DNA of 64,000 nt from Candidatus Latescibacterota bacterium (GCA_965205485.1 OZ242180.1:4192001-4256000), one strand, 5' to 3'. Counted from the stretch's first letter, positions 1 to 64,000 are shown. Made by a program: numbers and translations. Notes: generated by a model from the sequence alone, not told the origin.

Positions 1-1
1 G

Positions 2-121
2 TATCTTCAACGCCACCCTTCACACGGCCTGGCGCCCCGTTTCGACGTGGTCGCCGTCCACTACCGCGGCGGTTCGCCTCGAATCCGGCATCTCGAATCC
101 GCATTCCGGCCGGAAATCTGA
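2..121 (+). CDS. yraN: YraN/UPF0102 family protein, 3' fragment (runs off window start)
   Basis: Manual translation YLQRHPSHGLAPRFDVVAVHYRGGSPRIRHLESAFRPEI*. RFDVVAV...IxHxxxAF is the typical YraN C-terminus. Confidence 0.7.
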   Translation, partial: YLQRHPSHGLAPRFDVVAVHYRGGSPRIRHLESAFRPEI

Positions 122-127
122 TAAATC

Positions 128-156
128 TTGACATCGGGTCGACTTGTGTGTATGTT
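128..156 (+). promoter_or_regulatory. sigma70-type promoter for hisS-aspS
   Basis: TTGACA(128-133)-17 nt-TATGTT(151-156). Confidence 0.6.
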
Positions 157-206
157 TGTCGATTTGGCTGAAAATCAAGGGCTTACCCAACAGAATCCGG
201 AAGACA

Positions 207-1490
207 ATGGCGACAGACCTCATCCCCCGCGTCAAGGGCGTCAGGGATTTCTACCCTGAAGACTGGGCCCTGCAAAAGTGGCTGGGCAAAACATGCATCG
301 GGCTTGGCGCCGGCTTCGGCTACCAGGAATACGAGGGTCCCATCCTGGAGCACCTGGACCTCTACCTGGGCAAGACCAGCGAGGAAATCGTGGGCCGGCA
401 GACGTTCATGCTGTCCGGACGCGACGAAAAGCCCCTGGTCCTTCGTCCGGAACTTACGCCGACGCTGGCGCGCATGGTGGCGGCGCGGGAAGATCGGCTG
501 GTCTTTCCTTTGCGCTGGCAATCCTTCGGTCGATTCTATCGGTACGAACGCCCGCAACGCGGCAGGGGAAGATCCTTCTTTCAGTGGAACATCGACCTGC
601 TCGGAAGCGATACGCTGCATGCCGACGTCGAAATCGTCACGATCGCCTGTGAACTATTGAGGACCTTCGGATTGTCTCCCGATCAGGTGACCGTAAGGCT
701 CAACGATCGCGAGGGCCTCGAATCCCACCTGATCGGGTCCCTCGGTCTTCACGCCGGGCAGATCCGGCCCCTTTTCGCCATCGTCGACCGGATCGACAGG
801 ATGCCCTGGGAGAAATTCAGCAGCGGGCTTGCCCAGGTCGGTCTTGGTTCAAAGCAGATCGACGAACTTGTCGAGACGCTGGAAAACAGAGATCCGGGGT
901 TTTCACCCCGGCTCGAACGCATCCTCCGGCTGCTTGAAATGAACGATGTCTCGGACTATGTGGAACCCGACCCCAAGATCGTGCGCGGATTCGACTATTA
1001 CACCGGCATCGTCTTCGAAGCCTGGGCGAAGGGATCACTCAGACGCGCCCTGTACGGGGGCGGGAGATACGACAATCTGACCGTGCAGGTCGGTGGCAGA
1101 AAGCCGGTACCGGGCGTCGGTTTCGCGGTTGGCGACATGGCAATTACCGAACTGCTGAAAGAATCTCATCTGCTCGATCACATAACGACGTCGATCGCGG
1201 ACCTGCTGGTTTCGGTCTTTTCGGAAGAGACAGCCGGACACGCCGCGGCATATGCGCGCCTGGCAAGGTCACAGGGTCTCGCCGTGGAGCTCGGTCTGAG
1301 ACCCGGCCAGCGCCTTGACAGGCAACTGAAATACGCTGACCGTAAAGGAATCCCCTTCGTTGCGATCATCGGACCCGACGAAATCCGATCTCAGACGGTC
1401 CTGCTGAAAAATCTGGCAACCGGCATACAGACCGTCCTCCCGTCGGACAACGCCTGCAGACTCACAGAACACATCGGAAATTCACGGTAA
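207..1490 (+). CDS. hisS: Histidine--tRNA ligase
   Basis: KGVRDFYP, LRPELT, YRYERPQRGR, RGFDYYTG and GGGRYD motifs plus a C-terminal anticodon-binding domain. ATG at 207 chosen because it lies downstream of the promoter. Confidence 0.95.
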   Translation: MATDLIPRVKGVRDFYPEDWALQKWLGKTCIGLGAGFGYQEYEGPILEHLDLYLGKTSEEIVGRQTFMLSGRDEKPLVLRPELTPTLARMVAAREDRLVFPLRWQSFGRFYRYERPQRGRGRSFFQWNIDLLGSDTLHADVEIVTIACELLRTFGLSPDQVTVRLNDREGLESHLIGSLGLHAGQIRPLFAIVDRIDRMPWEKFSSGLAQVGLGSKQIDELVETLENRDPGFSPRLERILRLLEMNDVSDYVEPDPKIVRGFDYYTGIVFEAWAKGSLRRALYGGGRYDNLTVQVGGRKPVPGVGFAVGDMAITELLKESHLLDHITTSIADLLVSVFSEETAGHAAAYARLARSQGLAVELGLRPGQRLDRQLKYADRKGIPFVAIIGPDEIRSQTVLLKNLATGIQTVLPSDNACRLTEHIGNSR

Positions 1491-1568
1491 CGCTGAAAAC
1501 ATGATGCGCGGCCGGGCCTCGCCGGCATGCCTTCGAAACGTCTCGTACAATTTTTGGAGCCTTTGAAT

Positions 1569-3365
1569 ATGGCCGAATCCCTTGGCGACTGGAAACGCAC
1601 GCACTCCTGCGGCGACCTGAGGGTCCGCGATATAGGCAGACAGGTCACCCTGATGGGGTGGGTCTCCAAACGCAGGGATCACGGCGGCGTGATTTTTGCC
1701 GACCTGCGCGATCGGGACGGGCTGACGCAGGTCGTGTTTCGACCCGATCTGAATCCCGGGATCCACCTGAAGGCGGAAGCCATTCGGAATGAATTCGTCC
1801 TGGCGATCAGAGGAAGGGTGGAATCGCGTCCGGAAGGCATGGCCAACCCCAACCTGCCCACGGGCGAAATCGACGTCGAGGCGTCGGAACTGAGAATTCT
1901 GAACGAGTCGGAAACGCCGCCGTTTCTCATCGAAGCCGAGTCGGACGCCAACGAAGAGATCCGGCTCCGTCATCGTTACCTCGACCTTCGCCGTCCGGAT
2001 CTGCAGGCCGACATCCTGCTGCGGCACCGCCTGTCGCAGGCAACGCGAAGATTCCTTTCGGACGATGGCTTTATCGAGGTCGAAACCCCGTTTCTGATGA
2101 AGAGTACGCCGGAAGGAGCGCGTGACTATCTGGTGCCCAGCCGGATCAACCCGGGGCACTTCTACGCGCTGCCACAATCCCCGCAAACCTACAAGCAGTT
2201 GATCATGGTGGCAGGATTCGACCGGTATTTTCAAATCGTGCGCTGCTTCAGGGACGAAGACCTGCGAGGTGACCGGCAGCCGGAATTCACGCAAATCGAC
2301 ATTGAGATGTCATTCGTGAACGAAGAAGACGTTATGGAAGCGGCCGAGCGGCTCACTGCCGGCCTCTTCAAGGCAATCCTGGATATCGACCTGCCTCGCC
2401 CCTTTCCCCGCCTCACCCACAGGGAAGCGATCGACACCTACGGATCCGACAAGCCGGACACCCGATTCGGCTTTGAAATCGTCGACCTGGCGGCTGCGGC
2501 CGAAGCCTCCGACTTTCAGGTGTTCAAACGGGTGCTTTCCGACGGCGGCCAGGTTCGCGGAATCAACGCAAAGGGATGCGGCGCGTTCTCGCGCAGACAG
2601 ATAGACGATCTGGGCGTCTTTGCCGGCGAATTCGGCGCCAGGGGACTCGCGTGGATCAGGGTGACCCACGGCGGTTTGGAATCAGCCATCGTAAAATTCT
2701 TCCCTGAACAGGCGCAAGTCCTCCTGAAGCGCGCCCTCAAGGCCGAACCAGGCGATCTGCTGCTGTTCGCGGCCGACCAGCCGACGGTTGTGGCGGAGGT
2801 ACTCGGCAACCTTCGTCTGAAACTGGCGGATCAACTGAATCTGCTGGACCGCGATCGTTTCAGCTTCGGCTGGGTAACGCATTTCCCCCTGGTGGAATGG
2901 GACCCGCGCGAGAAACGCTACGCGGCGTGCCACCACCCGTTCACCTCGCCCCTGGACGAGGACATCGGAAAAATGGAAACCGACCCCGCAGGCGTGCGGG
3001 CGCGGGCATACGACCTCGTGCTGAACGGGAACGAAATTGCAGGAGGAAGCATTCGTATCCACCGAAGGGAAATTCAGGAAAAAATGTTCGACCTTCTGGA
3101 CATCTCTCCGCCTGAGGCGGAAGAAAAGTTCGGTTTTCTCCTCGATGCGTTCCGGTATGGCGCGCCTCCCCACGGCGGAATCGCCTTCGGGTACGATCGC
3201 CTGGTCGCACTGATGGCGGGGCGGGACTTCATCCGCGACGTGATCGCCTTTCCCAAAACCAACAATGCCGCCTCCTTGATGGACGGTGCTCCGTCAGCAG
3301 TCGACGCGGACCAGTTGAAAGAACTCGGAATCCGGTTGGCGGGCGGTGAATCGACCCGTCACTGA
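1569..3365 (+). CDS. aspS: Aspartate--tRNA(Asp/Asn) ligase, probably non-discriminating
   Basis: RTHSCG, TPEGARDYLVPSR, PQSPQ, FRDEDLR and GAPPHGG motifs. RRDHGG and RPEG carry the His/Gly of ND-type enzymes. GGAG RBS at 1556. Confidence 0.96.
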   Translation: MAESLGDWKRTHSCGDLRVRDIGRQVTLMGWVSKRRDHGGVIFADLRDRDGLTQVVFRPDLNPGIHLKAEAIRNEFVLAIRGRVESRPEGMANPNLPTGEIDVEASELRILNESETPPFLIEAESDANEEIRLRHRYLDLRRPDLQADILLRHRLSQATRRFLSDDGFIEVETPFLMKSTPEGARDYLVPSRINPGHFYALPQSPQTYKQLIMVAGFDRYFQIVRCFRDEDLRGDRQPEFTQIDIEMSFVNEEDVMEAAERLTAGLFKAILDIDLPRPFPRLTHREAIDTYGSDKPDTRFGFEIVDLAAAAEASDFQVFKRVLSDGGQVRGINAKGCGAFSRRQIDDLGVFAGEFGARGLAWIRVTHGGLESAIVKFFPEQAQVLLKRALKAEPGDLLLFAADQPTVVAEVLGNLRLKLADQLNLLDRDRFSFGWVTHFPLVEWDPREKRYAACHHPFTSPLDEDIGKMETDPAGVRARAYDLVLNGNEIAGGSIRIHRREIQEKMFDLLDISPPEAEEKFGFLLDAFRYGAPPHGGIAFGYDRLVALMAGRDFIRDVIAFPKTNNAASLMDGAPSAVDADQLKELGIRLAGGESTRH

Positions 3366-3411
3366 ACCCGATATATGCGTATTTCCGCAAGCGTTCATGT
3401 GGATTTTTTTC

Positions 3412-3440
3412 TTGACTTCAGCCCTTTCTTGTAGTAATTT
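3412..3440 (+). promoter_or_regulatory. sigma70-type promoter
   Basis: TTGACT-17 nt-TAATTT upstream of the lipoprotein/LysM pair. Confidence 0.5.
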
Positions 3441-3576
3441 GGTGGCATAAATGTAGCCCCGTCAGACGGTGATTTGGCGCGTATTTTTGCAGCGTTAAAC
3501 GCAGTCGCCATTTTCGGTTTGCCTGTCAAACCATCGTCCCATCAACGCATGAACACGTGTCCCCAAGGAGACATCG

Positions 3577-3852
3577 ATGGCAAAGCGCAACTTGATGGAT
3601 CGCTTTACGGGATTTGGCGTCGTGCTGGCGCTGTTCCTGCTGCCCCTTCTGTCGGGCTGTCATATCATGGCATCCGAAGAAGACCTCCAGATGCTGGAGG
3701 AGGCGCGGAACAACGCGCGAGCGGCCGAAGCGGATCTGAATGCCTGTCGGCAGAAGCGGGCTGAACTGGAACGCACACTGGCCGAGAAGAAACAGGAACT
3801 TCAAAGACTGACCGCCGATAGGGACGCCGTGCAGAACGCCATGAATCCGTAA
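3577..3852 (+). CDS. Small coiled-coil lipoprotein
   Basis: AGGAG RBS, signal peptide with lipobox LSGC, and a mature part with a heptad E/A/K/L/Q pattern. Confidence 0.8.
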   Translation: MAKRNLMDRFTGFGVVLALFLLPLLSGCHIMASEEDLQMLEEARNNARAAEADLNACRQKRAELERTLAEKKQELQRLTADRDAVQNAMNP

Positions 3853-3868
3853 TGGAAAGGAGTTTCCA

Positions 3869-4717
3869 GTGAAGAATCGTAAACACATCGGGTTTTCGCT
3901 TGTCTGCACCGCGCTGGCAGTAGCCCTCGTTCCGCTGGCCGCCATTGCCCAGTCGGACGGAATGACGTACGAAGAATATGAAATGCAGCTTGCAAGCGTG
4001 CAGCAGGAGATTCAGGAAATCAAGCAGAAAACACAGGAGTGCAAGGACGCGGGCGACAAGGTCGCACAGCAGATCGCCGACGTCGATGCCCGGATTGCAA
4101 GCACCATGCAGGAGATCCTGGATCTGGTCGGCTGCCCCGATCAGGCCTGCATCGACGCCTACATGGCCGCACTGGATCGTGTCGAGGGTCAGTTGAGGGC
4201 CCTGATGAATCTTCCCGATGCCGATCTCTTCGACCAGCGTGACCACTTCGATTCAATCTCCGAAGAGGTCGAGGGCCTCAAGCAGAACAAGATCCGCCAT
4301 CTTCCCAAAGCGAGCATGAAGCTCAAGAGCATCGTGCAACTGGTTGAGAGAATCGCCGCGCGGATGCCCGCGAAGAAGATCAAGGACTACACCGTGCTTC
4401 GCAACGACAATCTCTGGAACATCGCCAAGAGCGAGGATATATACGACAACGCCTACCTCTGGCCCCGCATCTATCTCGAAAACCGCGACAAGATCAGGCA
4501 TCCGGATCTGATCTACCCCGATTGGGTGCTGCAGATTCCGTTTGGCGTAGACAGAGGCCAGCACCTGGTCCTCCAGGGGCATACGCTCACAAGTATTGCC
4601 GGCATGATCTACAACGACCCGACGAGATGGCACCGCATTTATCGGGCTAACAAATCGCAGATCAGGGATCCAAACCTGATCTTCCCTGCGCAGGTCATCG
4701 ACGTACCTGAAGACTGA
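3869..4717 (+). CDS. Secreted coiled-coil protein with two C-terminal LysM peptidoglycan-binding domains
   Basis: AGGAG RBS and GTG start, signal peptide, YTVLRNDNLWNIA..IYPDWVLQIP and HLVLQGHTLTSIA..IFPAQVIDVP. Confidence 0.88.
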   Translation: MKNRKHIGFSLVCTALAVALVPLAAIAQSDGMTYEEYEMQLASVQQEIQEIKQKTQECKDAGDKVAQQIADVDARIASTMQEILDLVGCPDQACIDAYMAALDRVEGQLRALMNLPDADLFDQRDHFDSISEEVEGLKQNKIRHLPKASMKLKSIVQLVERIAARMPAKKIKDYTVLRNDNLWNIAKSEDIYDNAYLWPRIYLENRDKIRHPDLIYPDWVLQIPFGVDRGQHLVLQGHTLTSIAGMIYNDPTRWHRIYRANKSQIRDPNLIFPAQVIDVPED

Positions 4718-4804
4718 CAGATATCGGGACCCCACGGCTCCGAACCGCGGAGAACTGCGTCCTCAAAAAATGGAAAGCGACTCACACCACGAATAAGGCT
4801 TCTG

Positions 4805-4849
4805 AAAAGCTCTCGTTCCCGGAGTCTGGCCGGAACGAGGGCTTTTTTT
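4805..4849 (+). terminator. Intrinsic terminator after the LysM gene
   Basis: AAAAGCTCTCGTTCC / GGAACGAGGGCTTTT stem followed by a T-run. Confidence 0.75.
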
Positions 4850-4853
4850 ATTT

Positions 4854-5873
4854 GTGAAAAGACCCGACCTGTTGAGAAATCCAACCTTATCCCATCAGCT
4901 GTCCATTCAGGGCGTTGATCCCCTCACACTGTACGGGCACAACGACGTCAACCTTCTGGCGCTCGAAGCCAGGTACGGCGTCCACGTTACCGCCCGCGGC
5001 GAAACCGTCACGATCACGGGCCCCGCGTACAAAGTCCGGCATGTTTCCGGACTGTTGGAGGAGATGGTCTCGTGCCTGCGGCGCGGCGACGCGCCCGTTC
5101 AGACAGACGATTCGGGGGAAACGAATCACCACAACGGGCCTTCCGAAGCGAACATGACCGTACTGGTCACACAGAAATGCGTAATTCGGCCCCGTTCGGA
5201 CGCTCAACGGCGATATGTGACCGGAATTGAGAAATTCGACATCGTCTTCGGAATCGGCCCTGCCGGGACCGGCAAGACCTACCTCGCGGTCGCCTGCGCC
5301 GCGGCGGCTCTGAAGCGCAAGGAAGTGTCGAGGATCATCCTGACCCGTCCCGCGGTTGAGGCCGGAGAAAACCTCGGCTTCCTGCCAGGCGACATCCAGG
5401 ACAAGGTCGACCCCTATCTGCGCCCGTTGTACGACGCGCTGCGGGACATGATTCCCGGCGAACATATGCAACACCTGCTGGAAAACCGGACACTGGAAAT
5501 CGCACCGCTGGCATTCATGCGGGGACGTACGCTCAACAACGCGTTCGTCATTCTGGATGAAGCCCAGAATACGACCATCAGCCAGATGAAGATGTTTCTC
5601 ACGCGGTTGGGCGCCAACTCCAAGGCGGTTGTCAACGGCGACGTCACTCAGATCGACCTGCCAACCGACGAAGTGTCCGGACTTGTACATGGTCATCAGA
5701 TTCTCTCGCATATCGAGGCCGTGCGGTTCGTGCAATTCACGGAGGAAGATGTCGTACGTCACGCCCTGGTCCGGAAGATCATCTCTGCGTACGACCGGTA
5801 TGAGACTGAAATACGGCTCCGGTCGGCGGATGGACCCGACCTGAACAACGGCGCTGAAGCGCATGATATCTAA
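4854..5873 (+). CDS. phoH: PhoH-family ATPase (YbeZ-like); start uncertain
   Basis: GPAGTGKT Walker A, RPAVEAGENLGFLPG, RGRTL, DEAQN. Confidence 0.93.
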   Translation: MKRPDLLRNPTLSHQLSIQGVDPLTLYGHNDVNLLALEARYGVHVTARGETVTITGPAYKVRHVSGLLEEMVSCLRRGDAPVQTDDSGETNHHNGPSEANMTVLVTQKCVIRPRSDAQRRYVTGIEKFDIVFGIGPAGTGKTYLAVACAAAALKRKEVSRIILTRPAVEAGENLGFLPGDIQDKVDPYLRPLYDALRDMIPGEHMQHLLENRTLEIAPLAFMRGRTLNNAFVILDEAQNTTISQMKMFLTRLGANSKAVVNGDVTQIDLPTDEVSGLVHGHQILSHIEAVRFVQFTEEDVVRHALVRKIISAYDRYETEIRLRSADGPDLNNGAEAHDI

Positions 5874-5894
5874 ATTAACCGGGTAACCCGCTCT

Positions 5895-8207
5895 ATGATG
5901 CGTCGTCTCCGACAACTGCTCCTGTACACAGGACTCGTGGAATCGGACGCAGCCAATGACGACCGAGGTGCGCCAACCCGGCGCAAGCTTCGGCTGCGCC
6001 CGAGGGTTCTGTTGCGCATCGGACTCATGTTGACCCTGGTTGCCCTGCTGACGTATTTTTTCCCGATTTCCAGAACGGACTTCGAACACGGCGCCTTCAG
6101 TGAGGGTACAATCGCGCCCTATGAAGTCATTGCGCCGGAAAACTTCAAGGTGCTCAAGAACGAATCCGAATACGTCCGGGAAGTGGAGGCGGCCCGTGAC
6201 GACGTTCTTCCGGTCGTGATCCTTGATGCGGAGGTGTCGGCCGATCGGCAACGCTCGCTCGACGGATTCCTGGAAGATCTGAATCGGGTGAGCATTCTGG
6301 CCGTTCCGGATTCGGCCGTTCATCACCTCCAACAGGCCCACTCGGAAATCGGCTCGGTGTCCCAGGTGAGCCTGCGCTTTCTGATCAACCAGGCAGCCAA
6401 CTACCCCACCGGATTCGAAAGGCTTCGTTCGACCGTCCGCGAATTGCTGGTATCCAGTTACACTGCCGGCGTTCTGAACCGGGACTCTGAAATCCTAGGC
6501 TCCGACCGCGGGGAGGTGGTCCTCGTCGAGGGGGACCGGGAGCGCCGTATAACGTCAGAGCCCATCCGGGGCCTGGAATGGTATGAGCGCAGCCTGCAGG
6601 ATGAAATCGACAGACAGTTTCCTCAGGGCACGCCTGCGGAAATAAAGTCCGTATACGAGCTTGTCGTCGTCTTTCTAACGCCCAATCTCACATACAACGT
6701 GGAAGAAACGGAACGGCGCAGAGACGCGGCTGCGGCAAGGATCTCGCCGTACAAGGGAACCGTCCTTGGCGGCGAACGCATCGTCGACAAGCACGACCGG
6801 GTAACCTCGGATCACATGGACCAGTTGCGGTCTCTTTCCATTCATATGAACAGAGCAATCGACCGTGTCCCCTATCTGTACCATCTCCAGGTCGCGGCCC
6901 AGGCCGCGGTCAGCGCCCTGCTAATTGCCATTCTGTTCGTGTTTCTTCAGGTGTCGCGTCCAACGGTCATCGCGTCAACGTCCAACCTCGTCCTTTTCGG
7001 CATTCTGATCATCATGCCGTGCCTGGTCGCTTCATATGCCGCAACGGTGTCCGCGGTTACACCCTTGCTGGTGCCCGTCGCACTTTCGGTGATGCTGGCG
7101 ACCGTACTCTTCGATACCGAAGTCGGCCTGGTCGTTTCATTTGTGTGCGCCACGTTGTGTGCGAGCATCGTGGGAAGTCTTTCGTTCGGCCTGATCTACC
7201 TGGTTACGGGTGCCGCCGGGGCTTACTCCGTGCGGCCGGTCAATCGCCGGAGCGATTTCTTCTACCGGTCCATCGCCTTCCTGGTCTGCGCCTACCTGCT
7301 TTCAACCCTGGCAACAGCGATCCTGTTGTTCAGCTATTCCAGCTTCGGAGAATTCTTCCAGAAAGTCAGGTGGGACCTGGTTCTGGGCACGTTCACGGCC
7401 TGTGCATCCTCCGTCCTCACCATCGGCCTCCTGCCGATCTTCGAAAGCGCATTCAGCGTGGTCACTGCCTACACGCTGCTCGAGCTTTCGGACCTGAACC
7501 GGCCATTATTGCGCAATCTGGCCATTCGGGCGCCCGGCACGTACAGTCACAGTATCATCATGGCGAGGCTTTCGGAGGCGGCCGCCGAAGCCACCGGAGC
7601 CAACGGCCTGCTGGCCCGGGTTGGATGTTATTACCATGACATCGGCAAGATGATCAGACCCCACTATTTCATCGAAAACCAGAAAGGCGTGAATCCGCAC
7701 GATGAACTTCAGCCTCGTCTGAGCGCCCTGATTCTGATCTCCCACGTGAAGGACGGCATCAGTATGGCCGAAGAGGAAGGGCTTCCGCGGGTCATCATCG
7801 ACATGATATCCCAGCATCACGGTACCAGCGAAATCGCAGGCTTCAAGAAGAGCGCCCTTGAAAGCAGCGCGCCGCACGAGGTTCGCGACGCCGACTTCCG
7901 GTACCCGGGACCGAGGCCCCAGACCCGGGAAGCCGGCATTGTCAGCCTGGCCGACGCGGTTGAATCCGCAAGACGCAGCCTCAATGCCAGTACCCCCGAA
8001 GAAACCCGGAAGATGGTTCAAACACTTGTGAAAGCAAGATTTACAGCCGGGGAGTTGGACGAGTGCGACCTCACGCTCAGAGACCTTACCCGGATTCAGG
8101 AAGCATTTCTGCCGATTCTCGATGCCACCTGGCACAGCCGCGTTGCCTATCCGTGGCAGCACGAACGGAAGCGGGTTCAACCCGGGCGCAGGAAGGAAGT
8201 TCTGTGA
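5895..8207 (+). CDS. 7TM-HD family phosphohydrolase (PgpH-like, putative c-di-AMP phosphodiesterase)
   Basis: N-terminal TM, extracytoplasmic domain, ~7 TM helices, then APGTYSHS, YYHDIGK, HHGT, YPGPRP and LADAVES. Conserved phoH-ybeY context. Confidence 0.88.
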   Translation: MMRRLRQLLLYTGLVESDAANDDRGAPTRRKLRLRPRVLLRIGLMLTLVALLTYFFPISRTDFEHGAFSEGTIAPYEVIAPENFKVLKNESEYVREVEAARDDVLPVVILDAEVSADRQRSLDGFLEDLNRVSILAVPDSAVHHLQQAHSEIGSVSQVSLRFLINQAANYPTGFERLRSTVRELLVSSYTAGVLNRDSEILGSDRGEVVLVEGDRERRITSEPIRGLEWYERSLQDEIDRQFPQGTPAEIKSVYELVVVFLTPNLTYNVEETERRRDAAAARISPYKGTVLGGERIVDKHDRVTSDHMDQLRSLSIHMNRAIDRVPYLYHLQVAAQAAVSALLIAILFVFLQVSRPTVIASTSNLVLFGILIIMPCLVASYAATVSAVTPLLVPVALSVMLATVLFDTEVGLVVSFVCATLCASIVGSLSFGLIYLVTGAAGAYSVRPVNRRSDFFYRSIAFLVCAYLLSTLATAILLFSYSSFGEFFQKVRWDLVLGTFTACASSVLTIGLLPIFESAFSVVTAYTLLELSDLNRPLLRNLAIRAPGTYSHSIIMARLSEAAAEATGANGLLARVGCYYHDIGKMIRPHYFIENQKGVNPHDELQPRLSALILISHVKDGISMAEEEGLPRVIIDMISQHHGTSEIAGFKKSALESSAPHEVRDADFRYPGPRPQTREAGIVSLADAVESARRSLNASTPEETRKMVQTLVKARFTAGELDECDLTLRDLTRIQEAFLPILDATWHSRVAYPWQHERKRVQPGRRKEVL

Positions 8208-8656
8208 CCCGGGTCCGCATCGAGCAGGAAGCGCCGCTACCCGAAGCCTGTGACCCGACGGACCTTTTATTCCTCCTCGACAGTGTGCTCGAGGAACACG
8301 ACGCCATCGGAACGGTTACACTGGTTCTGGCCGACGACGCGACGCTTTGTCGTCTGAACGGGCAGTTCAAGGGCGTATCGGAGCCGACGGATGTTCTTTC
8401 CTTCGATCTGGCTGATCCGGTCCATCCGGATTGCGAAGATCTGGGTGAAATCTACATTTCCGTGGATCGCGCTGCGTTACAGGCCCGCGAAGGCTCAAGG
8501 CGCCTGTCCGATGAAATCGCCTCGCTCGCCATACACGGGGTCCTGCATCTGCTGGGGTACCGACACGACTCAACCGGGTCGACGGCCTCGATGCGGAACA
8601 GGGAGAGAGAGTATATCGCCCGGTTTCAAGCAGGCATACACCTGAAAGGAGTGTGA
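8204..8656 (+). CDS. ybeY: rRNA maturation endoribonuclease YbeY
   Basis: PTDVLSF, LGEIYIS and HGVLHLLGYRH. GTG start overlaps the upstream stop (GTGA). Confidence 0.92.
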   Translation: MTRVRIEQEAPLPEACDPTDLLFLLDSVLEEHDAIGTVTLVLADDATLCRLNGQFKGVSEPTDVLSFDLADPVHPDCEDLGEIYISVDRAALQAREGSRRLSDEIASLAIHGVLHLLGYRHDSTGSTASMRNREREYIARFQAGIHLKGV

Positions 8657-8663
8657 GTGCATT

Positions 8664-9953
8664 TTGGATGACTCCGAGTGGTTGGCCGCACTCGTCGCGG
8701 GGGGTTCTCTGGTGGTTACCGCGCTGATCGCCAGGCTGGGCGCAATCGGCAGTACCATATCACGGGCGACGCTTGAACGTCTCCGCGACGAATCCGTACC
8801 ACGCGCGAACCTCCTGCTGTCGATGTACCGCACAAGATACGCCCTGGGTATGACGGTCTCGTTTGGACAATCCCTGTCCATCGCGTTGGGTGCGCTTGCG
8901 TTCGCATTCCTCGCCGGATTCGGATTGCACGAATTCGCATGGCCGCTACTCCGGGACCTTCTGAGCATCGCCGCGTTCGTACTCTTCTCTCTGCTGATCG
9001 CCAATGCAATCTCCTTCTACAAGCGCGAAGAGGGTTCCGACCGGCCCCTGCCGCACCTGATTGCCATTTACTATCCTCTGTATCTGCTGCTACTGACCCC
9101 GGCGCTGCTCCTGCTGAAAACACGGAGTATTTTTGTCAGTGAAACCGATACGAGGGCGATCAAGGAGGAAGAGTTGCGGCAGATCGTGGAAACCGAAACC
9201 GAGGAAGGCACTATTGAAGAGGAAGAGCGGGACATGATCGCCGGCATATTCGAGTTCGGCGATACGACCGTAAAGGAAGTGATGGTGCCGCGTATTGACA
9301 TGGTGTGCGGGGAGGTCTCCTCCAAACCGGAGGAAATCCTGGCCCTGATTCAGGAGAAACGGCATTCCCGCATTCCCATATACCGCGAACGCGTGGACCA
9401 TATCGAAGGCGTAGTGTACGCCAAGGACCTGCTCGAGCTTCTAAGCACGGGACAAGCCTGGACGCCCGAGAACGCCATGCGAAAACCGTATTTCGCGCCT
9501 GAAAACAAGAAAATCGCTGAGTTGATGCGAGAGTTCAAAACCAACAAAGTACACATGGCGATTGTCATCAACGAATTCGGCGGCACTTCCGGGCTGGTCA
9601 CGCTCGAGGATCTCATTGAAGAGATCGTCGGCGAGATCCACGACGAGTACGACGAGGAAGAGCAGTTGTTCCACTGGGACGAAGACGGGCACGTGCTGGT
9701 TGCCGACGCACGGCTCGATATAGACGATCTCAACCTGATCCTGAACATAGAGCTTCCTCGCGACGGATACGAGACCCTCGGGGGGTTCATCTACAACCAC
9801 CTGGGTCGGGTACCGGGCCCCGAGGAGACGTTCGTTTTTGAAAACCTCACCCTGTGGGTCGAGGAAGTGGTCGGCCAACGCATTACCACGGTTCGGATCG
9901 TCAAACAGGAACCGGACAGGAACAAACAGGACAAAACCCAAGAAATCGCTTGA
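8664..9953 (+). CDS. HlyC/CorC family membrane protein (CNNM + CBS pair + CorC domain)
   Basis: N-terminal TMs, EVMVPRIDM, HSRIPIY, GLVTLEDLIEEIVGEIHDEYD, YETLGGF. Confidence 0.9.
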   Translation: MDDSEWLAALVAGGSLVVTALIARLGAIGSTISRATLERLRDESVPRANLLLSMYRTRYALGMTVSFGQSLSIALGALAFAFLAGFGLHEFAWPLLRDLLSIAAFVLFSLLIANAISFYKREEGSDRPLPHLIAIYYPLYLLLLTPALLLLKTRSIFVSETDTRAIKEEELRQIVETETEEGTIEEEERDMIAGIFEFGDTTVKEVMVPRIDMVCGEVSSKPEEILALIQEKRHSRIPIYRERVDHIEGVVYAKDLLELLSTGQAWTPENAMRKPYFAPENKKIAELMREFKTNKVHMAIVINEFGGTSGLVTLEDLIEEIVGEIHDEYDEEEQLFHWDEDGHVLVADARLDIDDLNLILNIELPRDGYETLGGFIYNHLGRVPGPEETFVFENLTLWVEEVVGQRITTVRIVKQEPDRNKQDKTQEIA

Positions 9954-9977
9954 CAAAACGTCCCGGTTTGATAGATT
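9950..9977 (+). promoter_or_regulatory. Promoter for tRNA-fMet
   Basis: TTGACA-16 nt-TAGATT. Confidence 0.55.
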
Positions 9978-10000
9978 CTCCTATATAGGAAATGAATGGT

Positions 10001-10077
<77 letters not shown>

Positions 10078-10087
10078 AAAAAACAAG

Positions 10088-10117
10088 AAGGAGGCCGATA
10101 ACTTTCGGCCTCCTTTT
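10088..10117 (+). terminator. Intrinsic terminator after tRNA-fMet
   Basis: AAGGAGGCCGA-taactt-TCGGCCTCCTT followed by TT. Confidence 0.8.
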
Positions 10118-10416
10118 GCGTACCTGATGCAGAAACAGGAACTTACATGGGTGGATGGGTTGATCAGGATAAGGGCCGGAAGATGCGACAATTCACATTG
10201 CAACGAGTTGACGGTACAATCGCACTGACGGGAGATTCTTCGCTACGCTCAGAAAGAAATGACTGCCACTGGATACGGAACCCTTGCCAGTCGACGGTAA
10301 GAACGCAAAATCAGACAGAAAATGCAGTAGACGCGATTGTTGTTGTCTACGTCAACGGAGTATAACAACATCCAACAAACCACTGCCATGTCACACTCTA
10401 ACACGGAGAGGATCAA

Positions 10417-11844
10417 ATGAGCACCAGGACGCTTTTGCCGGCAATTGCCCTGTTATCACTCGCAACGGCGGTTCTGGCGACTCCCGCCGCTGCCCAGCAG
10501 CCATTGCCTGAGGGCACTGTGGAATCTCGGGTCTCTATGGAAGATAGTATCCGGTTGGAGACGATTCTGGCTGAAATTGAAAGTATGAAATCCGACCTCC
10601 AACAATTACAAGACGAGATTGGGAAGCGTGCGACCGCCTATCAGCTCACGGAACTTGACGGGACGGTGAGTCTGTTGCTGAAACGGTACGAGACACTGGA
10701 TGACAGTGTAGCGCATCGTCGGCGCGAACTGAAAAGCCTGACCATAGAGACACGGAACATGGCTGAAGACCTGGAGAATATGCGGATCGATACGGACGAG
10801 CACGGACAATCGATCCTGACCATTACCAGAAAAGAGCTAGCTAAAGGAAAAACGAAATACGAAAGTGACGTGAAGGATCTGCGAGCTCATCAGAAGCTCC
10901 TGACTGCGATGCGAAATACACTGAACAGCCTTGACAGCGCAATAAAACAGGAAGACTATGCGTCCGCGGTTCGCCAGATTACAAGCCCGACAAGCGACTC
11001 GCTCGGGTTCTCGATCTTCACGGGCGCCAGATTCGCGTTGCAATCATTGGAGACGGAACTCAGGAAGAAAAAGGTCAAAAAGCTGGGCGGCGTTCCATTC
11101 CATCGCATTGCGGATTTTGTAACTCAAGCCTTGAAGTCGCCGCTTGCATCCGCAGGAGCGATTACGCCGCTCTCGGCCGGGCTGTCGAGTGTCGCCTCAT
11201 TCGTTACCAGTCTTGCAGTCAGAGAAAAAAAGGTTAACGAGACGCTCAAGCCCTACGTGGATTACTATGCAAGGCTCGACGCTGCCAATGCACAACTCAG
11301 AGCCAACCTGGATGTTACCGAAGCTCAGTCGCGTGCCGTCCGTGTATCCATGAATAATTGGATCTTCGAGAAAATGGAGCAGATGAAAATCCAAAGTGAC
11401 CTGTTGAAAGAGAAGGACGTTCTTTCTGCTAAACCTGAGACGACGAATAGGCTATTGAACGAGGGTGGTCCGTATTCCCAGAAATCGTTGAATACGAGAA
11501 TCGCTGAGATCACCTTCGGCAATAAAGCTGAGCCGAATTACGAAGCATTGGCGGACGATTCACGGCTCCATACGTCGTTCCTGGCACAGAATCAGTTGGT
11601 AGGAATCGCCCAGCATTTGGAGTCGGTTGTTAAGGATTACCGAGAGGCGTTTATCCTCTATCAATCTACACTTGCCACCGTGTTTGACGATGGCACACGA
11701 GGAATCACGGGCGCCGATCGGGACAGAATCAAAAGGGTCATAGAAAATCTTGGCAACAAGCACAAAACCGCCCTTTCTTCGTTTGACAACGCTGTCAATC
11801 TCGACCAGATTCGCACGATGCTTGCCGCCGTCAGGGCACAATGA
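10417..11844 (+). CDS. Hypothetical secreted alpha-helical/coiled-coil protein
   Basis: 475-aa ORF with GAGG RBS and signal peptide (ATPAAA|QQ), long heptad patterns, no family recognised. More AT-rich than its neighbours. Confidence 0.75.
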   Translation: MSTRTLLPAIALLSLATAVLATPAAAQQPLPEGTVESRVSMEDSIRLETILAEIESMKSDLQQLQDEIGKRATAYQLTELDGTVSLLLKRYETLDDSVAHRRRELKSLTIETRNMAEDLENMRIDTDEHGQSILTITRKELAKGKTKYESDVKDLRAHQKLLTAMRNTLNSLDSAIKQEDYASAVRQITSPTSDSLGFSIFTGARFALQSLETELRKKKVKKLGGVPFHRIADFVTQALKSPLASAGAITPLSAGLSSVASFVTSLAVREKKVNETLKPYVDYYARLDAANAQLRANLDVTEAQSRAVRVSMNNWIFEKMEQMKIQSDLLKEKDVLSAKPETTNRLLNEGGPYSQKSLNTRIAEITFGNKAEPNYEALADDSRLHTSFLAQNQLVGIAQHLESVVKDYREAFILYQSTLATVFDDGTRGITGADRDRIKRVIENLGNKHKTALSSFDNAVNLDQIRTMLAAVRAQ

Positions 11845-12297
11845 TTCAGACACATCCTGTCTTTACTTCTGAGAAACGGCATTTCCGTCAGAAGGGCCGG
11901 GCGCCGACAAGTGACGCCCCGCCCTGCCTCCCAGCAACGCCAGAAAATCCCGCCTGAGCCGTTCACACGCGTCGCCGACGGTCGACTCCAGGGAAATTGC
12001 CCGCCTCCGGTCGCCCGGTTCAAGATTCAGCCGTTTTCACACCTTGCCGCATTTTCCTTCGACGTTATATTTTATAGAAACCGGCAACGAGACAACCGCC
12101 CGATGTCCCGACAACCGGTTTCGTTGAAGCGAGATCCTGCCCCCCTCCCCATCTGGAATCGTGAAAAACCCCCTGAACTCACCCGTATAGTCACCGAAAA
12201 CGAGGGCGGCCGACCGATTATCGTCGGCACAGGCTGAAAAGAAAGCAACACTGTCTGTTTTTTCAATCCGGCATGATTGAAACAGGAGAATCCCGTT

Positions 12298-15153
12298 ATG
12301 CAGTTCCGACCAAATTTCCTGCGGTTCGTGCTGGTTCTCTTTGTGGTGGGAAGTGCGTTCGTATTCCAGGCGTACGCCGAAGAATCCGACGACGTCGAGG
12401 AAGGCACCGAAGCGGAAGAAACTGCCGAAGAAGAGTTAATCGTTTATGAACTGGATGCCATTACCGTCACCGGGTCGCGGATCAAGAGCGAGGATCTGCT
12501 TACGCCCGCCCCGGTGATTGTCATGTCGCGGGATGAAATCAAGGTGCGGGGCCTGGCGTCCATAGGTGACGTCCTGCAGACCCTGACCGTTCAGTCCAAT
12601 GCGATCAATACCCAGGCTAATAATGGCGGAGACGGCTCGACCCGTATCAGCCTCCGGGGGCTGGGCGCTCATCGAACGCTTGTCCTGCTCAACGGACGCC
12701 GCTTCGTCCCGGGCGGCACCGGAGCGAATTCCTCGGTCGATCTTAACGCGATTCCCGCTTCCGCCGTCGAGCGCGTCGAAGTGCTGAAGGACGGCGCGTC
12801 GGCCGTATATGGTTCGGACGCGGTCGGGGGCGTCGTCAATGTCATTACGAGGGCAGAGACCGAGGGGCTCGAATTCGAAATCTATCGGGGCGTCGCGGGC
12901 GAGGGCGACGGCGAGACGCTGGATATCAGCGTAACCGCCGGTTTGAAGAGCGAGAAAGGCAGCGTCCTGTTTTCGGCCGGCTACCACAATCAGGGTCCCG
13001 TATGGACCGGCGACCGGCCCTTCAGTGCCGAAGACAAGACGTACGACTGGGAAACAAACGACGGTACCTACGCCACCAGCGGCAGCTCGGCCACCCCGGA
13101 AGGACTCATCATCGACCGGACGGGCGACCCCGGCAACGATGCGTGGCAGGCCGTGGTTTCCGCTGCCGGCGAAAACGCTGGCGACTACCACCGCGACCCC
13201 AACGCCGGCTGGCGCCCGTTCAACTGGGCGGGCAATTCCTCGGACGGCAGCGGCGACCTTTACAACTATCAGCCGGAAAACTACCTCTACACACCCCAGA
13301 CCCGGTATTCGACCTTTCTCAGCGGTTCGTATAAATTCGCAACGAGCGCGAATGGCTTCTTCGAAGTCTCGTATACCAACCGGCAGTCCGACCAGAAGCT
13401 CGCCCCGACCCCCCTCTTCATCATCAGTGAAGGCCTCTCCGTATCTTCTACGAATACCTACAATGAATTCGGTCGTGAGTTCTACGACGTCCGTCGCCGG
13501 TTTGTGGAAGCGGGCAACAGGAATTTTCTTCAGGATATCAACACCTATAGAATTGTGCTGGGTATGGAATATCCGCTTCTGGACTTCGAGAGCGACGTCT
13601 CGTTCACGTACGGGCGCAGTGAGGGTACGAATATCAACGAGGGTCGATTTGTCCGCAGCCATCTCGCACACGCGCTGGGGCCGGCCGATGAATGCGCCGC
13701 CATCGGTGACTGCGTGCCCCTGGATCTGCTGCACGGCGCCGGCACCATCACCCAGGAAATGCTGAACTACATCCAGTATACGGGCATCGCCACGGGCTAT
13801 TCAAAGCAGAAGATCCTGCAGTTGAACGTGACCGGACAGCTCGCCGAACTTCCGGCCGGACCTCTGGGTGTGGCAGCGGGCGTGTCTTCCCGCTGGGAGA
13901 CCGGCGCCTATCTTCCCGATCCGATAACGAGATCGGGGAACACGACCGGCAACAAACAGGAAGCGACCGAAGGCGCCTATTCGGTGAGGGCTCTTTACGG
14001 CGAGGCCTCCTTGCCGATTCTCAGAGCCGACGCCGCGGGCCTGGACCTGACGGCAGCCGGCAGGGCATTCGATTACGACACCTTCGGGAGCGGATTCACG
14101 TACGAGGCGGGCGCCCGCTGCGAGCTTCCCCGCGGGCTGACGCTCCGGGCGACAATATCCAATGCGTTTCGCGCGCCCGGCATCGCCGAGATGTTCCTCG
14201 GCCAGAGCGATGCCTTCCCTCTGGTAAGCGATCCGTGCAGCGTAGTCGACGAAGCGGGCAGCACCCGGACGTTGACGACCGAGCAGCAAAGGAATTGCGC
14301 GGCAGCCGGCGTCCCTCCCGACTTCAAGGACTCACGCGCACAACTGCGCGCCAAGGTCGGCGGCTCTACGGACCTGGATCCGGAAACCGCCGCCATGGTC
14401 ACGGCGGGGCTGGTTTACCAGCCTGATTTCGCCGAAGACCTGGATATTGCCATCAGCTACTATGCCAACAAGATTGAGGATGTGATCGGGGCGCTGCCCG
14501 CGGGTCTCATTCTGAGCAACTGCTATTCACAGGAAACGCCATCCTACTGCGATCAGATCGTACGGGACCCGAACACGAAGCTGATTACGACCATCTTTTC
14601 ACAGGGCGACAACGTGGGCGAAACCGAGACCAGCGGACTGGACATCGAACTGGACTACAAGGTCGACACACCGCTGGGATTCCTGACGACCCGCACGGAG
14701 AGCAATCTGCTGTTCAAATACGAGCAACTCGTGCCGGCCCCGGGCGGCCTGGAACTGGTGAAGGGCAGGGGCTATTACGACCTGGGCGTCTTTCCGAGAT
14801 GGCGACATGCGCTTACGGCGGGTCTGAGCCAGCCGCGAATCTCTTTCGGTCTGAACCTGAAGTACGTCGGCGGATTCCTGGAATGCGAAGACGACGATTG
14901 CAAGGGCCTGTACCGCGACGACGTATCGGTAACGCCCGTTAGCCGCAAGGTCAGCTCAAACAGCACGATCGGCCTGTACGGATCTTACAGACTGGGTACT
15001 CGCGCGGGGGCGTCCGTGCTGACCGTTGGTATCAACAACGTCTTCAATCAGCGGCCGGCGGTGATATTCAACGGCTTTCTCGGCACGTCGGATTCCAGCA
15101 CCTATGATTTCATGGGCAGATACCTGTACGCGCGTCTCTCGCACTTTCTGTAG
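12298..15153 (+). CDS. TonB-dependent receptor
   Basis: Signal peptide, TonB box DAITVTGS, plug motifs ISLRGLG..TLVLLNGRR and VERVEVLKDGASAVYGSDAVGGVVNVIT, FRAP, LDPE, C-terminal GRYLYARLSHFL. Confidence 0.95.
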   Translation: MQFRPNFLRFVLVLFVVGSAFVFQAYAEESDDVEEGTEAEETAEEELIVYELDAITVTGSRIKSEDLLTPAPVIVMSRDEIKVRGLASIGDVLQTLTVQSNAINTQANNGGDGSTRISLRGLGAHRTLVLLNGRRFVPGGTGANSSVDLNAIPASAVERVEVLKDGASAVYGSDAVGGVVNVITRAETEGLEFEIYRGVAGEGDGETLDISVTAGLKSEKGSVLFSAGYHNQGPVWTGDRPFSAEDKTYDWETNDGTYATSGSSATPEGLIIDRTGDPGNDAWQAVVSAAGENAGDYHRDPNAGWRPFNWAGNSSDGSGDLYNYQPENYLYTPQTRYSTFLSGSYKFATSANGFFEVSYTNRQSDQKLAPTPLFIISEGLSVSSTNTYNEFGREFYDVRRRFVEAGNRNFLQDINTYRIVLGMEYPLLDFESDVSFTYGRSEGTNINEGRFVRSHLAHALGPADECAAIGDCVPLDLLHGAGTITQEMLNYIQYTGIATGYSKQKILQLNVTGQLAELPAGPLGVAAGVSSRWETGAYLPDPITRSGNTTGNKQEATEGAYSVRALYGEASLPILRADAAGLDLTAAGRAFDYDTFGSGFTYEAGARCELPRGLTLRATISNAFRAPGIAEMFLGQSDAFPLVSDPCSVVDEAGSTRTLTTEQQRNCAAAGVPPDFKDSRAQLRAKVGGSTDLDPETAAMVTAGLVYQPDFAEDLDIAISYYANKIEDVIGALPAGLILSNCYSQETPSYCDQIVRDPNTKLITTIFSQGDNVGETETSGLDIELDYKVDTPLGFLTTRTESNLLFKYEQLVPAPGGLELVKGRGYYDLGVFPRWRHALTAGLSQPRISFGLNLKYVGGFLECEDDDCKGLYRDDVSVTPVSRKVSSNSTIGLYGSYRLGTRAGASVLTVGINNVFNQRPAVIFNGFLGTSDSSTYDFMGRYLYARLSHFL

Positions 15154-15449
15154 TGTCCGATCATCCCTTCGGTCGGGCAAATGCAATAAGCCGTCATCAA
15201 GAACCGTAATTCCTCCATCGTCCGCAGTTTGCCCGCACCGGCAAAGACGAGCTAACCTTCGTTGAGTCGAGTTCGTGCCTCCCACGCGCTCACCGGCGCG
15301 GCACCTTCGCAGCCTCCCCTCCGCCTGAATTCAGATAGCCGCTATTGTACAAACGGTATTGACGGATACCATCCGTTTTGTGATATTCCAAATGTAGCAT
15401 ATACCTGGCCGGATGAGACTTTCGTTCAAGCCTTGAATGAGCCGGAACA

Positions 15450-15755
15450 ATGAACCCACTTCTATCGGTATCCAAGAAGGCTCTCGCGATTTTCTGTCAA
15501 GACCACGGAATCAAGCGGCTCGCGGTTTTTGGCTCGGTACTGAGAGAAGACTTCGGCGTTGATAGCGACATTGACGTACTTGTCGAGTTCAATCCGGATC
15601 GCATACCAGGACTGTTCGGCGTAGCCGGAATGGAGTTGGAGTTATCTGAGCTGTTTCCGGGACGTAAAGTGGATCTGCGGACACCAGAGGACTTGAGCCC
15701 ATACTTCAGGCAGGAGGTTCTGGATACGGCGGAAGTTCAATATGAACAGGGTTAA
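15450..15755 (+). CDS. Minimal nucleotidyltransferase (MntA-type antitoxin), no HEPN partner
   Basis: [19 protein letters not shown] (GSx10DxD), RKVDL, 101 aa. Confidence 0.88.
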
Positions 15756-15791
15756 CAATACTCCTCTCGTATACTGAATTCGGGTCGTCAC

Positions 15792-17024
15792 ATGGTCCAG
15801 CGAATCATCGCCATCGGCTTAATTTTTGTGTGTATTTCAGTCGCCTGGCTCATTCTGGGACAGACCATCCACATGCGCACGCTGGAACAGGACGGCAAGC
15901 TCAAAGACGCCGTGGGGCAACTCTGGGGCACGGCCCAGACCCAGCAGGCCCCGCAGATTTACCGGCTGGAACGCGTCACACGAGTGGAACCCGGCGAGGA
16001 CGGTCAGGCCGTCACTCGTACGGTGGACGAAAAGCACTTTCATAGCCTGGACGCCAGCCGCATCGACGTCGACCTGTCCCTGGAGTACCGGCGAAAGGGC
16101 TTGTTGTGGTATTCGACTTACAGGGTCCAATTCGCCGCATCGTACACCCTGTCCAACCCAACCGACCGGAGTCTCAGACTCTATTTCGATCTGGAGTTGC
16201 CCGCCCATCGCGCCGTGTATGACGACTTCACCCTGAGCGTAGACAGCCTGCGGATCGCCGAGGTCCCGGTCCGAGCCGGCCATCTGGTCCAGCCTGTCGA
16301 TCTCGCGCCCGGCCAGTCGGTTCCCGTCTACGTGTCCTATCGCTCCCGGGGCCTGGACGAGTGGCGCTACAGTTTCGGAGAAGACGTCAACCAGATGACG
16401 GACTTTGAACTCATGATACGAACAGACTTCGACGCGATCGACTTTCCCGCCGACAGCGTATCCCCCACTTCCAAGACCCGGACGGGCAACGCGTGGACGT
16501 TGAAGTGGCGATACGATCATCTCCTGACCGGCGTCGATCTGGGCATGATCATGCCGGCCCGCCTCAACCCGGGGCCATGGGTCAGACAGGTTGTCCTCGC
16601 GGCGCCGATATCCCTCTTCCTGTTCTTCTTCCTGCTCTTTGTCTTTACCACCGTGCGCCGCCTCGACCTGCACCCGATGCATTACTTCTTCATCGGGGCC
16701 GCGTTCTTCAGCTTCCACCTGCTGCTGGCCTATCTCGTCGACCACCTGCTCATCCATTACGCGTTTGTACTCGCCTCCGCGGTCTCGATATTCCTCGTCA
16801 CGTCGTACATGCGCCTGGTCGTGGGCACGCGCCTGGCCTTTGTTGAAATCGGCGCGGGACAGTTCGTCTACCTGGTTCTTTTCTCCTATACCTTTTTCTT
16901 TATCGGTTACACCGGCCTGGCCATAACGGTTTTGTGCATCGCCACCCTTTTTGCGGCCATGCAGTTCACCGGACGTACCGACTGGAACGCGGTTTTCGAA
17001 AGGAAGGCCGCACCGTCGGATTGA
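15792..17024 (+). CDS. CreD-like inner membrane protein
   Basis: N-terminal TM, periplasmic domain (RRKGLLWY), about 6 C-terminal TMs with LHPMHY and FHLLLAYL. Confidence 0.7.
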   Translation: MVQRIIAIGLIFVCISVAWLILGQTIHMRTLEQDGKLKDAVGQLWGTAQTQQAPQIYRLERVTRVEPGEDGQAVTRTVDEKHFHSLDASRIDVDLSLEYRRKGLLWYSTYRVQFAASYTLSNPTDRSLRLYFDLELPAHRAVYDDFTLSVDSLRIAEVPVRAGHLVQPVDLAPGQSVPVYVSYRSRGLDEWRYSFGEDVNQMTDFELMIRTDFDAIDFPADSVSPTSKTRTGNAWTLKWRYDHLLTGVDLGMIMPARLNPGPWVRQVVLAAPISLFLFFFLLFVFTTVRRLDLHPMHYFFIGAAFFSFHLLLAYLVDHLLIHYAFVLASAVSIFLVTSYMRLVVGTRLAFVEIGAGQFVYLVLFSYTFFFIGYTGLAITVLCIATLFAAMQFTGRTDWNAVFERKAAPSD

Positions 17025-17106
17025 CGACGACCCGATAAACTCCCCTGCCCTGCTTCTGAAGTTGCATAGTCTTACGACGCCCTCTCTCTTTCCTCTGGAT
17101 CGAACA

Positions 17107-19500
17107 ATGTCTGCACGAGTCCTGATCCGGCAGTGCTTTGGAACGTTTCTGTTCGTCATTCTGGCGTTCTCCGCCGCATGGCCGGGTGTGCCGGGGGACT
17201 TCACCGGTGACGGTCACGTGGGCTTCGAGGACTTCGTCGCCTTCGTCCGCAACTTTGGCACGTCCGCGTCCGATGACGCCTTCGACGAACGTTTCGATCT
17301 GAATCTCGACGGGCGCGTCGGTTTCAGTGACTTCGTTCTATTTGCGGCGGCATTCGGAGCGGCGCGTACCGATCTCCGAGAAGATCCCCTCTACCTGGGC
17401 GAACAGATCAAGCACATCAGCGATCCCGATCTCTTTGCCGCGATGGATCTGAACCGCGCCGGGCTCGAGGCGGTCAAGCGCAACGTGGCTCAGGGAGACT
17501 ACGCCGCCGCCTACAGGGCGTGGGGGGCGTACTGGGACGCCCGATCCGGATTCGACTATATAAACGTCGGCATCCCCTATCGCACCATCGACCAGGCATA
17601 CAAGTACTTCAGCACCAGAAACTACACGGCGGCGGCGGATCGCGTGGCCGCTCACAACATCACCGGATGGGGCGGCGTCACCATACAGCACGGCCCGGTC
17701 GTGGATTTCAACGCGGACTACGGCAGGAGCGGCAAATACGGTTTTCACTACTGGGGTTGGTCGGGGCCGCTGTTGTGGGCGTACCTTGGCACGCGAGACA
17801 CGAAATATCTCGATGTTTTCGACAAACTCTTCAATCAGTGGTACGAACAGCGGGACGACATCGTGGGCGCTTACACGCACCTGGATCCGATCTGGTACGA
17901 ACTCGGGCTCGGGTCGCGCCGGAACCGCGTATTTCTGGAGTTCTACAAGCTGAACCGGGGCCGACTCTCGGTGCAGACTCACGAGCGGATGCTCAAGAAC
18001 TACCTGGGTTCCGCGCGCTGGCTGTACGAGCTGGAAAAACAGGGATACCGGTCGGGCAACTGGCAGGTGATGGGTTCCTACGCCCTGGCGGAACTGGGTA
18101 TCAATCTGCCCGAGTTCAAAGAGGCGGAACGGTGGGTCTCACAGGGCGTTTACCGGATTGAAGAGCATCTCCAGAAGGATTTCTATGAAGACGGCTGCCA
18201 TTCGGAGCGCTGCCCGTCCAGCTATTCCAACATCGTCTATCGCGACCCCCGGAATCTGGCCTTTCTTCTCGAACGTTTCGGAGGCAACGAAGACCGGGCT
18301 GCCGCCCTTCGTCCGCCGCTCGAACGCACGTTGAACCACTGGATGTACCTGATCAGTCCCCTGGGCACACAGCCTGCCGTGAACGACGGCGGACGCGGCC
18401 GTTTCAACCGGGATATTTTCATCGACGGCGGACGCGCCTTCGATCGACCGGACATGCTGTGGGTGGCCAAAAACCTGCTAGGCGCCGGTATCGACGACCA
18501 CGTCGTGCCACCATCCAGAACGTCAATTGATTTCAGACCGTCCGGATTCGCAGTCATGCGCCAGGACTGGACCCGTGAGAGCCCCTATCTGGTCATCAAC
18601 TACGGAGAATACGGCGGAGGTCATTCTCACCCCGATGTCCTCAGCTTCGAACTCTTCGCCTATGGCGATGCGCTGGCCGTCGACGCCGGCATCGGCGTCA
18701 GCTACGACGACCCGCTCCACGGACCTTGGTACAAGACGTCCAGGGCGCACAATATGCTGGTGATAGACGACGCGAACCTGGATCGCAAGATTGCCGTAGG
18801 CCAGAAACCGGTATGGAGCACCCAGGCCGGATTGGACTACTTTTCCGCAGAGCACGAAGGCTATCGATCACGGGGCGTTTCTCATCGCCGGCACATTCTC
18901 TTCCTAAAGCCGGCAGCCGGGACCGATCCCTACTTCCTCGTATTCGATGCCTTCTCCTCCGTCGACGGCGGCAGACGAGCTTCGTTTTTCCTGCATTCCC
19001 CCACGCCGTTGCAGCGTGGCGGAACCGCGGTGTTTTCCACCGAGGCGCCCGGCTTGCTCGTGGCCACGCCGGATGCCCCGTCCGTTCGTCTGGGCACTGG
19101 AATGGCGCACCTCGGGGGCTTACCGAACCAGCGTCCGGCACGGCGGCCCATCCGGTGGGCTTCGCTCGACGTGAGCACGTCGGGCGATGGCCTGACGGAC
19201 GACCTCGCCGTGTTGCTCTTTCCGTTCAGGAGCATGCCGCTGCCAGGCGTGCGAATCCTCCGTGGAGAAAACGATGGGCCCGGCGGCACCGCGTACCTGA
19301 TCGTGGAACACGGCGGCGGCGTGGATCACATCGTCATATCGGACGGAACAGACAGGACGTTTGGGGCAAACGCGATTTCCACCAATGCAATCTGCGCTGT
19401 TGTCAGGACCGATTCCGACGGCGCCTACCTCTCGCACGCGACCGTCTCCGGCACAAGATTAATATTCGGGGACCGGAACCTGGACGTGACATCGCCTTGA
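17107..19500 (+). CDS. Secreted heparinase II/III-like polysaccharide lyase with N-terminal EF-hand/dockerin-like module (paralogue 1)
   Basis: Signal peptide; GDFTGDGHVGFEDF..FDLNLDGRVGFSDF; GNWQ, DGCHSE, SGFAVMR, GGHSHPD, VDAG, AHN. Confidence 0.85.
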   Translation: MSARVLIRQCFGTFLFVILAFSAAWPGVPGDFTGDGHVGFEDFVAFVRNFGTSASDDAFDERFDLNLDGRVGFSDFVLFAAAFGAARTDLREDPLYLGEQIKHISDPDLFAAMDLNRAGLEAVKRNVAQGDYAAAYRAWGAYWDARSGFDYINVGIPYRTIDQAYKYFSTRNYTAAADRVAAHNITGWGGVTIQHGPVVDFNADYGRSGKYGFHYWGWSGPLLWAYLGTRDTKYLDVFDKLFNQWYEQRDDIVGAYTHLDPIWYELGLGSRRNRVFLEFYKLNRGRLSVQTHERMLKNYLGSARWLYELEKQGYRSGNWQVMGSYALAELGINLPEFKEAERWVSQGVYRIEEHLQKDFYEDGCHSERCPSSYSNIVYRDPRNLAFLLERFGGNEDRAAALRPPLERTLNHWMYLISPLGTQPAVNDGGRGRFNRDIFIDGGRAFDRPDMLWVAKNLLGAGIDDHVVPPSRTSIDFRPSGFAVMRQDWTRESPYLVINYGEYGGGHSHPDVLSFELFAYGDALAVDAGIGVSYDDPLHGPWYKTSRAHNMLVIDDANLDRKIAVGQKPVWSTQAGLDYFSAEHEGYRSRGVSHRRHILFLKPAAGTDPYFLVFDAFSSVDGGRRASFFLHSPTPLQRGGTAVFSTEAPGLLVATPDAPSVRLGTGMAHLGGLPNQRPARRPIRWASLDVSTSGDGLTDDLAVLLFPFRSMPLPGVRILRGENDGPGGTAYLIVEHGGGVDHIVISDGTDRTFGANAISTNAICAVVRTDSDGAYLSHATVSGTRLIFGDRNLDVTSP

Positions 19501-19651
19501 GGCGAACGCGTCCCGTTTCCGGTGGCGCGAAAACGCGACGACGACAGGCGTGCCCTCGAGCGGTTGTCTTTCGATCGTCTCAGTGGCGAACGTTCCAGCG
19601 ATCCGCTCGAACCGGCCGGATTCTCCACCGCAAAGACCATCGGAATTCCCA

Positions 19652-22054
19652 ATGACCGGAAAAGTCGCGCATGGGATGTGGTTGAGCCTGCTTGCGGCGG
19701 CCCTGCTGATGGTTGCCGATGCCGATTCCGGTGTGCCCGGTGACTTCACCGGAGACGGTCACGTGGGCTTCGAGGACTTCGTCGCCTTCGTCCGCAACTT
19801 TGGCACGTCCGCGTCCGACGACGCCTTCGACGGACGATTCGATCTGAATCTCGACGGGCGCGTCGGTTTCAGTGACTTCGTTCTGTTTGCGGCGGCTTTC
19901 GGAGAGGCGCGTACCGACCTCCGTGAAGATCCCGTCTACCTGGACGAGCAGATCAAGCACATCAGCGATACCGATCTCTTTGCCGCGATGGATCTGAACC
20001 GCGCCGGGCTGGAGGACGTGAAGCGCGCCGTCGACCAGGCGGACTACGACGCTGCGTACAAAGCCTGGGGTACTTACTGGGACACCCGACCGGGATACGC
20101 CTATATCAACGCCGTCATCCCCTCTTTCACCGTGGAAGAGGCCTTCCGGTTCTTCAGTACGAGATCCTATACCGCGGTGGCTGACCGTGTTGCCGCCCAC
20201 AATATCACGGGATGGGGCGGCGTCAACATCCAGCACGGACCGGTCGTGGACTTCAATGCGGACTACGGCAGCGGCGGGAAATACGGTTTTCACTACTGGG
20301 AGTGGTCCCAGCCCCTGCTGTGGGCTTACCTGGGCACGCGGAACACGAAGTATCTGGACGCTTTCGACCAACTCTTCAACCAGTGGTACGAACAACGTGA
20401 CGACGTCGTGGGCGCCGACGCGGACAAGCATCCGATCTGGTATGAACTGGGACTCGGAGCACGCCGGAACCGTGTATTTCTGGAGTTTTACCGTCTGAAC
20501 CGCGGAAGGCTCACCGCAGCGACCCACGAACGGCTCCTGAAGAACTTCCTGGGATCGGCGCGCTGGCTGTACGAACTGCAAAAGCAGGGGTACCGTTCGG
20601 GCAACTGGCAGGTGATGGGCTCCTACGCCCTGGCGGAACTGGGCCTCAACTTCTCCGAGTTCCGGGAAGCCGGCCGCTGGGTCTCACTCGGCGTTCACAG
20701 GATCGAGGAGCATCTGTCAAAGGACTTCTACGAAGACGGCTGCCATTCCGAACGTTGCCCGTCGAGCTACTCCAATGTCGTCTATCGCGATCCGAGGAAT
20801 CTCGCCCACCTTCTGGAGAAGTTCGGCGGTCACGAGGAGCGGGCGGCCGGCCTGCGCCCGCCTCTCGAACGGACCCTGAATCACTGGATGTACCTGATCA
20901 GCCCGCTGGGCACCCAACCCGCGGTCAATGACGGAGGCCGGGCGCGGTTCGACCGGGACGTCTTTGTGGACGGCGGGCGCATCTTCGACCGGCCTGACCT
21001 TCTGTGGGTCGCCAGAAATCTGCTCGGGGCCGACATTGACGACAACGCCGAACCGCCTTCCAGGACGTCAATCGACTTCCGTCCATCGGGATTCGCCGTC
21101 ATGCGTATGGACTGGACACGGGAAAGCCCATATCTGGTTGTCAATTACGGCGACTGGGGCGGCGGGCATTATCACTACGACATTCTCAGTTTCGAAATGT
21201 TCGCGTACGGCACAGCGCTTGCCGTCGACGCCGGGCTGGGCGTCAGTTACGACGATCCGCTACACCGGCCCTGGTATATAAGCTCCAAAGCGCACAACAT
21301 GCTCGTAATAGACGACCGGAATCTCGATCGTCGCATCGCCGTGGGCGAGCAACCCATATGGAGCAGCCAGGGAGGCATGGACTACTTTTCCGCAGAACAC
21401 CGGGGATATCGCGCTCTGGGAGTCCGGCATCGGCGGCACCTTCTGTTCGTTAAACCTGTGAGATCCGTGAACGAGACAAAACCCTACTTTCTGATATTCG
21501 ATTCCTTCTCCTCCGTCAATGCCGGCAGAACAGCTTCGTTTTACCTTCATTCCCCGACGCCGCTTCAGCGAGGCGGAACGGCGGTGTTTTCCGCGGAAGC
21601 GCCGGGTTTGCTCGTGGCCACGCCCGATTCCCCGTCCGTTCGCCTGGGTACGGGAATGGCGCATCTCGGGGGCATCCCCGGCCGGTGGCCCGCCCGGCAA
21701 CTCATCCGGTGGGCTTCCCTGGACCTGATCACGTCGGGCGACGGCGTGGTGGACGATCTCGCCGTGTTGCTCTATCCGTTCAGGAGCATGCCGCTGCCGG
21801 GCGTGCGAATCCACCGTGGAGAAAACGAAGGTCCGGGCGGAACCGCGTACCTGATCGTGGAACACGGCGGCGGCACGGATCACATCGTCATATCGGACGG
21901 GAGGCACAGGACGTACGGCGCAAACGACGTGACCACCGATGCAATTTGCGCCGTTGTCAGGACCGATTCCGACGGCGCCTACCTCTCACACGCGGCCGTT
22001 TCAGGCACGAGGCTGATTTTCGGTGATCGGAACCTGGAGGTGCCATCGCCTTGA
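19652..22054 (+). CDS. Secreted heparinase II/III-like polysaccharide lyase with N-terminal EF-hand/dockerin-like module (paralogue 2)
   Basis: Collinear with and highly similar to paralogue 1; GGHYHYD variant. Confidence 0.85.
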   Translation: MTGKVAHGMWLSLLAAALLMVADADSGVPGDFTGDGHVGFEDFVAFVRNFGTSASDDAFDGRFDLNLDGRVGFSDFVLFAAAFGEARTDLREDPVYLDEQIKHISDTDLFAAMDLNRAGLEDVKRAVDQADYDAAYKAWGTYWDTRPGYAYINAVIPSFTVEEAFRFFSTRSYTAVADRVAAHNITGWGGVNIQHGPVVDFNADYGSGGKYGFHYWEWSQPLLWAYLGTRNTKYLDAFDQLFNQWYEQRDDVVGADADKHPIWYELGLGARRNRVFLEFYRLNRGRLTAATHERLLKNFLGSARWLYELQKQGYRSGNWQVMGSYALAELGLNFSEFREAGRWVSLGVHRIEEHLSKDFYEDGCHSERCPSSYSNVVYRDPRNLAHLLEKFGGHEERAAGLRPPLERTLNHWMYLISPLGTQPAVNDGGRARFDRDVFVDGGRIFDRPDLLWVARNLLGADIDDNAEPPSRTSIDFRPSGFAVMRMDWTRESPYLVVNYGDWGGGHYHYDILSFEMFAYGTALAVDAGLGVSYDDPLHRPWYISSKAHNMLVIDDRNLDRRIAVGEQPIWSSQGGMDYFSAEHRGYRALGVRHRRHLLFVKPVRSVNETKPYFLIFDSFSSVNAGRTASFYLHSPTPLQRGGTAVFSAEAPGLLVATPDSPSVRLGTGMAHLGGIPGRWPARQLIRWASLDLITSGDGVVDDLAVLLYPFRSMPLPGVRIHRGENEGPGGTAYLIVEHGGGTDHIVISDGRHRTYGANDVTTDAICAVVRTDSDGAYLSHAAVSGTRLIFGDRNLEVPSP

Positions 22055-22167
22055 AGACGAAAGGCGGATGGCGTTTCGTGAATTTCAGATGAATCCCGCA
22101 ACACCCACCGCTGTTGAGATGCCGATTTCACGCCGCGAACTACCTTAAAGAATTTTGAAATTTTCAC

Positions 22168-22250
22168 TTGACAAAACTCTATATTTGGTATTATAATAGC
22201 AATACCCCACAATATAGGGTCCTTTATCCCGAGGACCCTATATCTGTCCT
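22168..22250 (+). promoter_or_regulatory. nrdR-nrdJ promoter with NrdR boxes
   Basis: TTGACA(22168)-18 nt-TATAAT(22192). NrdR-box-like 16-mers at 22176 (ACTCTATATTTGGTAT), 22207 (CCACAATATAGGGTCC) and 22235 (ACCCTATATCTGTCCT). Confidence 0.8.
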
Positions 22251-22286
22251 TATCCCCGCTCTCCGTGTGGTTTCGGGAGAACTCAC

Positions 22287-22751
22287 ATGAGATGTCCCTA
22301 CTGTGGAACAGTGGAGGACAAGGTCGTAGACTCCAGGTCCAGCAAAGAGTCAACGGCCATTCGCAGACGCCGGGAATGTCTGAATTGCGGTCGGAGGTTT
22401 ACCACCTACGAATCCATAGAAGACACGCCGCTGATGGTCGTCAAGTCGGACGGTCGACGCGAACCGTTCGACAAGAACAAGCTCTTTTCGAAGTTGCATC
22501 TCGCATGCAACAAACGACCCATTTCGATGGACCGGCTTGAAGAAATCGCAGACCGTATCGAAGCCAGGCTGAGCGGCACCGGCGAACGTGAGGTTGAGGC
22601 TAACGATATCGGCGAACTGGTGATTAATGAACTAAAGGACCTCGACCAGGTCGCCTATGTCCGTTTTGCATCAGTCTACAGGCAGTTCAAAGACCTGAGC
22701 GATTTCGAAAAGGAACTTCGGCAACTCGCTTCCCCTCAAGCCGGCGGCTGA
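22287..22751 (+). CDS. nrdR: Transcriptional repressor NrdR
   Basis: MRCPYC..VVDSR..IRRRREC..CGRRFTTYE, ATP cone, VAYVRFASVY. Confidence 0.97.
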   Translation: MRCPYCGTVEDKVVDSRSSKESTAIRRRRECLNCGRRFTTYESIEDTPLMVVKSDGRREPFDKNKLFSKLHLACNKRPISMDRLEEIADRIEARLSGTGEREVEANDIGELVINELKDLDQVAYVRFASVYRQFKDLSDFEKELRQLASPQAGG

Positions 22752-22815
22752 ACCGGATTCACTCCCCTCTCGCTGTCGTCACCGGACGCGCCTTTCCCCT
22801 TCAGATGCGTCTCAG

Positions 22816-23026
22816 GAAGCTGTTTTAAAAACCCCAGCGGCCTTCGCGCGGCTGCAAGTGCGCCGGTCGGCGTTCGTCAAAACCGGCCTTAACGGTGGAT
22901 GAAGGCGGATTCTCCCGTCGGCGCTACGCGCCCCTCGCCCCTCGGCACTGCGCGCCCCTCGTGCCTCTTAACCGCCACTTTTTTGCTCGCGCTCCAGAAC
23001 TTACCAGGAATACAAGGACAACATCC
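22816..23026. mobile_element. MITE-like repeat, copy with degenerate right end
   Basis: Collinear with 48139-48352 (GAAGCTGTTTTAAAA, CGCCGGTCGGCGTT, AGGCGGATT.TCCCGTCGGCGCT, GCGCCCCTCG). Confidence 0.75.
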
Positions 23027-23165
23027 AAATCTTCAATATAGACCGACTGCGGTCCAGCATGAACAGGCGGTGCAGGACCTTTGCGGCTCGAATGCAGTTT
23101 AAAAGTCTGATCCTCATTGCCTTGCCGTTTCAAATCGATTCCAGATTTCCGGAGGAAGTCCACAT

Positions 23166-26100
23166 ATGAAGCTTGAACGCAGGCAGACCACACCCGGCCG
23201 GAATCCGTTGGATCAGGTCGAATACGTAAAGAAAACTTCCGTCATCACCAACCCCGACGGATCTGAAGTCTTTCGCATGGACCACGCCGAAGTCCCGGCC
23301 GAATGGTCCCAGCTGGCAACGGATATCGTCGTATCCAAATACTTCAGAAAACGGGGTGTGCCGGATACCGGACACGAAACTTCCGTGCGACAGGTGATGC
23401 ACCGGGTCGCCCGCACCATCCGCGGGGCCGGGGAGGACCAGGGCGGATATTTCGACTCGCCCGAAGACGCGGACACCTTCGAAGCCGAACTTGCCTACCA
23501 CCTCGTGCATCAAATGGGCGCGTTCAACTCGCCGGTCTGGTTCAACTGCGGGCTGTACCACGAATACGGCATTCAGGGAAGCGGCGGCAACTGGCACTGG
23601 GACAGGGAATGCGTATCCGAAACCGAAGACTCATATTCACATCCGCAGTGTTCCGCCTGCTATATCCAGTCCGTCCAGGACGACACCATGGACATTTTCG
23701 AATTGTTGAAGAGTGAAGTCCGACTCTTCAAATACGGATCGGGCACCGGTACCAACTTCTCCAGGATTCGTGGAAAAATGGAGAAGCTCTCCGGAGGCGG
23801 CGTCTCATCCGGCCTGATGTCCTTTCTGGAAGTCCTCGACCGGGGCGCCGGCGCCATCAAATCGGGCGGGACCACAAGACGCGCCGCCAAAATGGTCTGC
23901 CTGGACATGGATCACCCGGAAATACTCGACTTCATCAATTGGAAAGTAAGGGAAGAGAAGAAGGTCGCCGCACTTATGGCCGCCGGCTACAGTTCGGACT
24001 TTAACGGTGAGGCGTACCAGACCGTTTCCGGACAGAACTCCAACAACTCCGTTCGCGTCACCGACGCATTCATGCAGGCCTGTAAGGATGACGGCGAGTG
24101 GCACACCCGATTGCGCACAACCGGCGAAGTCCACGAAACGCACAGGGCCCGCGATCTCATGCGGCATATCGCGGAGGCCGCCTGGGCCTGTGCCGATCCC
24201 GGTATGCAGTACGACACCACCATCAACCACTGGCACACGTGCGCCGGCACCGACCGTATCTACGGGTCCAACCCGTGTTCGGAATTCATGTTCCTCGACG
24301 ACACGGCGTGTAACCTGGCCTCCATCAACCTCATGAAGTTCCTCAACGAAGATGGCACCTTCGATATCGACGGCTTCCGTTATGCGTGCGAAATCTTTTT
24401 CATTGCCCAGGAAATTCTGGTCGATTTCGCATCCTATCCCACACGGAAGATCGCTCGGAACAGCCACGATTACCGCCCCCTCGGCCTCGGTTACGCCAAC
24501 CTGGGTACTCTCCTGATGGTACAGGGGCTGCCCTACGACAGCGAGGGAGCAAGGGCGATCTGCGCCGCCATCACCGCGGTCATGTGTGGACAGGCCTACG
24601 CTACGTCGGCCCGAATGGCAGCCGACAAGGGTCCATTTCCCGGCTTCGACAAGAACCGCGGCCCCATGCTCAACGTCATGAACATGCACAGGGACGCCGC
24701 TCACAATATCGATGCCCGCGCATGCCCCCGTGAACTGCTTCGCGCCGCACAGGAAGACTGGGACCTGGCGGTCGAACTGGGAGAAAAATACGGCTATCGC
24801 AATGCGCAAGCCACAGTTATAGCGCCAACAGGCACCATCGGCCTGCTGATGGACTGCGACACAACCGGCATCGAGCCGGACTTCGCCCTGGTCAAGTTCA
24901 AAAAGCTCGCCGGCGGCGGCTATTTCAAAATTGTCAACCACGCCGTGCCCAAAGCCCTCGAAAGGCTCGGCTATTCCTCCGATGAGATCTCAGATATCCT
25001 CACCTACCTCAGCGGACGGCTGTCCCTGAAAGGCGCACCACATATCAACGTAGAGTCATTAACCGCAAGAGGTTTCAGCCCCGTGGACCTGGCAAAGGCG
25101 GAGGGTGCGCTACCCGGCGTCCTCGAGCTGGAATTCGCCTTTACGCCCTGGATTCTGGGAGACGGTCTGATGGGACGTTTGGGCTTTTCGTCCGAACAAT
25201 ACAGTGCGCCCGGATTCAACCTGCTTGCCGAACTCGGCTTTACCGGATCACAAATCGACGAAGCCAACGAATTCATTTGCGGTCGTATGACCGTCGAGGG
25301 AGCGCCCCACCTCAAGGATGAACATCTGCCCATATTCGACTGTGCGAACAAGTGCGGCAAACACGGCAGGCGCTTTATCGCACCCAAGGCCCATCTGGGC
25401 ATGATGTCCGCCGCACAGAAGTTTATCTGCGGCGCCATTTCCAAAACCGTAAACGTCCCCAATGAAACCACAGCCGAGGAAATCGAAGACCTTTATATCA
25501 AGGGCTGGGATCTGGGGTTAAAGGCCGTGGCCATCTATCGGGACGGCTCTAAACTTTCTCAGCCCCTTAGTACGGCCACGAAATCCGACGCCGACACCGA
25601 AGCAGCCGAAGCCGAAGAATCGCCCAAGCAATCAGCGGATGTCGGCCACGTTAAGTCAGCACCTGCGCCGGTCACGCTGGCGAGCCGGCCGACAAGACGC
25701 CGGCTCCCGAAAAAACGAAGCGGATTCACGCAGGAAGCGCGTGTCGCCAATCAGAAGGTCTTCCTTCGCACCGGTGAATACGAGGACGGCACCCTCGGGG
25801 AGATCTTCATCGACATGAGCAAGGAAGGAGCGCCTTTCCGCGCCATGCTGGACTGTTTCGCCATTGCCGTCTCCAAGGGCCTTCAACACGGCGTACCTCT
25901 CGAAGAGTTCGTGGACCGCTTCACCTTTACCCGTTTCGATCCCTGGGGTACCGTCGACCATCCCAATATCAAATTCGCCACCTCCGTTGTCGATTACATC
26001 TTCCGCGTCCTGGGCTACGAATATCTCGGGCGGACCGATTTTCTGCAGGTTAAACCGGAAGATATCGCATCCGATATCAACGATCATCACGATCTGGAAA

Positions 26101-26426
26101 ACGAAATGATTTCGCTCTCAACACAAAATCAGGAAGTCCCCGATACTCATGCCGAATCGCCGGGCGCTTCACCGCCGGCGGACCCCGCACCGAAAGCCAA
26201 TCCGGCGTCCAACGGCGCGTCGGGTGTGGGTTCACAACAATCGGCGTCCAACGGATCGTCGTCCCAAATGGAAGCGCACGCGCATCCCCAAACGGTGGTT
26301 CTGGACGGTCAGCTCTCGCAGATGATGGGAGACGCTCCATTTTGCGATACCTGCGGTCATATTACCGTACGTAACGGCTCGTGCTATCGCTGCCTGAATT
26401 GCGGGAATTCCGTTGGCTGTTCATAG
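23166..26426 (+). CDS. nrdJ: Vitamin B12-dependent (class II) ribonucleotide reductase
   Basis: FNSPVWFN, CSACYI, GGTTRRAAKM, NPCSE, CNLASINL, APTGTI, ISKTVN, YRDGSK, TSCPD-like domain and C-terminal CxxC..CxxC. Confidence 0.96.
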   Translation: MKLERRQTTPGRNPLDQVEYVKKTSVITNPDGSEVFRMDHAEVPAEWSQLATDIVVSKYFRKRGVPDTGHETSVRQVMHRVARTIRGAGEDQGGYFDSPEDADTFEAELAYHLVHQMGAFNSPVWFNCGLYHEYGIQGSGGNWHWDRECVSETEDSYSHPQCSACYIQSVQDDTMDIFELLKSEVRLFKYGSGTGTNFSRIRGKMEKLSGGGVSSGLMSFLEVLDRGAGAIKSGGTTRRAAKMVCLDMDHPEILDFINWKVREEKKVAALMAAGYSSDFNGEAYQTVSGQNSNNSVRVTDAFMQACKDDGEWHTRLRTTGEVHETHRARDLMRHIAEAAWACADPGMQYDTTINHWHTCAGTDRIYGSNPCSEFMFLDDTACNLASINLMKFLNEDGTFDIDGFRYACEIFFIAQEILVDFASYPTRKIARNSHDYRPLGLGYANLGTLLMVQGLPYDSEGARAICAAITAVMCGQAYATSARMAADKGPFPGFDKNRGPMLNVMNMHRDAAHNIDARACPRELLRAAQEDWDLAVELGEKYGYRNAQATVIAPTGTIGLLMDCDTTGIEPDFALVKFKKLAGGGYFKIVNHAVPKALERLGYSSDEISDILTYLSGRLSLKGAPHINVESLTARGFSPVDLAKAEGALPGVLELEFAFTPWILGDGLMGRLGFSSEQYSAPGFNLLAELGFTGSQIDEANEFICGRMTVEGAPHLKDEHLPIFDCANKCGKHGRRFIAPKAHLGMMSAAQKFICGAISKTVNVPNETTAEEIEDLYIKGWDLGLKAVAIYRDGSKLSQPLSTATKSDADTEAAEAEESPKQSADVGHVKSAPAPVTLASRPTRRRLPKKRSGFTQEARVANQKVFLRTGEYEDGTLGEIFIDMSKEGAPFRAMLDCFAIAVSKGLQHGVPLEEFVDRFTFTRFDPWGTVDHPNIKFATSVVDYIFRVLGYEYLGRTDFLQVKPEDIASDINDHHDLENEMISLSTQNQEVPDTHAESPGASPPADPAPKANPASNGASGVGSQQSASNGSSSQMEAHAHPQTVVLDGQLSQMMGDAPFCDTCGHITVRNGSCYRCLNCGNSVGCS

Positions 26427-26446
26427 CAATGCCGCGAGATAACATG

Positions 26447-26482
26447 CAGAAGGGCCGGACGAGTCGTCGTCCGGCCCTTCTG
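26447..26482. terminator. Terminator hairpin between convergent nrdJ and cytochrome genes
   Basis: Perfect 16-bp stem CAGAAGGGCCGGACGA / TCGTCCGGCCCTTCTG. Confidence 0.8.
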
Positions 26483-26505
26483 TTTCCTGTACCTGTATGA
26501 ATCGT

Positions 26506-27105
26506 CTATTCACCGGTCGAACGCGGCAGGAATTCAGCCGCGCCCGCATGGCAGGTTGCGCAGGTGACCGGCGTCCCGTCCGATGTGACCAGCGATCCCT
26601 CGTAGTGGTCCATCATATACTTCGCCATCTGCTTATGCCTTGTGGGCTGTTCCGGCGCGAGGCGTCCGTCCTCCCGCCTGACGTGACAAAACTCGCAGTT
26701 TACCCCAAGCGCCGACTCAATCGCCTTCATCTTCCGGTAAATCTCCCTCCGGGGCATACGCTCGGACAGATTGGAGGGTTTGGCGTTGGTGAGGTCCCGC
26801 GGAATAAAACGGGCGTTGCCGCGGTGGCAGGACATGCAGTCCAGCGCCTTTCCGTCCGGTGTTCTCAGGCCGTCCACAAAATGAACCTTCATGTGGACGG
26901 CTGTCTGCTTAAACAACGAAGGCGCCTTGAAATCAGGTTTTCCATCCGGTCCGCGTACCGTGTGACAATGAGTACACCGTACCCCTAGTGACGCGGCAAT
27001 TCGTTTCATATTCTCTTCGCTCGTGTCCATCACGTGGTCCCGGTCGGCGTGCGCGCCTGCCGTCGCGACGCCCATTACGAGCAAAATCAGCAACAGTTTT
27101 GTCAT
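26506..27105 (-). CDS. Periplasmic tetraheme c-type cytochrome (reaction-centre cytochrome/PufC-like motifs)
   Basis: Signal peptide; CTHCH, CMSCH, CEFCH and CATCH in two repeated MxxIxxxLGVxCxxCH...CxxCHxG units. Confidence 0.88.
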   Translation of the reverse strand: MTKLLLILLVMGVATAGAHADRDHVMDTSEENMKRIAASLGVRCTHCHTVRGPDGKPDFKAPSLFKQTAVHMKVHFVDGLRTPDGKALDCMSCHRGNARFIPRDLTNAKPSNLSERMPRREIYRKMKAIESALGVNCEFCHVRREDGRLAPEQPTRHKQMAKYMMDHYEGSLVTSDGTPVTCATCHAGAAEFLPRSTGE

Positions 27106-27117
27106 AACGCTACCTCG

Positions 27118-27160
27118 GAAGCCGTTTTAAATTTCCCATCGGACTTCGCTCGGCTGAAAA
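27118..27160. repeat. Left-end fragment of the MITE-like repeat
   Basis: GAAGCCGTTTTAAATTTCCCATCGGACTTCGCTCGGCTGAAAA vs GAAGCTGTTTTAAAATTCCCATCGGTCTTCGCACGGCTGCAAA at 48140. Confidence 0.75.
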
Positions 27161-27206
27161 CGGTCCACGTACACCCATGTATGCAATTACCGCATCCGCC
27201 TGAGAC

Positions 27207-28568
27207 TCAGTTCACACCGCCGGCAATTACGGACCGTCCGTCCACGCCAACGGGAACGTCCAGACCGACGGCGTCAAAAAGCGTTGGAAACACGTCGATC
27301 AGCCGGATCTGTTGCGGTAAGTCCGCTTTGCGATTGATGAAGAACATCGCGTCAGAAAACGTATGGGTGCCATTCACGGGGCCGCGATCCATCAATACCT
27401 CCTTATCGAAGCCGCCCTTCAGATCGTACCCCTCCGCTGGCATGGCAATCAGGTCCGGCGCCAGGTCGAAGGCATCGCCGGCATAGAGTTCCTCGCGTCT
27501 GAAGACCCTGTGGATCACCGGTTCACCCGTTGCCGGATTCCGGATCTGCATCAGACCGTCCGCGATGTCCCGTCTAAGCGCCTCGTATTCGGCGCCTGGC
27601 TCCACTCGCCCCCCGCGCTCACGACCCCTAAGGGAAAGATAGATGCGCCCGGGCAACAGCGAATAACATTGCGTTTCGGGCGCCAGGTCGCGAAGCCCGC
27701 TGGCCGTTCGACCGTGGAAACGCAGGAAACCGGCCTGGCGCAACCAGTAATTCAGATGCACTTCATACTTCAACTTGCAGAACCCATGGTCAGATACGAT
27801 CATCAGCAACACGTTTTCGTCAAGCCGGGACGCGACCTCACCAATGGCACGGTCAACCCGGGCATAAAACCTGTGGAACCAGGGCAGATACGACTCGCTG
27901 CCGTCCTCCGCCAGACCCCACAGAAAATGGTGCAACCTGTCCGTTTCCAGGACGTGGGCGACAAACAGCCCCCATGGCTCCCGGTCCAGGTAGTGAAACA
28001 TCGCGTCGAACCGCCGTTCCATGGCCTGGAAGACATCATCCAGAAACCGCTCCCGGTCCCTGCGGGCAAGCCACGCGTCGATGTCAATCCGATATCCCAT
28101 CGCAGACAGCTCGCTCGCCACCGCGGCGGGATAGGTCGCCCCGTTCAGGTCCGGCGCCAGGAATCCGGAAATGAGAATTCCGTTCACCGCCCCTGGCGGA
28201 TAGGTCGTGGGTACGCCCATGGAAAAGACGCGCCGGCCCATCCGGCTGAAAATCTCGGTCCAGGTTCTTGCCCGCATCGTTCTGGCCGTCGGAATGTACA
28301 TTTCATGGGTGTCCGGTACACGATCTATAAAGCCATAGATATTGTGCCTGCCCGGATTGCACCCGGTTACCATTGACGCCCATGCGACCGACGATACCGT
28401 TGGCAGGACCGACTCCATTCCCGCCAGGCTTCCGGTTTGCAACAGCGCCGAGAAGTTCGGCATCCGGCCTTCGGCGACAAACCGGTTCATCAGACTGCAG
28501 GGCGTGCCATCCAGCCCGATAATCACAGCCCGTGACGGCACGTCGCGAAGGCGGTTGAGCGGAATCAT
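27207..28568 (-). CDS. Alkaline-phosphatase superfamily (type I phosphodiesterase/nucleotide pyrophosphatase-like) protein
   Basis: IIGLDG, PTVSSVAWASMVTG, TDRLHH, VSDHGF, APDLI, GTH. Confidence 0.88.
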   Translation of the reverse strand: MIPLNRLRDVPSRAVIIGLDGTPCSLMNRFVAEGRMPNFSALLQTGSLAGMESVLPTVSSVAWASMVTGCNPGRHNIYGFIDRVPDTHEMYIPTARTMRARTWTEIFSRMGRRVFSMGVPTTYPPGAVNGILISGFLAPDLNGATYPAAVASELSAMGYRIDIDAWLARRDRERFLDDVFQAMERRFDAMFHYLDREPWGLFVAHVLETDRLHHFLWGLAEDGSESYLPWFHRFYARVDRAIGEVASRLDENVLLMIVSDHGFCKLKYEVHLNYWLRQAGFLRFHGRTASGLRDLAPETQCYSLLPGRIYLSLRGRERGGRVEPGAEYEALRRDIADGLMQIRNPATGEPVIHRVFRREELYAGDAFDLAPDLIAMPAEGYDLKGGFDKEVLMDRGPVNGTHTFSDAMFFINRKADLPQQIRLIDVFPTLFDAVGLDVPVGVDGRSVIAGGVN

Positions 28569-28585
28569 TTGAAATTACGGACGCT

Positions 28586-28625
28586 AAAAAAACCTCTGGC
28601 TCCCGAATCCACAGGGAACCAAAGG
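28586..28625 (-). terminator. Terminator of the tRNA-Arg/tRNA-His transcript
   Basis: Minus strand CCTTTGGTTCCC...GGGAGCCAGAGG followed by T7. Confidence 0.7.
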
Positions 28626-28646
28626 CGAGTGAAAGCGAAACGAAAA

Positions 28647-28724
28647 TGGGGTGAGTGAGGGGACTTGAACCCCCGACCTCCTGGGCCACAACCAGGCGCT
28701 CTAACCATCTGAGCTACACCCACC
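28647..28724 (-). tRNA. tRNA-His (GTG)
   Basis: GGTGGGTGTAGCTCAG...CCTGGTTGTGGCCCAGG...GTTCAAGTC...CACCCCA; G-1 and CCA encoded. Confidence 0.96.
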
Positions 28725-28740
28725 ACAAGCCTATGAAAAA

Positions 28741-28814
<74 letters not shown>

Positions 28815-28858
28815 CACAAGCCCCGCGCACGAAGCCGTCTGCTGGAAATCGGTGGATA

Positions 28859-28887
28859 AAGATAGCCGAATCTCCCGGTGGTGTCAA
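28859..28887 (-). promoter_or_regulatory. Promoter of the tRNA pair
   Basis: Minus strand TTGACA-17 nt-TATCTT. Confidence 0.65.
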
Positions 28888-29056
28888 GCAAAAACGGCGC
28901 AACCCATGGTTATGTAAAGAGCTGTAAATTTGAGCTCTATGTAGACACGTGAACGTAAATCCGTCTTGCTATCCGGACGCATGTAAGGTATATTTCAACC
29001 CGGAAAACCGGCACGGCCCCGGTGAGTTCATAACTTACGTATCGAGGAAACCCCGA

Positions 29057-30022
29057 ATGCGGACGTTCACTGCACTCTTGCTGTTCCTTCTGGCGGGATC
29101 AATTGCGACGCCTGCCGCCTATGCCCAGGGCGGTGTCAGCTGACGGCGCCCCGTGCTTCCGGGCGGAAGCCTGATGAAGAACAGTCTGGCTGTACAGGAT
29201 CAGTTGAAGTTCAGCGTACATTACGATTACGAATTCCTGTCCGACCCCCACTACGGGTCTCGCGCCATACCGAACGTCAATCGCGAGCGAACGGATAATG
29301 CCACAACCACCGTGTTCGCCGCCCTCGGCGTTACCGGGCACATCGGTGTTGCGCTCGCCGTACCCTTCCGGTCAGTTACCAACGAAAAGGTACTGTTGCG
29401 CGGACAGAACCCCAATCAGTATGAGGGCGGGAAGTATGTCAGGCATGCTTCCGGTCTCGGCGATATCGTGGTTATGTTGAATTACGCCGTACCCTTCGCG
29501 GCGGGCTTTCCCGGGATGCATTTCGGCATTGGTTTGAAGCTGGCAAACGGATCCGTCGATGCCAAAGACCATTACGGTGAGCGTTTTGCCGACAACCTGC
29601 AGATCGGGTCGGGAAGTGTGGACCCCATACTCGCGCTCAATATACTCCATCGCTTTGAAAGCCTGACGGTTTCTGCAAGCGTGTTTACGCGCATCACCTC
29701 AAGACAGAACATCTACGGCTACAAATACGGAAACGAACTGCACGCAAGCCTTTCCCTGGAGTACGAGAGCGAAGGCTGGCTGTACGGCGGAGTGAGCCTG
29801 AAAAACCTGATCACCTCGAGGGACCGTTATCAGTTCGGCCAGATAACCAGAGAACGCGGAGGTAAGTGGATGTATCTTTCGCCCGAATTGGGGTTCAACG
29901 TACTGGACAATCTGAGCGTTGAATTTCACCTTCCCGTTGTCGTATTCCAGAACGTGAACGAGAGCCAGCTGACGTCGGACTATCTGGTCGAGCTGAGCAC
30001 GTCATATGTATTCTCGCTCTAG
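29057..30022 (+). CDS. Outer-membrane beta-barrel ('transporter'/MetA-pathway-like) with in-frame UGA at codon 29; putative selenoprotein
   Basis: GAGGA RBS and ATG 29057, signal peptide MRTFTALLLFLLAGSIATPAAYA|QGGVS, then TGA(29141) and RRP continuing in frame into the 29153-30022 ORF. Motifs SGLGD, LQIGSGSVD and YKYGNE; C-terminus SYVFSL. Confidence 0.75.
29144..29170 (+). promoter_or_regulatory. Putative bacterial SECIS element
   Basis: GCTTCC-GGGC-GGAAGC hairpin starting 11 nt after the UGA, with a G-first apical loop. Confidence 0.62.
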
Positions 30023-30032
30023 GCGATCCGGC

Positions 30033-31109
30033 ATGCACCGAATTGGAAAGAAAAGCGGCCGGTTCATTTTTTTTGTCCTGTGGGCAACCCTTTTTGCGGC
30101 GGGCTGCTCGCTCTATCTTGACGATGAAGAGCCTGAGCAGTTCTACGAGATCGAAGATTTCGAAATCCTCGAACTCGGTGTGAATATCTCCGATATGGTC
30201 GTGGATCCGAACCAGCCATATCTTTATCTGGCCGATTACGGAAACAACCGGATACTCCGTATCCACCTTGGCAGACAGATGGCAGTAGACGGGAGCCTTC
30301 AGGTTGGTTCCCACCCCGTCGACCTCGACATCACGCCGGACCAGGGCCGTCTGGTGGTGGGTTTGAACGGCGAATCGAACCTCAAGGTCATCGACCTGAA
30401 TTCATTCGCCATTGTCAAGACGGTTCCTTATTCGCTGAATGACATTTCCCACATCGTCTGCGGAACCGACTCGATCGTATATGTTTCCTCTCTGGATGAA
30501 CCGCTGCTTATCGCCGTATCGATTGTGGATAAACTCGAAACGAGCGGGAATGTGCGCTCCGGCGCACTTCAGATGAACCACGGAAACCGAAAACTGTTTG
30601 TTGCCGCCAGGAACAACGTGCTGAAATACGACGCTTCAGGACAGTTTCCCTCTACCGAGACCACCTCCACCCGATTCAGTTTCTCAGCCAGGATCAACGA
30701 TTTCGTCATTGGCCCCCTCAACGAGCATCTATATCTGGGTCTGGAGGATCCGGAGGACCGCAGCCACGTTAAGGACCTCTGGTCGTTCAGCGCCGACGAC
30801 CTGACCCTGACGGGGAAATACGAAATCAAGTCGGCCGCACTGGGGCTCGCGCTGAGCCGCGACGGCCGCCGTTTGTTCGTTGCACCTACCGACGCCGATG
30901 AAGCAGGCGTCTTTATAGTTGAATTCGATACGCAGACCAAACTGGAGAAGAACTACTTCCTTGCGGCAGGAAACCTCAGAGAACGAGGCATCGCCATCGA
31001 CAACAACGATGAGTATCTGTATCTGGCGGTGTACACGCCTGGAGATGACGATACCTTCGAACCCTACAATATCGATTCCTACGACCTGCAGCGAATCAGG
31101 ATAGATTGA
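30033..31109 (+). CDS. YncE/YVTN-like beta-propeller lipoprotein
   Basis: Lipobox AAGC; repeats such as VGSHPVDLDITPDQGRLVV, LALSRDGRRLFV and IAIDNNDEYLYL. Confidence 0.82.
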   Translation: MHRIGKKSGRFIFFVLWATLFAAGCSLYLDDEEPEQFYEIEDFEILELGVNISDMVVDPNQPYLYLADYGNNRILRIHLGRQMAVDGSLQVGSHPVDLDITPDQGRLVVGLNGESNLKVIDLNSFAIVKTVPYSLNDISHIVCGTDSIVYVSSLDEPLLIAVSIVDKLETSGNVRSGALQMNHGNRKLFVAARNNVLKYDASGQFPSTETTSTRFSFSARINDFVIGPLNEHLYLGLEDPEDRSHVKDLWSFSADDLTLTGKYEIKSAALGLALSRDGRRLFVAPTDADEAGVFIVEFDTQTKLEKNYFLAAGNLRERGIAIDNNDEYLYLAVYTPGDDDTFEPYNIDSYDLQRIRID

Positions 31110-31175
31110 CAGGCTTATGCCGTTGCGCGCCGGCGCAACGCTTTCGCGATGAATGTTTCGGAACGGTTCCCGCGA

Positions 31176-31904
31176 TCAGACGTCGCCCCCCTGAATTTCG
31201 CGAAAGTACCGGCACAGACGGGAGACGGGACACGCGCTGCAGGACGGATTCCTGGCGGTGCAGACTGTCTTCCCGAACTCAACCATGTTGATATGGAAAG
31301 ACCGGGCCTGGCCCTCCGGGATCAGAGGCGCGAGTTCCAGGTGTGCTCTTTCACGGCTGCATTTCGCTGAAACAACCCCCACCCGGCGAAGAACGCGATA
31401 TACATGGGTATCCACGGCGCACAGGTCGCGATCAAACGCAAAAGCAAGTACGATGTAGGCCGTCTTGATCCCGATGCCTCGATGTTCGGTCAACAGGGAT
31501 ACCGCGGTCTGAGTTGGCAGGTCCCGCAGGAAATCCAGGTTCAGGTTTCCGCGTTTTTTCTTCAGCCAACGCAGGAACGCCTGCATATTCGGGGCCTTTG
31601 AATTCACCAGTCCCGCCACCCTTATGGCGTCCTTCAGCTGTGCTTCGTCCGCGGCCATCACGTCGCCCCACTCCGGAAACCGCGCACGCATCCTGTCAAA
31701 AGCCCTGTCCCTGTTTTCGTCGTTCGTATTCTGGGACAGGATCGTCCGCATCAGTGCGTCGAGACCATCCGGCCGCGCGCGCTCAAGGTCCCATGAGGCT
31801 CCACCGAATGAACCGTCGAGTACGCCGGACATTTCAGCGATAACGGCGCCGCGTGTCTGAGGCAGCGGGCTTTCCCACCACGTCTCTATAGAACACATCG
31901 GCAT
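31176..31904 (-). CDS. nth: Endonuclease III-like HhH-GPD DNA glycosylase
   Basis: ILSQNT, GIGIKTA, VDTHVYRV and the CTARNPSCSACPVSRLC Fe-S motif. Confidence 0.88.
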   Translation of the reverse strand: MPMCSIETWWESPLPQTRGAVIAEMSGVLDGSFGGASWDLERARPDGLDALMRTILSQNTNDENRDRAFDRMRARFPEWGDVMAADEAQLKDAIRVAGLVNSKAPNMQAFLRWLKKKRGNLNLDFLRDLPTQTAVSLLTEHRGIGIKTAYIVLAFAFDRDLCAVDTHVYRVLRRVGVVSAKCSRERAHLELAPLIPEGQARSFHINMVEFGKTVCTARNPSCSACPVSRLCRYFREIQGGDV

Positions 31905-31950
31905 CTTCTCCGAAATGCCAGGATCTTCACTAAGAAGCTACTTAGAAAAT

Positions 31951-32100
31951 AACACGATAAACTGCGAAGAAACGAGACTACGAGAAACAAAAAGCGAAAC
32001 GGCGAAAAGACGAAAAACGAGACGACCGAAAACTAAACGCGAATAAACCGGAAAACGAAACGGCGAAAAACGAGACGACTGAAAACTAAATACGAAATCA
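31951..32100. repeat. A-rich low-complexity tract with an internal 27-bp direct repeat
   Basis: Hand count 79 A and 9 T in 150 nt; CGAAAAACGAGACGAC(C/T)GAAAACTAAA at 32011 and 32064. Confidence 0.85.
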
Positions 32101-32205
32101 GTGGCTGAGGTCAATTGCCACAAGAGGCCCAAAACCATAATGTTGTGCGTCCGCCTGGCGATGCAACGATTTTCATCACTATGGGTGCCCTATGCGGGGC
32201 GTGAC

Positions 32206-32227
32206 AACTGTTTTAAAATTACCGGTG
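32206..32227. repeat. Inverted right-end fragment of the MITE-like repeat
   Basis: Reverse complement CACCGGTAATTTTAAAACAGTT vs CACCGGTAATTTCAAAACAACT at 48328. Confidence 0.55.
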
Positions 32228-32379
32228 TTCGAATTCCGGCGCGATGCTTGACTTAAGCAATTTCGATACCGAAATTCTGAACGACCCGAGAAAGAACAAG
32301 ACCCGCACGGCCCACACCTTTTCGGGTACCTTGTGCCCGATGGTGTACCACCGTGTCCTCACCCGTCGAGCGTTCTTCG

Positions 32380-33729
32380 ATGCCGATCGACCTCCGGTTT
32401 CTGGATTCAGGCAAGGCCATCCGGGATCCCATCTGGGGACACATCCACATTCCCGAATACATGATCCCGCTGGTCGACGCCGAAGAATTCCAGCGTCTTC
32501 GTGACATCTCCCAGCTTGGCCACGTGCTCCTGGTGTATCCCGGGGCGCGCCATTCCCGGTTCGAGCACTCGCTGGGCGTCTTCCATATTGCAGGACAGTT
32601 TCTTCGCCGGCTTGTCCTGGCGGATCCGCCTCCGGACATCAATCTCGAAGACGCACGCGTTCTGCTGGCGGCCAGCCTGCTCCACGACATCGGCCACTAC
32701 CCGTTCTGCCACGTTTTCGAAGAAATGCAGATGTTTTTCGCCGACCACGAGGAACGCGGCCGCCAGATTATCCTGGATTCTTCCACGGAAGTCAACGCCG
32801 CACTGCAGAGGGCGGAGACGGACCCCCTTCGGGTGGCCAACGTGATCGACTACCGCAACAACAGCGTGGCGGTGCCCGATGCCGACCTGCGCCTGGCGCA
32901 TATTCTCAGCGGCACGCTGGATCCCGATAAGATCGATTACCTTCTTAGAGATGCGCGCTACTGCGGGGTGCCCTTCGGCGAATCCGTCAATCGCGACCGT
33001 TTATTGGGCTCGATCACGTTCGATCCGGGCGGACAGCGGCCCGCGATCACCTACAAGGGCGTCTCGGCGGTTGAAGCACTCATATTCACGAGTTATCTGA
33101 TGTATCGCAACGTCTACTGGCACCACGCCGTTCGTTCCGCCAACGCGATGTTCAAACGTGGGGTCCAGGATCTGCTGCTTCACCCGGAAACAAGCCTCGG
33201 CGAAGGAGACTTCAACCGGGCGACGGAAGCAGACCTGATTCATCGCCTGGAACTGGAGATGGATCGGTTGGGTATCGATCAGCGAAACAGCATGATCGGG
33301 CGTCTGAAACGCCGCAAACTCCACAAGGTTGCTCGAATCTTCTTCCCTCATGAGAGGGAAACGGGCCTGACTGCCAAACTCGAGAGGCTTTATTACCACC
33401 CGGTCGAACGGCGGCAGCTGGAAATCGATATGTGCGGAACGTTCGGCGCGAAAACCGGGCTCAGACTCAACGGCGACGAGATTCTGATCGATATCCCACG
33501 GCTCGGGAAGAGCCCCGAGGTCAACCTGAACGTCTACTTCGGATCCCACATCCCCCTTGACAAGGCCGACCCCCTCCGGTTCGACGATCCGGAAGTCTCT
33601 ATGCTCAAGGAGTACCTGATCGGCAACTTTGAGACGCAGGCAAAGGTCGTACGTGTCTTCTGCGACGACCGCCCGACGCTCAGAAAAGCACTTAAGGCGG
33701 AGGTGATCGACCACATCAAGTCGGCTTAG
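32380..33729 (+). CDS. HD-domain phosphohydrolase (SAMHD1/dNTP triphosphohydrolase-like)
   Basis: RDPIWGHI, FQRLRDISQLG, YPGARHSRFEHSLG, LLHDIGH, DPDKIDYLLRD, VYWHH. Confidence 0.88.
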   Translation: MPIDLRFLDSGKAIRDPIWGHIHIPEYMIPLVDAEEFQRLRDISQLGHVLLVYPGARHSRFEHSLGVFHIAGQFLRRLVLADPPPDINLEDARVLLAASLLHDIGHYPFCHVFEEMQMFFADHEERGRQIILDSSTEVNAALQRAETDPLRVANVIDYRNNSVAVPDADLRLAHILSGTLDPDKIDYLLRDARYCGVPFGESVNRDRLLGSITFDPGGQRPAITYKGVSAVEALIFTSYLMYRNVYWHHAVRSANAMFKRGVQDLLLHPETSLGEGDFNRATEADLIHRLELEMDRLGIDQRNSMIGRLKRRKLHKVARIFFPHERETGLTAKLERLYYHPVERRQLEIDMCGTFGAKTGLRLNGDEILIDIPRLGKSPEVNLNVYFGSHIPLDKADPLRFDDPEVSMLKEYLIGNFETQAKVVRVFCDDRPTLRKALKAEVIDHIKSA

Positions 33730-33857
33730 CGAAAGTTGCGCCTCCAGTTTAGCCTTGACACAAACCGGCAAAAGTTCTTAATATTCAGACTGCCAGGCTA
33801 AAGTTCAGACGCAAACTGTCTCTTAGCGGAAAATACCGATCAGGAAAGGCGCCGTCT

Positions 33858-34832
33858 ATGTGGAAGAGAAAACTGACGCTGATGGTCATACCCCACAATA
33901 GAGATCAGATGCGCCAGGTCAGGGCCTCTCGCCCCACCGTTTGGGGGCTTGGGGCCGGTTTGCTGTTTGGGTGTCTTGCCCTCGCCGTCGTCTTCTATGC
34001 ATTGGGCTATTTCGTAAACCGACATCAGGAGGCGAATCTCCTGGCGTTGACGTCCGAGAATTCCGTGCTCAGGAATCAAGTCAGCCGGCTGCAGCAAAAA
34101 GTGGAAGGATTGCGGAAAGACGTAAACGACCTTACCGATATGGACCGAATGTTCCGCAACTGGGTCAATCTGTCCGAACCGGGCGACGAGGTGCGGAAGA
34201 TGGGCGTGGGCGGATACGGCACGAGTGCGCCGGAGTGGGAAGGCCGGGTAACCGGAGACATCGGCGAGAGGTTGACGAGGGCAAATACCGATGTGGACCA
34301 GCTCTTGCGAGAAGCCCGTTTTCTCGAAGCCAGTTTCGAGCATATCCGCTCAATCCTCGATCAGAACGAGATCGCGCGCCTGCATACCCCTTCTATTCTT
34401 CCGGTACCCCCGGAGTCCGGATGCTGGATTTCTTCGGGATTCGGCTATCGGACCAATCCCTTTACCGGCGCCAGGCAGTTTCATAAAGGAATCGACATTG
34501 CCGGTCGGTCCGGCACGAAAATTCTGGCCACGGCCAACGGCCGGGTGGAGTCCGTCGGCAAAGACAGGTATCTCGGCTGGTATATATCGGTCGACCACGG
34601 CATGGACTACCGGACGCTGTACGCCCATCTCTTGAAGAAACCGTCGCTTGGCGTGGGTCAGGTCGTGAAACGCGGGCAGGTGGTTGGCAGAATGGGAAGA
34701 TCCGGGCGTGCGACGGCGCCGCATCTGCATTATGCCGTGACGAAGAGGAACGGGGACGAGGAACACCCGATGAATCCGCGAAAATTCATTCACAACCAAG
34801 AGAACCGGAGGCATCGTCTGACGCGATTCTAG
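33858..34832 (+). CDS. M23 family peptidoglycan endopeptidase
   Basis: N-terminal TM and coiled coil; SSGFGYRTNPF, HKGIDIA, YAHL, PHLHY. Confidence 0.92.
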   Translation: MWKRKLTLMVIPHNRDQMRQVRASRPTVWGLGAGLLFGCLALAVVFYALGYFVNRHQEANLLALTSENSVLRNQVSRLQQKVEGLRKDVNDLTDMDRMFRNWVNLSEPGDEVRKMGVGGYGTSAPEWEGRVTGDIGERLTRANTDVDQLLREARFLEASFEHIRSILDQNEIARLHTPSILPVPPESGCWISSGFGYRTNPFTGARQFHKGIDIAGRSGTKILATANGRVESVGKDRYLGWYISVDHGMDYRTLYAHLLKKPSLGVGQVVKRGQVVGRMGRSGRATAPHLHYAVTKRNGDEEHPMNPRKFIHNQENRRHRLTRF

Positions 34833-34857
34833 GGCTTTGCTCCAGTGTGAATCCCAT

Positions 34858-34887
34858 AAAAGGACGCATCGACGCTGCGTCCTTTTT
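34858..34887. terminator. Bidirectional terminator
   Basis: AAAAGGACGCA-7 nt-TGCGTCCTTTTT between convergent genes. Confidence 0.8.
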
Positions 34888-34914
34888 CTCATGGCGGGCC
34901 AGGCGCCCGGCCAT

Positions 34915-35985
34915 CTACCTTCGGGTCCGGATCAGAAGGACCGCGGCCAGACTCGAAAACAGGAAATTGGCGGCCCACGCGCTTGGAAATGGCGGCAGGA
35001 TTCCGTTCCAGCCCATGACCCGGCCTGCCTGAATGCTGCCATAATAGACAAACGAGATGAGCAGACAGATTCCTACAAGAAGAGGCTTGCCCGCGCGCCG
35101 GGTACGGGAAGAGAGTGAAATACCGAATAGTGCCATGACAAACCCGGTGAATGGAAACGAAACGCGCATGTAACGCGTGACCTGTACACGAACGACGTCA
35201 TCGCCCATTCGCCGCTTCCGCTGTATGAGCGCGGTGAGTTCGGAAAAACTCAGTTCATCCGCAGAACGAACGTCCCGGCTGAGATCTTCGGGTGTGAGGG
35301 TGACATGGCGCGCCGGCATTGACATGAACCGGGTTACCCGTTCTCCACTGCCTTCCGAAAACCTTCTCACTTCGCCACGCAGAAACGTCCATCCCCCGCT
35401 TTGCCACCGCATTTCCTCCGCACGCAACTTTTCGACCAGGCGCATCCCCTTATACCTGTCCAGCGTCACCTGCTCCCCACGCGCTTCATTGCGGAAATAG
35501 GTGCCAACGGAGAGAATCTGTCCGTCGACGTCCTGAAGGACAACCTGGGACACGATAGGTGTAAAGACGGCCCGACGGTTGCCCTCGACAATCGCCGCAC
35601 GTTTACGGTTTGCCCCGGGCATGATCCGGTCGGTCAGAAAGAACGAAGCAGTACACACGAAGAGAGCGGCCCCCAGAACGGGGGCCGCGATGCTGTAGAG
35701 AGAGATGCCCGCGGATTTCATGGCGGCAAGTTCGCCGAAGCGCGCGAGATTGCCAAAACAGAAAAGGCTGGCCAGCAACATCGCCATCGGCAAGATAAGG
35801 ATGCCCATATAGGGAGTGGAGAGCGCGTAGTACAGGAGTATCGTGCCGCCGTTCACGCCGCTGTCTATAAAGCCGCTGAGCCTGCCGGCGAGGTCCACAA
35901 CGACGAAAACGGCCAGAAATCCTGAAAAACACAGAGCCAGGTATACGAGGAACTGTTTCTGTACGTATCGACTCAGGATGCGCAA
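34915..35985 (-). CDS. lptG: LPS export permease LptG
   Basis: TTG start after a GGGGGAG RBS (MRILSRY), ELAAMKSAGIS, 3 TM + periplasmic domain + 3 TM, WAAN. Confidence 0.85.
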   Translation of the reverse strand: MRILSRYVQKQFLVYLALCFSGFLAVFVVVDLAGRLSGFIDSGVNGGTILLYYALSTPYMGILILPMAMLLASLFCFGNLARFGELAAMKSAGISLYSIAAPVLGAALFVCTASFFLTDRIMPGANRKRAAIVEGNRRAVFTPIVSQVVLQDVDGQILSVGTYFRNEARGEQVTLDRYKGMRLVEKLRAEEMRWQSGGWTFLRGEVRRFSEGSGERVTRFMSMPARHVTLTPEDLSRDVRSADELSFSELTALIQRKRRMGDDVVRVQVTRYMRVSFPFTGFVMALFGISLSSRTRRAGKPLLVGICLLISFVYYGSIQAGRVMGWNGILPPFPSAWAANFLFSSLAAVLLIRTRR

Positions 35986-37271
35986 GGTCTCCCCCTCGAC
36001 CGACCGAAACGCCACCCGAGCACCGTTCCGAATACGAGCCATGAACCGCTGGCGAGTACGATGAAATTGGGGCTCCACATGGCAACCCACGGCGAAACAA
36101 ATCCGCGATCGGCCAGCGTCTCCCCGCTGATCAGACAGAGCCACCAGAGAAGAAAGAACCCGATGCTGATTCCTGCCCCGACAGCCGGACTGCTCCCCCG
36201 TACCCGGATCCCGAGCGGGGCGCCAATGACAACGAAGACAATACATGCAACGGGAATCGAGATTTTTTTGTGGATCTCTACCCGGTACCGATCCGCCTGA
36301 CGAAGTTTGTGACTTCCAATCGCGGCGTCGGTTCGCAGTTTCATGGCCAGATCCGTGACGACTCCAAAGGGCCGGCGTTCGGTACCGGGCCCGAAAAGCA
36401 GCCGCCCCAGAGCGGCGCCTGCACTGTCAGCAGCTTCGGCCTGCAATGCGGACGCATCCCGCTGGTACCCTTTGACCTTTTCCATCATCGCATCCAATCC
36501 CATCTCCCTGTCCGTCCGGTAGTGCGACATGGTGCGAATGAGTTGCCGGCCGGCTTCACCGAGGCGCAGGTTTTTTCTCTTGAAACGCGCTCTGATATAG
36601 ACGCCTGGGTCGGCCCTGTCCACCCGATGCCATTCACCGTTCTCCAGCGTCACCAGCGCCTCGTCACTCTCGCTGTCAATTCGAACCCGGCCGGTTTCGG
36701 CCGCAATGGATACCGGATACCCGCCCGCTTCGTACTTGTAAATCAGGATATCCTTGAGAATCGAAGTCCGGCTGTCGATATCACCGATAAGAATCCTGTA
36801 ATTCGCGAAATCCTGAATGAAGATACCGCTCCGATCCTCCAGAGCCACCGTGGGGCGCTTTCGCTGAATGTCTCCCATCAACAAACGCGCCCGATAGTTG
36901 AATTCAGGCAGTACCCGGTCGTTGAAGACAACCAGCCCGATCGCGAGCGTTGTACCGGTCAGGAATACCGGCAGTATCACGCGGTAGACGCCGATTCCAA
37001 GCGCCTGCACGGCCGAAATCTCCCCGTCGGCGCTGAGCCGGCCGAAGGCCATCAGCGTGGCGACAAGTACCGCCATTGGGACTGCCAGAGCAATCATCCA
37101 CGCGGTATTCAACAGAAACAGCTCCAGGACGACACCCGGTGCGATGCCCTTTCCAAGTATCAGGTCCATCTTCTGCAGGATGAGGTCAACGACCAGGAGA
37201 AACATGATCACGGAGAAACCGAACGCAAACGGCACGACATGCTCTCTCAACACGTACCTGGACAGCACCAT
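35973..37271 (-). CDS. lptF: LPS export permease LptF
   Basis: LSRYVLRE, FGRLSADGEISA, EIHKKISIP, WSPN. Confidence 0.88.
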   Translation of the reverse strand: MVLSRYVLREHVVPFAFGFSVIMFLLVVDLILQKMDLILGKGIAPGVVLELFLLNTAWMIALAVPMAVLVATLMAFGRLSADGEISAVQALGIGVYRVILPVFLTGTTLAIGLVVFNDRVLPEFNYRARLLMGDIQRKRPTVALEDRSGIFIQDFANYRILIGDIDSRTSILKDILIYKYEAGGYPVSIAAETGRVRIDSESDEALVTLENGEWHRVDRADPGVYIRARFKRKNLRLGEAGRQLIRTMSHYRTDREMGLDAMMEKVKGYQRDASALQAEAADSAGAALGRLLFGPGTERRPFGVVTDLAMKLRTDAAIGSHKLRQADRYRVEIHKKISIPVACIVFVVIGAPLGIRVRGSSPAVGAGISIGFFLLWWLCLISGETLADRGFVSPWVAMWSPNFIVLASGSWLVFGTVLGWRFGRSRGRPCAS

Positions 37272-37464
37272 GCCCCATCTCCATGGAACCGTGTGTTTTC
37301 AAAAGAGTTAAAGATCATGACACGCAACGACGCAAGAATATACCTGAATTTCCCTCATTCGGTAGCTCTTTCTGGACCCATCACCTGTCCGGCATGTCTA
37401 TTTTTCTCCTTAAATAACTGTTTTTTAATTTCTTATCTATGAATTATCCCGTTCGGGTTTTCCC

Positions 37465-37493
37465 TTGATCTTTATCACGGGGTTCGGTATTAT
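37465..37493 (+). promoter_or_regulatory. Promoter upstream of the sprA-like gene
   Basis: TTGATC-17 nt-TATTAT in an AT-rich divergent intergenic region. Confidence 0.5.
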
Positions 37494-37561
37494 TAGTTTG
37501 ACTCCGTACTCCTGACCACGACGTGCCGGGCCGTCCTCGACCAAGCCGTTCCTATTCACGC

Positions 37562-40500
37562 ATGCAGATCCCATATATCTCCAAAGAATCCCAACGGGGA
37601 ACCACCCACCCGATTCCCGCGATCCTCGCCATTGTGCTCAGCACGAGTCTTTTGTCCGGTTCGGACAAGCTCCATGCCGAACCGGGCATTCAACTCTCAT
37701 TCGGAAGAACACCCGCGCACGTCTTTCATCGTTCCCCGGCCAAACTGACGTATTCCCGTTCCACCGCCTTTCAGCCTCTCTTTCGACAGCGGCGGCAGTT
37801 CACCCAGACGGTCACCCGACTGCTCAACACGGAGACGGGTACCCTCATGGTGTATCGCGCCGCGGGTGAAGTCGTTCATGGCATTCCGGCGGTCATCACC
37901 ATTAAGGGTCTGACCGCATACAAATTCGACGCCGACTTTCGTCGCGTGGTTGCGGAAAAACTCAGTCTTCCCGTGCAAACTCGCCGGGGTATGGGCGGGG
38001 CGCTCGTGGATATCAAGATACCCGTCAAGGTGCCCAAGGCATTGAGTGTCATTGCGGGTGAAGGCGACACCAATATCAAGATCACCGGATCGCGGCGTAT
38101 CGATCTGTCAGGGGTGAATACGACCGTGGGCGGACAGGCACAGACCGTTCGCGCGCGGGCAGCCGAGGGATTTACCGTCAATTTCGAGCAGGAATCCCAG
38201 TTAAACGTTCAGGGCACGATTGGCGACCGTATTTCGCTGAATCTGCAACAGGACAGCCGCGGCCAGACGGATATCAGCGAGTCCCTTCAATTTCGCTACG
38301 ATGGGGACGAGGACGATATCATCCAGGAGATCGAGGCGGGCCGTACCTCCCTCAGTCTGCCGGGTACCCGCCTGGTCGGCTTCAGCTCATCCAACCGAAG
38401 CGGTCTGTTTGGCATCAAGGGTCGCGGGCGCCTGGGGGGATTGGATGTAACGGTGGTCACCAGCCACGACCGTGGCGCCAGCAACCGGAAATCGTTCCAG
38501 GGTCAGGCGGAGGAGATTGCACATAGAATCAGGGACTACGATTACGAAGAAAACCGTTACTTCTTTCTCGACCAGGTATATCGAAGGAGTTTCCCCGACG
38601 AACCCGCTCGACCGGATCTCGTGGACATCAACTCCGTCCGGGTTTTTCTTAACGACTTCAACGATCGCAATGATATTGAACAGCGAGCAGGCCGCGGAAT
38701 CGCCTACGCATTCTGGAGTGGCGAAACGACTCCGGAGCCCGATGCCGGTGTGGATGGCGCACAGAGCGGAGGCATCGAAGAGGGGTTTTTTCACGAATTG
38801 GACCGCTCCGAATTTCTGGTTGACGCCAGAGGCTATTTGATCATGACCGTCGGGAGAGTCCTGCGAAGTCACACGCTTGCCGTTGCGTACCGGACGGCCG
38901 ACGGCCGGGTCTTCGGCGACCTCAATTTCATCCAGAATCCCTCAAACCCGGAAGCGAAAATCAGGCTGAAACTCATACACGCCCGCCAGCAAAGGCCGGA
39001 ATTTCCAACATGGGACCTGGCGTGGCGAAACGTGTATTTCCTGGGAAACCGCGACATCGCGCCCGAGGGATTCGAACTGGAGATCCTCAGAGACGTGCCC
39101 GGCCAGGAAGCGGTGGACAACCAGGGCGGCACCCCCTACCTTCAAATCTTCGGACTGGACAGGCACACGAACGGCGCCTCGGAATCCTCTCCTCCCGACA
39201 ACCTTATCGACATCGACGGAGGCACGAATCTGCCCGGACTCAATCTACTGACCGGCCACCTTGTATTTCCCGACCTCGAGCCATTTGGCGAACGCGGTGT
39301 CGGCGCAGAGACGCTGGCGGACGACGCCCGCGTGCCCGAGATCTACAACACGACCAACAACACCACCCGCGCCCAGAAAGGACAATATTTCCTGCGAATC
39401 CGATCGCAGAGCAGGGCCACCACATTCCAACTGGGATTCGGCCTGATCGAAAACAGCGAGGAAGTGCTGTTGAATAATCGGCGGCTGACCCGCGGCCGGG
39501 ACTACAACATCAGTTATGAGCTCGGTACGATCGAGCTGATCGGGGAGGCCGCGGACCTCGCGGCCGACCCTTCCGCCAGCCTGATCATCAACTACGGTTC
39601 CAAGAGCCAGTTCGGTCTGGGCGGCGGGCAGAAGAGTCTTCTTGGCATCCGGGCGGAGCACCCGTTCAAAGACAACGTCTCCATGGTGGGAGTGAGCCTT
39701 CTCTACGGCAGCGAGAGCGCAACCAGGCAACGGATCCGCGTGGGCGAAGAGCCTGCGCGAACCCTGATCTGGGATATGAACGGCCGGTTCCGCTTCAAGC
39801 CGCAAATCCTGACCGACTTCGCCAACAGGCTGCCGTTTGTCTCCACCCAGGCGCCATCGGCGCTGAACGTCGACATGGAAATTGCCCAGAGCCTTCCCAA
39901 CCCGAATACGAAGAACGTCGCGTACATCGATGACTTCGAAGGCGCCGAAAGCAGGAAGTCGTTTTCGACGTTTAAGTTCGACTGGTCCGCCGGAAGCTCC
40001 CCAACCCGGAACGGACTCCCGCTCTCGATGCCGAGGGGACGCCTCACCTGGTACAATCTGGTGGACCGGGACCGCATAACCATCTACGAGATTCAGCCGA
40101 GCCGCGACGATATTCCCGTGGAAAGCAGTATCATCGACGATGTTCTCAGTGTCCGATTCGAGCCGCACCGCACCAACGGCTTTCCTGAGACATCCAGAAA
40201 CCCGGCCGGAGGCCTGCCGGAAAACTCCTGGGCCGGCATTACGAGTTACCTGTACGGCATGGACTTCTCGCGGTCCAAGTTCATCGAGCTCTGGGTCAGG
40301 GGGAATGCCGGCCGGCTGCATATCGATCTGGGCGAGATCTCCGAGCGCGCGGACCTGCTGCTCGATCACGCGACCTTCAATCCGCCGCCTGCCGGGCAGT
40401 TTCGAACCGAAGACCGTCCTCTTCCCGGTTTTCCCACGGGCGATGACGTGGCCATACCGGAAGAGGACATCGGCCTTGACGGCCTGACCGATGCCCAGGA

Positions 40501-43500
40501 AGATTCGGTCTTTCGCCTGATCTACCCCGGCGTGACCGTACCCGACGATCCGTCCGATGACAACTTCAAGGACGTGGACGACGACCAGGAGGACCTTCGT
40601 TTCCGGTACCCGGCAGGCATAAATGGTACCCAGAACAACAATTCCGAGCGTGAACAAAGACCCGACTCCGAAGACCTCAACCGCAACGGCATCCTGGACA
40701 CGCGCAACCATTACCTGCAATACGGCGTCGACCTGGCGTCCGATCGGGGCTGGAACCCGATGACGGGCGAGTATGACGGCCCTTCCGTTCTCGTCGTCGG
40801 CAGCCAGTCCGATCCTTCCGACAGGCCCTGGAGGCTGTTGCGCATTCCTCTGCGCGGCAGCAATGCGCCTCGCACGGTCGAAGGCAATCCGGATACCACT
40901 TTTGCCGGCGTGTTTGATTTCGCGCGAGTCTGGATCGAACACGACGATACAACCTCCCTCGACATCTACACGATTGCCGCCGTAGGAAGCGACTGGCTCG
41001 AAGATGAAACCCCCGAGGGACATCAGTCGGGTGACTTCAAGGTAGCCACGATCGGCACCGACAATCAGGTCTACGAAATTCCGCCCGGACTCGAACGTGA
41101 GATCGATCCCCAGACGGGAAGGCAACTTCTCGAACGGTCTCTCGTTCTCCGGTTTGAAGACCTCTTCCCCGGTGAGAGCGTGTCGGCGTCGCGAACCTTT
41201 ACCGAGGGCGAGAACTATACCCGATACGGTCTGATGACCATGTTCGTTCACGGTGGGAATCCCACGTCACCCACGTACGAGGCCAATTTTCCCGCCGGAC
41301 CCGATTCAGTCGCCGAAAGCTTCAGCCCGATCGAACTCTTCGTGAGGTTTTCACCCATTGGCGAAGACACGCTCAACTTCTATGAGTTCAGGAAGCCCAT
41401 CTACCGGGGTTGGTCTCCGGAAAACAATACATTCAAGATCGAGCTCGATGTGCTGACGCAAATCAAGGCGAAACTCACAGACTTCAAGGCCATCGGGCAG
41501 TCGTCCGACACCCTGAGGATCTCCCTCCCGTCCGGAGAGATCCTGGCCGACTACGACAGCGAAGCCGGTCAGATACGCGCAGGCCTGCACGGCGGAACGT
41601 ATACCGTGCGGGGCAACCCGGCGCTTTCGAAAATCAAGTCATTCGTGGTCGGCGTCAGAAACACGGGAGATTTCCCACTGGAGGGCGAGAACGAAATCTG
41701 GCTGGATGAACTTCGTGTCGATCGAGTCCGCAAGAAAAACGCCGTCTCGATGTTGCTGAATGTTCAGACGACACTGGCGGATTTGGGCAATGTGAGCCTG
41801 AATCTGGAACGAAGGAGCGGCGACTTCCAGGATCTTCAGGGGCGTTCCACGGGCAATTCGACAACGCAGGTCAGCATGAACGGTTCATTCAATCTGAACA
41901 AGTTCCTGCCCGAGAGGTGGAACACCGTCATTCCGGTCCGGTTCAATTACCTCCGGAACGGCTCGGTTCCCCGCATCCGGCAGGGTTCAGACATCGTATT
42001 GACCGAACAGCAGAAGAGCAGGGAGAGCGCGGTCCGCGCTTCCTCACGGTTCAACGTCTCTCTGCGCAAGCGTCCGGCGGCGAGAAACCGACGCTGGGTC
42101 GCCAGACTCTTCTTCGACCGGATCAATGCATCGCTGAACCTCCTGACCAATAACGCTGTCAGCGGCGCGATTACGAGGCGCCGATCCAACAAAGAACATA
42201 ACTTCAACGGGAGCTTCAGCTATGACGTCAGCTGGCCCAGACAGACGGGCGTTAAAATCCTCACCTGGGTCCCGGGGCTGGGTTCCCATTTCGAGGAAGT
42301 CCAGTTCTTCTACCTCCCGTCAACACTTCGCTATAACCTGCGTTTCGACCGGAAGAACATCAACAGGCGCTCCTTCTCCGCCGTCGAAGGCGATACGTCC
42401 GACGTTATCGCGGTGCTGAACGAGACTTTCAACGTCAACGAGAGTTTCGCCATAAAACTGGCTCCGTTTCGGAGCCTGAACGCCAACTATTCCCTCGCAG
42501 TAAACCGCGACCTCCGGAATTCGTTCGACTTCGCAAGGCTGCAGTTCGGCCGCGAGACCACGCGAAATCAGGAGGTGCGTTTCAACTTCACGCCCCGCGT
42601 TTCCAAGTGGCTCAACATCAATTCCGACTACTCCTCCCGCTATCGCGAACGCCTTGAAACCGGGGGCCAGCGTATTTCCATCGGCAACGAACGCAGAGGT
42701 CTGACCGTGGGCAACAACAGCAGCGTTGGTGGCAGGTTCAGCCTGAACCTGCCCGGTCTCTTCCGACCTCTGGCACGTCCGTCGAAAGACCGGACCGGGT
42801 TTTCCGTCATCCGGATGATTGGTAAAATGGGCGGGTCATTGGAAGCCGTCCAGCTCAACGTCAGTCGCAGACGCACATTCAATCTCTTCGGCCTGCGACG
42901 CCGACCCGCGTTGAAGTTCCAGCTCGGGTTCACCGACACCACCAGATCGCTCCGCTACGGATCCGGGGGTGTCACGCGCGTCAACACCAGAAACATCGCC
43001 GATAATGCGATTCTCAAGGGCGGCGTCCGCCTTCCTGCCGGCTTTCGAGGCAGTACCAATCTGACGTTCAATCATACAAGGAATTTTGGTAACGCCAATA
43101 CGGAAGAACAGAAACTGGAATTCCCGGAATTTGGCGTAAACTGGCGCGGCCTTGGTGAACTGCCGGTCTTGAGGTGGTTGTTCACCAGTTCGAGTCTCAG
43201 CTTCAACTACAAGACAAACCGCATCTTCCGGGGCGACGGCGGGCTGGATGACAATGTCCTGACCAGCGATACGCGGAGAACGGAGTTCAGGCCTCTTGTC
43301 GCGTGGCAGGCCCGGTGGAAGAACAGAATGAGCACGAATCTCCGCAGAAACCGCAGTCGCCAGAGCGACCTCAGGTACCAACGCAACGTGGCCACGGACA
43401 CGACCCTGGCGCAGCCGACGCTGGAGGAGCGCCAGATTGGAACGACCATAACAGAAGCGTCCCAGTTCACGGCATCCCTCAGATATTCACTCAGCTCGAA

Positions 43501-43786
43501 ACTCGTCAGGAAACTGCAAAGCAACCTCGACCTCACCCTGGAGTACGGCACGAACACAAGCCTCAAACGGGAGATTCCCAGAAGCGCGGACGCTACCGAA
43601 AGCGAACAGGCCGTTGTGCGGCAGAGCGAAGATCGATGGCACGCCAGCCTTGCAGGTCAGTATGAGTTCAGCAGCAAGTTTACGGGAGGGACCCGCTTTC
43701 GGCATGAAAACCGGAAAGACAAGCTCCGGGACCTGAACAACAAGGTCTGGGAATTCAGAGTATGGGGAGAAATCCGCTTCAATTGA
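37562..43786 (+). CDS. sprA: SprA/Sov-like giant outer-membrane beta-barrel (T9SS translocon homologue); start uncertain
   Basis: ~2075 aa; YDGDEDDIIQEIEAG, GLFGIK, GRDYNISYELG, AYIDDFEG, IDLGEISE, DSEDLNRNG, EIWLDELRV; C-terminus EIRFN. Confidence 0.85.
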   Translation: MQIPYISKESQRGTTHPIPAILAIVLSTSLLSGSDKLHAEPGIQLSFGRTPAHVFHRSPAKLTYSRSTAFQPLFRQRRQFTQTVTRLLNTETGTLMVYRAAGEVVHGIPAVITIKGLTAYKFDADFRRVVAEKLSLPVQTRRGMGGALVDIKIPVKVPKALSVIAGEGDTNIKITGSRRIDLSGVNTTVGGQAQTVRARAAEGFTVNFEQESQLNVQGTIGDRISLNLQQDSRGQTDISESLQFRYDGDEDDIIQEIEAGRTSLSLPGTRLVGFSSSNRSGLFGIKGRGRLGGLDVTVVTSHDRGASNRKSFQGQAEEIAHRIRDYDYEENRYFFLDQVYRRSFPDEPARPDLVDINSVRVFLNDFNDRNDIEQRAGRGIAYAFWSGETTPEPDAGVDGAQSGGIEEGFFHELDRSEFLVDARGYLIMTVGRVLRSHTLAVAYRTADGRVFGDLNFIQNPSNPEAKIRLKLIHARQQRPEFPTWDLAWRNVYFLGNRDIAPEGFELEILRDVPGQEAVDNQGGTPYLQIFGLDRHTNGASESSPPDNLIDIDGGTNLPGLNLLTGHLVFPDLEPFGERGVGAETLADDARVPEIYNTTNNTTRAQKGQYFLRIRSQSRATTFQLGFGLIENSEEVLLNNRRLTRGRDYNISYELGTIELIGEAADLAADPSASLIINYGSKSQFGLGGGQKSLLGIRAEHPFKDNVSMVGVSLLYGSESATRQRIRVGEEPARTLIWDMNGRFRFKPQILTDFANRLPFVSTQAPSALNVDMEIAQSLPNPNTKNVAYIDDFEGAESRKSFSTFKFDWSAGSSPTRNGLPLSMPRGRLTWYNLVDRDRITIYEIQPSRDDIPVESSIIDDVLSVRFEPHRTNGFPETSRNPAGGLPENSWAGITSYLYGMDFSRSKFIELWVRGNAGRLHIDLGEISERADLLLDHATFNPPPAGQFRTEDRPLPGFPTGDDVAIPEEDIGLDGLTDAQEDSVFRLIYPGVTVPDDPSDDNFKDVDDDQEDLRFRYPAGINGTQNNNSEREQRPDSEDLNRNGILDTRNHYLQYGVDLASDRGWNPMTGEYDGPSVLVVGSQSDPSDRPWRLLRIPLRGSNAPRTVEGNPDTTFAGVFDFARVWIEHDDTTSLDIYTIAAVGSDWLEDETPEGHQSGDFKVATIGTDNQVYEIPPGLEREIDPQTGRQLLERSLVLRFEDLFPGESVSASRTFTEGENYTRYGLMTMFVHGGNPTSPTYEANFPAGPDSVAESFSPIELFVRFSPIGEDTLNFYEFRKPIYRGWSPENNTFKIELDVLTQIKAKLTDFKAIGQSSDTLRISLPSGEILADYDSEAGQIRAGLHGGTYTVRGNPALSKIKSFVVGVRNTGDFPLEGENEIWLDELRVDRVRKKNAVSMLLNVQTTLADLGNVSLNLERRSGDFQDLQGRSTGNSTTQVSMNGSFNLNKFLPERWNTVIPVRFNYLRNGSVPRIRQGSDIVLTEQQKSRESAVRASSRFNVSLRKRPAARNRRWVARLFFDRINASLNLLTNNAVSGAITRRRSNKEHNFNGSFSYDVSWPRQTGVKILTWVPGLGSHFEEVQFFYLPSTLRYNLRFDRKNINRRSFSAVEGDTSDVIAVLNETFNVNESFAIKLAPFRSLNANYSLAVNRDLRNSFDFARLQFGRETTRNQEVRFNFTPRVSKWLNINSDYSSRYRERLETGGQRISIGNERRGLTVGNNSSVGGRFSLNLPGLFRPLARPSKDRTGFSVIRMIGKMGGSLEAVQLNVSRRRTFNLFGLRRRPALKFQLGFTDTTRSLRYGSGGVTRVNTRNIADNAILKGGVRLPAGFRGSTNLTFNHTRNFGNANTEEQKLEFPEFGVNWRGLGELPVLRWLFTSSSLSFNYKTNRIFRGDGGLDDNVLTSDTRRTEFRPLVAWQARWKNRMSTNLRRNRSRQSDLRYQRNVATDTTLAQPTLEERQIGTTITEASQFTASLRYSLSSKLVRKLQSNLDLTLEYGTNTSLKREIPRSADATESEQAVVRQSEDRWHASLAGQYEFSSKFTGGTRFRHENRKDKLRDLNNKVWEFRVWGEIRFN

Positions 43787-43843
43787 AACTGTCCGTCCGC
43801 CGTCCAACCTCCATCGGTTCCCGCCATCTCTGCTGGAGATCGC

Positions 43844-44230
43844 ATGTTTTCCTTCAATCGCAAGGAACGGTTCGTTTTGCTGGGTCTTACCGCGGCATTG
43901 CTCGTTGGCGGGGCGGTCAATCTGGTTGAACGGTACAGCGGCCACGACCTCCCGGACTTTCACGTTCAAAAGGGCGCGGTTCCGGTACCCGACGGTCCGG
44001 AAGAAACTGAATCTGTGCAGCAGCAAACCGGTCCGATCGATCTGAACCGGGCATCGGCGGGACAGCTGACGCGCCTGCCGGGCATCGGCCCAAAAATCGC
44101 CCGTCGCATTGTGGACGACCGAAATCAGCGGGGGCCATTCAAGTCCGTGGATGACTTGACCCGAGTTAAGGGAATCGGAAAAAAGACGGTGAAAAAGCTC
44201 GGTCCGAAGATTACGGTCGACAGTCCATGA
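43844..44230 (+). CDS. comEA: ComEA-family helix-hairpin-helix DNA-binding protein
   Basis: N-terminal TM; IDLNRAS..LPGIGPKIARRIV..GPFKSVDDL..VKGIG. Confidence 0.9.
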   Translation: MFSFNRKERFVLLGLTAALLVGGAVNLVERYSGHDLPDFHVQKGAVPVPDGPEETESVQQQTGPIDLNRASAGQLTRLPGIGPKIARRIVDDRNQRGPFKSVDDLTRVKGIGKKTVKKLGPKITVDSP

Positions 44231-45176
44231 CCAGGGCAACGGGGATTCAGATTGCTGGCGACCTGCTTCGATTGGCATGCCTGGAGCGCGCGCCGGCTGG
44301 CTATCGGCTGTGTGCGCTCTTCGAGTCGCGCCTGATCACGCCTCTTTTGCCACATTGGCCTGTTCAACCGCGTGTCATGCGATGCGTCTCGGAGGGTCTG
44401 CGGCGTGCATTCGAGCAGGTTCAGGGTGTGCCGGGGACCGTTGCACTCTCGCTGGGAGGCGGCTTCTTTCACCTGCAAAAGACGCCGCTGGAACTGGCTT
44501 CGCCCGATGATCGACAGGAACACGTCGCGTGGGAGGCAGCGCAAACGCTGGTCGACCCCATCGAAAGGTATACCGTCAGTTACAGAGCCGTGGGACGAAC
44601 TGCGTTCTGGACGGCCATCCGCAAGGAGGTCATCGAATTCTGTTCTGAATTGCTTTCATCGCTTTTCGTGCGAAAGTTCCGTCTGGAAGCCGAGCCGATC
44701 GGACTGTTTTACGCCTGCCTGCTGGCGACAGGTCGGACCGGATCCAGCGCCGTTTTCATGGGCGGGCGCCCCTGGCTCTATTTTGCTGCGACGGAATCGG
44801 GCGTTCTGGTTTCGGCAGAGGCTGCCTGGCTGGGAAACACGAAACGGGAAGACGGGTTGCCACCCAAGACCTTGTGCAAATGCACGAACGCGGAAGATAC
44901 CGACGTCATATTGCGCCGCTGGCTCAACAGACGGCGCGGGCCCGACGCGAGCATGTCCGGATTTGATCGGATTCTGTTGTGCGGCGAAGATCAGCAGATG
45001 GCGACCCTTGGCCAGCGCATAGATGCGGCCGGCGGGCCAGGATTCGAAACCCTCCTGCCCTTTTCGAATTGTACGACGGAGACGCTCCAGGAATCACAGC
45101 GCCGCTTGCTGGCGAACCAGTCTACGTTCAGTGTTGCGGCAGGGCTGGCTTACATGAACCTTGCAAAGGAGCAACC

Positions 45177-45180
<4 letters not shown>
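44227..45180 (+). CDS. Hypothetical protein, divergent PilM/FtsA-like
   Basis: GIQIAG at the N-terminus, ILLCGE and C-terminal VAAGLA echo PilM; ATGA-coupled on both sides. Confidence 0.55.
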
Positions 45181-46680
<1,500 letters not shown>

Positions 46681-46828
46681 TCACCGATAGAGGTCGCCCA
46701 CCCCGATCCCGCGGACGATACCCCACCTCTTTGGTGTTTCCCTGAAAATTCCTTTCGAACCCCGTACCGCTTCTGAAAATCCCGTTCACCGCAGCGCGTC
46801 TCAGGCGCCGCAATTCCCCCGTTTTTTC

Positions 46829-46844
46829 TGGTACTCCTTTTGCA
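46829..46844 (+). promoter_or_regulatory. Possible sigma54 (-24/-12) promoter for dprA
   Basis: TGGTACTCCTTTTGCA: GG-N10-GC with TGG and TTGCA. Confidence 0.45.
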
Positions 46845-46919
46845 TACAGATAGACTGAACCTGACACGCACCACACCTGGACACCATCTATCGCTGAGGC
46901 GCGCAGGCCTGTTCCGCTA

Positions 46920-48044
46920 ATGATGTCCAAAGACATTCTGGACTGGTTGACCCTTCATTCTGTCGCCGGGCTCGGACCCGTCGCATTTTCCGCATTGCTG
47001 CGTGAGTTTCGCAGACCGGACGAGGTATTGCGGGCGACCCGTCAACGCCTGTGTACTGTACCGGGCATAGGTCCGGAACTTGCCGACGCGATCCATGCGG
47101 ATCGCGACCCGGCCTGGGCTGAAGAGCAGCTTCGTCGCGCTGAAGACGCGCGCGTGCATCTGCTGACGCTGCAGTGTTCCGACTATCCAGGCTATCTTCG
47201 AGAAACCCATGCGCCGCCGCCAATCCTCTTTGTACTCGGAAAAGTAGATGTTTGCAAGCATCCCACCGTCGCGATCGTGGGCTCCCGCTCATTCACGTCC
47301 TACGGGCGTGACATCGCTTATCAGATGTCCGGAGAACTCGTACGTCACGGTATTACCGTGGTCAGCGGACTGGCCACCGGTATCGATACGTACGTCCACC
47401 GGGGCGCGCTTGCCGAACGAGGATTCACCGTGGCGGTATTGGGCAGCGGACTGGACAGGCCGTATCCGCCACAAAACATGGACCTGTTCCATGTGATCAA
47501 CGAAACCGGCGCCACGCTTTCAGAATTCCCGATGGGCGCATCTGCAGAAGCCCACAACTTTCCTCGCCGCAACCGAATCATCAGTGGGCTCAGCCTCGGC
47601 GTCCTGGTTGTCGAGGCAGGTGAACGCAGTGGTGCGTTAATCACCGCCCGCCTCGCGCTGGATCAGAACCGGGAGGTTTTCGCCGTTCCGGGTCCGGTTC
47701 ATTCCGGCCGAAGCCGCGGCACAAACCGGTTGATCAGGCAGGGCGCGGTTCTGGTTCAATCGGTAGAGGACATTCTGGATGAAATCCGTCCGCAACTGAC
47801 GCAAGTCCCCACACGAAATGTCCGTCCGAAACCGGCTCCGGAACCCCTGGAACTCTCGCATCGGGAACGCCAGGTCTATGAGTGCCTTTCCTCCGACATG
47901 CCGGCCCACATCGATGCCATTGCCGAACGTACGGAAATCCCGGCCGCCAGTGTGCTTTCATTGCTGCTGTCGCTTGAACTGGCGGGTGTCGCCGAACAAC
48001 TACCCGGAAAACGCTTTGTCCGGAAGCCGGTTCGAACCGGATAA
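46920..48044 (+). CDS. dprA: DNA-processing protein DprA
   Basis: VAIVGSR, VSGLATGID, FPRRNRIISGLS, VEAGERSGALITA, C-terminal winged helix. Confidence 0.96.
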   Translation: MMSKDILDWLTLHSVAGLGPVAFSALLREFRRPDEVLRATRQRLCTVPGIGPELADAIHADRDPAWAEEQLRRAEDARVHLLTLQCSDYPGYLRETHAPPPILFVLGKVDVCKHPTVAIVGSRSFTSYGRDIAYQMSGELVRHGITVVSGLATGIDTYVHRGALAERGFTVAVLGSGLDRPYPPQNMDLFHVINETGATLSEFPMGASAEAHNFPRRNRIISGLSLGVLVVEAGERSGALITARLALDQNREVFAVPGPVHSGRSRGTNRLIRQGAVLVQSVEDILDEIRPQLTQVPTRNVRPKPAPEPLELSHRERQVYECLSSDMPAHIDAIAERTEIPAASVLSLLLSLELAGVAEQLPGKRFVRKPVRTG

Positions 48045-48138
48045 CGACCAGAGCCATCCATTTCGGAGGCTCTGGTCGCGGCGCAGCACTGCTGTATTCT
48101 TGGATCGGGGTTGAAGACTGGTGGGTAAATTAAGACCC

Positions 48139-48352
48139 AGAAGCTGTTTTAAAATTCCCATCGGTCTTCGCACGGCTGCAAAAGCGCCGGTCGGCGTTGG
48201 TCAAATCCACCCGTATCCAATGTATCGAGGCTGCGCGCCCCTCGCCTCTCTTAGGCGGATTTTCCCGTCGGCGCTGCGCGCCCCTCGCGCCTCATAACCG
48301 CCGCTTTTTCGCTCGTGCTCGGGAACTCACCGGTAATTTCAAAACAACTTCT
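48139..48352. mobile_element. MITE-like element with 18-bp imperfect terminal inverted repeats
   Basis: AGAAGCTGTTTTAAAATT ... AATTTCAAAACAACTTCT (16/18 match), non-coding, three further copies or fragments in the window. Confidence 0.8.
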
Positions 48353-48981
48353 CAGAATCGACGCATCAGGCCGACAATCTTGCCCGCAATGCGGAACTCG
48401 TCGCGGCCCGGATGAACCAAGATGGTTTCGAACGCGTCGTTCTCAGGCGTGAGCCGTACCCGGCCCGCGTCGGGGAAATATCGCTTCACGGTTGCCTCCT
48501 CCCCAATCACCGCCACCACGATCTCGCCAGGACTCGCCGTTTCCTGATGGCGTGCCAACACATAATCACCATCCAGGATGCCTGCGTCGCGCATACTCTC
48601 ACCCTTGACTCGAAGAACGAAGACATCCTCTGACGGCAGAAAAGAACGATCGACCGCCACGGTTCCCTCGACGTTTTCAGTTGCCAGAATGGGCTCCCCG
48701 GCAGCCACACGTCCAATTACCGGCACCTCCCGCGTCTCGGACCCTCCGGGAATGTCGCGTTCCATGTAGTCTGTAAGCTCGATACCCCGGGACACCATCG
48801 GGCGCCGCCGGATGTATCCCTTTTTTTCGAGCGCGGCCAGCGTGGTTCTCACGCCATTCGTGGAAGCAATGTTAAACGCATCCATCGTCTCCCGAATTGT
48901 TGGAGGAGCGCCGCCGTCTCGAATCTTCCGGGCGATAAACTCGTAGATTTCGTTCTGCCTGTCCGTCAACTTCTGACGCAT
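48352..48981 (-). CDS. lexA: SOS repressor LexA
   Basis: LTDRQ..PPTIRE winged HTH, VAAG cleavage site, GESM (Ser), ATVKR (Lys). Confidence 0.96.
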   Translation of the reverse strand: MRQKLTDRQNEIYEFIARKIRDGGAPPTIRETMDAFNIASTNGVRTTLAALEKKGYIRRRPMVSRGIELTDYMERDIPGGSETREVPVIGRVAAGEPILATENVEGTVAVDRSFLPSEDVFVLRVKGESMRDAGILDGDYVLARHQETASPGEIVVAVIGEEATVKRYFPDAGRVRLTPENDAFETILVHPGRDEFRIAGKIVGLMRRF

Positions 48982-49076
48982 GGCTCATCTCCTCAAGAGC
49001 CGGACGCCTTTTAAGATTTCGAAAACACGTCCGGTTCGTTTCAATTCGGTCCGTTAACATGGGCACTGCTCATTTG

Positions 49077-49105
49077 AATATAGTGAACATTAGTTCATTC
49101 GTCAA
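49077..49105 (-). promoter_or_regulatory. lexA promoter with a palindromic putative SOS box in the spacer
   Basis: Minus strand TTGACG-17 nt-TATATT; TGAAC-ATTA-GTTCA at 49084-49097. Confidence 0.7.
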
Positions 49106-49334
49106 CATCAGTTTTGTGCGGTGCCGCAACTTGCCATTGCCGAAAGCGTCGTGGATTCGAAATCGAACAAAAGTACTCGTCAAACCGGAAACCTCATGAT
49201 GCTACCAGGAAGTTCATCTGCAAACCACTGCAAAACCTATACTTAGATCAAACATAAAGTGCTTGACAGGTGTACCGGGTTACGTATATTTATCCATCCG
49301 GCGCATTGATTCTCCAGGTAAAAGGTGGCGTCAC

Positions 49335-50303
49335 TTGAGGCCATTACGTTACTCAGACTGGTCCCTTTTCGGATGGCACGGGCTGACACTCGAGGTGCCG
49401 TTGGAGTGGAATCCCGGAAAGATAGCGGGCGATTTCAATGCAGGCAGCGTTCGCCTGGATGATCCCACGCTGGCCAGACTGGAAATCGAGTGGAAGGATG
49501 CCCGGGGCGACGAGCGAGTCACGCCGATTGTGGACCGCTTTGTCGATGGACTCGCTCAGAGTGCCCGCAAGGAAAAGAAACGTGTCGACATCAACCGCAA
49601 TCCCGATGCGGGGTGGATTGACCTGCCAGATGCGCGTTCTCCGGTTTTTTTCGCCTGGCAGGCCGAACATTTGGTCCACGCGCTGGTGTTTTACAGTCAG
49701 CCTTCCGACAGGCTCCTGTTCGTCAGAATTCGAACAAGACCGGACGAGGACGCACGGGACAATATCGGCAGGATTCTGAACTCAATTCGGGATACGTCAC
49801 CCGACGGTCACCGGACCTGGGCGCTGTATGATCTCGTGTGTTCATCGCCTCCCCTGTATTCTCTGGAGAGCTATGAACTCAAATCCGGACACCTTCGACT
49901 CTGTTTTCAGCACGGCCGGAATATGCTTCAGGTCGACCGGCTCAGCCTTGCCAGGGTGCTTCTGAAAAGGCGCACGCTTGTGGAGTGGTATCAGGAATTT
50001 TTCCGCAAGAGCCTCCGGCAGGTCAATCTGGATGTCCGCGAGACCAGCGTCGGTAATCACCCGGGTCTGCAGATTTGCGGAAAACCCAAGAGCCGCTGGC
50101 GGGGTTTGCTGATGCCTCTACCGTTCTGGAACGTCAGACCACGTCTGAATATGGAAGCCCGAGTCTGGACCTGCAGCCACGTAAACAAGATTTACGCGGT
50201 TCACACCTACTACAAGAAACAGCAGGATTCCGCGGATATCGAGGATGCCCGCAGCTCCGTGGTCTGCCATCAGGTTGCCGTCCCGGAATTCACGAAATCC
50301 TGA
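49335..50303 (+). CDS. Hypothetical protein
   Basis: Long ORF with TTG start after AAAGGTGG. A promoter-like TTGACA(49263)-16 nt-TATATT overlaps the ORF-track start. Confidence 0.7.
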   Translation: MRPLRYSDWSLFGWHGLTLEVPLEWNPGKIAGDFNAGSVRLDDPTLARLEIEWKDARGDERVTPIVDRFVDGLAQSARKEKKRVDINRNPDAGWIDLPDARSPVFFAWQAEHLVHALVFYSQPSDRLLFVRIRTRPDEDARDNIGRILNSIRDTSPDGHRTWALYDLVCSSPPLYSLESYELKSGHLRLCFQHGRNMLQVDRLSLARVLLKRRTLVEWYQEFFRKSLRQVNLDVRETSVGNHPGLQICGKPKSRWRGLLMPLPFWNVRPRLNMEARVWTCSHVNKIYAVHTYYKKQQDSADIEDARSSVVCHQVAVPEFTKS

Positions 50304-50341
50304 CGGCGGCCCGTCTCTGTCTCAGTGCCACAGGTAGCCTT

Positions 50342-50767
50342 ATGCCCTTGTTCTCCTTGAAGAGACAGCCCAAGATCAGTCGCGAGGCGATGTTCAACTC
50401 CAAACCTGCCCGGAATAGCCAGCTGGAATGGAAGACGAACAACGACGATGAGGTGACTATTACGTTGAGACGGGCCGATACCACCAAAGTGAAGATCATT
50501 TCCAAAATATTCTGGGTGCCCGAAAAACGAACGCTGGTCCTTGATGAGATCGGTTCACAGGTCTGGAATATGTGTGACGGCCGCACGTCCGTGGCCGCAA
50601 TGATCAAGCGATTGTGCGACACCCACAAGCTCAATGCAAAGGAAGCTGAAATCTCTCTGTTGAGCTACCTCAGAACCCTGGGACGCAAGAATCTGCTCGG
50701 GTTTTTGGTCGAAAAAGGCGATTTGAGGAAAAAGAAAAGAAACGCCAGCGGAAAAGCCTGGAGGTAG
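50342..50767 (+). CDS. PqqD-family (RiPP recognition element-like) protein
   Basis: LDEIGSQVWNMCDGRTSVAAMIKRL...SLLSYLRTLGRKNLL. Confidence 0.8.
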   Translation: MPLFSLKRQPKISREAMFNSKPARNSQLEWKTNNDDEVTITLRRADTTKVKIISKIFWVPEKRTLVLDEIGSQVWNMCDGRTSVAAMIKRLCDTHKLNAKEAEISLLSYLRTLGRKNLLGFLVEKGDLRKKKRNASGKAWR

Positions 50768-50791
50768 CGTACAGCTCCGGACGTCCAGAAG

Positions 50792-50825
50792 ACAGCCCCG
50801 CGATCCTGGACCGCGGGGCTGTTTC
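50792..50825. terminator. Terminator hairpin between the PqqD-like gene and nuoN
   Basis: ACAGCCCCGCG...CGCGGGGCTGT. Confidence 0.65.
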
Positions 50826-50901
50826 TGTGTCTTTGCTGGAAAAACCGGGTCACGCGTGATGCGGCCCGTATCGGGTCCGCCCCTCACCCCGGCACACCGG
50901 T

Positions 50902-52431
50902 TTACCGCATCATGGCCTGAACGGCTTCACCACCGTTCAGGAAAATCGCGGTAGACGTTTCGGCCAGGTCGGCCAGTGGCGCCCAGTAGACGCCAAACAG
51001 CAGCGTACCCACGAACAGGACCGCCAGAGTTGCCGTGGCAAACGGGGATACAACGACGGGTGTATCCGAGCGGGGCTTCTCAAGATACATGGCGCGCACG
51101 ACCCTCGCGTAGTAGTACAGGGAAACGGCGCTGTTCAGCGCGCCAACGACGGCCAGCCAGTAGAGCCCGCCATCGACGACGGCGGCAAACAGATACACCT
51201 TTCCCACAAAGCCTGCGGTCGGCGGCAGGCCCGTAAGAGAGAAAAGAAACGCGGACATCGCAAGCGCAATCCAGGGGGAACGCCAACCCAGGCCGCTGTA
51301 ATCCCCGATATCCTCGCTTCCGATTCTTTCGGCCAACAGCAAAACAACCAGAAACGCGCCCAGATTCATAAACAGATAGGCGCCCGCATAAAACATCACT
51401 GCCTTCAGGCCCGCGGACGACAACATCACCACACCCATCATCATATAGCCCGCGTGGGCAATACTGGAGTATGCGAGCAGCCTCTTCAGGTTGCGCTGCC
51501 AGATGGCCGTCAGATTGCCCAGCGTCATCGTAAAGGCCGAAATGAGAGCGAGCAACTGCGGCCATGCCACACCTAACGCGACACCCGCGCCCGAAGCACC
51601 GTCGAAGGCGGACAGACCCACGTAGAAGAACCGCGCCAGCATGGCGAATCCGACCGCCTTCGGCGCGACCGAGAAGAAGGCAGTCACGGGAGTCGGCGCA
51701 CCCTCGTACACGTCGGGACACCAGAAGTGAAACGGAACCGAGGCCACCTTGTATCCGAACCCGGCCATCGCGAGCGTCGCTCCGAGAAACAACGTCAGTT
51801 CGTAAGGCGCCGTTGTTCCAAGACGCGCGGCGATCCCATAGATATCCAGTGTACCCGTCAGGCCGTAGATCAGGGAGAATCCATAGAGCATGATGCCGGA
51901 AGACACCCCGCCGTAGACGACATATTTCAGCGCCGCCTCATTGGATCGCCGGACCCGTTTCTGATAACCCGCCAATACGTAGGAAGGCAGACTGACAAGC
52001 TCAAGCGCAAGATACATCATCAGCAGATTGGTCGCACCGGCCATCAGAAAGCCGCCCAGCCCCACAGAGAGGAAGAGCGCATAGAATTCACCCATGCGGT
52101 CGGCGTCGATGTCCCGCGATTGCAGGCCGAACAGCGTGACCACAATGGTCGTGACCACGATAACAAGCTTGAAGAACAGGGCAAAACCGTCCAGGGCGAT
52201 CATACCCATGAACAGCGACCGGGGCGCCTCGTCGTACAGATCCGCGATCGAAAACAGACAGGCCACAAGAACCAGAAGCGTCAGGCCCGTCAACAGCGTC
52301 TTCTTCTTTGCGGTCAGAATCAGGTCGACGGTCACGATGCCTATAATTGCAACTGTGATGATGATCTCCGGCCAGATGTATTGCAGGCCGTCCAGATTCA
52401 CCGCGATCGCGTGTTCAATGGCCTCGGCCAA
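50902..52431 (-). CDS. nuoN: NADH-quinone oxidoreductase subunit N
   Basis: EAALKY, PFHFWCPDVYEGAPTP, KRLLAYSSIAHAG. Confidence 0.95.
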   Translation of the reverse strand: MAEAIEHAIAVNLDGLQYIWPEIIITVAIIGIVTVDLILTAKKKTLLTGLTLLVLVACLFSIADLYDEAPRSLFMGMIALDGFALFFKLVIVVTTIVVTLFGLQSRDIDADRMGEFYALFLSVGLGGFLMAGATNLLMMYLALELVSLPSYVLAGYQKRVRRSNEAALKYVVYGGVSSGIMLYGFSLIYGLTGTLDIYGIAARLGTTAPYELTLFLGATLAMAGFGYKVASVPFHFWCPDVYEGAPTPVTAFFSVAPKAVGFAMLARFFYVGLSAFDGASGAGVALGVAWPQLLALISAFTMTLGNLTAIWQRNLKRLLAYSSIAHAGYMMMGVVMLSSAGLKAVMFYAGAYLFMNLGAFLVVLLLAERIGSEDIGDYSGLGWRSPWIALAMSAFLFSLTGLPPTAGFVGKVYLFAAVVDGGLYWLAVVGALNSAVSLYYYARVVRAMYLEKPRSDTPVVVSPFATATLAVLFVGTLLFGVYWAPLADLAETSTAIFLNGGEAVQAMMR

Positions 52432-52504
52432 GTGATTATACCTCCCATCGAGTCGGGCTCAAAATGCAGCGAGGTCCCGGAACGTCGAACTGTCTTTCAC
52501 GAAC

Positions 52505-54082
52505 CTACCGCTGCAACACGGACATTACCGGCCCGTTCAGGTCCTTTACAAGCTCCCCGAGCGACTGCGCCAGCAGGTCCAGCACCGGTGAAGGATAAAT
52601 GCCCAGGACGATTACGATAACCGCCAGCGGGGCCAGACTGAAAATCTCGCGCCCGTTGATTTCGGGCAGATCTTTCCACCGTTCGTTGAACGGCCCCATG
52701 AACAGACGTTGAAATGCCCACAGCATGTACGCCGCTCCGAGGAGGACGCCCAGGGTACCCAGGATCGTCATGGTGCGGTGGACCTGGAACGCGCCCAGGA
52801 AACAGAGCGCTTCGCTGATAAAGCCTGAAAGTCCGGGCAGACCCAGCGCGGCGAAGTACGCGACCATCGTGAGACTGCCGTACACCGGCATGTGCGACCA
52901 CAGCCCCCCGAATCCCAGCTTCCCTCGCAGATCCGGATCTTCATAATCGTTGGGATATACAATATACCGGTGATGCGCCCGGTCGTAGATGACGCCAACG
53001 AGCAGAAACAACATCGCCGTGATGGTGCCGTGGTTGAACATCTGAAACACCGCCCCGTTGATTCCGTGGGGCGTGAAGGACGACATGCCGAGCATCACGA
53101 AACCCATGTGACTGATACTGGAATACGCCACCAGTTTCTTCAGATCCGTCTGCGCCATTGCGACAAGTGCGCCATAGATGATATTGATGACCCCGATCAC
53201 GGCCAGGAAATAGCTGAAGTCACGTGTGACATCGGGCAACATCGGGTAGTTGAACCGCAAGATACCGTACGTACCCATCTTCAGGAGCACCCCCGCCAGA
53301 ATGACGCTGATGGCGGTAGGCGCTTCGACGTGGGCATCGGGAAGCCATGTGTGGAACGGAAAAAGGGGTACTTTTATGGCAAATCCGATAAACATGGCAA
53401 TCCAGATGATTACAGGAGCCGAATATCCGAAAATCATGCCGGCCCGAAGCCATTCGGAGTGGTTGGCCTGGTCCATCATGACCAGCATATTGAATGTATG
53501 TTTTCCCGTACCTGGATCGGTGACGTTGAAGTAAAATGCGAGCATGACCAGCAACAACAGGACGCTCCCAGCCAGCGTATACAGAAAGAACTTGATGGCG
53601 GCATATTCCTTTCGGGGCCCTCCCCAGATCCCGATCAGGAAGTACATCGGCAACAGCATCACTTCCCAGAACACGTAGAACAGGAAGAAGTCCAGCGACA
53701 CGAACACGCCCTGCATGCCGGTCTCGAGCAGCAGAAAGAGTGCGAAATATCCCTTGACCCCGCGGTTGATGGACCAGGACGCGGGAACGCAAAGGAAACC
53801 AAGCAACGCCGTCAGCAGCACCATCGAGACGCTCAGGCCGTCTATGCCCATATAATACTGGATGTTGAATGATTCGATCCAGGGAAGCCGTACTTCATAC
53901 TGCATGCCGGGTACGGACCGGTCGAAATCCTGAAACAGCCAGATGGCCAGCAGAAGGCAGAGTCCGGTCGCCGCAAGCGCTACCCGGCGAATCGCATCGA
54001 CCGCCCTGCCGGGCATCAGCAGGATTACCACGGCACCGAGTACGGGAACGAAGGTCAAGAGTGTAAGAATCCACTGATCCAT
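52505..54082 (-). CDS. nuoM: NADH-quinone oxidoreductase subunit M
   Basis: FYVFWEVMLLPMY, HTWLPDAHVEAPT, LLKMGTYG; ATG after GGAGG. Confidence 0.96.
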   Translation of the reverse strand: MDQWILTLLTFVPVLGAVVILLMPGRAVDAIRRVALAATGLCLLLAIWLFQDFDRSVPGMQYEVRLPWIESFNIQYYMGIDGLSVSMVLLTALLGFLCVPASWSINRGVKGYFALFLLLETGMQGVFVSLDFFLFYVFWEVMLLPMYFLIGIWGGPRKEYAAIKFFLYTLAGSVLLLLVMLAFYFNVTDPGTGKHTFNMLVMMDQANHSEWLRAGMIFGYSAPVIIWIAMFIGFAIKVPLFPFHTWLPDAHVEAPTAISVILAGVLLKMGTYGILRFNYPMLPDVTRDFSYFLAVIGVINIIYGALVAMAQTDLKKLVAYSSISHMGFVMLGMSSFTPHGINGAVFQMFNHGTITAMLFLLVGVIYDRAHHRYIVYPNDYEDPDLRGKLGFGGLWSHMPVYGSLTMVAYFAALGLPGLSGFISEALCFLGAFQVHRTMTILGTLGVLLGAAYMLWAFQRLFMGPFNERWKDLPEINGREIFSLAPLAVIVIVLGIYPSPVLDLLAQSLGELVKDLNGPVMSVLQR

Positions 54083-54159
54083 CTGTCGGCTACCTCCCTG
54101 ATCGACTTCGTAGGACAAATCGCGGACGGCAGAACGGTCCGTGTGTTACCAATTGCCGA

Positions 54160-56238
54160 TCACGATACCATCAATCTGATCACCATCAGGACCAGAATAC
54201 CTCCCATAACCAGAACGACGTAGGTCTGCAGTCGTCCTGTCTGAATGCGCCTCAGCCCGCTGCCGGTCCACCTGATCACCCCTGCGACTGCATTCACGAG
54301 CCCGTCGACCACCCATTCATCGAAAAGGCGATCGATAAACGAGATACCCCGGGTCAACGTGGCCGAAAGATTCACGAGGCCGTCGACAATGTGAGCGTCG
54401 AACCAGTTCAACACCGTTCGCCCGACCAGGACCGCGCGGACGAAGCTGGCCTCGTAGAGCTCGTCGAAATACCACTTTCGGTTCAACACCCGGAAGATCC
54501 CGCCCGACTGAAGCAATTTCGCCTCCACGGCGATCATTTCCTCGCGCCGGTTGTAATACTTTCTGTAAGCCGTATAGATGCCGGCGCCGGCAACCAGCAA
54601 CGAGAGGATCATCGCCGGGTAGTGAGCGGCGTGCGCGGCGTCGCCGGGTGAACCCGCGGCATAGACTTCTGTTTCGGGTCCGACCGGCAACGGCTCGCCG
54701 CTGCCCGCCAGCAGACCCGCTTCAGGCCGCTTCACCAGATGCTGAAACCAGCCCTCGCCGCCCAGCGGGTTCCATGCGTAGAAGATCCAGATACTCAGCA
54801 CTGCCAGCACGATCAGCGGGACCGTCATCACGCGAGGAGACTCGTGGGCGTATTCGACTAGAGATTTCTCTCCGGGTTTCCCGTAGAACGTGAGAAAGAT
54901 CAGCCGGAACATGTAAAACGCCGTTAATCCCGCGGCCGCAAATCCCAGCAGCGGCAACAGGAAATGTACCGGCCGGGAGAGACCGCCGAAACCCAGCGCT
55001 CCGGCCAGTATCGCGTCCTTGCTGAGGAATCCGGACGTAAGCGGCACGCCCGCCAGGGCTACGGTCGCGATCAGAAAGGTCCAGAACGTCAGCGGCATCT
55101 TTTCTCGAAGCCCGCCCATATTTCGCATATCCTGCGGATCGCTTTCGTTGTGCGTCTTGTGGAACGCATGTTCCACGGCATGGATGACGCTTCCCGATCC
55201 GAGGAAAAGACACGCCTTGAAAGCCGCGTGCGTCATCAGGTGAAAAAACCCCGCCACGTACGCGCCCACACCCAGACCCATGATCATATATCCGAGCTGG
55301 CTGATGGTGGAGTAGGCCAGGACGCGTTTGATATCGTACTGGGCTACGGCGATGGTTGCGCCCAGAATCGCCGTGGTCGCGCCGATGTAAGCAATCGCCA
55401 CCAGCGCGTCAGGCGTCAGGATCGGGAACATCCGAGTGACCATATATACGCCGGCGGCAACCATCGTAGCCGCGTGGATCAACGCGCTGACGGGGGTCGG
55501 ACCCTCCATGGCATCCGGCAGCCAGACATGCAACGGAAACTGCGCCGACTTGCCAACCGCGCCGCAGAACAGACACAGGCCCGCAACCGTAAGGAGGCCT
55601 CCGCTCAGTCGTCCGCCGGCTACCCCGTCGTAAACACTCGCGAAGTCGAATGCGCCGACCTTCCAGAAGACAATCATAATGCCTACAAAAAAGCCGAGGT
55701 CGCCGACGCGGTTTACGAGGAACGCTTTCTTGCATGCCGCGGCCGCCGAGGGTTTCTCATACCAGAAACCGATCAGCAGATAGGATGAAAGCCCCACGAG
55801 TTCCCAGAACACATAAAGCAACAGGAAATTGTCAACCAGTACAAGGCCCAGCATCGAGAACGAAAAGATCGCCAGGAACCCGAAAAATCGGGAATATCGG
55901 GCGTCTCCGTGCATATAGCCGATTGAATAGAGATGCACGAGACCACTGACAACCGTGACAACCATCAACATGACGGCGGTAATATTGTCGACCAGCAGGC
56001 CGACGCTGATCTTCGCGGCGCCCAGATCCAGCCAGACCCACGAATCGAGATCGAGCCGCCAGCCCGGATCGTAGGCCGAAAGGGCCAGCACGAAATACCG
56101 GAGAGAAAGCAGAAATGAAATGGAGATTGCAGCGAGGGGCACCCAGTCGCCACCGCGCGGCAAGCGCCGTCCCCAGAAAGCCTGTACGGCGAATGCCGCC
56201 AGAGGCAGCACAGGGATGAAAAGCAGATCTAAGGGCAT
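54160..56238 (-). CDS. nuoL: NADH-quinone oxidoreductase subunit L
   Basis: GKSAQFPLHVWLPDAMEGPTPVSALIHAATMV, THAAFKA. Confidence 0.96.
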   Translation of the reverse strand: MPLDLLFIPVLPLAAFAVQAFWGRRLPRGGDWVPLAAISISFLLSLRYFVLALSAYDPGWRLDLDSWVWLDLGAAKISVGLLVDNITAVMLMVVTVVSGLVHLYSIGYMHGDARYSRFFGFLAIFSFSMLGLVLVDNFLLLYVFWELVGLSSYLLIGFWYEKPSAAAACKKAFLVNRVGDLGFFVGIMIVFWKVGAFDFASVYDGVAGGRLSGGLLTVAGLCLFCGAVGKSAQFPLHVWLPDAMEGPTPVSALIHAATMVAAGVYMVTRMFPILTPDALVAIAYIGATTAILGATIAVAQYDIKRVLAYSTISQLGYMIMGLGVGAYVAGFFHLMTHAAFKACLFLGSGSVIHAVEHAFHKTHNESDPQDMRNMGGLREKMPLTFWTFLIATVALAGVPLTSGFLSKDAILAGALGFGGLSRPVHFLLPLLGFAAAGLTAFYMFRLIFLTFYGKPGEKSLVEYAHESPRVMTVPLIVLAVLSIWIFYAWNPLGGEGWFQHLVKRPEAGLLAGSGEPLPVGPETEVYAAGSPGDAAHAAHYPAMILSLLVAGAGIYTAYRKYYNRREEMIAVEAKLLQSGGIFRVLNRKWYFDELYEASFVRAVLVGRTVLNWFDAHIVDGLVNLSATLTRGISFIDRLFDEWVVDGLVNAVAGVIRWTGSGLRRIQTGRLQTYVVLVMGGILVLMVIRLMVS

Positions 56239-56258
56239 TCAGTCTCCCGAACCGTCCG

Positions 56259-56564
56259 TCAACCGCTCAATGAATCCAGTCTGTCGATGTTGACCATCTG
56301 ATAATTGCGATAGATATTCAGAACGATCGCCAGTGCAACCGCCGCCTCCGCCGCGGCGAGTACGATCACGAAAACGGCGAATACCTGTCCCTCCAGCCCT
56401 GTATCGGAAAACCGCGCGAACGCGACGAGGTTCAGGTTGGCGGCATTCAATATGAGCTCCACCCCCATCAGAATGCTGATTGCGTTGCGGCGGGTGGCAA
56501 CGGCCAGAATTCCCAGGCAGAAAAGAATGGCCCCCACGACCAGATAGTGCTCCAGGGCGATCAT
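56259..56564 (-). CDS. nuoK: NADH-quinone oxidoreductase subunit K
   Basis: MGVELILNAAN, AAAEAAVALAI. Confidence 0.95.
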   Translation of the reverse strand: MIALEHYLVVGAILFCLGILAVATRRNAISILMGVELILNAANLNLVAFARFSDTGLEGQVFAVFVIVLAAAEAAVALAIVLNIYRNYQMVNIDRLDSLSG

Positions 56565-57082
56565 AACTCTCCCTCGTCCTCATCCTGCCCCTGCCCTTTT
56601 CCTGCCAGCATCGAAGCGCCGAGAAGGGCAGCCAGCAACAGCATGCCGGCCACCTCGAACGGCAGGACGTAGGTTGTCATGAGCGACTTGCCGATCTCCG
56701 CGGTACTGGAAGCGGGCGCCGCCCCCTCGGACAGCGGCCACGATGTTTTCAGGATCACCATCACCAGCAGCGCGAACCCGGCGCCAACGACAACCACGCT
56801 GGGCAGGAACTGCACGCGTTCCGCCAGCAGATTCAAGTCGTAAATGCGGTTGGTCAACATCACGCCGAAGAGCAACAGAATCAGGATTCCGCCGACGTAG
56901 ATCAATACCTGCGCCCCGGCCAGGAAATCGGCATCGAGAAATACGTACAAACCCGCGACGCCGAAAAACGTAAATAACAGGGCAAATACCGCGTAAATCA
57001 ACCGGCTTACGAAAACGACCGCAGCCGCCGACCCTACGGTGACGGCGGCAAACATGTAAAACACAATCGTTGAGAGTTCCAT
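56561..57082 (-). CDS. nuoJ: NADH-quinone oxidoreductase subunit J
   Basis: AQVLIYVGGI, LPFE. Confidence 0.94.
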   Translation of the reverse strand: MELSTIVFYMFAAVTVGSAAAVVFVSRLIYAVFALLFTFFGVAGLYVFLDADFLAGAQVLIYVGGILILLLFGVMLTNRIYDLNLLAERVQFLPSVVVVGAGFALLVMVILKTSWPLSEGAAPASSTAEIGKSLMTTYVLPFEVAGMLLLAALLGASMLAGKGQGQDEDEGEL

Positions 57083-57185
57083 ATGCCAACCAATCCTGAG
57101 CGCCCGGTTTCAGGCAAGATCGTCCGCCTGCATCGGGCGCGTCTCCGATGTCTCCGGCGCCGTGCCCCGCAGGGGTCCCAGCAGT

Positions 57186-57674
57186 CTATTTACGATCGGC
57201 GGACTCTGCGTCGGCGGGCTTCTTTTCGTAGTCCCATGGCCGGGCGTAGCGGTAGACCAGATCGGTCCGATCGTAGACCGACGACTCGTAATTCGGGGTC
57301 ATAATCAGACATTCGGTGGGACAGGGATACGTACAAAGACCACAATAACAGCAAAGCCCCATGTCGATGTCGAAACGCAGCACCTTGAGCCGCTTTTTCG
57401 TCCCCCTGGACGTCAGGCCCAGGTCCTCGTCGGGACCTGCCTTTTCGCATTCTATATAGATACAGTCCACGGGACATGCTCTCGCACACTGGTCGCAGCC
57501 GATACAGTCATCGATATCGTTGAACAGCTGGTTGCGCGCCCGTTCCGGCATCTGCCAACGCTCGTCCGGATATTCCAGGGTGATTGACGGCGTGAACAAA
57601 TGCTTCAACGTGATATTCAGGCCCACCCAGATGGAAGCCGCGGACTGATAGAGATTCCTGAAATACGATCCCAT
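57186..57674 (-). CDS. nuoI: NADH-quinone oxidoreductase subunit I
   Basis: CIGCDQCARACP and CCYCGLCTYPCP. Confidence 0.94.
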   Translation of the reverse strand: MGSYFRNLYQSAASIWVGLNITLKHLFTPSITLEYPDERWQMPERARNQLFNDIDDCIGCDQCARACPVDCIYIECEKAGPDEDLGLTSRGTKKRLKVLRFDIDMGLCCYCGLCTYPCPTECLIMTPNYESSVYDRTDLVYRYARPWDYEKKPADAESADRK

Positions 57675-57718
57675 TGCATCACCTGTGGAAGAAGGGTCCC
57701 GGGAGATTCACCGTCCTG

Positions 57719-58894
57719 CTACAATGCGGTCTGGGCACGCTGTGTCCGACCGTGCATCAATCCCTGGGCGGCCGAACGCAGCAGGAAGGCAAGAACGACG
57801 GCCATCGCGCCCATCAACCCGACCTTGGAGATATCCTGGAACCAGGTTGGAATGGCGAGGTGCCACACATACGATCCGAGCATGCACAAAAAAGTGGCCG
57901 GCGTGAGTACCTTCCAGCCGACGAACATGAGCTGATCGACACGCAGCCGGGGAAGCGTCCAGCGGATCCACATCTGCACCGCCACGAGCAGGAGCCCCTT
58001 GCCGATCATCCAGATGGGACCGGCCGGAAACGAACCGCCCCAGGGCGCCTGCCAGCCGCCCAGAAACACGACAGCGCCGACCATACTCACGGCAACCATC
58101 GCCGCGTATTCCGCTACGAAGAAGAAGGAGAACCTCATGCCGCTGTATTCGGTGTGATAGCCCGCCACCAGTTCCGATTCGGCCTCGGGTATATCGAACG
58201 GCGTGCGATTGACTTCCGCAAGCGCGGCGACAAAGTAAAGGATGAACGCGAGAAACGTAAACGGATTGCGAAACACGAACCAGTGATACAACGATCCGGA
58301 CTGCGCCGCGACCAGTTCCTGCGTGCTGAGAGTACCCACAAGAGGGATCACGCTCAGGAATGCCATGGCCACGGGGATTTCGTAGCTCACGACCTGTGCG
58401 GCCGAGCGCATCGCGCCGAGCAGAGACCACTTGTTGTTGGACGCCCATCCGGCCATGAGAATGCCCAGAACGCCCAGCGACGAAATGGCGAGAATATAGA
58501 AGATCCCGATATTCAGATCGCTTACGATCAGGCTGCCGCCGAAGGGGATGCACACGAACACGGCCAGGGTCCCGGAGAAGACCAGCAGGGGCGCCAGAAT
58601 GAAGAGGCCCTTGTCAGCCGCCGCGGGAATGATATCTTCCTTGAGGAGCAGCTTGACGCCGTCTGCAATAGGCTGAGCCCACCCGTGCCAGCCCCCGGTT
58701 CGCATCGGTCCCAGGCGGTCCTGGATGTGTGCGGATATCTTCATTTCCATGTAAACCATGATGAGCCCGAGTACCGCGACAAGCGTTACGACGACGATGC
58801 CGGCAAGCAACCCCAATGCAAGGGACACCAGGCCGATCGGCACGGCGCTTAGAAAGCCCACGTGATTTACAAGAACCTCCGCCAATTCGAGCAT
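57719..58894 (-). CDS. nuoH: NADH-quinone oxidoreductase subunit H
   Basis: DGVKLLLKE, AQVVSYE, RTPFDIPEAESELVAG, PRLRVDQ. Confidence 0.95.
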   Translation of the reverse strand: MLELAEVLVNHVGFLSAVPIGLVSLALGLLAGIVVVTLVAVLGLIMVYMEMKISAHIQDRLGPMRTGGWHGWAQPIADGVKLLLKEDIIPAAADKGLFILAPLLVFSGTLAVFVCIPFGGSLIVSDLNIGIFYILAISSLGVLGILMAGWASNNKWSLLGAMRSAAQVVSYEIPVAMAFLSVIPLVGTLSTQELVAAQSGSLYHWFVFRNPFTFLAFILYFVAALAEVNRTPFDIPEAESELVAGYHTEYSGMRFSFFFVAEYAAMVAVSMVGAVVFLGGWQAPWGGSFPAGPIWMIGKGLLLVAVQMWIRWTLPRLRVDQLMFVGWKVLTPATFLCMLGSYVWHLAIPTWFQDISKVGLMGAMAVVLAFLLRSAAQGLMHGRTQRAQTAL

Positions 58895-58913
58895 CGGTTT
58901 CTCCTCGAATCCT

Positions 58914-60113
58914 CTATCGATCGATCTCGCCAAGCACGATATCGATGCTTCCGATGATGGCGATTATGTCGGCCAGATAGTGGCCCCTGGCGAGCTCATC
59001 GAATACGCTCATCACCGTAAAGCAGGGCGATTTCACGCGCACCCGGTACGGCACGTTGGAACCGTCGCTGATCACGTATACACCCAGTTCGCCCCTTGGG
59101 TTTTCGCTGCGAACGTAACACTCCGCGTCTTTGGGGGGCCGCACGTTTCTGGGGACCGCCGCCTGGACGTCACCGCCCTCGGGGAGTTGGTCGAGCGCCT
59201 GAGACACGATCCTGGCGCTTTGCTCCATCTCGCGAATGCGCACCATATACCGGTCCCAGCAATCGCCCAGGGTCCCCATTTCGCCCGCGCCGCAGGGCAC
59301 GTCGAACTCGAACCGATCGTAGATTGAATACGGTTCTTCGCGGCGCAGGTCCCATTCCACCCCGCAGCCCCGAAGATTCGGACCGGTAATGTTGTGGCTG
59401 TAGGCCGACTCGAGCGACAGAACTCCGACGTTGGCGGTTCGCTCGATGAAGATCTTGTTGTACGTCAGGAGATCGTTGTATTCTTTCAGCTTTCCTTCGA
59501 AGGCGGTGAGGAAATGCCGGCAGCGCTCCACGAAACCCGGCGGCAGATCGTGAGAGACCCCGCCCACCCAGATATAATTGTACAGCATCCGCGCCCCGCA
59601 CGTCATTTCGAACAGGTCGAATACATCCTCACGTTCCCGGAAGGCAAACAAAAAGGGCGTAAACGCCCCAATATCCATTCCGTAGGTCCCGAACGAAACC
59701 AGGTGGCTGGCAATCCGGTTCAACTCACACATGATGACCCGGATGTACTCCACCCGCTCCGGAATCTCGAGTCCCAGGAGTTTCTCTACAGCCAGAACAT
59801 ACCCCATATTGTTGTTCATCGCCGCCAGGTAATCCATCCGATCCGTGAACGGGATGACCTGTGGATACGGCAGATTCTCGGCGTGCTTCTCGAAGCAACG
59901 ATGGAGATAACCGATGTGGGGTTTTGCTTCCTCTACAATCTCTCCGTCCGTCTTGATCTCCAGGCGCAGTACCCCGTGCGTGCTGGGATGCTGCGGTCCC
60001 ATGTTGATCGTCATCAACTCGCTGTTAAGGTTGTCGTCCTCCAGGTCCGCTACCGGCGGCAGCCCCGGCCGCTCCACCGTCACCTCAGTCGCCGCCCGTG
60101 AGATCTCTGCCAT
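58914..60113 (-). CDS. nuoD: NADH-quinone oxidoreductase subunit D
   Basis: NMGPQHPSTHGVLR, GYLHR, GEIDR; no NiFe CxxC motifs. Confidence 0.96.
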   Translation of the reverse strand: MAEISRAATEVTVERPGLPPVADLEDDNLNSELMTINMGPQHPSTHGVLRLEIKTDGEIVEEAKPHIGYLHRCFEKHAENLPYPQVIPFTDRMDYLAAMNNNMGYVLAVEKLLGLEIPERVEYIRVIMCELNRIASHLVSFGTYGMDIGAFTPFLFAFREREDVFDLFEMTCGARMLYNYIWVGGVSHDLPPGFVERCRHFLTAFEGKLKEYNDLLTYNKIFIERTANVGVLSLESAYSHNITGPNLRGCGVEWDLRREEPYSIYDRFEFDVPCGAGEMGTLGDCWDRYMVRIREMEQSARIVSQALDQLPEGGDVQAAVPRNVRPPKDAECYVRSENPRGELGVYVISDGSNVPYRVRVKSPCFTVMSVFDELARGHYLADIIAIIGSIDIVLGEIDR

Positions 60114-60116
60114 AAT

Positions 60117-60587
60117 CTATACCTCGACCCGGATACCGCGATAATATTCCTGAACCTGGTAATCCTTGCGCAGCGGCCACCCTTCCCAGTCGTCGGGGCA
60201 CAGGATGCGACGCAGGTCGCTGTGGCCTTCGAAGACAACGCCGAACATGTCGTATGTCTCGCGTTCGTGCCAGTTCGCCACCCGCCAGACACCCTCCACG
60301 GTTGGCAATCGGGGATTCTCTCTTCCCAATTCCGCCTTCAGCGTAATCTTGTGCCGGTGCGTCGATGAGAACAGATGATACACCAGCGAAAGGTGTTCCG
60401 GATAATCCACGCCGCTCAGACACATCAGCGACTCGAACCGCATTGCCTCGTCGTCTCGCAGAAAACGACCGATTTCGGCGATCGCATCCGCGCTCACCCG
60501 AATAAACGGATCCACGTTTTCGGTCAGATCCAGAACCCGGTCGCTGAACTGTTCTTTCAGCCTTTCGAAAATCTGCTGCGGCGTCAT
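60117..60587 (-). CDS. nuoC: NADH-quinone oxidoreductase subunit C
   Basis: ANWHERETYDMFG..GHSDLRRIL..PLRKD. Confidence 0.94.
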   Translation of the reverse strand: MTPQQIFERLKEQFSDRVLDLTENVDPFIRVSADAIAEIGRFLRDDEAMRFESLMCLSGVDYPEHLSLVYHLFSSTHRHKITLKAELGRENPRLPTVEGVWRVANWHERETYDMFGVVFEGHSDLRRILCPDDWEGWPLRKDYQVQEYYRGIRVEV

Positions 60588-60631
60588 GGTTCGCCTCCAC
60601 ACGCATTCCGGCGCAGGCTGACTGAGCCAGC

Positions 60632-61117
60632 TCAGCTCACTTTCGCGATGGAATCGATACGGATCTTGTCCTGAAGCTTCAGTACGCCCTCGAGCAGAGC
60701 CTCCGGCCTCGGGGGACAACCCGGGACGTAGACGTCAACCGGCACAACCCTGTCGACACCCTTTAAAACGTGGTATCCGTGCTGCCAGTACGGGCCGCCG
60801 GAGGTTGCACAGCAGCCCATCGACATCACGTACCTGGGCTCGGCCATCTGGTCGTACAGTTTCTTTACGCGAGTTGCCATTTTCAATGTAACCGTGCCGG
60901 CCACGATCATCAGATCGGACTGCCGCGGGGTGGCGCGCGGGACCATACCCAGACGCGACCAGTCGTACCGGGACGCCCCCGTGGCCATCATTTCTATTGC
61001 GCAGCACGCCAGTCCGAACGTCATGGGCCAGAGCGAGGACAACCGCGCCCAATTGACGAAATAGTCGACGGACGTCACAACGACGTTATCCTGGAATCGA
61101 CCTGTGAGCTTTCCCAT
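60632..61117 (-). CDS. nuoB: NADH-quinone oxidoreductase subunit B
   Basis: [24 protein letters not shown]. Confidence 0.96.
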
Positions 61118-61258
61118 AAACGGGCTTGCCTCCTGAAGCGTCAAGCCGGACGGTGCTGATGGAATTCCGTGGATGGCTGCGTAAGGAATCCGGTGAAGCG
61201 CTGCGGTCGGAACGGTTCGAACGACGCGCCGGCAACGAACCGGAGCCGGATCGAACGA

Positions 61259-61678
61259 TCAGGCGACGCGGCCTCCAGTTGCAGGGGCGGGCACCGGCGC
61301 CTGCCGCCCCGACAGCTTGGGGCGAACCCATTCGAGCGCCCCCTTGCGCCAGGCATACGCGAGGCCGAGGAGAAGCACGACCACGAAGATCGACATCGCG
61401 CCGAAGCCGTACCAGCCGAAATCGTTCGCCACAACCGCCCAGGGATACAGCAGGACAACCTCCACGTCGAAGATGATGAAATCCAGGGCGATCACGTAGA
61501 ACCGGATATTGAACTGAATCCAGGATCCGCCCACGGGCTCTTCCCCGCACTCGTATGTACTCAGTTTCTCCGCGCTGGGATTCCGGGGCCGAATCAGGCT
61601 GCCAATGAACAGATTGACCACCACGAAGAGACCGCCGATACCAAGAAAAATGAGTACGTTGGCGTATTGATCCAGCAT
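61259..61678 (-). CDS. nuoA: NADH-quinone oxidoreductase subunit A
   Basis: TYECGEEP, FDVE, YPWA, KGALEW. Confidence 0.94.
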   Translation of the reverse strand: MLDQYANVLIFLGIGGLFVVVNLFIGSLIRPRNPSAEKLSTYECGEEPVGGSWIQFNIRFYVIALDFIIFDVEVVLLYPWAVVANDFGWYGFGAMSIFVVVLLLGLAYAWRKGALEWVRPKLSGRQAPVPAPATGGRVA

Positions 61679-61873
61679 GAGTTACGGGCCTCCCCGGGAG
61701 CGGCGCCAACAGCCGTTGGCGAATTTGCGCATCGGCCTGAATTCATCTGCTTTGCGCATTCGAAACTAACGGCGATAAATTAGCGAAATCCGGCTGCTTC
61801 TGTCAAGAGAAAAGCACCCGTCGAACATCGATCCGCCCGCCCGCTCCTGCGCCGGCATGACATCGGATGAGTT

Positions 61874-61931
61874 AAACTTGACTTTTTCGTACATTTTTAA
61901 TCTTGACACATGGTTGCGGATTGGGTATGTT
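61874..61931 (+). promoter_or_regulatory. suf promoter with tandem CTTGAC half-sites
   Basis: TTGACA(61903)-17 nt-TATGTT; AAACTTGAC(61874) and AATCTTGAC(61899) 25 bp apart. Confidence 0.5.
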
Positions 61932-62016
61932 AAGCGTGAATTCAGAAAACGTTATCGTGGTGACGCATAAACTATAACAAAACTAATGCCCTTTCAAGAA
62001 ATGGAAGGAGCGCGTG

Positions 62017-63483
62017 ATGAGCGAAGAAGTGCAGGAACTCGAAGAACTGGCGACGAGAGAATACAAGTACGGGTTCGTCACGGATATCGAACAGGATGCC
62101 GCGCCCCCGGGTCTGAATGAAGACATTATCGCCTTCATCTCCCGGAAGAAACGCGAGCCCGACTGGCTGCTGGAATGGCGTCTCAAGGCCTATCGCAACT
62201 GGCTCGGAATGGATGATCCCACCCGTCGCGGACGGAGCCGGCAGTGGGCGATGGTCGACTATCCGGATATCGACTATCAGAAAATCATCTATTACTCCGC
62301 GCCCAAGCAGGCGGAAACCCTCCAGAGCCTCGACGAGGTCGATCCCGAAATCCTCCGAACCTACGAAAAACTCGGCATTCCTCTCGAGGAGCAGAAAATC
62401 CTGGCGGGTGTGGCGGTCGACGCCGTTTTCGACAGCGTTTCCGTGGCCACCACGTTCAAGGACAAGCTTTCGGATCTGGGGATCATCTTCTGCTCGTTCT
62501 CCGAAGCCGTTCAGGACCATCCCGAACTGGTGAGGAAATACCTGGGTTCGGTCGTGCCCTACAACGACAATTTCTTTGCCGCACTCAACTCCGCGGTCTT
62601 TACCGACGGCTCCTTCTGCTACATCCCCCGGGGCGTGCGGTGTCCCATGGAACTGTCCACATACTTCCGCATCAACGCGGCCAACACGGGCCAGTTCGAA
62701 CGGACGCTCATCATTGCCGAAGAGGGTGCGTACGTATCCTACCTTGAAGGTTGCACAGCTCCCCAGAGAGACGAAAACCAGCTCCACGCCGCAGTTGTGG
62801 AACTGGTCGCCCTCGATGATGCGCAGATTAAATACTCGACCGTTCAGAACTGGTATCCCGGAGATGAAAACGGTGTGGGCGGCATCTACAATTTCGTAAC
62901 CAAACGCGGCGCCTGCCGCGGCGTCAACGCCAAGATCTCATGGACCCAGGTCGAGACGGGATCTGCAATCACCTGGAAATACCCCAGCTGCATTCTCCAG
63001 GGCGACAACTCCATAGGAGAATTCTACTCGGTAGCCGTTACCAGCGGGCGCCAGCAGGCCGATACGGGTACCAAGATGATCCATCTTGGAAAGAACACGC
63101 GCAGCACCATCGTGTCGAAGGGCATTTCCGCGAAGTACGGACAGAACACCTATCGAGGACGGGTGCAGGTGATGAAGGGCGCATCGAACGCCAGGAATTT
63201 TACCCAATGCGACTCCATGCTCATCGGCGACCGCTGCGGCGCGCACACGTTCCCGTACATCGATGTCAGGAACACGACCTCCCAGGTCGAGCACGAAGCG
63301 TCCACCTCAAAGATCGGTGAAGATCAGATCTTCTACTGCAACCAGCGCGGTATCTCCACCGAAGACGCCGTGTCCATGATCGTCAACGGTTTCTGCAAGG
63401 AGGTGCTGGCCGAACTCCCCATGGAATTCGCCGTTGAAGCGCAGAAGCTGCTTGGCATCAGCCTGGAGGGCAGTGTCGGATAA
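62017..63483 (+). CDS. sufB: Fe-S cluster assembly protein SufB
   Basis: [51 protein letters not shown]. Confidence 0.97.
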
Positions 63484-63605
63484 GTCCTTTAGCCCCCAGG
63501 CGGCGAGACACGAACAGCGTCCGAGGCTTTCCCGGGTCCCGAAGCATCGCCCTGTCACGCCGGGCTTCACGCTTCGAATTTGAACGTCTTCCAAAAGGAA
63601 CACCA

Positions 63606-64000
63606 ATGCTTGAAATCAAAGATCTCCACGCAAGCGTAGACGACACCGGGATCCTCACCGGTATCGACCTGAAAATTAATGCCGGAGAAATCCATGCCAT
63701 TATGGGGCCGAACGGGTCCGGCAAGAGCACCCTTGCGCAGGTGTTGGCCGGTCGTGAAGAATATGACGTCACCCGGGGCGAGGTTACCTACGAGGGCGTA
63801 GACCTGCTGGATCTGGACCCGGAAGAACGCGCCCAGGCCGGCGTTTTCATGGCCTTCCAGTATCCGGTGGAGATTCCCGGCGTCAACAGCGCCTATTTTC
63901 TCCGTACGGCACTCAATGAGCTCCGCAGGGCACGCGGCCAGGATGAACTCGACGCGATGGATTTTCTCGCCCTTTCCCGGGACAAGCTCAAACTGGTGGA
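63606..64000 (+). CDS. sufC: Fe-S cluster assembly ATPase SufC (runs off window end)
   Basis: Manual translation MLEIKDLHASV..MGPNGSGKSTL..AFQYPVEIPGV. Confidence 0.95.
   Translation, partial: MLEIKDLHASVDDTGILTGIDLKINAGEIHAIMGPNGSGKSTLAQVLAGREEYDVTRGEVTYEGVDLLDLDPEERAQAGVFMAFQYPVEIPGVNSAYFLRTALNELRRARGQDELDAMDFLALSRDKLKLV

Follow-up and report, generated by a model that had tools for sequence, protein, structure and literature searches.

The SECIS element of the E. coli fdhF gene is a hairpin within the coding sequence that lies 11 nt past its UGA and has a bulged U in the upper stem and a GGUC loop. For most selenoprotein families, forms with cysteine in place of selenocysteine (Sec, U) also exist. 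Among outer-membrane beta-barrels, the FapF amyloid-secretion protein (5O65) carries a helical plug and a coiled coil. The COG4313 channel Pput2725 of Pseudomonas putida (4RL8) is a barrel of 12 strands, with the N-terminal ~14 residues folded into the lumen from the periplasm, and its pore is constricted by Asp7, Tyr21 and Arg51 (PMC4493636); the word cysteine is absent from the available text of that paper (PMC4493636).

Selenoproteins of the outer membrane are already on record. The available part of the prokaryotic selenoprotein table in a 2026 review gives two outer-membrane entries, the GSU2204/MtrB-PioB barrel (NF041027) and the FCYXU TonB-dependent receptor (NF049945), and contains no PF13557/COG4313 entry (PMC13188914). 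Both are outer-membrane beta-barrels listed as selenoproteins, like the protein proposed here, but they represent unrelated barrel families, and the Sec of the present protein would lie at the extreme N-terminus of the mature chain. A first-pass annotation had called Sec in an outer-membrane channel unusual, a view to be tempered by the two other families already catalogued in that part of the review (PMC13188914).

The DNA analysed here, called the window throughout, is a stretch of 64,000 nucleotides from a Candidatus Latescibacterota bacterium (GCA_965205485.1 OZ242180.1:4192001-4256000). With high confidence, one gene within it belongs to an uncatalogued family of outer-membrane channel selenoproteins. 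The best explanation of the locus, which is very probably correct, is a single outer-membrane barrel gene whose codon-29 UGA would be decoded as Sec and whose selenol would be redox-cycled at a plug in the barrel lumen.

The barrel gene and its in-frame UGA

The ORF list of the window holds two pieces, 28949..29143 and 29153..30022, both on the + strand and in one frame. When TGA is read as U, translation from the ATG at 29057 to the stop at 30022 yields 321 residues, and the sole TGA is codon 29 (29141-29143). The joined product opens with MRTFTALLLFLLAGSIATPAAYA, continues as QGGVS-U-RRPVLPGG, and past the U reads QGGVS-U-RRPVLPGGSLMKNS...; peptides lying past the UGA and ahead of the next Met would include RPVLPGGSL... 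and RPLLPGGSLLEYNDSQ.... The mature protein has zero Cys. The features of the locus are these:

29045..29050, + strand: Shine-Dalgarno-like GAGGAA, 7 nt 5' of the ATG, read from the sequence
29057..29125, + strand: ATG and signal peptide MRTFTALLLFLLAGSIATPAAYA, the latter ending in an A-x-A cleavage motif ahead of Gln24, from translation
29126..29167, + strand: mature N-terminal segment QGGVS-U-RRPVLPGG, the candidate plug of the lumen, where conservation within the protein is highest
29141..29143, + strand: in-frame TGA, codon 29 and mature residue 6, read as putative selenocysteine from the conserved TGA and its conserved flanks
29144..29154, + strand: 11-nt spacer from UGA to hairpin (codons Arg-Arg-Pro-Va), ungapped and of constant length in 90 distinct sequences
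29155..29170, + strand: SECIS-like hairpin with a 6-bp stem, GCUUCC/GGAAGC, and a GGGC tetraloop, identified by covariation
29171..30022, + strand: beta-barrel body and TAG stop, from PF13557, the AlphaFold2 model and Foldseek
30006..31109, + strand: lipoprotein beta-propeller gene, start at ATG 30006 or ATG 30033, with lipobox ..AAG-C and then acidic residues, from weak Pfam Lactonase/SGL matches

The first-pass annotation had described two same-frame pieces of which the upstream one supplies the ribosome-binding site, the ATG and the signal peptide, and all of these are present in the sequence. Translation likewise reproduces its joined protein of 321 aa with UGA at codon 29; the hairpin GCTTCC-GGGC-GGAAGC that it placed 11 nt past the UGA is found at 29155-29170; and its statement that the barrel has no signal peptide without the upstream piece is borne out both by translation and by the database homologues.

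The signal peptide was assigned by eye from its basic-hydrophobic-AxA layout. Among relatives the AxA-Q junction, or one similar to it, is retained, and the hydrophobic part is variable. A lipoprotein form of the barrel was considered and rejected: Sec would be unfit as the lipidated +1 residue, an AxA-Q site ends the signal peptide, and position -3 is Gly or Gln, not a hydrophobic residue (by eye).

The part of the protein past the TGA matches Pfam PF13557 with 26.8 bits against a cut-off of 22, and several relatives also match. In NCBIfam zero families matched at E up to 0.1, and so neither NF041027 nor NF049945 did. An AlphaFold2 model of the mature protein, built from an alignment of 30 diverse members, has a pLDDT of 83.8 and a pTM of 0.81. 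The number of strands is not cleanly countable from the DSSP string of this model; its fold matches 4rl8 with TM 0.68/0.76. The best Foldseek match to the barrel is FapF (5o65; E 1e-13, TM 0.67), but the identity to FapF is 12-14%, and Pfam scans of nine loci found no Fap operon genes near the barrel. The resemblance to the COG4313 channel Pput2725 takes in the Pfam match, a superposable barrel, and a signal peptide with a short, conserved stretch between it and the first strand, the stretch that fills the lumen in Pput2725. The window protein differs from Pput2725 in its low identity (~10%), in the Sec proposed for its N-terminal segment, and in its propeller and redoxin partners. The product is a secreted outer-membrane beta-barrel of the PF13557/COG4313 type.

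By homology with this channel, Sec6 would be placed in the lumen near the constriction. Residues 1-20 of the model have a pLDDT of about 50, so that it is homology, at about 10% identity, that supports the placement in the lumen. The phrase "N-terminal tail or plug" in the first-pass annotation was apt for a segment of this kind, the solved COG4313 channel's initial ~14 residues being in the lumen (PMC4493636).

Conservation of the UGA, its flanks and the hairpin

Within the phylum, exactly one in-frame TGA is present in each of 34/34 matches, which come from 18 of 168 genomes. They include a second copy in the same genome with 53% identity (G000:C1:4798820-4799755) and a 30%-identical relative from another family. 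In all 30 loci fetched from the phylum search (30/30), the TGA follows the signal peptide and precedes RRP. A further 152 loci came from metagenome and genome collections, and 127/127 of the related loci that bear the motif (a stop, then R[RI]PxLP) have TGA at the same codon. The other 25 are accounted for separately: six are cut by a contig end (L089, L093, L096, L117, L118 and L120), two match only from residue 123 (L112 and L187), and the remaining 17 comprise 7 distant Sec forms and 10 distant relatives without a stop at this place. The record titles of carriers name Latescibacterota (some labelled Gemmatimonadota), KSB1, Calditrichaceae, Fidelibacterota, Marinimicrobia/Neomarinimicrobiota and the "FCB group".

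The codons that flank the TGA are informative in themselves. Arg+1 is present in 90/90 distinct sequences and is written with all six of its codons (AGG 19, AGA 18, CGA 16, CGG 14, CGC 14, CGT 9); Arg+2 is kept in 88/90, and Pro+3 in 90/90 through four codons. On the other side, Ser-1 is kept in 88/90, with both AGY and TCN codons in use. The amino acids flanking the TGA are thus constant while the bases vary synonymously, which points to selection on a protein translated through the stop. Among the 30 diverse members S5, U6, R7, P9, L11, P12 and G14 are invariant. The hairpin accounts for part of the conservation of LPGGS but not for that of S-U-RRP.

An error of assembly at this codon had been raised as a matter to check. 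Contigs from four public runs, belonging to four studies, span the site, and 29141-29143 is unaltered among the matches listed; independent assemblies agree on the TGA.

The hairpin was evaluated in an ungapped alignment of 90 distinct 54-nt stretches, with 500 shuffles and with the pairing partners slid by 1-3 columns. Pairing in the 6-bp stem amounts to 93.7% of cells, as against 85.2% in the shuffles (0/500 as high), and drops to 23-69% once the partner is displaced. For covariation the score is 0.352 versus 0.171 in shuffles, again with 0/500 as high; the 90 sequences are related, and covariation counts therefore overstate the number of independent events. Pair 24-33 joins the third base of a Leu CTN codon to the third base of a Gly GGN codon, both fourfold degenerate, and is C-G in 50, U-A in 28, U-G in 6, A-U in 4 and G-C in 2 of the sequences, unpaired in 0/90. 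The outer bases of the loop also covary (G..C 42, A..U 37), and loop position 2 is G in 90/90. The loops are AGGU in 37, GGGC in 32, GGUC in 10 and others in 11 (n=90), the window having GGGC. In L035, which is 30% identical, the hairpin is kept and the peptide is different. These comparisons among relatives show selection on the hairpin as a structure.

A positive control is offered by the selD gene of the same genome, which reads TGA, 11 nt, then CAGTCC-GGTC-GGACTG. The selD hairpin shares spacing, stem length and loop type with that of the window, and the window geometry accordingly matches a Sec element of its own genome. The GGUC loop is common to selD and to the 10/90 members of the window family noted above. 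With respect to E. coli, the first-pass annotation had proposed a match to the fdhF-type SECIS. The location in the coding sequence, the 11-nt spacing and the G at loop position 2 agree with that proposal, but the bulged U and the GGUC loop do not: the window stem has only 6 bp and no bulged U, and the loops of the family are mostly AGGU or GGGC. In Rfam the hairpin has no relevant match, the only one being a chance match to an lncRNA (E 1.7). It is important to emphasize that the bare pattern (TGA, 11 nt, a 6-bp stem and an N-G-[GT]-N loop) occurs at 169 sites of the genome, which is not in excess of the 118-322 seen after other triplets. The hairpin pattern alone proves nothing; its conservation is what exceeds chance.

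These observations bear directly on the simplest reading of the two ORF pieces, in which the locus makes two products, or is a dead gene, with a 28-codon leader that ends at the TGA and a barrel that starts afresh from GTG 29153 or ATG 29174. Database records agree with such an arrangement on their face: 64/72 homologues are called from a start past the TGA, typically as proteins of 282 residues, and NCBI names one of them a 282-aa "transporter". A barrel started there would have no signal peptide, though, and conservation in the protein peaks in the 10 codons from the TGA to the annotated Met, which vary synonymously; RRPxLPGG is conserved 5' of the annotated starts in 15 of the 72 homologues, those that were aligned. 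Nor would a nonsense mutation be expected to be fixed as TGA in 127/127 loci across phyla. Two products or a dead gene are accordingly most improbable. Comparison among relatives instead shows 29057-30022 to be one gene in which translation passes a conserved UGA; the gene has an RNA hairpin under selection, and the genome has Sec machinery.

Decoding machinery and cysteine counterparts

The genome had been proposed as the place to look for selA, selB, selC and selD, and selA, selB, tRNA-Sec and selD were all found. The first three are clustered at 3.225-3.229 Mb (selA 3225402-3226502, selB 3226583-3228463, tRNA-Sec 3228602-3228699), and selD, present as well, itself has an in-frame TGA. SelA is encoded in 17/18 carrier genomes of the phylum, the exception (G044) being 80% complete. 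As SelA is found in 131/168 genomes of the phylum overall, its presence in the carriers is consistent with decoding as Sec, not discriminating. Among carriers from other phyla 4/5 have SelA, and the fifth, an assembly labelled Planctomycetota, has a TGA-containing selD; in all, SelA was not found in two carriers (G044 and G172) of the 18 from the phylum and 5 from other phyla. The first-pass annotation had regarded a genome without sel genes, homologues with a non-Cys residue at the site and no conserved hairpin, or a TGA without support from reads as arguments against Sec. The genes are there, independent assemblies agree on the codon, and, as to what homologues have at codon 29, the TGA and a covarying hairpin are retained in 127/127 loci with no sense codon.

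The database proteins that cross the site are few, eight of the 72 homologues, with Ser in 2 and "W" in 6. Three of the "W" proteins are 96-99.6% identical to loci that have TGA in the DNA (P0037/L094, P0033/L062 and P0039/L068), and "W" here probably reflects a gene caller using a code in which TGA is Trp. Protein records alone give Ser at the site in P0016, P0017 and P0083 and Glu in P0125, which argues that the residue is dispensable in some lineages. Within the main clade no Cys form was found at the Sec column.

More distant relatives do show cysteine. Seven of them, at 23-30% identity, have a TGA directly after the signal peptide; every stop is TGA, and all seven have a hairpin ~11 nt past the last TGA:

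L119: ...GVK-U-ASPNLPVGG
L121: ...AQ-U-AA-U-SNPNLPG
L122: ...GQ-C-PA-U-SNPNLPG
L124, L125, L193, L197: ...AQ-U-PG-U-ANPLL

The pair C-PA-U and U-AA-U is a predicted exchange of Cys and Sec in a CxxC-like motif. A wider view comes from a library of cluster representatives, which gave 449 matches at E<=0.001, only 6 of them at <=1e-30. Twenty-five of the 150 matches listed (of 449), chosen because they begin at or before query residue 30, were aligned; two carry "W" and 21 are more distant full-length relatives. The first-pass annotation had held that barrels of this class often carry Cys-rich N-terminal tails, and a Cys pair (CC, CxC or CxxxC) directly after the AxA-Q junction is indeed seen in 19/21 of these distant relatives, the other two having Ser (P0083) and Glu (P0125). 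In a MAFFT alignment the Cys pairs fall 2-3 columns off the Sec column. When the sequences are anchored by eye on the conserved Pro, the Sec of the main clade and the second U of UxxU would both stand at Pro-3, and Pro-6 would be taken by the leading U or C of the xxU forms and likewise by the leading C of the CC forms.

A rival reading is that a suppressor or near-cognate tRNA inserts an ordinary residue (Trp, Cys, Gly or Arg) at the UGA and that the hairpin does no more than stimulate read-through. It could draw on the database proteins with "W" at the site and on a hairpin that is short and of a kind common in the genome. The case for Sec is made from sequence. Yet the near-identity of the "W" proteins to TGA loci is most simply explained by gene calling with TGA as Trp, the spacing, stem length and loop type of the hairpin equal those of the genome's own selD, and the carriers have Sec machinery. 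The exchange of Cys and TGA in the CxxU and UxxU forms is typical of Sec and not of Trp. TGA also ends 1034/1830 ORFs of at least 400 codons in the genome and is thus an ordinary stop elsewhere. Decoding as an ordinary residue is, in sum, very unlikely, and we infer that the residue at the UGA is Sec rather than another amino acid.

The insertion of Sec proposed here is canonical; it is the family that is uncatalogued, both in the available part of the 2026 review table and in NCBIfam. The consulted portions of the GOS survey, for its new families, and of the deep-Sep list mention no outer-membrane barrel of the window type. The family is not described in the full-text literature searched; the supplements of surveys, which lie outside that search, could list it. 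A paper on the Geobacter ExtI porin concerns a porin that adjoins a selenoprotein, not a porin with Sec. The available part of the deep-Sep table indicates that new families were required to have Cys homologues, and since the family has hardly any Cys forms, surveys with that requirement would tend to miss it. Annotation trims the gene to a 282-residue "transporter" without a signal peptide, and other records read the UGA as Trp; starts past the UGA and Trp calls together make the family invisible to surveys that use called proteins or Cys homologues. The carriers named in record titles (Marinimicrobia, Fidelibacterota, Latescibacterota and KSB1) are lineages common in the sea and in sponges, and sponge metagenomes are among the four runs with contigs over the site. 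An uncatalogued family in such lineages implies that their selenoproteome counts are too low.

Gene neighbours and the proposed role of the selenol

Neighbouring genes were surveyed by Pfam scans of nine loci and then by profile searches over all loci, 114 distinct barrel genes in total. Of the 104 that have 600 nt of flank or more, 86 are directly followed, on the same strand, by a gene for a lipoprotein beta-propeller. Its product carries a lipobox Cys with an acidic stretch after it and gives weak Lactonase/SGL matches; its sole invariant Cys is that of the lipobox. Directly upstream, a TlpA-like redoxin is present in 38 of the 102 distinct genes whose flank reaches 900 nt. This redoxin has a WATWCxxC motif and an N-terminal hydrophobic segment or anchor, and it matches AhpC-TSA, Redoxin and Thioredoxin_8. 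In the 96 genes with both flanks, both partners are found in 21, the propeller only in 57, the redoxin only in 17 and neither in 1. The window copy has the propeller downstream; upstream of it are tRNA-His and tRNA-Arg and no redoxin gene.

The upstream gene resembles the periplasmic thiol-disulfide oxidoreductases of the TlpA/ResA type in its WATWCxxC motif and its N-terminal hydrophobic anchor. The known substrates of those enzymes belong to cytochrome maturation or are Cu-site proteins; unlike the partner proposed here, they are not outer-membrane barrels. No description of a TlpA-like redoxin paired with a Sec-bearing channel was found in the literature searched. In L119, known from a single metagenome contig, the Sec-barrel itself is followed, in one uninterrupted frame, by a thioredoxin-fold domain carrying CHTC. 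Since an even-stranded barrel has its two ends on the periplasmic side, the CxxC domain of the fusion would share that side with the Sec tail.

Soft-metal binding and redox gating had been put forward as possible roles in the first-pass annotation. Judged from these gene orders, the neighbourhood appears to favour a redox role for Sec, and the following sequence of events may be proposed. The SelA/SelB/tRNA-Sec/SelD system would decode the UGA as Sec, directed by the hairpin within the gene 11 nt downstream. Cleavage of the signal peptide would leave Sec as mature residue 6, inside the invariant QGGVS-U-RRPVLPGG. By homology with the COG4313 channel, the N-terminal segment would fold into the lumen from the periplasmic side and narrow the pore, which would place the selenol, reactive and redox-cycled, at the constriction or close to it. 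The selenol may be kept reduced by a redoxin dedicated to it, a periplasmic TlpA-like CxxC protein, and the barrel would probably work jointly with the neighbouring lipoprotein beta-propeller. The leading functional idea is, then, a redox-cycled group on the plug that is serviced by the TlpA-like redoxin, with metal binding as the main alternative.

In that alternative Sec would serve chiefly as a soft-metal ligand on the plug (for Cu, Hg, Cd or similar), and the redoxin would only keep it reduced for binding. The vicinal or spaced Cys pairs after the signal peptide in 19/21 distant relatives, the UxxU and CxxU motifs of other relatives, and a MerR-family regulator directly upstream of the UxxU locus L193 would all suit a metal site, and the available portion of the 2026 review implicates many transporter-type selenoproteins in resistance to metals or metalloids (PMC13188914). 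The MerR gene is found at only 1/4 of the UxxU loci scanned for neighbours, however, and the UxxU clade has no recurring partner gene among the loci scanned. The main-clade genes have no recurring neighbour that encodes a metal pump, chaperone or reductase, and a lone selenol with no second ligand nearby would make a weak metal site. A ligand role is a serious possibility but an unlikely one.

The preferred reading, redox cycling of the selenol at the plug, admits a bolder version that is offered tentatively and is doubtful as it stands. Here the selenol would sit at the narrowest point of the pore as a filter that is covalent and redox-reset. Sec6 would react with substrates in passage, for example a chalcogen species, an oxidised lipid or a soft metal; the thioredoxin-like protein would regenerate the selenol, and the propeller would be the substrate receptor. 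If this is correct, an outer-membrane channel would perform chemistry on its cargo, and Cys forms would be nearly absent because nothing short of selenium chemistry is adequate. With Sec predicted six residues from the mature N-terminus, hardly any Cys versions and a redoxin nearby, the family makes selenium chemistry in the cell envelope open to test.

A paralogue type, represented by L189, has a different gene order, with an NHL-repeat protein, a redoxin, the barrel and a methyltransferase.

Probable and candidate selenocysteine sites elsewhere in the genome

The outer-membrane beta-barrel gene with an in-frame TGA (Sec-barrel) is accompanied, outside the window, by further TGA-plus-hairpin sites in the genome that holds it (G000; contig C1).

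G000:C1:4798820-4799755, minus strand: second Sec-barrel copy (L044)
G000:C1:2394761-2395684, minus strand: selD (L014), reading ..ARTCG-U-AAKVSPVG
G000:C1:5003318, plus strand: TGA-plus-hairpin site, ..YIYTTFP-TGA-KIPVSV..KRAPDFVLQDIDGNPV
G000:C1:4030556, plus strand: TGA-plus-hairpin site

The second copy, 53% identical to the Sec-barrel of the window, has its own TGA and its own hairpin, and reads AQPGVS-U-RRPVLPGGRML. In sister genomes (L189), genes for an NHL-repeat protein and a TlpA-like redoxin come before this copy, and a methyltransferase gene comes after it. The selD product of G000 is itself a selenoprotein; the selD TGA is followed, after 11 nt, by the hairpin CAGTCC-GGTC-GGACTG. 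The last two sites, which lie in open frames and came from a genome scan, may be additional selenoprotein candidates, and the sequence around 5003318 looks like the beginning of a redoxin.

Genes near the barrel

Within the window, two tRNA genes directly upstream of the barrel gene occupy the place where its relatives often carry a redoxin gene.

window 28647-28723, minus strand: tRNA-His(GTG)
window 28741-28814, minus strand: tRNA-Arg(TCT)
window 26506-27105, minus strand: small secreted multihaem c-type cytochrome

The cytochrome, with several CxxCH motifs and matches to cytochrome c7 and MtrC/MtrF-like domains, is encoded 2 kb upstream of the barrel on the opposite strand; no cytochrome-barrel link was seen in other barrel loci.

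FG-GAP/UnbV_ASPIC repeat proteins recur no more than a few kb from the barrel-propeller pair in the flanks of five loci (L142, L158, L164, L181 and L183) from several phyla, and bear type IX secretion or dockerin tails. A regulator gene adjoins a barrel of the U-PG-U type in an assembly labelled Planctomycetota, and was not seen at the other scanned loci with TGA-xx-TGA after the signal peptide (L124, L197).

L193:4831-5307, plus strand: MerR-family regulator, directly upstream of the barrel

Variant barrel proteins

Full-length public proteins P0033, P0034, P0037, P0039, P0041, P0058, P0079 and P0154 have Trp at the Sec site; the simplest explanation is that gene callers applied a TGA=Trp code to short contigs. 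One metagenome contig encodes a fused form.

L119:2977-4299, plus strand: Sec-barrel-thioredoxin-fold fusion

Here the Sec-barrel (GVK-U-ASPNLPVGG) shares one continuous reading frame with a thioredoxin-fold domain, which forms the C-terminal part and carries a CHTC motif. At L112 and L187 the barrel match begins at residue 123 and the upstream sequence is unrelated; these may be truncated or rearranged barrel copies.
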